Assembly (NCBI GenBank): GCA_027021705.1
Contig: JALUTT010000113.1
Location: forward strand, 1 to 30,525
Direction of reading: 5' to 3'
From: Anaerolineae bacterium
Lineage (GTDB): Bacteria > Chloroflexota > Anaerolineae > S140-20
DNA length: 30,525 nucleotides
In this document: positions 1 to 30,525 of the stretch, in pieces
Layout of the letters: each line of letters begins with the position of its first letter
Position numbering within the stretch: position 1 is the first letter of the stretch
Translations under genes and position numbers: made by a program
The notes under the pieces: generated by a model
The model's database searches: none
The model's input: the letters and a program-made list of their open reading frames with translations, nothing else
What the model was told of the DNA's origin: nothing

Positions 1-18
1 AGCCGTCACCCCACGCCT

Positions 19-1083
19 TCACCCCCGCGCCAACTCCGCCTTCAGGTGGACGATGGGCTCCACCGGCGTCGGGTCCACGCCGGAGGCCAGCGCCAAGTAG
101 AGGCTGACGAAGTCGCCAAAATGGATGATGGAAAGCATCTGCGCCAGCCGGCTCTCCCCCCGCGCCCACACCACGTCGTGGTTGACGCCGTAGCGCAGCA
201 GAAGCTCCCGGGTCACCTCCCAGCGCCGCTGCACCCGAGGCGAGTCGTAGGCAGAGCGCAAGAGCAGCACCACCACCCACGGCTGCACCACCTCCGAGCG
301 TTCGTATCCCACCACGGCGTTGTGGTTCAGCTCCGGCAGCTCCTCGTAGAAGGCCCACCCCTTGGCGTTCTCGTTGAACTGCCCCTTCCAGCGGCGGGCG
401 ACCGGGGCCAGGAGCTCCGCCCCGTAGACCACAGGCACCCGCTCCATCAGCTGCCCGGCCAGCCGCTTGGCCGGGTTGCGGGCCAGCGGCACCTCCGGCC
501 CGATCTCCTCCTGCCAGGCCCGCATCACCCCGACGGCCTCCGCCACCGCCTCCCCCGGGTCCTCGATGAACCCCAGCTGGCTCAGCACCGCCACCAGCGG
601 GATGAAGGAGTAGCCCAGGGCGGCGCGGGGTTGGGCGGCGTAGTCGAAGGTGAAGAGGGGCACCCCCTCCTGCCGGCACCGCTCGCGCAGCCGGCCCCCC
701 GTCGTCAGCGCAACCAGCCGGGTGCCCCGGCTCAAGGCCGCCTCGAAAGCGCTCAGCGTCTCCTCCGTGTTGCCGGAGTAGCTGGAGACGATGACCAGTG
801 TCTCCTCGCCCTGGGCGAAGGCGGGCAGCCCGTACCCCCGATGGACGTGGATGGGCAACGGGCACGCATCGGCCACCAGCGCCCGCAACAGGTCCCCGCC
901 GATGGCCGACCCGCCCATCCCGGCGATGACGATCTGACGGACCTGGCGGTAAGCAGCGGGCAGGTCCAGCCCCTGGGCCAGCGCCCAGGCATCCTCGACC
1001 TGTTGGGGGAAGTTCACCACATGCTGGGTCATCCCTTGGGGGTCTATCTCGGCGAACTTCTGGGTATCATCCAGGTTGATCAT
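19..1083 (-). CDS. Bifunctional phosphoglucose/phosphomannose isomerase (SIS-domain PGI/PMI)
   Basis: GMGGSAIGGD, SSYSGNTEET, QPRAA, RWKGQFNENAK, PELNHN and C-terminal VDPTPV..I..LK motifs; AGGAG SD upstream of ATG. Confidence 0.93.
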   Translation of the reverse strand: MINLDDTQKFAEIDPQGMTQHVVNFPQQVEDAWALAQGLDLPAAYRQVRQIVIAGMGGSAIGGDLLRALVADACPLPIHVHRGYGLPAFAQGEETLVIVSSYSGNTEETLSAFEAALSRGTRLVALTTGGRLRERCRQEGVPLFTFDYAAQPRAALGYSFIPLVAVLSQLGFIEDPGEAVAEAVGVMRAWQEEIGPEVPLARNPAKRLAGQLMERVPVVYGAELLAPVARRWKGQFNENAKGWAFYEELPELNHNAVVGYERSEVVQPWVVVLLLRSAYDSPRVQRRWEVTRELLLRYGVNHDVVWARGESRLAQMLSIIHFGDFVSLYLALASGVDPTPVEPIVHLKAELARG

Positions 1084-1135
1084 CTCCTTCTCCTTGTGAT
1101 CGGGGTTTGGCGTTGGTCACGCTCAATCTCTGTCC

Positions 1136-1999
1136 CTAGCCAGCATTCGTTGATTCGTTCCCCCCATTCGTTGTCCCATCCCCCCGCTCCAGGGCCATCC
1201 GGTAGATGCGTCGGCGGGGCCAGCCGGAGAGGGCGGCGATCTGGCGGGCAGCCTGGCTGGGCGAGAGCCCTGCGGTCAGCAGTTCGGCCAGCGCCTCTCG
1301 GACCGTCTCCTCTTCCCAGACGGTCTCTTCGGGGGAAGCGCCGGCGATGACCAGAGTGATCTCACCGCGCGGAGGGTGGGCCTCGAAGTGGGCACGGGCC
1401 TGACGGACGGTGCCGCGCCACACCTCTTCGTGGAGCTTGGTCAGTTCTCGGGCCACGGCGATGGGCCGATCGCCCAACACCGTCTCGATGTCGGCCAGGC
1501 TCTCCAGGAGCCGGTGGGGGGCCTCAAAGGCGACGAGGGTGCGCTGCTGGTCGGCCACCTCGGCCAGCAACCGCCGACGCTCTCCCGACCGCCGGGGGAG
1601 GAATCCGAGGAAGACGAAGGCATCGGTGGGCAGGCCGGAGACGACGAGGGCCGCGACGAGGGCCGACGGCCCGGGTACCGGAACGACGGGGAACCCCCGG
1701 GCCAACGCCTCCCGCACCAGCCGGTAGCCGGGGTCCGAGAGGCCGGGCGTGCCCGCGTCGCAGACCAGGGCCACGTCCCCTTGGGTCAGCGCCTCCAGGA
1801 TTGGCTCCAGCTTCAGCCGCTTGTTGTGGTCGTGGTAGCTGGTTTGAGGGGTCGAGATCCCGTAGTGGGCCAACAGCCGGCCCGTGTGGCGCGTGTCCTC
1901 GGCGGCGATCAGGTCCACCTCTCGCAGGACGCGCAGCGCCCGCAGGGTGATGTCCTCCAGATTGCCGATGGGGGTGGCCACCACGTAGAGGGTGCCCAT
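1136..1999 (-). CDS. rsmI: 16S rRNA (cytidine1402-2'-O)-methyltransferase
   Basis: LYVVATPIGNLEDIT.RA, AAEDTR, DAGTPGLSDPG, RELTKLHEE, RGEITLVI. Confidence 0.96.
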   Translation of the reverse strand: MGTLYVVATPIGNLEDITLRALRVLREVDLIAAEDTRHTGRLLAHYGISTPQTSYHDHNKRLKLEPILEALTQGDVALVCDAGTPGLSDPGYRLVREALARGFPVVPVPGPSALVAALVVSGLPTDAFVFLGFLPRRSGERRRLLAEVADQQRTLVAFEAPHRLLESLADIETVLGDRPIAVARELTKLHEEVWRGTVRQARAHFEAHPPRGEITLVIAGASPEETVWEEETVREALAELLTAGLSPSQAARQIAALSGWPRRRIYRMALERGDGTTNGGNESTNAG

Positions 2000-2003
2000 A
2001 GGT

Positions 2004-2759
2004 TCAGCGCCTGGCAGGTGCGGCGATCCTGTGGGGGATGCCGGTCAGCAGCCCTTCCTGCTCCTTGAAGGGTTCCAACACCACCAGACCACCCTGCCGG
2101 ATCTCGTACCGCCGGATCTCCTTGTCGTGGTCGCTGCCGCGCATCTTGAGGACGACCATCGCCCGCTGGATGGCGCTCTCGATCTCGACGTAGCGGAGCA
2201 GGATGATGGCATCCACGATGAAAGAAAGGCGGCCCCGATCAGCCCTTAGGTGGGTGGTGCGCTTCTCCTCACCCAGCAGAAGGGACGTTACTCCCTCGCG
2301 CCGTAGGGCATTCACCAGGCTGTTGTAGATGCGGCGCAGATCGTGAGGGTCCCGGGTGATCCGCTGAAAGTGGGTCACACTGTCCACCACGACCCGCTGA
2401 ATCTGACCGGTCATCAGCAACTCGTTAAGCGGACTGGAAGGGATCTCCAGGTTGGAGAGGAGCACTTGAGGAGAAGTGAAGAGCAAGTGGAGCTTGCCAG
2501 ACTTCTCCAGAGCGGTCAGGTCCCAGCCCAGAGAGGCCGCATCCCGGTGGATGGATTGGGGGAACTCCTCGAAAGAGATGAGCAACCCGCCTTCGCCCCA
2601 CTGTTGGGCACCGTGGACCAAGTACTGGAGCCCCATCGCCGTCTTGCCGGTCCCCGGCGCTCCGCGCACCAGCACGGTAGAGCCCTGGATGAATCCTCCC
2701 CGCAGCATTTCGTCTAGTCCAACGATACCGGTCGGTACACGCTTCTCTGTTTCACCCAT
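2004..2759 (-). CDS. Single-domain KaiC-like RecA-superfamily ATPase
   Basis: RVPTGI.GLD.ML.GG, Walker A GAPGTGKT, ISFEE, VVVDS, VLKMRGS. ATG at 2759 preferred over GTG at 2774 because of the GGAGAG SD. Confidence 0.88.
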   Translation of the reverse strand: MGETEKRVPTGIVGLDEMLRGGFIQGSTVLVRGAPGTGKTAMGLQYLVHGAQQWGEGGLLISFEEFPQSIHRDAASLGWDLTALEKSGKLHLLFTSPQVLLSNLEIPSSPLNELLMTGQIQRVVVDSVTHFQRITRDPHDLRRIYNSLVNALRREGVTSLLLGEEKRTTHLRADRGRLSFIVDAIILLRYVEIESAIQRAMVVLKMRGSDHDKEIRRYEIRQGGLVVLEPFKEQEGLLTGIPHRIAAPARR

Positions 2760-2818
2760 CGCTCTCTCTCCCACCTAAGGTGTCGGTTGCCTCTCAAGGG
2801 GACCGACATCCGCGATCA

Positions 2819-3550
2819 TCAGTGGTTACGCACGAAGTAGACGAGGGCCAGGTTCCGCCGGCAGTCCTTGACCGTGGTTACCTTCACCGGATCGGAGACG
2901 GGCTGCCCCTGGTCCCAGAGCTGGATCGTCCACTCCCCCTCCTTGGGCTTGCTGTCCAGGAAGAACTCCCAGCCGCTCTCTCCATAGGCCGGCGCCGACC
3001 CCGAGTAGGTAACCAGAGGGTTGCTGTCCCCGTAAGGACCGCCTTTGAGCACCACAGCGATCCCTGTGACATCCTCGCCCTCCAGGCCGAAGACGCGCCC
3101 GGCGATGCCCAACCAGGCACAGCCAGCGGTGTTGGCGAAGTTGGCCGTGTAGATCACCTCTCCTTGGAGGGTGTAGGGATAGAGAGAGCGGGTCGGGGGA
3201 GGGGACCCCGGCGTGGGCGTTGGGGTGAAGGTGGGCGCAAAGGTCGGTGTCTGACTGGGCGTCAGCGTGGGCGGTGGCGTCCTGGTCGGCGTCGGCGTCG
3301 GCGTTATCGTGGGCGTGTTAGTCGGCGTGAAGGTGGGAGGCGGCCCGGGAGGCCGGGTGGGCGTCGGCGTGAAGGTGGGCGGGACCTGGAGGGCCACCAT
3401 CGTAGGAGGGGCCTGCAGGCCGATCAACCCCAACGGACCGGGCGGGCTGACGAAGGCCGTCAGGTAGCAGAGGGACACCACGACCGTCATTCCCAGCGTC
3501 AACACCGTCAACAGGTTCCAAAGGCGAGGACCTCGCACTTCTTCATCCAT
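2819..3550 (-). CDS. Membrane-anchored protein with Pro/Thr-rich linker and small C-terminal domain, function unknown
   Basis: N-terminal hydrophobic helix, PTxT repeats (~3190-3390), C-terminal domain with two Cys; AAGGAG SD; operon-like spacing. Confidence 0.8.
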   Translation of the reverse strand: MDEEVRGPRLWNLLTVLTLGMTVVVSLCYLTAFVSPPGPLGLIGLQAPPTMVALQVPPTFTPTPTRPPGPPPTFTPTNTPTITPTPTPTRTPPPTLTPSQTPTFAPTFTPTPTPGSPPPTRSLYPYTLQGEVIYTANFANTAGCAWLGIAGRVFGLEGEDVTGIAVVLKGGPYGDSNPLVTYSGSAPAYGESGWEFFLDSKPKEGEWTIQLWDQGQPVSDPVKVTTVKDCRRNLALVYFVRNH

Positions 3551-3580
3551 CGCTCTCTCCTTCTCAACACCTGGATCTCC

Positions 3581-4855
3581 TCATTCTCCCCCGTCTCCCC
3601 TGTACCCCAGACGCGGAGGATCCCCTTCCTGGAGCACAACCAGGTCCAATGGATCGTGAGGTTGATGGGGAAGAGCCTGAGCTAGGGTCCCCTGGGGACA
3701 ATCGGGATAGAGCCCCCAGTAGCACCAGGTCAGGGCCTGACGAGCCCCTTCGCCGGCCGATCGCTCCTGCTGCCAACGGGCGACGAGCCGACCATATGCG
3801 GCGGAGAGCTCGGCCCGCAGTCCCGGCAATGTCTCCCGCCATTCAGGCACCAACTCCAGGCCGAATCCCCCCCGGGCGACCTGCCGTTTCAGGGCCAGCC
3901 AGTAGATCTCGGTGGCAGCGGCCTCTGTCGTCCCTCCGATCACAGCCAAGTAGGCGCGGACGGCTTTGTCCTCAGTCCGCAGGGCCTCTGCCAACCGGGC
4001 CTGGGCCGCAGCTCGACACGAAGGGGCTTCTGTCCGACCGGCTTCAGTGCACCTCCACACCGCCAGCAACTCTCGGGCGGCCTGCTGCCGGGCCGCCGCG
4101 GCGGCCAGCAGTCGGGTGTCGCGGGCCGGCTGCAGGAGCACGACTGCGCTCCTGACAGCAGGACGGGGAGCATAGGTCCTCCTCACCACCTCCGGCCTGA
4201 GTTGTTGGGCCAGCGATCGCCATGCCTTCCAGTGCAACCCCAGTTCCTGGTAAGTCGCCGTCACCGTCGGGAAGAGCCGCTGCCGCTCGGCCACCGTCAG
4301 GGTCGGAGCCTTGGCGAGCACCCAGACGGCCTGATCCAGGTAGAAGCGGGCATCCTCCCGCACTCCCATCTGAGCTAGGCGGCGGGCAGCCGTGATCAAT
4401 CCAACGGCGCGAACACGGTCGCCGATGGACGGGCTGCGCAATGCCCCACCGGCGGCCATCTGGTAGCTGAGGAGCGCCCGGGCCCGCCACCCGGCTTCCC
4501 GGTAGAGGTCTCCGAGCAAAAGCCAGCCGCTCACCCGCTCGGCATCACCCAGCCTGGGGCTTAGGCTCAGCAGAGCATAAGCCGTCTCCAATTCCCGGCT
4601 CTCCAGAGCCAGCTCCAGCACCACCCGGTCCGGCAGCCCCGCCAGCGAGAGAAGGGCCAGGTCCGGGGCGACGGCGTTGGGGTTCAGATCGGCACCGGGA
4701 TCGGACCAAGTGGCCGCCGATGCCGAGTTCCCCTCCCACCAGGTGAGGCCGGCCAGGAGCAGCATCAGACCGGCCAGCAGGGTGAGCAACCTAGTGCAGC
4801 TCGACGGAGACCGGAGGAAGGGTTTGCCAGGGTTCACCGTGCCGATCAACCTCAT
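3581..4855 (-). CDS. Hypothetical exported or membrane-anchored helical protein
   Basis: 424-aa ORF starting 2 nt after the PPIase stop; N-terminal hydrophobic segment; Ala/Leu/Arg-rich helical character. Confidence 0.72.
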   Translation of the reverse strand: MRLIGTVNPGKPFLRSPSSCTRLLTLLAGLMLLLAGLTWWEGNSASAATWSDPGADLNPNAVAPDLALLSLAGLPDRVVLELALESRELETAYALLSLSPRLGDAERVSGWLLLGDLYREAGWRARALLSYQMAAGGALRSPSIGDRVRAVGLITAARRLAQMGVREDARFYLDQAVWVLAKAPTLTVAERQRLFPTVTATYQELGLHWKAWRSLAQQLRPEVVRRTYAPRPAVRSAVVLLQPARDTRLLAAAAARQQAARELLAVWRCTEAGRTEAPSCRAAAQARLAEALRTEDKAVRAYLAVIGGTTEAAATEIYWLALKRQVARGGFGLELVPEWRETLPGLRAELSAAYGRLVARWQQERSAGEGARQALTWCYWGLYPDCPQGTLAQALPHQPHDPLDLVVLQEGDPPRLGYRGDGGE

Positions 4856-4857
4856 TC

Positions 4858-5832
4858 TTACGGTTCGACGAAGCGCTCAATGGTCGCCTGCTGCCACAGT
4901 TCTTCTTGCCAGCGTCGGACCGCTTGCTGGCGCAGCATCTCCCTCATCTCGGACGATACATCCCGCTCCTCCCGCTCCAGCGTCTGAACGATGTGGAATC
5001 CCCAGGCACTCTCCACGACCGAACTAATCTGGCCGGGGGCCAGGGAGAAGGCGGCCTCTTCTACCTCAGGAACCATCAGCAGCCCCCGAGGGAACCAGCC
5101 CAGGTCGCCGCCGTTGATGGCGTCGGCGGCCAAGGAGTGGGTACGGGCCAGGGTGGCGAAGTCGGCCCCGGCCTGGAGCTGAGCCAGCAAGGCTTCCGCC
5201 TCCTCTCGCGTGGCGACCTGGATGTGCCGGGCGTGAACTTGCTCCGTCCGAGTTGGGACCTGGGCGGCGATCTGTTCGGCCATTCGGTTGGCCAGCATCT
5301 GCCGCCGCAACTCCTCTCGATACTCCTCCCGCGTCATCTGGTTGGCCGCCAGCCACTGCTCAAAGGCCTCTTCGCCGCCGGCCGCCTTGATGTCGGCCTG
5401 GAGGGCGGCCTCAACCTCTTCATCGGAGATGGTCAGGCCGGCCTGGCGGGCTGCCTGCTGGATCAGAAGCTGCCGGATCAACTCGTCGAGCACCTGTTGG
5501 CGCCCCTGCCGGAGGTAGGCCTCCCCCTCAGGCGTCGCCGGATCGTACCCTTGGCTCAGGGCTGCAGCCTCGAACTGGGCGACCTGCTTCTCGTAGATGG
5601 TCATCGGGATACCCTCCCCGTTGACCCGGGCGGCCAAGGGGATCTCGGTGGGAGGAACGGGGGTGGACGTGGGTTCAGCTTGGGTGGTCTCCGGCAACGC
5701 CGGAGCGGTCATCACGATGGGACCGGGAGGTGGTGGAGCCGCTGTTGGTGTGGAAGCCTTGCACCCCACCACCAGCCCTCCAAGGCCGACAAAGAGCAGA
5801 AACAGGATCGCTTGGGCGAATGGCTTGCGCAA
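4858..5832 (-). CDS. SurA/PrsA-like parvulin peptidyl-prolyl isomerase, lipoprotein
   Basis: Lipobox LVVGC; AARVNGEGI SurA N-domain start; VHARHI, GADFATLA, NGGDLGWF, ESAWGFHIV rotamase motifs. Confidence 0.92.
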   Translation of the reverse strand: MRKPFAQAILFLLFVGLGGLVVGCKASTPTAAPPPPGPIVMTAPALPETTQAEPTSTPVPPTEIPLAARVNGEGIPMTIYEKQVAQFEAAALSQGYDPATPEGEAYLRQGRQQVLDELIRQLLIQQAARQAGLTISDEEVEAALQADIKAAGGEEAFEQWLAANQMTREEYREELRRQMLANRMAEQIAAQVPTRTEQVHARHIQVATREEAEALLAQLQAGADFATLARTHSLAADAINGGDLGWFPRGLLMVPEVEEAAFSLAPGQISSVVESAWGFHIVQTLEREERDVSSEMREMLRQQAVRRWQEELWQQATIERFVEP

Positions 5833-5897
5833 TCTTCTCTCCTTGCTACGGTGGCATCGGTTGAGGTTCAGGCGCCTGATGCTCCGGCACCCGTATC

Positions 5898-5926
5898 ATT
5901 CTACCGCAGACGGCCCAGATGAGCAA
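5898..5926 (-). promoter_or_regulatory. Predicted sigma70 promoter of the PPIase operon
   Basis: TTGCTC-17 nt-TAGAAT on the minus strand, ~65 nt upstream of the start; the same hexamers occur in the permease promoter at 12490-12518. Confidence 0.65.
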
Positions 5927-5937
5927 GGGGGGTCAAC

Positions 5938-6095
5938 GCGGTGATTACCCACAGGTGAGCGAGAGCGTGGTCCGTAGCAGGCCGTCCACGAATTTCTCAC
6001 AAATGCACGAAGGAGGCGGTCCTTAATTCGTGTATTCATGCCCCATTCGTGGACGGCTCGTCTCCCTAATCTCCAAAGATATGGGTAATCACCGG
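5938..6095. mobile_element. MITE-like element, copy 1
   Basis: Terminal IR CGGTGATTACCCA/TGGGTAATCACCG, internal IR GCCGTCCACGAAT (5981-5993)/ATTCGTGGACGGC (6045-6057), flanking GGGGTCAAC/GGGATCAAC; differs from copy 2 by 7 substitutions and 1 indel. Confidence 0.88.
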
Positions 6096-6173
6096 GGGAT
6101 CAACCGCGCTCCGGCGTGGAAATGGGGGAGGGGAAGAACTCCGTCATACCGCGAGGGTCAGGCCTCAGCACCA

Positions 6174-9100
6174 TCAGGGAGCCCGACTCCCCAACCAGCC
6201 CTGGAGGTTGTGCAACAAGCGTAGAAGTCGGCCCGGAAGAGGTCGCCAACCGCCGGGAGGGTCCATCCTGATGGCGGCCTGTCGCGCCACGAGGGGGAAG
6301 TAGAACACGTAAGAGGCTCCCGTAGAAGCCGGCGTGGCAGTGAGCGTGGGCGACGGCGTGGGAGTTGGGGTAGTGATTGGCGTCAGAGTCGGCACCGGCG
6401 TTGCAGTAGAGGTAGCCGTTGGAGTGGTCGCTGGAGTCTTCGTCGCTGTCGGCGTGTTCGTGGGCGTCGGCGTATTGGTAGGTGTGGGCGTATCCGTCGG
6501 TGTCGCCGTCGGCGTGCTCGTCGGCGTGGGAGTGTTGGTGGGCGTGGGCGTATCCGTCGGTGTCGGCGTCGCCGTCGGTGTGTTCGTGGGCGTATCCGTC
6601 GGTGTCGGCGTCGCCGTCGGTGTGTTCGTGGGCGTCGGCGTATTGGTCGGGGGTGGTGTGTTCGTCGGCGTGGGAGTGTTGGTGGGCGTGGGCGTATCCG
6701 TCGGTGTCGGCGTCGCCGTCGGTGTGTTCGTGGGCGTCGGCGTATTGGTCGGGGTCGGTGTGTTCGTCGGCGTGGGAGTGTTGGTGGGCGTGGGTGTATC
6801 CGTCGGCGTCGGTGTCGCCGTCGGCGTATCGGTCGGGGTCGGTGTATTGGTGGGTGTAGGAGTCGGGTCGCAGGCCCCCACCTGGGGAGCCACGATGGTC
6901 AGCCCCTCGTTCGCCACCTCCCGCAGGTACTCGCAGCCGTACTCATCCCGCGCGTAGTCGAAGGTCGCCGACAGCCCCTGGCTGGTGACCCGCAGCCCCC
7001 GGACGACGAAGGATCCACCCATCCGAGGCGCGACGGTCACCGTCAGCCCATCCACCTGTAACCCCAGGGCCTCCCACAGCACCCACAGGGGAGCGCTGGT
7101 GGGCTCAATGTAGATGGTCGTCTCCTGGAAGCGGCCCGGCACCTGGTAGTCGTATTCCATCATCGTCTCATACGGCCCCAGGTTGACCCAACGGTTCAGG
7201 AAGATGTTGGCGTATTGGTCGGCCAGCGCGTTCTGGCCGATCTGGTAGTAGCCGATGGACGGCAGGGCCGGGGGAACGCCGTCGAAGAATCCCCCTTCCA
7301 TCACAAAGCCGTTGGTCCAGGGATAAGCTTGGTAAAAGTTCTCCGAGTCCGTGGAGAGCCAGTGGACGTCGTTGGTCGGTTCGTAGAAGCCGGAGGCGGT
7401 GTAAGTCGTCAGCATCGCCTCCAGCCTCTGGTCGCCCACATCGCTTCGCAGGGGAGGCAACAGCGTGCTGCACCACTTGTCCTGGTAAAAGGTGCCCGCA
7501 GCGTGGGAGTCAGAGCGGGCGTCGGCGACAGGGGCGTAGAAACCCAACCCGGCATCCCAGAAGGTCGCGTCGAAAGCGGCCTCCATCGGGGCGATCCAGT
7601 CCTGACGCAGGGCCTGGGCGTCGGCCGGCCGGCCCAGCGCCTCCAGCAATTCGGCCCCGTCCCGGAAGGCCTCGATCACCTGGCCTGACTCCGCCGGGTA
7701 CTCGCCCTGAATGGTCCCCAGGTCGGACATCGGGTAGAGGAGGTTGGGAAAGCGGTTGCCATCCTCGCCGAACTCGGCGTCGTAGGCGCTGTCGAAGGTC
7801 TGAAGGGCGCTCAGGGCCGCGTCCAGGGACCTCTCCAGAGACTGGACGAAGGAGAGGTCGCCGGTCACCCGATAGAGGTCGGCGATGGCGTTGACAAACT
7901 CGGCTGTCGAGTAGGCGTCGGAATACTGCCACCGGGTCAGTATCTGCCCGTCGGGGGCGAAGTAGTAGACGTCGGGGATGTTGCCGGCGTACCAGTCGGG
8001 AGTGGGGCCGTAACCGGTTCCGTCGAGCTTCCACCAATACTCGCCCTGGCCTCCTGCCGTGTACTGGTAGCTGGCAAAGGCGTTCAGCATATCCCGGTAG
8101 GCGGCCACCCAGGCATCGGGCAACAGTTCCGGGAAGGTGATGAGGGGGATCAGGTCATCCGGCGCGTAGATGAGGGCCTTGTCCACGGCGTAGATCCGGC
8201 CACCGGGGTTGATGAGATAGCTGTTCAGCAGGTTGGCCATCAGGCTGACGAACTTGAAGGCGGGGAGATCGGGCGCATCCACGATGGGCAACTGGTGCAG
8301 GGCTGCCAGCCGGGCATCGTTTAAGGTCTGCATCGGCCCGCTGGGATCGCTGCGGGTGGCGTCGTCGAGCACCACGCTCCCGATGTAGAAGTGCTGGACC
8401 GGCTGGGCGAGGATGGAGAGGGCTGACCGGCCATCGGTGGTCCCCGAGGCGACTTGACCGTCCAGTACGTCGGCGTTGAGGTACTGGTCGAAGGGGAGGT
8501 TGTTGGCACTCCAGGAATGGAGGGGTTGGTCCGTGTAGAGGTAGGTGGTGATGGGCTGGCCGTAAGTCCGCTCGTCGTCGGTGTCAATCTCCCCCTCGCC
8601 GACGATGGCCTGCTGGGCCGCGTCGAAATGGAGCAGCGTGTCGGGGGAACTGCGGAACTCGACGGCGTAAAGGTAGGACAGGGCCGGCTCCAGGTCGGAG
8701 GCGAAGACCAGCCGGGCGTCGGTCGGATCGTCCAACGTCACCTCGACGACGCCAACCGGTTGGAAGGCAGCGGGAGCGATGGTGTAGAGGCGAACGGTGA
8801 CCTGACGGCCCAGCACCGTCGCCTCGTAGCCCACGTAGCCCGGTGCCAGGAAGTAGGTGGTGATGGTCCCTTCGGAGAACCAGGCTCGTTGGGCCGTCTC
8901 CCCGCTGCCGATGACCAGGCCGATCTTGGTCAGGTGGGCCAGCAGGTGAACGTCCCGTCCCTTGACCCGCAGGATGTCTCCGGGTTGCGCGCCGGAGATG
9001 CTGTTGGGATCGGAGAAGGCGAAGGTCTGGCCGATCTCGCTCAGCCCCCCCAGCGAGATGACGCCGTCAGGGCTGACGAAGGAGATCCAGTCCCAGGGGA

Positions 9101-9341
9101 AGGTGCTGTCGGGAGTGCTGATGCGCACCTCGTAGGTGTCTGGGTCCCAGGTCGCCGTGTAGGTCGTGCCCCGCCGCCCCACGAAGGTGTACTCGTTGGG
9201 TGTCAGGTCGGCGAAGGGGTCGCCGGCCTGGGCAGGATGGGGCGTCGTCAAGGGGGCGAGGAAGAGGGCAAGGACGCCCCCAAACAGGGAAAGGAGCAGG
9301 ATCCACCGGGACCAGGGAAGGGGACGGGAGGGGTCGGTCAT
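6174..9341 (-). CDS. Large secreted putative six-hairpin glycosidase-like protein with long Pro/Thr linker
   Basis: ATG at 9341 overlaps the upstream stop (ATGA); signal peptide ending [14 protein letters not shown] and FDATFWD...GFY segments typical of (alpha/alpha)6 glycosidases; C-terminal YFPLVAR motif. Function is tentative. Confidence 0.7.
6334..6870 (-). repeat. Coding tandem repeat, PT(N/D/A)TPT linker
   Basis: About 170 codons of Pro-Thr repeats with duplicated DNA blocks (e.g. near 6523, 6667, 6769). Confidence 0.92.
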
Positions 9342-10468
9342 AGGATCATCACCTCGTAGAGCATCTCGCCATAGGCATGCACCTTCAGATCGGGAGAGAT
9401 GAGATGACCATCGGCCAGCCAGCGCAGGTAGGTGGCCCGGCCCAGCAGGCGGCCTATCCACGGACCGAGCCCGGGAAGGGGCTGGGCGAGGTAATAGGCC
9501 AGCTCCGTCAGGCCACGCCCTCGGGGGAGCCGGGTCAACCGAAGGCGGGGCGCGGCGAAGTGCAGGGCCTCCAACGCGCGCCGGGCGGTCAGGGTCAGGG
9601 TGACCGTCGGCCCTTCCAGCGTCTGCACCGTCAGGACGCGAGGGTAGCGGGCGCCGGTGCGGGGCTCACGGAGCCACGTCTCCGCTTGCACCTGGATGCG
9701 GTCGGTGGAAAGCAGGACTGCGTCGTCGCGGGCTAGGTAGAAAGGGGTCACGTGAGGCGCGGGCTCGCCATGGCCCACGACGTCGCCGAAGATGACGGTC
9801 CACGCTCCCAGTTGGGCACGGCCCCAGGTCCAGCCCCGGAAGGCGGCCGGCAGGTAGAGGTTCCCCCAGTTGTGATCGTGGTAGCCCTGCCCCACCACCG
9901 GACGGGATTCACCGCGCACCGAGAGGACGCCTTCGACGTGGGCTCGGGGCAGCGGCACAATCCAGTCAAAGTAACGACCGGTATCCGGGTCGAAGAAGAG
10001 ATGTCCCGTGCCGGCCCGCCAGCCGGAGAGTCGGGGCCAGAAGGTCAGCTCAGCAGCCAGCGGCCCCTCCAGAAGGGAGAGCCGGTAGCGGTCGCCCAGG
10101 TCCTCAACCTGGCAGGCCGCGATCTGCACCTGACAGCGGTCGGAAGCAGCGCGGTAATCGGACCGGCGGTAGCGACCGATGGCGACGACGGGCTGCCCCT
10201 GCCGGGGGTAGTAGCGCAGGTCTACCGTGGGCTTGTGGTCGGCGACGTTGTAGAGGGAGGAGTGGAGCACGGCGACCAGGTGGCTGCCATCGTCCAGGGC
10301 CACATCGAAGTACCACCACTCGAAGAAGTCAGGGACAGCCGTGTAGTGGTCCCCGTCCTCGGCCGGCTGATAGGGTTCTGACGATTCACCCTTGGGGAAA
10401 AGCTGACGATAAGCATCGGATACAGCCATATCCACGTCTTCAATCCTCCCCGGCAAGCTGGTCCTCAT
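9338..10468 (-). CDS. AttH/CrtC-like (lipocalin-like, tocopherol-cyclase-like) protein; start may be 10435 or 10429
   Basis: [26 protein letters not shown] and GWTWG motifs. Confidence 0.78.
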
Positions 10469-10522
10469 ATGGATAGCACACTTTGGTTAGGGCGGTGCAA
10501 GAAAAGCGTTAGATTTTTGTTG

Positions 10523-10564
10523 GAAAGCGAGAGGAGCACGGGAACCGTGCTCCTCATCGCTTCC
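10523..10564 (-). terminator. Hairpin, probable terminator of the cysteine synthase-JAMM operon
   Basis: Perfect 11-bp stem GAGGAGCACGG/CCGTGCTCCTC (10531-10555), extendable, 45 nt after the stop; only a short U-run. Confidence 0.65.
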
Positions 10565-10599
10565 GCTTCGCTCGTTGAGAGAGTCCGCCCGCGAGGGGC

Positions 10600-11040
10600 T
10601 CAGGCCTTTCCGCTCTCGGGCAGACGGATGTCAATTTGATGGAAGGCCGAGCGGTCGTCCGAGAGCCGCCAGGCGGTCAGCTCATGGGCCCGGCCCTTGC
10701 GCACCCCCACGATCACGTAGCTGTAACGGGGTAGGGCCTGTCGCCGGTGCTGGATGGAGGGGCGCGCCGGATAGTCGGGATTGGACTGGAAGAAGCCGAT
10801 CACCTCCAGCCCCTTCTGCCGAGCCATCTCCTCAGCCTGGCGCAACATCTCTTCTGTGAAGGGGATCATCTCGTGCTCCTGGGAGGTCCGACTCTGCTCC
10901 CAGGGCAGCAGTTCGATCACCTCGTGGGAGCCGTTCTCACCGCTGCGCCCTAGCAACAGACCGTATCCTCTACCGGGATAGGCGGCCTCACCGTAACGGG
11001 CGATGGCCTGTCGCTCCTTGGGATGAATTGCGATCCTCAT
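10600..11040 (-). CDS. Mov34/MPN/JAB (M67, Mec-like) domain protein with degenerate JAMM motif
   Basis: Scaffold GEAAYP...GLLLG, GLEVIGF.S.PD.PARPS, YSYVIV, AWRL is intact, but catalytic positions are replaced; AGGAG SD; directly downstream of cysteine synthase. Confidence 0.85.
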   Translation of the reverse strand: MRIAIHPKERQAIARYGEAAYPGRGYGLLLGRSGENGSHEVIELLPWEQSRTSQEHEMIPFTEEMLRQAEEMARQKGLEVIGFFQSNPDYPARPSIQHRRQALPRYSYVIVGVRKGRAHELTAWRLSDDRSAFHQIDIRLPESGKA

Positions 11041-11103
11041 TTTAAACTCCTCTCCTTGGCTTCAGACTGCGACGCGCTAGGCAGACCAGGAGTCGCAACG
11101 ACT

Positions 11104-12135
11104 TCAACGGGCTCGAGCGTGGGCTACCATTGAAGGGACCTGGCCTGCGGTCTCCAGTTCGTTAACCTCTCTCTCCTCATACCCCCACCGGGGCTCTTCA
11201 TCCCAGAAGGACTCGCTGAGGTACTTGACGCCGCTATCCGGGAGGATGGTGACGATGACGCCAGAACGCACCCGGCGAGCGACCTGAAGGGCTGCCACCA
11301 CCGCAGCACCACTGGAGATGCCTACGAAGAGCCCCCTCTCTCGAGCCAGCCGTCGGACCATCGCGTAGGCGTCCTCGGTACGAACGGTGACGACCTCGTC
11401 CACCAGATCGGGGTCGTAGACGCCGGGGACGATGGCCGTCTCCATATGTTTCAGCCCTTCCAGACCGTGGAAGGGGGAGTCGGGCTGGACGGCGATGAGA
11501 CGGATCTGGGGATTGTACTCCCGCAGCCGACGGCCGGTGCCGGTCAGCGTACCGCCGGTGCCCAGTCCCGCCACGAAGTGGGTCACCTCTCCTCGGGTCT
11601 GCTCCCAGACCTCTACTCCCGTCGTCTCGTAGTGGGCCCGGGGATTCGCCGGGTTGTTGTACTGATCGGGGTAGAAGTAGCGGTCCGGGTCCGCTTCGTA
11701 GATCTGGTGCACCAGGCGGATCGCGCCATCGGTCCCTTCCATCGGGTCCGAGAAGACCAGTTCCGCACCATAAGCCTGCAGGATGCGGATGCGCTCAACG
11801 CTGGCATTGCGAGGGATCACCAGCTTGACCCGGTATCCCCGGGCAGCGGCGAACATCGCGTAGGCGATCCCCATATTGCCTGAGGTGGCATCTAGCAGCA
11901 CCTTGTCGGGGGTCAACTGACCCGACCGCTCCGCCTCCAGGATCATCTGACGGGCCGGTCGGTCCTTCACCGAACCGCCTGGGTTGAACCACTCGGCCTT
12001 GGCGTACAGATGGACGGCCGAAGGCTCCGGCAACAAGCCATCCAACCGTAACAGCGGCGTATTTCCAACCAGGTCGAAAAGATCAACTCCGAAGGGAGAC
12101 CTATCGTTTCGTTTCTTGAAAGGCCAGGGATACAT
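11104..12135 (-). CDS. cysM: PLP-dependent cysteine synthase family protein (CysM-like)
   Basis: VGNTPL, NPGGSVKDR (PLP Lys), ATSGN, DQYNNPAN, GLGTGGT, GISSGA, PDSG.KYLS. ATG at 12135 has AAGGAG SD; in-frame ATG at 12159 is an alternative. Confidence 0.9.
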   Translation of the reverse strand: MYPWPFKKRNDRSPFGVDLFDLVGNTPLLRLDGLLPEPSAVHLYAKAEWFNPGGSVKDRPARQMILEAERSGQLTPDKVLLDATSGNMGIAYAMFAAARGYRVKLVIPRNASVERIRILQAYGAELVFSDPMEGTDGAIRLVHQIYEADPDRYFYPDQYNNPANPRAHYETTGVEVWEQTRGEVTHFVAGLGTGGTLTGTGRRLREYNPQIRLIAVQPDSPFHGLEGLKHMETAIVPGVYDPDLVDEVVTVRTEDAYAMVRRLARERGLFVGISSGAAVVAALQVARRVRSGVIVTILPDSGVKYLSESFWDEEPRWGYEEREVNELETAGQVPSMVAHARAR

Positions 12136-12354
12136 CGGCTTCTCCTTTCTTCGCGTCATCGTCTTTGGGGCAGGATGACCGACATCTCGTTCTTTCCCCT
12201 CTCGCCGGGGGAGGGAGTCGAGCGCCGACAGGTGGGCAACCGACAGAGCGACAGATGGGAACGGTGGAGCGCTTGTTCCTTCGCGGAGGCAATGCCGCCC
12301 ACGTCAGTCGGCTCAGCCTTGTACCCTGGCACGGCGTTCACCTGACGCAGCGGA

Positions 12355-12393
12355 TCATTGCCTCCGCTTGAGACAGGTGCACTGGCATCCCAT
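12355..12393 (-). CDS. Putative Cys-rich leader peptide MGCQCTCLKRRQ
   Basis: AGGAGG 7 nt before ATG; ATG GGA TGC CAG TGC ACC TGT CTC AAG CGG AGG CAA TGA; first well-signalled ORF after the promoter; upstream of cysteine synthase. Confidence 0.72.
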   Translation of the reverse strand: MGCQCTCLKRRQ

Positions 12394-12446
12394 AAACCAT
12401 CCTCCTGAGGTCACAATTCCGATGATGAAGGTTAGATTTTTTTCCA

Positions 12447-12475
12447 AGTATACCGGGTTTGGCCGAATGTGTCAA
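12447..12475 (-). promoter_or_regulatory. Predicted sigma70 promoter of the leader-cysM-JAMM operon
   Basis: TTGACA-17 nt-TATACT. Confidence 0.85.
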
Positions 12476-12489
12476 GTCCGAGAGGGGGG

Positions 12490-12518
12490 TTGCTCAGTTG
12501 GAGAGGGTGAGGTAGAAT
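12490..12518 (+). promoter_or_regulatory. Predicted sigma70 promoter of the permease, back-to-back with the cysM promoter
   Basis: TTGCTC-17 nt-TAGAAT. Confidence 0.65.
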
Positions 12519-12579
12519 GAATCCGTTCTGTCGGGCAACCATTCTTGAAGCACTGAAGGGACCAAGAAAGGATATACCT

Positions 12580-14943
12580 ATGGCTACCAACGCTCGTCGC
12601 TTTGCAGTCACCCTAAGCCGAGGGCTGGGCCTCCTCGACGTGACGATGATCGGCATCGGGGCGATGATCGGTGCCGGCATCTTCGGCTTGACGGGTATCG
12701 CAGCCGGTGAGGCCGGCCCTGTGGGCCTCCTCCTGGCCTTCTTCTTCAACGGGCTTGTGGCCTCCCTGACAGGGATGACCTATGCGGAGCTGGGGGCAGC
12801 CTACCCCCAGGCCGGCGGCAGCTACGCCTGGGTGAAGGCTGGCCTGCCCCGCATCTACGGATTCTATGCCGGTTGGCTCTCCTGGTTCTCCAACTCGGTG
12901 GCCTGCGGCTTCTACGCCATCCTCTTCGGCACCTTCTTCGTCGAGTTGACCAAGATGGCGGGCGTCGGATGGGCCCAAACGCACCTCTTGATGGGGCTGA
13001 GCGGGGAGGAGGTGGCGGTCAAAGGCTTCGCCGTCCTCTCCGCCCTCATCTTCACCTTCATCAACTACCGAGGAGCCTCGGAGACGGGGGCGGTGGGCAA
13101 CGTCATCACCACCTTCAAGATCATCGTGCTCCTGACGATGGCAGGCTTTGGCCTGCGGGCGATGATCAATATGCCCAACTGGCAGGATAACTTCCTGGCC
13201 GAGCCGCTGCCCCACGGTATCCTAGGCGTCCTCATTGCTATGGGGCTCACCTATATCGCCTTCGAAGGCTACGAGATCATCGCCCAGAGCGGCGAAGAGG
13301 TGAAGAACCCAGGGCGCAACGTCCCCCTGGCCATCTTCATCTCCATCATCGTCGTGGTCTTCATCTACCTTCTGGTGGGCTTCGTCTCCATCGGGGCGCT
13401 GGTTCAGAACACCGGCCTGCCCAACTGGGTCTACCTGGGTGAGAAGGGGGAACGGGCGATGATCGAGACGGCGCGGGCGATTATGCCCTATGGTGCGTTG
13501 ATCATCATCCTGGGAGGGCTGGCTTCGACCACCTCGGCGATGAACGCGACCATCTACTCCAGCAGCCGCGTTTCCTTCGCGATGGGACGGGAGGGGGACC
13601 TGCCGGCCCTCTTCGGACGCATCCACCCCCGCAACCGCACCCCCCACTGGGCCATCTGGCTGAGCGGGCTGTTGATCCTGGTGATGGCCCTCTTCCTCCC
13701 CATCGAAGATGTGGCCTCGGGAGCCTCGATCACCTTCCTGCTCCTCTTCCTGACGATCAACTACACCCTGATCCGCCTGCGCAAAACTCACCCTGATCTG
13801 CCCCGCCCCTTCCGAGCGCCGCTGGTGCCTTGGCTGCAGTACCTGGCCATCGCCATCCAGTTGGGACTGGCGGTCAGCCTCTTTCGGCTGAGCCCCATCG
13901 CCTGGGGAGCGACGCTGACCTGGATGGCGTTGGGGGCCTTCGTCTACCAGCGTCACGGAGCCGTGCAGGAAGCGGCCAAAGAGGCGGACACCATCCTGCT
14001 GGAGGAGACGATCGCCACCCGGGAGTACTCGGTCCTGCTGCCCGTCGCCAACGAGGCCCAGGCCCGCCAGATGGCCCGCCTGGGAGCCCTGCTGGCTTTG
14101 GCCAACGACGGGGAACTCTTCGCCCTGCACGTGATCCGGGTGCCTCAGCAGGTGGGGCTCAGCGATGGGCGGGCCTTCCTGCGACAGGGACGGCCCGTCC
14201 TGGAAGAAGTGATCTCTATCGGTCAGGAGTACGACGTTCCCGTGCGGACGATGCTGCGGCTGGGGCGAGATGTGGCGGAGTCCATCATCAGCGCGGCCCG
14301 GGAGCGAAACGCCAACCTGGTGCTGCTGGGCTGGCCGGGCTACATCGGCCACCGGCAACAGGCCTTCGGCAGCATCCTCAGCCTGATCACGGCTACGCCG
14401 CCCTGCGACCTAGCAGCCGTCCGCTTCCGCAAGGGAGGACTGCCCCGCCGCATCCTGGTGCCCATCGCCGGTGGTCCCAACACCCGCCTGGCTCTGAGCC
14501 TGGCCCTAATGGAAGCAGACGCGGTGGAGCGGCTGACAGGAGAGCTCCCCCACATCGTGGCCTTGCACCTGGTCTTGGACGGAGGGGACCAACAGGTGAT
14601 TGAGGCCCGCCGTCAGAGCCTCCTGGATGATCTGGAGATCGGTGACCTCCCCATTGAGTTGCGGGTGGAGCCGGCCAAGGACGTGGTCGAGAAGATCGTC
14701 CAAATGTCCGAAAGCTTCGACCAGGTCATCCTGGGGGCCTCAGAGGAGCGGCTGCTGGAGCAATCTCTCTTCGGCTCCATCCCCCAGCGAGTGGCTGAGG
14801 AAGCCCTGGCGACGGTGATTATGGTCAAGGAGTACAGTCCGGTCCGGTTCGGCCTGCGGCGCTGGCTGCAGCGGACCAGCCGGCGCAACCCAGGGCATCC
14901 AACCCCCGCCCCCGGTGGCGTTCCAGCACGCCCAGGATCTTGA
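12580..14943 (+). CDS. APC-family amino acid permease fused to two universal-stress-protein-like domains
   Basis: GAMIGAGIF, YAELGAAYPQAGGSY, AFEGYE, EEVKNP, SSSRVSFAMGR, PRPFRAP; C-terminal VLLPVAN, ILVPIAGGP, FGSIP.RV. ATG at 12580 has AAAGGA SD; ATG at 12517 overlaps the -10 box. Confidence 0.92.
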   Translation: MATNARRFAVTLSRGLGLLDVTMIGIGAMIGAGIFGLTGIAAGEAGPVGLLLAFFFNGLVASLTGMTYAELGAAYPQAGGSYAWVKAGLPRIYGFYAGWLSWFSNSVACGFYAILFGTFFVELTKMAGVGWAQTHLLMGLSGEEVAVKGFAVLSALIFTFINYRGASETGAVGNVITTFKIIVLLTMAGFGLRAMINMPNWQDNFLAEPLPHGILGVLIAMGLTYIAFEGYEIIAQSGEEVKNPGRNVPLAIFISIIVVVFIYLLVGFVSIGALVQNTGLPNWVYLGEKGERAMIETARAIMPYGALIIILGGLASTTSAMNATIYSSSRVSFAMGREGDLPALFGRIHPRNRTPHWAIWLSGLLILVMALFLPIEDVASGASITFLLLFLTINYTLIRLRKTHPDLPRPFRAPLVPWLQYLAIAIQLGLAVSLFRLSPIAWGATLTWMALGAFVYQRHGAVQEAAKEADTILLEETIATREYSVLLPVANEAQARQMARLGALLALANDGELFALHVIRVPQQVGLSDGRAFLRQGRPVLEEVISIGQEYDVPVRTMLRLGRDVAESIISAARERNANLVLLGWPGYIGHRQQAFGSILSLITATPPCDLAAVRFRKGGLPRRILVPIAGGPNTRLALSLALMEADAVERLTGELPHIVALHLVLDGGDQQVIEARRQSLLDDLEIGDLPIELRVEPAKDVVEKIVQMSESFDQVILGASEERLLEQSLFGSIPQRVAEEALATVIMVKEYSPVRFGLRRWLQRTSRRNPGHPTPAPGGVPARPGS

Positions 14944-15270
14944 TGGAGACGATGGTAATGCGTCGCCGGTACCACCACCATCCTGGAGGGAAGAGGCGGG
15001 GGAAGAGGCGATTGTCCATCCGGTGCAGCACTTGGTTGAGGTCGGGGAGAATGGGGAATGGCGCCAGCCCTCCATCGGGCTGGCGCCGGTTCCCCTTTCA
15101 AGTCAAGAGTCACCGAGGGGGGCGTCAGAGTCCCTACAGCACAGGGGATTCAGCGGCGAAGCGCTCCCGGTTGATCCGGTGATAGACGCCTCGCAGCGAG
15201 CGGTAGACCTGCTTGTAGGCGGCGAAGAGGATGTGAGCGTAGCTCAGGCTGACGAAGGCGAAGCGCACGG
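14891..15270 (-). pseudogene. Degraded remnant of a GNAT (YghO-like) acetyltransferase gene
   Basis: Minus-strand frame reads ILPDLNQVLHRMDNRLFP...WWYRRRITIVSIKILGVLERHRGRGLDAL (acetyl-CoA motif region, ~14891-15050); an upstream high-GC3 fragment is separated by stops and is less certain. Confidence 0.55.
15053..15098 (+). terminator. Probable terminator hairpin after the permease
   Basis: GGCGCCAGCCC/GGGCTGGCGCC 11-bp stem extended by GGGGAA/TTCCCC, followed by TTT; lies between convergent genes. Confidence 0.65.
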
Positions 15271-15328
15271 ATGAAGTAGCCTGCCATCGCGTCCTCTCGA
15301 TGTCTGCGCCCACATATGAGACAAGCCC

Positions 15329-17521
15329 CTACCCTTCCGGCAGGGGGGGAAGGCGAAAACTGAAGAGCCGACCCCGGGCCACCAAGAAGAGGGTGCGGCT
15401 GGCTCCATCCACGGCCATCGCAGTGATCTCGGCGAAGGCATCCCCATCGGCCCGGATCTGGTGGATGAAGGCTCCCTGTTTGCTCAGGGCGACGATGCGA
15501 TCCGCGCCGGCATCGGCCACGTAAATCGCCCCTTCCTCCTTATCCCCCTCCAGGGCGATGGCGACCGGCCGGACGAAGGGCTGCTCCAGGCCGCTGATCT
15601 GATAGGGGAAGGGCTCCCCACCGAAGAGTTTGACGATCCGCCCATCGGCCAGGAGCACGTAGATGGACCCGTCAATGGCCATCCCCACCGCCTGGCTCAG
15701 ATCCGGCGGCGGTGCGACGAAGTAGCTTTCCGGCAGGCCATATCCCTCCGTGGAGGGCTCGTAGCGCCAGATCTGGCTGCTCACCCCATCCAGGATGTAG
15801 AGTTTGCCGTTGAAAGCCCCCAGGGCCCGGGGAACCAGGGGCTGAGGGGGCTGACCCAAAGTCAGCCGTTTCAGCCCCCAGGTAGGGTTGTATTCCAGCA
15901 GCCGGTTCCCCTCGGCCAGGATGAGCAGCGCATCCTGTAGCCGCCGGCCCCCAGCCGGCATCCAGACCAAGTCCAACAGCGCCCCGATCCGTTCCTCCCC
16001 CACCTGTTGCCCCCGGTAAGCGATGATAGGTGCTTCCTTCTCCACGACATTGGCCCGAGTCGCGTCCAGGGTGTGCTGTACGACCTCACCCGCTTCCGGG
16101 TCCAGCGTGAAGAGCTGCACCGGTCCCACGGCCAACCGATAGGGCCGCGAGACCCCGTAGTCCCACAGGAGGGCGGGCTGAACGCGGACCGTGCCTTCCA
16201 TCAAGTCTAGGGCAGCCTGAGCCTCGGTGTAGAGGCGTTGGACGGTCTCGTCGTCGGGACGGGCCTGACGGGCTTCCTTTAAGAAGCCAAGGGCCGCCTG
16301 CCAGTGCTCGCGGGCCGTCTCGGGGTCGCTGGTCAGACTGCTAGCCACCTCCATCTCCCGACGGGCTTCCTCCAGCAGCCCCTGGAAGTAGGCGGTCTGA
16401 CTGCGTTGGATGTAGAGGGCAACGACAAGGAGGGCGACGAGGATGGGGATGGCGATGGCCACGCCGGCCATCAGGAGGACGTTGCCCTCCGCCTCAGAGC
16501 GGCGGCGCGGGGGGCGGGCCGGGACGGCCTCAGGCTCCGGCAGCGTCCGGGTCACCAACGTTCGCACCCCGTCGGCCAGCAGGCCCAGCCCCAGGATCCC
16601 CCAATCGGCCAGACGGCGTAGGTAGATACGCCAGGGGGGGGAAGGGAGAGAGGGGATACGACTGGGGGGAAGGGGTAGGCGCGGCGGAGGTTCGCCAACC
16701 TTTTCCTCGGGCGAGGATGGAGGGGCAGGGACGTCAGGAGCAACGTAAGAGGTAACCTCCCGGACCGCTTCTTCCTCCTCTGCCTCCACGGGCAGACGAG
16801 CTTCGACGACCAGAGCGGAGAAGGGAGCATCACCTGCCAGGCGGGAAAGGTAGGTGACGATAGCCTCGACCGTCCCCTGGGTGAGGGCATCCTCCAGCCC
16901 TCCTTGGGGCAGCCCGGACACCCAGGTGGGACCGGTGAGGAGCAGGAGATCGCCCGGTTGCACGGCGATATGGTGTAGGTGTACCGCCACGCCCCGGCTC
17001 ATCCCCAGCGCCAGTTCCGCGTCCGGGGTGGGGGTGAGGTAGGATGTGACTCCCGCGATCCCGGCTTCGTCCCTCGGCCCTGGGGAAAGCACACCCTGTT
17101 CGTAGCGGCGCACCAGGCCGGGACGGGCGTAGAGGGCAAGGGCAGGGCCGCTCTGGGCCAGGAAGACGCTGTTCCCCCGCAGGACAGCGCAGGTGATCCC
17201 ACCGTGGCGGCGGGTGCTAGGAGGCAACCCCAGGTTCTCCTCCAGCAGGTAGGCGTTAGCTTGAGCGATGGCGTGGCGCAGGGCGGCCGTGGTGCTGCCC
17301 GCCCGCCGCCAGTAGGCGTTGGACAACCGACGGATCATCTCGACCAGGAGAGCCGGTGGGGTGCCCGGTCCCAGGTCGAGAAAGACGAACAGGGTGTCCT
17401 CCCGCCGGTCCCGCGCGGCGCGGCGGGGAGGCGTCAGGACGGCCAGGTGAGGGGGGTCCGGCTGAGGGACCCCACCGACGAGGTAGAGTTCGCCGACAAC
17501 ACTGTCCAGCGGGATCGTCAT
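15329..17521 (-). CDS. Membrane protein: degenerate PP2C-like N-domain, TM helix, C-terminal NHL-like beta-propeller
   Basis: ALRHAIAQANAYL, GITCAVLRG..VFLAQSG, LGMS, VQPGDLLLL resemble PP2C; TM VLLMAGVAIAIPILVALLVVALYI; LYILD, MAIDGSIYVL, IYVADAG..RIV repeats. Confidence 0.75.
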   Translation of the reverse strand: MTIPLDSVVGELYLVGGVPQPDPPHLAVLTPPRRAARDRREDTLFVFLDLGPGTPPALLVEMIRRLSNAYWRRAGSTTAALRHAIAQANAYLLEENLGLPPSTRRHGGITCAVLRGNSVFLAQSGPALALYARPGLVRRYEQGVLSPGPRDEAGIAGVTSYLTPTPDAELALGMSRGVAVHLHHIAVQPGDLLLLTGPTWVSGLPQGGLEDALTQGTVEAIVTYLSRLAGDAPFSALVVEARLPVEAEEEEAVREVTSYVAPDVPAPPSSPEEKVGEPPPRLPLPPSRIPSLPSPPWRIYLRRLADWGILGLGLLADGVRTLVTRTLPEPEAVPARPPRRRSEAEGNVLLMAGVAIAIPILVALLVVALYIQRSQTAYFQGLLEEARREMEVASSLTSDPETAREHWQAALGFLKEARQARPDDETVQRLYTEAQAALDLMEGTVRVQPALLWDYGVSRPYRLAVGPVQLFTLDPEAGEVVQHTLDATRANVVEKEAPIIAYRGQQVGEERIGALLDLVWMPAGGRRLQDALLILAEGNRLLEYNPTWGLKRLTLGQPPQPLVPRALGAFNGKLYILDGVSSQIWRYEPSTEGYGLPESYFVAPPPDLSQAVGMAIDGSIYVLLADGRIVKLFGGEPFPYQISGLEQPFVRPVAIALEGDKEEGAIYVADAGADRIVALSKQGAFIHQIRADGDAFAEITAMAVDGASRTLFLVARGRLFSFRLPPLPEG

Positions 17522-17592
17522 CCCCCTCTTCCGGTGCACTGCGCCGGGCCAGGAGCCGGCAGCGGTGGTCTAGGTGTAGACTTCCCTTATGA

Positions 17593-17621
17593 ATTGTACT
17601 CCAAAGTGGGCACAAGCACAA
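17593..17621 (-). promoter_or_regulatory. Predicted sigma70 promoter of the PP2C-like gene
   Basis: TTGTGC-17 nt-TACAAT in an AT-richer patch ~70 nt upstream of the start. Confidence 0.6.
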
Positions 17622-17632
17622 GGTGGTGTGGT

Positions 17633-17789
17633 GCGGTGATTACCCACAGGGGAGCGAGAGAGTGGTCCGTAGCAGGCCGTCCACGAATTTCTCACAAATG
17701 GACGAAGGAGGCGGTCCTTAATTCGTGTATTCGTGCTCCATTCGTGGACGGCTCGTCTCCCTATCTCCAAAGGTATGGGTAACCACCGG
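17633..17789. mobile_element. MITE-like element, copy 2
   Basis: About 95% identical to 5938-6095, same orientation; flanking GGTGTGGT/GGCGTGGT. Confidence 0.88.
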
Positions 17790-20700
17790 GGCGTGGTCCG
17801 GTGATCTTCCATTTCTGAGGTATCCGTTTGGCTCCCCCGGCGTGGGCGGGTCGAGGAAGGTCCAGCCGTCGGTGCCGTCGGGCCGGCGACCGTAAGACAC
17901 GTCCTCTTGCTGCGGTCCGAAGACGACCCAGTCTAACGGCACCAGGCCGTGGGCCACGTCGCTGAAGAGTCCCACCGCCTCTCCATCCCGGCTTAGCTTG
18001 AAGGCGGCGTGCAACGGCCCCTGCCCGCCGTCGTTGTCGCACCAGACGAGCAGGTAGCCCCCCGGTGGGATGACCGTCCCGGCGGGGAAGGCCCACTTCG
18101 TCGGCTCCGTCAGGTCGTCCGTCAAGTAGAACCCCGCCAGCGTCACGGTGACGGCCCCGGTGTTGTAGATCTCCACCCAATCGTCGTACTCCCCCGCCTC
18201 GTCCTGGTTGACACTGGCGTTGTCGGCCAGGATCTCGTTGATGACGAGGGTGGGCGGCGTGTAGCCCACCCGGTAGCGCTCGCTGAAGGCGGGCGCGTCG
18301 GCGGGGTAGCGTACCGACTGGCTGACGGAGTCGGTCACCGCCAGGAAGTAGGCGACCAGCGTTCCGTCAGGTTGAGCGGGTAGGGCGGCGGTGTAGGTCC
18401 GGTAGCCCGCTCCCGTCCCGTCTTGGCCGACCATCGGCAGGGGCTGGAAGCCGGCCCCCGCGCTGTACCAGAGGGTGACGGTGAGGGCCGGACTGTCGGC
18501 GGTCACGACGGCGGTCACGGTGACGGGCTGGCCGGCCTCCGGCCAGCGGGGGGTGCGGGTGACGGTGACGAAGCGGGGAGGGCGCAGGAGGTTGGGGCCG
18601 CCCGGCGTGGGGGCCGCCATCGCGTACCAGGCCCCGCCACCGTCGGGGAAGCGGCCCCAGGAGCGGTCGGGCTCCTGGGGCGGGAAGTAGACCGCGTCAA
18701 CGGGGGCGTAGAAGCGGTCGGCCCGGTCGAAGAGCCCCAGGTACTCGCCGGCGCTGGAGAGGCGGAAGCTGAGGTGGCTCCCCTGACCGTCTCCGTCGGC
18801 CCAGAGGATCAGGTAGCCGCCGGCGGGAACGATGGTGCCGGTCGGAACCTGGTAGAGGTGGGGATCACCCAGGTTGCCCAGGTCGGGCTGGTCTAGGTTG
18901 TCCGTCAGGAACATCCCGCCCAGGTCCAGGTCCACGGGGCCGGCGTTGTAGACCTCCACCCAGTCGTCGTGCTCCCCCGCCTCATCTTCCAGCGTCCGGG
19001 TGTTGAGGGCCAGCACCTCGTTGATGAAGAGGGGCGGGCGCTGCCAGCCGGTGATGTAGCGGTAATCTCCTTGGGGCCAGCCGGGCCGGTCCTGGCTTAC
19101 CATCCCCGCCGCGTCCTCGGCCTCGACGAAGTACTCCACCCAGTAGCCCTCCCGGTGGGGCACGAAGGGGATGACCGCGCCGAAGCGCCCGTCGCCGGCC
19201 GCCCCATCGCCGTGGGCCCCGTCGTCCGCCATCGGCACCGGCTGGTAGTCGGGCGGTGCCTCGCCGTAGACGTAGGCCCGGTACCAGAGGGTGACGGTGA
19301 GGGCGGGGCCGTCGTCGCGGACGAAGGTGGTGACGGTGACGCGATCGTGGGCGGTGGGCCAGGTGGGCGTGTGGGCCGTGCCGGTGATCTGGGGCGGGCG
19401 GCCCTCGTTCCGCCAGCCGGGGGTGGGGTCGTCGAAGACGCGCCAGGCCTCCCCGCCGTCGGGCCAGCGCCCGTAGGCCCGGTCGGTCGTCTGGGCGGTG
19501 TAAGTGATGAGGTCCACAGGGCCGTTGCCGTGGACGTCCCGGTCAAAGAGACCGATCTGCTCTCCGCCGGCGCTTAGCTTGAAGTTGGTATGCAGCGGCC
19601 CTTCCCCCTCCTCGTCGTCGGCCCAGAAGAGGAGCGTGCCCCCCGGCGCGATGAGGGTGCCGGTGGGGATGCGCCACCGGCGGGTCCGGCTCAGGTCGTC
19701 GGTCAGGTACATCCCCCCGAGGTCCCAGGTCAGCAGCGAGGGGTTGTAGAGTTCGATCCAGTCGTCGTAGTCGCCGGCCTCGTCGGCGGCGGTCCGGTCG
19801 TTGTCGGCCATAAACTCGTTGATGCGCAGGGGCACCGGTCGGTCGGGGCAGAAGCGGGCCATCTCCCCCTCCAGGAAGGCGATGCGCCCGGTGATGTAGT
19901 CCTTGAGTTGAGCGGGGCCGTCGGCGAAGGTGAAGCCCTCCGGCTGCCAGCGGTTGGGGTCGGCCTCGGCCCAGGGCCGGATGTAGGCGAAGGCGGCGTC
20001 AATGCGGGGGAAGAGGTGGTCGGGGCTGAAGAGGGTCTCCATCAGCTCCCGCAGCCGGCGGCAGTAGAAGGCGCGGAACTCCGGCACCGCCATCATCCGG
20101 TCTATCAGCGCGTTCCACTTCCCGTCGTACTTCTTGCTCTCCCAGGTGCCGCTGTCAATGGGGTTGTCCCAACTGATCTCCGAGTCCAGCGCCCCGCCGA
20201 CGCCCGTCCCCCAGACGTTGAGGCCGAAGGTGATGTCCACATCCCAGGGCAGGATGGTCCAGCGGTCGGTGCTGAAGTCGTGGTAGAGGTAGTAGTTTTT
20301 CTCGATCATCTCGAAGTTGCCGATGAGGACGTTGACGGCGTACCAGTCTACCCACTCGTTCACATCGAGGGTGGCGGCGATGGCCTGGGGAAAAGTCTCA
20401 TCGGACGATCCGTTGATCAGCTCAATGAAGGCGACGATGTCCTCGATCCCGCTCTCCCGGTTGGTCTTCTTGGGGTAGCGGTAGCGATACCACCACTCCC
20501 GCACCGCCGGGTCGTCGTACTCCTCCCGGTGGAGGCCGCCGTAGTAGGGCTTGTAGAGGTTGCCGTGGGTCTCGAACCCCCACTCCTGGAGAAAGCGCTC
20601 GTCCACCTGCTCGACCTGGACGTAGAGGCCGGCGTAGGCGTCGTTGATGGCGAGGCGGACGAAGGCGGTCTGGGGAGCGGGCACGCCGACCTCCCGGAAG

Positions 20701-21194
20701 AGGCTGTAGGCCAGGGAGCTGCGCAGCAGGGTCGGATCGGGGTAGTCGGCGTTCAGGTTGAGCTCGGTCTGCCCCTGGAAGGGGTCGGCGGCGGGGAAGA
20801 AGAGCTTCCAGGACTTCTTGGGCATCAGGCGGGAGAGGTCCCCCCGGTAGCGGAGCCGCACCTCCCAGCACCGCTCCTCCGCCCCCATCGGGGTGGACGG
20901 GGCGCAGAAGGTGGCCGGGATGGTTTCGTTGCGGTAGGGGTCTTGGGCCAGCCAGTCCAGGTCGGCAGGATCAGCGTAAAGGCGGTAGAGAGGGGGCGGG
21001 GGCGGGTGGTTGCGGACGACGAAGGGCAGGTAGACGGCGTGGGCCTGGGCAGGGGCGCGGGGGGCATAGGGCACGGCTGCCGCTCGAGCCATCGCCGTCA
21101 CCAGGAGCAGCAGCCCCAGGATGGGCAGGCCAACGGGCGCTGCCCCCCCCAGCATCCTGCCAACATTCTGGCGCAGACGGTCCTCGTGTTTCAT
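17718..21194 (-). CDS. Secreted CotH-kinase-family protein with three lamin-tail domains
   Basis: Signal peptide; RYRGD.S..PKKSWK, LNLNADY.D..LLR, YAGLYVQVEQVD, NYYLY, ILPWDVD.TFG; three INE.(M/L)A.N..DEAGE.DDW.E.YN...PTPG..N modules; DDGAHGDGAAGDG motif. Confidence 0.9.
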   Translation of the reverse strand: MKHEDRLRQNVGRMLGGAAPVGLPILGLLLLVTAMARAAAVPYAPRAPAQAHAVYLPFVVRNHPPPPPLYRLYADPADLDWLAQDPYRNETIPATFCAPSTPMGAEERCWEVRLRYRGDLSRLMPKKSWKLFFPAADPFQGQTELNLNADYPDPTLLRSSLAYSLFREVGVPAPQTAFVRLAINDAYAGLYVQVEQVDERFLQEWGFETHGNLYKPYYGGLHREEYDDPAVREWWYRYRYPKKTNRESGIEDIVAFIELINGSSDETFPQAIAATLDVNEWVDWYAVNVLIGNFEMIEKNYYLYHDFSTDRWTILPWDVDITFGLNVWGTGVGGALDSEISWDNPIDSGTWESKKYDGKWNALIDRMMAVPEFRAFYCRRLRELMETLFSPDHLFPRIDAAFAYIRPWAEADPNRWQPEGFTFADGPAQLKDYITGRIAFLEGEMARFCPDRPVPLRINEFMADNDRTAADEAGDYDDWIELYNPSLLTWDLGGMYLTDDLSRTRRWRIPTGTLIAPGGTLLFWADDEEGEGPLHTNFKLSAGGEQIGLFDRDVHGNGPVDLITYTAQTTDRAYGRWPDGGEAWRVFDDPTPGWRNEGRPPQITGTAHTPTWPTAHDRVTVTTFVRDDGPALTVTLWYRAYVYGEAPPDYQPVPMADDGAHGDGAAGDGRFGAVIPFVPHREGYWVEYFVEAEDAAGMVSQDRPGWPQGDYRYITGWQRPPLFINEVLALNTRTLEDEAGEHDDWVEVYNAGPVDLDLGGMFLTDNLDQPDLGNLGDPHLYQVPTGTIVPAGGYLILWADGDGQGSHLSFRLSSAGEYLGLFDRADRFYAPVDAVYFPPQEPDRSWGRFPDGGGAWYAMAAPTPGGPNLLRPPRFVTVTRTPRWPEAGQPVTVTAVVTADSPALTVTLWYSAGAGFQPLPMVGQDGTGAGYRTYTAALPAQPDGTLVAYFLAVTDSVSQSVRYPADAPAFSERYRVGYTPPTLVINEILADNASVNQDEAGEYDDWVEIYNTGAVTVTLAGFYLTDDLTEPTKWAFPAGTVIPPGGYLLVWCDNDGGQGPLHAAFKLSRDGEAVGLFSDVAHGLVPLDWVVFGPQQEDVSYGRRPDGTDGWTFLDPPTPGEPNGYLRNGRSPDHAPVVTHTFGDRETSRPRMEHEYTN

Positions 21195-21303
21195 CGTACC
21201 ACACCCCCTTCCTGCTGCTCAAACCGCTTGCAGTGATACCCCTTGTACAACTCCTTCCCCGTGGGCAGCTTGTACGACTCCGCCCGCCATTGCGCCGGGT
21301 CCG
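21191..21303 (-). pseudogene. Probable 3' remnant of a gene formerly coupled to cotH
   Basis: High-GC3 frame DPAQWRAESYKLPTGKELYKGYHCKRFEQQEGGVVR ends in a TGA overlapping the cotH ATG; its 5' part is replaced by the IS5 fragment. Confidence 0.45.
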
Positions 21304-21309
21304 AAGGAC

Positions 21310-21536
21310 CACCAGTTCGCGCGCCTCAGGATAGTCGTACCCCTTGTCCAGGCACAGGTTCTGCGGTTCCTCCTCCGTTGGCTCGGGTCACTCGATGATG
21401 ATGGCCTCCAGCGTGCTCTCGACCATCTTCATATCGTGCCTATTGGCACCCTCCACCACGACGGCCAAGGGAATCCCTTGCCCTCAGTCAACAAACTCCG
21501 TTTGGTGCCCTTCTTCCCGCGATCGGTGGGATTGGG
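21310..21536 (-). mobile_element. IS5-family transposase internal fragment (pseudogene)
   Basis: PNPTDRGKKGTKRSLLTE / QGIPLAVVVEGANRHD ... LCLDKGYD, with a 1-nt frameshift near 21480 and an in-frame TGA at 21388-21390. Confidence 0.85.
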
Positions 21537-21571
21537 AGACGCATAGCTCACCTCCTCCTGCTACTGCTCTA

Positions 21572-21600
21572 ATTGTACACCTTTTTCACCAGTCGTGGAA
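21572..21600 (-). promoter_or_regulatory. Predicted sigma70 promoter upstream of the disrupted gene and cotH
   Basis: TTCCAC-17 nt-TACAAT, followed by AGGAGGAGG and ATG at 21544. Confidence 0.55.
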
Positions 21601-21725
21601 CAGTCACACACCGATGGACCAGTTGAACAATGAGCGTGACCAAAAGTTGTTGAATCACTGATCGGCTGGCGGGTTGGGTGGGTGAGGGGCATCGGTGTCT
21701 GGATGGGTCTCCTCGACCGGTTTCC

Positions 21726-21776
21726 GGTCAACGAATGGGGGAACGAATAAACGAAGGGGTTTGCTCCAGGACGGAT
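21726..21776 (+). repeat. Dispersed ~50-bp repeat with triple AACGAA(T) motif
   Basis: GGTCAACGAATGGGGGAACGAATAAACGAAGGGGTTTGCTCCAGGACGGAT closely matches 29901-29951; an inverted partial copy lies at 1144-1173. Confidence 0.8.
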
Positions 21777-22047
21777 GGGGCGGGTGAGGGCTTCATCGTG
21801 ACCGCCTGACCGAACGACCAAGCGACCAGGCGACCACGATGGGTGGTTCCCCCTGGTCAGCGGGCCGGGCAACGGGCCAAGATTCCCCAACCAGGCGGGA
21901 GGGGGGCGAGGAGCCCAGAGCGCACCGAGGTCACAAAGGGCACCAAGCGTTACGAATCTGTCCTTGCAGGGGCAGTCGGGGGGGCGCGTCGGCCTGGAAA
22001 TGTCGGTGTTGGATCAGGGGCTGAGGAACGAGGCACCGAGGAGCGGA

Positions 22048-22078
22048 CCGGGGCGGGGGGTGATCCTCCCCGCCCCGG
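22048..22078 (-). terminator. GC-rich hairpin after the DHOD-like gene
   Basis: CCGGGGCGGGG/CCCCGCCCCGG stem ~45 nt after the stop; no U-tract. Confidence 0.5.
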
Positions 22079-22124
22079 CGCTTGCAGGTCGGTGTGGGAT
22101 GCGCAGATGCCCATGTTCCCGGTC

Positions 22125-23123
22125 CTATCGGGGGACGAAGGAGTTGAGCACCCTCATGTAGTGGGCTCGCTCGAAGGCGGCCGGCTCCGCCACAGCCGGC
22201 TGGCTCATGCTCCCCTGCATTTGCCGGATGGATTCGTACTCGTGCTCTTCCATCCAGGCCACCAGGTCCTCCAGGATCTCGCCGACTCGCCCGATGCCCT
22301 TCTGGAGCAGTTCGGAAGCCATCATCGCTACCTTGGCACCGGCCATCACCGCCTTGAGCACATCCTCGGCCGTGTGGACGCCGGTGGAGAGAGCCAGATC
22401 GGCCTGCACATGCCCGTAGAGGATGGCGATCCAGCGCAGGGGCAGGCGCAGCTCCTGGGAGGTGCTGAAACTCAGGTGGGGCACGACTTCCAGCGCCTCC
22501 AAGTCGAAGTCGGGCTGGTAGAAGCGGTTGAAGAGGACCAGCCCGTCGGCGCCGGCTTCGACCAGCCGACGGGCGACGTTGGGCAGCGCGGTGAAGAAGG
22601 GGCTTAGCTTGACGGCCAGCGGGATCCGAACTCGGGCCCGGACGTCGCGCACCAGGGTGACATAGACCTCCTCCAGCTCGGCGCTGGTCAGGTTAGGATC
22701 AGTAGGCAGATAGTAGAGGTTGAGTTCCAGGGCGTCGGCGCCGGCATCCTCGATCCGCCGAGCGTACTCGATCCAGCCCCCGGTGGAGACGCCGTTCAGG
22801 CTCCCGATGATGGGGATGCTGACCGCTTCCTTGAGCCGGCGCAGGTGGGCGACGTAGGCCTCCGGCCCCATAGTGTAGCGTCCCATCTCGGGCAGGTAGG
22901 TCAGCGCCTCGGCAAAGGTCTCCGTCCCTTGCGCCAGGTAGTGATCCAGCTCCAGCGTTTCGCGGATGATCTGCTCCTCGAAAAGGGAGTAGAGCACGAC
23001 CGCCGCGATGCCGGCTTCCTCCAGCCGCTGCACCGTCTCCACCTTTTCGGAGAGGGGAGAGGCAGCAGCCACAAGGGGGTTCTTGAGAGTCAGACCCAGG
23101 TAGGTCGTCGTTAGATCAGTCAT
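22125..23123 (-). CDS. Dihydroorotate dehydrogenase-like flavoprotein (PFOR-associated type)
   Basis: [64 protein letters not shown]. Confidence 0.9.
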
Positions 23124-23142
23124 AGGAGCAGCTCCATCAGAG

Positions 23143-26100
23143 TTATGCGCCTTGACCGCCGTTGCCGTCGTAGCGCATAGCGGCCAGTTGCCGGTAGAAG
23201 TGCCATCGGGTGCGGACGTCCTCCTTGGCCAGCTTCATCAGGGCCTCAGCTCGGCTTTCGTCGCTCTGCAGGAGCATGCGGTAGCGGGTCTCGTTGTAGG
23301 CGAACTGCTCCAGCGGGACGCTGGGATCGCGGGAGTCCAGGATCAAGGGGTTCTTGCCCTGGGCGGCCAGCGTCGGATTGTAGCGGTAGAGGGGCCACAG
23401 CCCCGACTGTACGGCCAGCTTCTGCTGGTCCAGCCCCTTGCGCATGTCAATGCCGTGGGCGATGCAGTGGCTGTAGGCGATGATCAGGGACGGCCCTTCG
23501 TAGGCGTCCGCCTCCAGGAAGGCGCGGAGGGTCTGCTGGTCGTTGGCCCCCATCGCCACCTGAGCGACGTAGATGTAGCCGTAGGCCATCGCCATCATCC
23601 CCAGGTCCTTGCGGGGCTTGTCCTTCCCCCGGGCGGCGAACTTGGCCACGGCTGCCCTCGGCGTCGCTTTGGAAGCCTGACCGCCGGTGTTGGAGTAGAC
23701 CTGGGTGTCCAGCACCAGGACGTTGACGTTGCGCCCGGCGGCGAGCACGTGGTCCAGGCCGCCGTAACCGATGTCATAGGCCCAGCCGTCGCCCCCGACG
23801 ATCCAGACGCTCTTGCGCACCAGCACGTCGGCCAGGCTGAGCAGGTCCTTGGCGCGGGGATCATCCACCTCCTGCAGCCGCTCCTTGAGCAGGGCGACCC
23901 GCTCCCGCTGGGCTTGGATGCCGGCTTCGGTGGACTGGTCGGCGTTGAGCAGTTCGTCCACCAGCGCCTCGCCCACCATACCGGCGAGCTGAGGCAGCAG
24001 CTCCCGCACGTACTCCAGGTGCTTGTCCAGCGTCAGGCGCATACCGAAGCCAAACTCGGCGTTGTCCTCGAAGAGGGAGTTGGACCAGGCCGGGCCGCGC
24101 CCCTCCCGGTTAACCGCCCAGGGGGTGGTGGGCAGGTTGCCCCCGTAGATGGACGAGCAGCCGGTGGCGTTGGCGATGATGACCCGGTCGCCGAAGAGCT
24201 GAGAGAGCAGCTTCAGGTAGGGCGTCTCGCCGCAGCCGGCGCAGGCCCCGGAGAACTCGAAGAGGGGTTCCAGGAGCTGGGAGTTCTTCACCGTGGTGAG
24301 CTTGATCCGGGTGCGGTCCACCTCGGGCAGGGAGAGGAAGAAGTCCCAGTTGACCCGCTCCTGCTCGCGGAGGGGCGGCTGAGGAGCCATGTTGATCGCC
24401 TTGCGCCCCACCTGGCTCTTGTCCTTGGCCGGGCAGACCTCGACGCAGAGGCCACATCCGGTGCAGTCCTCCGGTGCGACCTGGAGGGTGTACTTCCAGC
24501 CCTTGAACTCCCGCCAGCGGGCATCGGCCGACTTGAAGGTGGGCGGGGCCTCCTCCAGGTAGTGGGGCTCGTAGACCTTCTGGCGGATGACGGCGTGGGG
24601 GCAGACGAAGACGCATTTGCCGCACTGGATGCAGAGGTCCGGCTCCCAGACGGGGATCTCCAGGGAGATGTTGCGCTTCTCGTAGCGGGTCGTGGCCGAG
24701 GGATAGGTGCCGTCGGCCGGGAGCATGCTCACGGGGATCCGATCCCCATCGCCGGCGATCATCGGGCCGAGCACTCGGCGGACAAACTCCGGTGCGTTCT
24801 CGGGCACCGGCGGCCGGCGGGTCAGCGTGCTGGTCACCCGGTCCGGTACCTTCACCTCGTACAGGTTGGCCAGGGCTTGGTCCACGGCCTGGAAGTTCTG
24901 CTGCACCACTGCCTCGCCCCGCTTGCCGTAGGTCTTGCGGATCGCTTCCTTGATGGACGCGATGGCCTGGTCGCGGGGCAGGATGCCGCTGATGGCGAAG
25001 AAGCAGGTCTGCATGATGGTGTTGATGCGGCCACCCAGTCCTACCTTTCGGGCCACCTCGTAGGCGTCAATCACGTAGAAGCGCAGCTTCTTCTCGATGA
25101 TCGCCTCCTGCACCTCGCGCGGCAGGTGGTCCCACACCTCGTCGGGGCCGTAGATGCTGTTGAGCAGGAAGATGGCCCCCGGCTTGGCGTACTTGAGCAT
25201 GTCGAACCGCTCTAGGAAGGGGAATTGGTGGCAGGCGACGAACTCGGCCTGGTTGATGAGATAGGGGGCCCGGATCGGCTGGGGACCGAAGCGGAGATGG
25301 GAGATGGTCACCGCTCCCGACTTCTTGGAGTCGTAGACGAAGTAGCCCTGAGCGTGGTTCTCCGTCTCCTCGCCGATGATCTTGATGGAGTTCTTGTTGG
25401 CGCTCACCGTGCCGTCCGCCCCTAGGCCGAAGAAGACACACTGGATCGTGTCATCACTGAGGATGGAAAAGTCGGGGTCGTACTCGATGCTGGTGTGGGT
25501 GACATCGTCGTAGATGCCCACGGTGAAGTGGTTCTTGGGCTGCTCCTTGCGCATCTCGTCGAAGACCCCCTTGACCATCCCCGGCGTGAACTCCTTGGAG
25601 GAGAGGCCGTAGCGCCCGCCGATCACCAGCGGTGCCCGCTCGAAGGGCGCGATCCCCTGGGCCATCCCCTCGTGGATGGCGGCGACCACGTCGAGGTAGA
25701 GGGGTTCGCCGGCCGATCCGGGCTCCTTCGTGCGGTCCAGCACCGCGATGACCCGGACGGTGGGGGGCAGGGCCTCCAGGAAGTGGCGGACGGAGAAGGG
25801 GCGGTAGAGGTGGACACGGATGGTCCCGACCTTCTCCCCCCGCTCGGCCAGGTAGCGGGCGGTCTCGGCGGCCGTCTCGGCCCCGGAGCCCATCAGGACG
25901 ACGACCCGCTCGGCGTCGGGAGCGCCCACGTAGTCGAAGAGGTGGTACTGCCGCCCCACCAACCGGGCGAACTTGTCCATCGCCTTCTGGACGACGTCGG
26001 GGCAGGCCAGGTAGTAGGGGTTGACCGTCTCGCGGGCCTGGAAGAAGACGTCGGGGTTCTGGGCGGTGCCCCGGATGAAGGGGCGGTCGGGGGAGAGGGC

Positions 26101-26718
26101 CCGCGCCCGATGGGCCTGCACCAGCTCGTCGTCAATCATCGCCCGCATATCCTCGATGGTGAGCTGCTCGATCTTGTTGATCTCGTGGGAGACGCGGAAG
26201 CCCTCAAAGAAGTGGAGGAAGGGGACGCGGGCTTCCAGCGTCGCGGCCTGGGCGATGAGGGCGAAGTCGTGGGCTTCCTGGACGGACCCAGAGGCCAGCA
26301 TGGCGAAGCCAGTGGCCCGAGCGGCCATCACGTCGGAGTGATCGCCGAAAATGGACAGGGCCTGAGCGGCGACGGAGCGGGAGGCGATGTGGAAGACGGT
26401 AGACGTCAGCTCGCCGGCGATCTTGTACATATTGGGGATCATCAGCAACAGCCCCTGGGAGGCGGTGAAGGTCGTGGTCAGCGCTCCCGTCTGCAGCGCA
26501 CCATGTACCGCGCCGGCGGCCCCCCCTTCGGCCTGCATCTCCACCACCAGGGGAACGGTGCCCCAGATGTTGGTCTTCCCCGCTGCCGACCACGCATCGG
26601 CCAGCTCCCCCATCGGCGTAGACGGGGTGATGGGGTAGATGGCGATCACTTCGTTGACCTTATGAGCAACGTAGGCGACGGCTTCGTTGCCATCAATGGT
26701 GACCCTCTTGCGTTCCAT
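23143..26718 (-). CDS. nifJ: Pyruvate:ferredoxin (flavodoxin) oxidoreductase, single-chain type
   Basis: [72 protein letters not shown] at 26718 has AGGAGG SD. Confidence 0.97.
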
Positions 26719-26788
26719 CGTCTCCTCCTGATTGGACGCCTTGTTGGGCTGCTCCACGTGCGACAGTTGTCTCGATGCCTATTTAGAA

Positions 26789-26835
26789 GGTGGTCTCCCT
26801 CACTGGTGGCGGAGCCGATGAGGAGGGAGACCACC
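26789..26835. other. Intergenic stem-loop between gdhA and PFOR
   Basis: Perfect 13-bp stem GGTGGTCTCCCTC/GAGGGAGACCACC; second 7-bp stem GCGCCGG/CCGGCGC at ~26861-26879. Confidence 0.65.
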
Positions 26836-26887
26836 CTGATCAGGTCGTTCGGTTGTCTCAGCGCCGGTCAACCCGGCGCGATGACCG

Positions 26888-28138
26888 TTAGATCCACCCG
26901 CGCAGTCGGACCGCTTCAGCTACCCGAGCGACGGAGACCAGGTAAGCCCCCAACCGATTGTGGACGTTGTACTGACGGGCCGTCTCGTGTACCGCGTGGA
27001 AGGCGGTGGTCATCTTGGCGTCCAGGGCGCGGTGCACCTCCTCCTCGGACCAGTAGTGGTTGTAGGCGTTCTGGACCTGCTCGAAGTAGGAGACGGTGAC
27101 ACCGCCGGCATTGCACAGGAAGTCGGGGATGACGTAGACGCCGTTCTCGTGCATGATGACGTCGGCTTCGGGGGTGGTGGGGCCGTTGGCCAGCTCGGCC
27201 ACGATCTTGGCCTTGATGTTGCCGGCGTTCTCCTCGGTGATCACCTCCTCCAAGGCGGCCGGGAAGAGGACGGTGACGTCCAGCTCCAGCAGCTCCTCGT
27301 TGGTGATGCTGTCGGCACCGGGGAAGTTGATCACGGAACCGGTCTCCTGCTTGTGGGCCAGGACCTTTTCGTAATCCAGCCCCTCGGCGTTGTAGATGCC
27401 GCCCTTGGAGTCGGAGACGGCGACGACCTTCAAGCCCAGGATCTCGACGGCCAGCTTGTGGGCGAAGGAGCCGGCGTTCCCGTAGCCCTGAATGGCGGCC
27501 GTCGCGCCTTCCAGGTCCAGGTTCAGGACCTTGGCCGCCTCGCGCACGGTGTAGACGCCGCCCCGGGCGGTGGCGTCGCCCCGGCCCAGGGAGCCACCCA
27601 CGGGGATCGGCTTGCCGGTGATGACGCCGGGGGCGTGGTGGCCGACGATGGTTTCGTACTCATCCATCATCCAGGCCATGATCTGGGGGGTGGTGTAGAC
27701 ATCCGGAGCCGGCACGTCCTGCTCAGGGCCGATGAAGTAGGCCACCCGACGCATGTAGCCCCGACTCAGCCGCTCCAGCTCGCCCTCGGACATCTCCTTG
27801 GGGTTGCAAATGATCCCGCCCTTGCCGCCACCCAGAGGGAGGTCCAAGGCAGCCGTCTTCCAGGTCATCCAGGCGGCCAGCGCCCGCACCGTGTCAATGG
27901 TCTCTTCGGGATGATAGCGGATGCCTCCCTTGGCCGGGCCTCGGGCGTCGTTGTACTGGACACGGAACCCCTTGAAGACCTGGACGGAGCCGTCATCCAT
28001 ACGGACAGGGATGGTGAAATGGAACTCCCGCATCGGCCAGCGCAGGAACTCGTGCATTGCGGGGTCCAGCCTCAGGATACGGGCGGCCTCGTCAAGCTGT
28101 CGCTGGGCCATAGCAAAAGGATTGGCTTTTTCCGGCAT
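26888..28138 (-). CDS. gdhA: Glutamate dehydrogenase (Glu/Leu/Phe/Val dehydrogenase family)
   Basis: [64 protein letters not shown] at 28138 has AGGAGGT SD. Confidence 0.95.
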
Positions 28139-28348
28139 AGTTGCGATACCTCCTGTGAAGTGAAAGGATCGTAGGCAGCATGCGACGGATTCCTGAGCGG
28201 AATCCGCCGGCAAGTTAGGAATCGGTTGAGACGTTGAGAGCGGGAACGGCAACGCGGTGAAGGGGTGTGAGGTTCATCTGGCGCACTTATCGTCGAGGGG
28301 CAGCCTGGCCGCTCCCGCCGATTTCCGAACTAGGTCAAACCGTTGCCT

Positions 28349-28377
28349 AGCCTAACATAGGCTGGAGAGATCGTCAA
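28349..28377 (-). promoter_or_regulatory. Predicted sigma70 promoter of gdhA-PFOR-DHOD-like operon
   Basis: TTGACG-17 nt-TAGGCT with TGn extension; overlapped by palindrome AGCCTA-ACA-TAGGCT. Confidence 0.65.
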
Positions 28378-28556
28378 GTGACAAGTTTCCCCCACGGTGC
28401 GTGACGTTTGTCTGAGTCAAATTTGGGTTGATCTCTCGCCGGTCACGCCGTGGCCGAGGCTCGAAATGTCCAGAAACCGCCGATGGCGCGCATTGAGCCG
28501 TGGGGCGCGTCCGTGGCGGGCCACTTAAACAGAGATCCGATGGCCGGCAGCCCGGT

Positions 28557-29318
28557 CTAGAGCAGGAGACGCAAGAGGAGGTAACCACCCAGCAGCGTGG
28601 TGACCCCGGCGTTCATCGTGCGCAGGCGACGAGGGGGAAGCCAACGGACGGTCAGGGCAGCCAGTGGGACGGAGAGGATCGCGCCCAGCAGAAGGGAGGG
28701 GGCCAGACTCCATCCTACACGACTTCCTCCGGCGACGAAGTAGGTGACAACGCCGACCAGACAAGCGAAGCTCTCGGCCAAGGCGGTGATTCCGATGGCC
28801 GTGCGGCTCTCGACACCGGCCAGGATCTGGCCGCCGACGACGAGGGGGCCGTACCCCCCGCCGCTGAGCCCTTTGTTGAAGGCAGCCAGCAGGCCCAACC
28901 CGGCTACCTTGGTCCACGAAAAGGCGAAATCCCGCTGGCGGTTCCAGATCAAGGCCAGTCCCAGTCCCAGGACCAGGAGGGCCACGTAGAGTTTCACCAG
29001 CAGGGGCGGGATGCTGATGGCGATGAGGACGGCCACGACCGTCCCCAGGAATCCGGCCGAGGAGAGCACTGCAGCGACCTTCATATCGTGGGATCCCCAG
29101 CGCAGGTTCACGTTGCCCAGCCCGTGGTGGGCCAGGCTGCTCAGCAGGCCGGCGATGAGCTGCGAGAGGAGCACTGCCGGGATCACTTCTCCAGGACTGT
29201 AGCCCATCATCAGGAGCACCGGGGTGATGGTGGTGCCATATCCCATGCCCAGGGCTGCCGCGGCGTACTCCAGGATGAGGGCCAGCACGGTGACTTCAGG
29301 ACTGAACGAGACGGTCAT
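28557..29318 (-). CDS. Sulfite exporter TauE/SafE family membrane protein
   Basis: LGMGYGT..TPVL, AHH.LGNV, AAFNKGLSGGGYGPLV..GQ, AIGIT.LAE; multiple TM helices; ATG at 29318 has AGGAGGT SD. Confidence 0.88.
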   Translation of the reverse strand: MTVSFSPEVTVLALILEYAAAALGMGYGTTITPVLLMMGYSPGEVIPAVLLSQLIAGLLSSLAHHGLGNVNLRWGSHDMKVAAVLSSAGFLGTVVAVLIAISIPPLLVKLYVALLVLGLGLALIWNRQRDFAFSWTKVAGLGLLAAFNKGLSGGGYGPLVVGGQILAGVESRTAIGITALAESFACLVGVVTYFVAGGSRVGWSLAPSLLLGAILSVPLAALTVRWLPPRRLRTMNAGVTTLLGGYLLLRLLL

Positions 29319-29610
29319 AGGTACCTCCTGCGGGAGGGTGCACATCCCTCGCCATAGGCAGAGGTCTGCTGGCCCGATAGCAGCACAGGAGCGGAACGGT
29401 AGTCACTTCCTTGAGTAGTGGTGATGTCTAAAGGTCGAAAACTCCTCCCAACTCCAGATATGGTCGTCAGGCCTATAGCCATGGCCGGCGTGCGCTTTCG
29501 ATGGGGTGCCAAGAGTAGGCCCAAAGGAGCGACCGCATTCTCAGCAGCACCACCGTTGCCAACCGTCACTCTCTGAAAGAGGTGCTCTCGTGTCCCTACA
29601 AAGTATACCA

Positions 29611-29760
29611 CCCGAAGCCCGTTTGCGCCACCTGGAGGGCCACTACGCCGACCGCGTCGCCGCCTTCCGCCAACGGCTCGCCGCCCTCGGCCCCGACCGG
29701 GTCCTCATCGTCCTCCTGGACATCGGCAAGAACGTCCACCGGGCCGGCGCCTGGACCGCC
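29611..29760 (+). pseudogene. Possible IS110-family transposase N-terminal fragment
   Basis: High-GC3 frame ...LGPDRVLIVLLDIGKNVH resembles the first catalytic motif (hhhGhDhxKxxH) of IS110 transposases; no start codon; cut by the repeat array. Confidence 0.45.
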
Positions 29761-30302
29761 GCTTTGTGCTCTTTGCGCTCTTGATGCCCTTCGTGTCTCT
29801 CGCCGTGACCGGAGCGGACGAGCTGTCAACGGATTGAGGAACGGATTGAACGGATGGGGGGCTTCATCGGCGTCCAGGCCGGCCTTCTTGACGGCCTCCT
29901 GGTCAACGAATGGGCGAACGAATAAACGAATGAGTTTGCTCTAGGGCGGATTGCTGTCAACGGATTGGGAGAGCGGGTTGAGCGGATGGGGGGCAGACTT
30001 CGGGAGTCTCGACCCAAGAGTTGTTCGCGCCAACCGGATTTTCGTGCCGCTTTGTGCTCTTTGCGCTCTTGATGCCCTTCGTGTCTCTCGCCGTGACCGG
30101 AGCGGACGAGCTGTCAACGGATTGAGGAACGGATTGAACGGATGGGGGGGGCAGACTTCGGGAGTCTCGACCCAAGAGTTGTTCGCGCCGACCGGATTTT
30201 CGTACTGCTTTGTGCTCTTTGCGCTCTTGGTGCCCTTCGTGTCTCTCGCCGTGACCGGAGCGGACGAGCTGTCAACGGATTGGGGAACGGATGGAACGGA
30301 TG
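29758..30302 (+). repeat. Array of ~157-bp near-identical non-coding units
   Basis: Full units at 29953-30109 and 30110-30267, partial copies at 29758-29861 and 30268-30302; each contains CTTTGTGCTCTTTGCGCTCTT and AACGGAT-type motifs. Confidence 0.92.
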
Positions 30303-30354
30303 AGGACTTCGTCCGACCGCCGACCAGGGGAGGCACCGAGGGCTGAGGTACTGA

Positions 30355-30399
30355 GGGGCAAGGGGCAGGGGGCAAGAGGCAGGGGGCAAGGGGCAAGGG
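30355..30399 (+). repeat. 7-bp tandem repeat (RGRGGCA), about 6 units
   Basis: AGGGGCA AGGGGCA GGGGGCA AGAGGCA GGGGGCA AGGGGCA AGG. Confidence 0.85.
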
Positions 30400-30418
30400 T
30401 GTTGAGTCTACCCACATC

Positions 30419-30493
30419 TTGACATTGTCATAAAGTTGGTGTAGGGTTGCCCCTGTCAAACCAACACCCCATCAGTCTGACAGGAGGCAACCC
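30419..30493 (+). promoter_or_regulatory. Promoter plus RBS-sequestering hairpin
   Basis: TTGACA-17 nt-TAGGGT; arm GGGTTGCCCCTGTCA (30444-30458) pairs with TGACAGGAGGCAACCC (30478-30493), which contains the AGGAGG SD. Confidence 0.65.
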
Positions 30494-30496
30494 CCT

Positions 30497-30525
30497 ATGA
30501 GTATCGCACGGAAATCCAAAAGACG
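30497..30525 (+). CDS. Start of a gene running off the window (MSIARKSKR...), possibly a transposase
   Basis: AGGAGG SD and ATG; only 9 codons visible, so the product cannot be assigned. Confidence 0.5.

Follow-up and report, generated by a model that had tools for sequence, protein, structure and literature searches.

The leader RNA upstream of a cysteine synthase gene in an Anaerolineae bacterium is, with high probability, a ribosome-mediated, cysteine-sensing attenuator of a cysM-mec operon, and a member of a leader family conserved in its class of Chloroflexota. It lies in the window, the whole stretch of 30,525 nucleotides analysed here (contig JALUTT010000113.1). The observations that carry this conclusion are the anatomy of the leader, its conservation and covariation in relatives, the reading-frame signals within it, and the link of the family to genes of sulfur and cysteine metabolism.

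The features of the locus are listed in Table 1. An earlier note on this DNA had described a promoter with a 17-nt spacer, a Shine-Dalgarno (SD) sequence 7 nt before an ATG, and a 12-codon short ORF (sORF) encoding a CxCxC motif about 220 nt before cysM; all of these elements were found, on the minus strand. The promoter matched at 11 of 12 positions and was the sole site detected between 12000 and 12650, where 0.4 would be expected. The sORF is not leaderless, as 53 nt separate the end of the -10 box from the ATG and an SD sequence is present. Its Cys codons are UGC (12387-12385), UGC (12381-12379), and UGU (12375-12373), and its stop codon precedes the cysM start codon at 12135 by 219 nt. 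Cysteine thus accounts for 3 of the 12 sORF codons, compared with 0.67% of codons in the long ORFs of the genome. The genome has 875 ORFs of 6-25 codons that begin with ATG behind an SD; five of them contain at least three Cys codons, and among these five only the window sORF has 12 codons or fewer. The cysM product scored 370.7 bits against TIGR01136 (cysKM), above the cut-off, and matched cysteine synthases in the PDB. The Mec-like JAB gene that follows probably shares an operon with cysM; the genes downstream of the leader would make the amino acid that is sensed.

Table 1. Features of the cysM leader and downstream genes (window coordinates).
Feature	Position	Strand	Basis
-35 hexamer TTGACA	12470..12475	-	promoter scan
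-10 hexamer TATACT, 17-nt spacer; transcription start inferred near 12440	12447..12452	-	promoter scan
sORF Shine-Dalgarno AGGAGG, followed after 7 nt by ATG (12393-12391)	12401..12406	-	sequence
Leader sORF MGCQCTCLKRRQ plus stop UGA, 12 codons	12355..12393	-	sequence
Hairpin A (strands a1, a2), local; base overlaps Cys codons 5 and 7, stop codon in loop	12336..12382	-	fold
Strand a, 5′ strand of long-range helix: a1 12367-12356 GCGGAGGCAAUG, a2 12353-12343	12343..12367	-	folds, alignment
Strand b, 3′ strand of long-range helix: b1 12306-12295, b2 12294-12283 CAUUGCCUCCGC	12283..12306	-	fold, covariation
Strand c: GUUGCCCAC 12240-12232, GUCGGC 12229-12224; alternative partner of b and of 12312-12307	12224..12240	-	constrained folds
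Pyrimidine, C-rich tract CUCGACUCCCUCCCCC at the position of the relatives' U-tract	12207..12222	-	comparison with relatives
Cysteine synthase gene (cysM; CysK/CysM family), SD GGAG 12146-12143	11104..12135	-	Pfam PALP 3.1e-74
JAB/MPN (Mec-like) gene after cysM	10600..11040	-	Pfam Prok-JAB 1e-08

Two mutually exclusive structures, a local hairpin and a perfect 12-bp helix, had been proposed for this leader, and both were confirmed. In hairpin A, CACCUG (12379-12374) pairs with CAGGUG (12344-12339) and an inner GCGGA/UCCGC stem is added; its fold energy (-21.3 kcal/mol, z = -3.56) was equally low in 2 of 300 shuffles. Helix B joins 12367-12356 to 12294-12283 by 12 perfect base pairs; dinucleotide shuffling of the leader yielded a perfect helix of at least 12 bp only once in 1000 trials. 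It is extended by pairing of CCGCUGCGUCA (12353-12343) with UGACGUGGGCGG (12306-12295), so that the complete a:b helix comprises 23 bp, and the whole stretch from a to b folds with -48.8 kcal/mol (z = -3.5). Because hairpin A and helix B have nucleotides 12367-12363 in common, only one of them can form at a time. We propose that hairpin A is an anti-antiterminator, analogous to the 1:2 helix of classical attenuators. A third helix, also part of the earlier note, does exist in constrained folds, in which 12312-12307 pairs with 12229-12224 and 12302-12294 with 12240-12232, but the stability of this b:c stretch did not exceed that of shuffles (z = -0.13, 128 of 300). By-eye comparison with the relative L002 identified strand c as the positional counterpart of the 3′ arm of the relatives' terminator, without U's after it. 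For the 326-nt leader as a whole, the folding energy did not stand out from shuffles (z = -0.37) and is uninformative.

Two covariance models, R1 and R2, were derived from orthologous cysM leaders, with R1 trained on seven sequences including the window. Among 151 genomes sampled from the window's class, R1 matched 24 and R2 matched 34. The window leader scored 70.6 bits with R1, as one of its training sequences, and 53.6 bits with R2, and it carries the UGY-NNN-UGU motif, the a1 core GCGG(G/A)G, and the b2 core C(C/U)CCGC of the family. A CxC pair was present in the sORF of every R1 match examined apart from L134, which a contig end truncates. Neither model detected the element in the three genomes from the window's own taxonomic family. 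Among 80 cysM loci from other phyla and Thermoflexus, strong R2 matches occurred only in three Thermoflexus records; 2 of 80 metagenome loci had a strong R2 match, and a metagenome scan for relatives of the window cysM returned none above 71% identity. Some candidates were rejected as family members, L143 and L148 as palindromic repeats and L144 and L147 as coding-like sequence without an sORF, and an E-value threshold excluded antisense matches of the palindromic helix from the 40 aligned rows.

The sORF is conserved as a reading frame. Among the cysM orthologues of 40 relatives, the closest have Cys sORFs at the same place (e.g. ..CMCPARGR, ..CICPGRGR, and ..CSCPGRGS), and more distant leaders have denser Cys runs (SACCCH, SCFTCSC, FCCSCS, and VCLCCCSC). 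Even divergent leaders that were missed or weakly scored by the models have runs of three to five Cys codons. An in-frame ATG precedes UGY-NNN-UGU in 38 of 40 aligned leaders, whereas the two remaining frames have one in 1 and 12 leaders, and in 27 of the 40 a stop codon occurs exactly 24 nt past the first Cys codon. The window (row L116) has its stop at this same distance from the aligned first Cys codon, inside the local-hairpin loop. While the middle codon is variable (ATC, TCC, TTG, ATG, ACC, AGA, and others), the Cys codons stay constant, with a synonymous UGC/UGU change at the first. All 40 rows use UGU as the second Cys codon, yet UGU makes up only 22% of the Cys codons in this genome, and strand a1 (GCGGGG) is nearly invariant; part of the apparent peptide conservation therefore reflects constraint at the RNA level. 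The last two Cys codons of the window sORF align with the invariant UGY-NNN-UGU, and on the evidence of the alignment these two codons are the conserved unit, the third Cys being particular to the window copy. The earlier idea of a CxCxC leader in Chloroflexota thus held in that a conserved family exists, wider than first thought, but only two of its Cys codons are conserved. Separately, the relatives L005, L010, and L012 look leaderless by eye.

The long-range helix covaries. Across the 40 leaders, in an alignment that was fitted to the model and contains many close kin (including seven near-identical Thermoflexus-type rows), 88.5% of its cells were paired versus 69.9% in shuffles, both sides had changed in 22 of 25 pairs, and the covariation score was 0.373 versus 0.140, a level reached by 0 of 500 shuffles, with slid controls at 0.06-0.10. 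In helix 1, 95.9% of cells were paired and both sides had changed in 8 of 11 pairs. The window contributes compensatory changes of its own, GGAGG/CCUCC versus GGGGG/CCCCC. Outside the helices, the only conserved unpaired bases are the Cys codons. The earlier note had suggested searching orthologous cysM leaders for a Cys sORF and for covariation of helix B; within Chloroflexota, both were present, the in-frame Cys sORF at the same position in the orthologous leaders and in those of other sulfur genes. A local hairpin with the a1 core was found in 36 of 40 leaders and a hairpin of any kind followed by a U-tract in 32. In 21 of 40, the 5′ arm of the hairpin with the U-tract lies in strand b, overlapping the 3′ strand of the long-range helix, which is a trp-style layout with an intrinsic terminator that competes with the antiterminator before the structural gene.

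The genes downstream of the family comprise cysM/cysK and genes for sulfite reductase, rhodanese, ThiS/CysO, YeeE, Mec, and Rrf2. In 19 of 20 leaders, the first downstream ORF encodes a cysteine synthase, NirA/sulfite reductase, a rhodanese, an Rrf2/CymR-like regulator, or a desampylase. In a second set, 12 of 25 had PALP, ThiS, Sulf_transp, NIR_SIR, or rhodanese/ThiF, and one more had HemC-HemD. In the window's genome, tblastn at E < 1e-15 detected no sulfite reductase homologue.

From this arrangement we infer ribosome stalling and an order of folding. A sigma-70-type promoter would start a leader of ~300 nt, in which the 12-codon sORF, with its own SD, would recruit ribosomes. A shortage of Cys-tRNA would stall the ribosome on the UGC/UGU codons; because these codons form part of the hairpin A base, the stall would open the hairpin, and the freed strand a could then pair with strand b, ~50-85 nt downstream, forming the covarying long-range helix. 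With ample Cys-tRNA, the ribosome would read on to the stop codon, located in the hairpin A loop, and cover a; once the ribosome is released, hairpin A would re-form, leaving b for the next segment, c. Since b:c is the intrinsic terminator stem in most relatives, cysteine plenty would stop transcription and scarcity would let it through, as in the trp operon. When a ribosome footprint was masked in 12 leaders, the relatives' terminator persisted in all minimum-energy folds, whichever state was masked; the proposed switching thus depends on folding kinetics, and we place no weight on these folds.

A second copy of the element occurs in the same genome (C171:34690-34583). Its sORF (..KCICTRRAQ..) precedes a ThiS-Sulf_transp (ThiS-YeeE) fusion gene and a rhodanese x3-ThiF gene. 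This copy folds into a hairpin plus U6, and the sequence following b is an alternative partner for the 5′ arm of that hairpin. With its 9-nt loop, the hairpin escaped the promoter/terminator scan, which allows loops of up to 8 nt. All folds of the second copy also contain a 10-bp pairing of an anti-SD with the SD, UGCCUCCUUGC with GCAAGGAGGGA. A loose regular expression for the core motif, run over the genome, matched mostly coding-region noise. The terminator-less window copy and the second copy with its hairpin plus U6 are a natural pair in a genome that rarely uses canonical terminators, and comparing them could show the same sensor wired to different outputs.

The absence of a U-rich terminator from the window copy, stated in the earlier note, was borne out: the scan found no terminator-like site in the window leader, and no U-tract occurs anywhere in it. 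The window copy is therefore classed as attenuator-like and as a homologous member of the family, short of a proven case of transcription attenuation. Throughout this genome, few genes end in a canonical terminator of hairpin plus U's (57 of 4912 long-frame 3′ ends versus 20 of 4912 controls), and the missing U-tract is thus a habit of the organism rather than a defect peculiar to this leader. Leader-ORF-controlled, Rho-dependent attenuation is the mode of control in mgtL/mgtA. The tnaC-tnaA system of E. coli is a further case (cited in Seliverstov et al. 2005, PMC1262725). As Rho is encoded in the genome, such attenuators are a possible model for the terminator-less output of the window. The C-rich tract is part of a segment of 70 nt containing 33 C and 14 G, a composition at the 89th percentile of upstream regions and a weak hint of a rut site. 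Unlike Rho-dependent attenuators, however, the window leader has only a putative rut region of unremarkable C-richness, and the regulatory sign deduced by simple reasoning from its folds is the wrong one. We rank Rho-dependent termination or another U-tract-independent stop first, as a tentative choice; a translational or mRNA-stability effect comes second, as a weaker possibility; a weakened or lost output, which we regard as unlikely, comes third, and something else fourth.

The best-surviving alternative, although improbable, is that the sensor is conserved and the output of the window copy has decayed, leaving a relic whose U-tract was lost in a genome of 66% G+C, with cysM constitutive or otherwise controlled. 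Consistent with decay, the window copy lacks a U-tract and has UCCCUCCCCC where L002 has UUUUUAUUU, the b:c stretch is no more stable than shuffles, no anti-SD was found in the leader, and the minimum-energy fold of the free RNA keeps a:b formed. However, the sORF, its SD, hairpin A, and the 23-bp a:b helix, each individually improbable, are all intact, and the compensatory changes that keep a1:b2 perfect argue for continuing selection. The rarity of canonical terminators in the genome and the presence of Rho also speak against decay.

Next, with a small probability, comes a translational attenuator of the mycobacterial type, in which stalling on the Cys codons would expose the cysM ribosome-binding site without transcription termination. 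The precedent is the polycysteine sORF Ms5788A of M. smegmatis, which acts on translation through pairing of its Cys tract with a downstream SD (bioRxiv 10.1101/834739); the lack of a terminator in the window and the anti-SD:SD pairing of the second copy fit this reading. In the window leader, however, no segment paired with the cysM SD better than with shuffled SDs (87 of 200 shuffles were as good; best duplex -19.2 kcal/mol versus a shuffled mean of -19.1), and its Cys tract forms no pairing with that SD. In masked-ribosome folds of the window, the probability of being unpaired at the cysM SD was 0.4-0.5 with a:b formed and 0.6-0.8 with b:c; the minimum-energy folds gave no clean ON/OFF split there, and the small shift in predicted accessibility was, if anything, in the wrong direction.

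Doubtful, too, and ranked below the translational reading, is a nascent-peptide or codon-specific arrest that would read cysteine or a sulfur metabolite directly, as TnaC does with tryptophan, and would be Rho-coupled in genomes poor in U-tracts. The family would then be something other than a simple sensor of tRNA charging. Pointing in this direction are a UGU codon that never varies and is read by wobble decoding, a stop codon at a set distance, and conservation of the C-x-C-x-x-R-G tail. If true, one switch with interchangeable outputs would govern the whole CysO/CysM route from thiosulfate to cysteine.

Direct recognition of a sulfur metabolite by the RNA itself, whether as a riboswitch or as a structured leader that binds a protein or tRNA, with the 'sORF' a by-product of RNA conservation, is very improbable. 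The nucleotide-level invariance of UGU, GCGGGG, and CCCCGC, the covarying long helix, and the placement of a whole regulon under one element are riboswitch-like, but the ATG and the stop are fixed in frame, the middle codon varies at all three of its positions between constant Cys codons, divergent leaders keep their Cys-codon runs, and conserved unpaired bases outside the helices are confined to the Cys codons. There was also no Rfam family match: a search of Rfam 15 gave no gathering-score match in the whole window, and between 11900 and 12700, with E up to 10, only chance-level snoRNA. Finally, a short frame rich in Cys and helices rich in G and C might have come together by chance in an intergenic region of high G+C, and the unremarkable whole-leader fold and the frequency of short Cys frames on both strands of GC-rich DNA (25 sense versus 19 antisense at 106 loci) would agree with this. 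The conservation, covariation, frame statistics, gene association, and helix and sORF statistics contradict such a chance origin, which is extremely improbable.

Ribosome-mediated attenuation of cysM, the reading we prefer, has its closest model in the classical attenuators of the trp, his, leu, thr, and phe operons of E. coli and Salmonella. As in these, a short leader ORF is enriched in codons for the end product, the regulatory codons lie at the base of the first hairpin, three helices overlap (1:2, 2:3, and 3:4), and most family members have an intrinsic terminator before biosynthetic genes. Unlike them, the Chloroflexota family senses cysteine through only two conserved regulatory codons, one codon apart; its stop codon has a fixed spot in the hairpin loop; one type of element serves a whole sulfur regulon; and its terminator is a long irregular hairpin, with the window copy lacking the U-tract. 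To our knowledge, cysteine is the one common amino acid for which trp-style terminator attenuation is hardly documented. Leader-peptide attenuators of amino-acid operons are summarised in the introduction of bioRxiv 10.1101/834739, and the experimentally studied cysteine case, in mycobacteria, is translational.

Leader-peptide switches based on Cys codons are a known type, predicted or shown in Actinobacteria and ahead of cysS in Rhodobacterales. The mycobacterial polycysteine sORFs (Canestrari et al., bioRxiv 10.1101/834739) are leaderless, carry consecutive Cys codons, and act on translation, their Cys tract pairing with the SD of the gene that follows. They share with our family the placement of a Cys-codon sORF upstream of cysteine or sulfur genes, at several operons per genome, and a report of Cys-tRNA supply via ribosome stalling, proposed or shown. 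They differ in that the window sORF is SD-led, has an alternating CxCxC pattern, and lacks SD pairing, and its relatives use intrinsic terminators. There is no sequence homology between the two, and R1 and R2 were confined to Chloroflexota in what was searched.

Cys leader peptides were also predicted before cys/cbs operons of Mycobacterium, Propionibacterium, and Bifidobacterium (Seliverstov et al. 2005, PMC1262725). Their Cys codons lie close to the stop, no terminator could be recognised, and Rho-dependent termination was proposed for them. The window copy resembles these leaders in its Cys codons near the stop and its lack of a recognisable terminator; the family differs in phylum, in its unrelated sequence, in its conserved covarying helix system, and in the terminators of most relatives. 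The uORFC-8-2 motif before cysS of Rhodobacterales (Alphaproteobacteria) is a comparative-genomics prediction only (Brewer et al. 2021, PMC8632094), as is the Chloroflexota family. It likewise has a conserved uORF, two conserved Cys codons in the first stem, and a terminator with a U-run, as most of our family leaders do, but its Cys codons are in tandem (codons 14-15), its target is a tRNA synthetase gene rather than biosynthesis, it belongs to Alphaproteobacteria, and its structure is different.

No description of a Chloroflexota CxC leader family was found in Rfam or in the literature searched, and the family is apparently undescribed. A conserved, covarying Cys-codon leader would define a sulfur regulon of a poorly studied, mostly uncultured class of bacteria. 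This regulon would span cysteine synthases, sulfite reductase, rhodanese, CysO/ThiS, YeeE, and a CymR-like regulator, and the leader would serve as a ready marker for the annotation of sulfur genes in that class.

Upstream of cysM on the minus strand, a promoter scan of 12000-12650 found a single site (11 of 12 matches; 0.4 expected), exactly the TTGACA-17-TATACT promoter of the earlier note. The Cys frame proposed there, opened by AGGAGG-7 nt-ATG about 220 nt before cysM, was also confirmed, with 219 nt from its stop to the cysM ATG (12135), which has its own GGAG. Of the genome's 875 ATG frames that are SD-led and 6-25 codons long, five contain at least three Cys, and the window sORF is the sole member of these five with 12 codons or fewer. 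Both proposed structures were borne out by folding. Hairpin A (12382-12336) reached -21.3 kcal/mol (z = -3.56 against shuffles). Helix B, perfect over 12 bp (12367-12356 with 12294-12283), extends to ~23 bp; the stretch from its 5' strand a (12367-12343) to its 3' strand b (12306-12283) gave -48.8 kcal/mol (z = -3.5), and dinucleotide shuffling of the leader yielded a perfect helix of at least 12 bp once in 1000 trials. The claimed third helix fared less well: constrained folds produced it only when strand a was masked, and its stability was no better than chance (z = -0.13 against shuffles).

The cysM product is a 343-residue PLP enzyme of the CysK/CysM cysteine synthase family (PALP, 3.1e-74; TIGR01136, 370.7 bits, above cut-off) whose closest solved structures are cysteine synthases, and a JAB/Mec-like gene follows next. 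Divergent from the leader promoter is a gene for an amino-acid permease that carries two fused universal-stress-protein (Usp) domains (12517-14943, plus strand). Two further minus-strand genes, a CotH-kinase protein of 1158 residues that has three lamin-tail domains (17718-21194) and a single-domain KaiC-like ATPase (2004-2774), are unrelated to the leader.

Coordinates of the leader features in the window and of related leaders elsewhere
Feature	Position	Strand	Basis or remark
Promoter	TTGACA 12475-12470, 17-nt spacer, TATACT 12452-12447	minus	reverse-complement reading of 12600-12050 and promoter scan
Shine-Dalgarno AGGAGG	12406-12401; 7 nt to ATG at 12393	minus	sequence
Leader sORF MGCQCTCLKRRQ	ATG 12393, stop 12357-12355	minus	sequence
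Tandem leaders, L135	1024-1132 and 1271-1379		next gene matched no family
Tandem leaders, L123	1074-1173 and 1501-1605		before sulfite-reductase-family gene
Tandem leaders, L130	two matches ~110 nt apart		before sulfite-reductase-family gene
Second leader copy, window's genome (G000), contig C171	34690-34583	minus	match of second covariance model (R2)
Second-copy locus, L158	C171:34818-32835, on to ~30500	minus	

The comparison of orthologous cysM leaders that the earlier note had proposed was run by searching 40 relatives with the CysM protein and scanning the upstream regions. The nearest orthologues carry Cys sORFs ending ..C-x-C-P-x-R-G-R, equally far ahead of the gene and preceded by TTGACA/TAnnnT promoters. 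Downstream of each sORF came a local hairpin whose loop holds the stop codon; beyond it lay first a segment that complements this hairpin, then a long stem ending UUUUUAUUU just before cysM. Remoter cysM leaders had different Cys-dense frames (SACCCH, SCFTCSC, FCCSCS, PTCSCC, VCLCCCSC). The cysM orthologues of Acidobacteriota, Armatimonadota and Planctomycetota encode an equally similar protein (61-70%) and showed no sense-strand excess of Cys frames; across all 106 scanned loci, sense frames numbered 25 and antisense frames 19.

Seven leaders, including that of the window, were aligned, and the RNAalifold consensus was the long-range helix. The covariance model built from this alignment (R1) gave matches in 24 of 151 sampled genomes of the window's class, which we take to be Anaerolineae in GTDB naming. 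In a phylum sample it matched 12 of 151 genomes, eight of them in the class (the window's own genome counted), with one convincing match outside it (L145). Four matches in this sample were false; those at L143 and L148, in one genome, were near-perfect palindromic repeats (CCAGGGCGGGGGC...GCCCCCGCCCTGG) in several copies, which resemble intergenic repeats of the REP type. From 40 matches a second model, R2, was built; it matched 34 of the 151 class genomes. As specificity controls, 80 cysM loci gave strong R2 matches in three Thermoflexus records only, and 80 metagenome cysM loci in two only. Some class genomes carry leaders nearly identical to those of GenBank Thermoflexus records, whose NCBI lineage is Chloroflexota. 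One leader subtype has its UAG stop one codon past the second Cys (..C-I-C-L-stop), overlapping the a1 start; its loci (L160, L163, L165, L169, L172, L175 and L178) precede ThiS, YeeE and cysteine synthase genes.

In an alignment of 40 leaders, whose rows lack independence (seven leaders of the Thermoflexus type are almost identical), the Cys frame has an ATG before any stop in 38, compared with 1 and 12 in the other two frames. The two exceptions are a leader at a contig edge and one with a GTG/TTG start. The stop falls exactly 24 nt past the first aligned Cys codon in 27 of 40. Between the Cys pair the codon varies (ATC 22, TCC 5, TTG 3, ATG 2, ACC 2, others single) while the flanking codons stay Cys, and the first Cys codon varies synonymously (UGC 35, UGU 5). 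The second is UGU in every row, a codon making up only 22% of Cys codons in the 66% G+C window genome. Because of this, and because GCGGGG and CCCCGC are nearly invariant, conservation is clearly in part at the RNA level; the uniform UGU may reflect selection for a wobble-decoded codon or an RNA-level constraint.

The helices themselves covary. In the 40-row alignment, which was fitted to the model and so favours the structure, 88.5% of helix cells were paired (69.9% in shuffles), both sides had changed in 22 of 25 pairs, and the covariation score was 0.373 versus 0.140, a level reached by 0 of 500 shuffles. Sliding the partners by 1-3 columns gave 0.06-0.10. The best-covarying pairs are flanked by invariant anchors on both strands (column 30:202, for example, is GC 15, AU 13, CG 7). 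The window helix stays perfect through GGAGG/CCUCC and CAAUG/CAUUG, where other leaders have GGGGG/CCCCC and CGUU/AACG. Folding each of the 40 leaders separately put the a1 core into a local hairpin in 36 and gave a hairpin with U-tract in 32, its 5' arm falling within strand b in 21.

Leader-peptide attenuation is of a textbook kind, and the leader geometry is the trp pattern. Hairpin 1:2 carries the Cys codons at its base and the stop codon in its loop, with 2:3 as the covarying helix and 3:4 as the terminator. The orthologous sORFs and the covarying helix support the earlier reading of the window leader as a cysteine sensor and place it in a family; its read-out falls outside that support.

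The window copy stands out by its three Cys codons, its SD-led start and its lack of a recognisable terminator. As the earlier note had it, a U-rich terminator is missing: the scan of 12000-12650 returned no terminator-like site, the window leader has no U run anywhere, and it is among eight of the 40 leaders in which per-sequence folding gave no hairpin with U-tract. At the corresponding place, comparison by eye showed GUCGGUUGGUC-UUUUUAUUU in leader L002 and GUCGGCGCUCGAC-UCCCUCCCCC in the window. No leader segment paired with the cysM SD beyond chance, and footprint-masked folds revealed no consistent switch there. The 70 nt past strand b are richer in C than G (33 versus 14), which is only the 89th percentile of upstream regions. 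Few long-frame 3' ends in the genome have a canonical hairpin-plus-U terminator (57 of 4912, versus 20 of 4912 internal controls) and Rho is encoded there (624 bits), so a non-canonical output of the window leader, as opposed to decay, is plausible.

Cysteine-specific leaders have been reported elsewhere. Predicted Cys leader peptides of Actinobacteria lack terminators, with Rho suggested (PMC1262725), and Rhodobacterales have a predicted two-Cys uORF with terminator before cysS (PMC8632094). The polycysteine leaderless sORFs of mycobacteria, studied experimentally, act on translation via SD pairing (bioRxiv 10.1101/834739); unlike these, the window leader has neither a leaderless start nor Cys-tract:SD pairing, both defining features of that class. 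We found no description of a Cys leader in Chloroflexi/Chloroflexota in the full-text literature searchable without subscription, and no Rfam 15 family matching the window leader. The Chloroflexota family is apparently undescribed, though cysteine-specific versions are in print elsewhere.

The first long ORF after each match, picked crudely, was scanned for families. In a first set, 19 of 20 were sulfur/cysteine genes: cysteine synthase (5), NirA/sulfite-reductase family (5), rhodanese/3-mercaptopyruvate sulfurtransferase (7), Rrf2/CymR-like regulator (1) and desampylase/Mec (1). A second set gave 12 of 25 (PALP 4, ThiS 2, NIR_SIR 2, Sulf_transp 2, ThiS-rhodanese-ThiF 1, rhodanese 1), the remainder being HemC-HemD (1), DUF4395 (1), SCO4226-like (1) and no family (10). 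At three loci two leaders stand one behind the other, and each has a CxC sORF of its own.

The second copy in the window's genome has its own promoter (TGGACA-17-TATAAT) and an sORF containing KCICTRRAQ, and precedes two genes, a ThiS-Sulf_transp fusion (YeeE-like) and then one for a triple-rhodanese-ThiF protein. In folds, a:b formed one long hairpin of ~32 bp inside a longer sORF, and the stretch past b could pair with either of two partners, the Cys-codon region or the 5' arm of an 11-bp hairpin with U6 behind it, which the terminator scan missed because of its 9-nt loop; an anti-SD covered the downstream SD. Together with the window's cysM-mec, this operon makes up a route to cysteine through a sulfur carrier (CysO type). 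A tblastn search of the window's assembly (94.9% complete) turned up no sulfite reductase homologue, which suggests that this organism synthesises cysteine via thiosulfate or a sulfur carrier.
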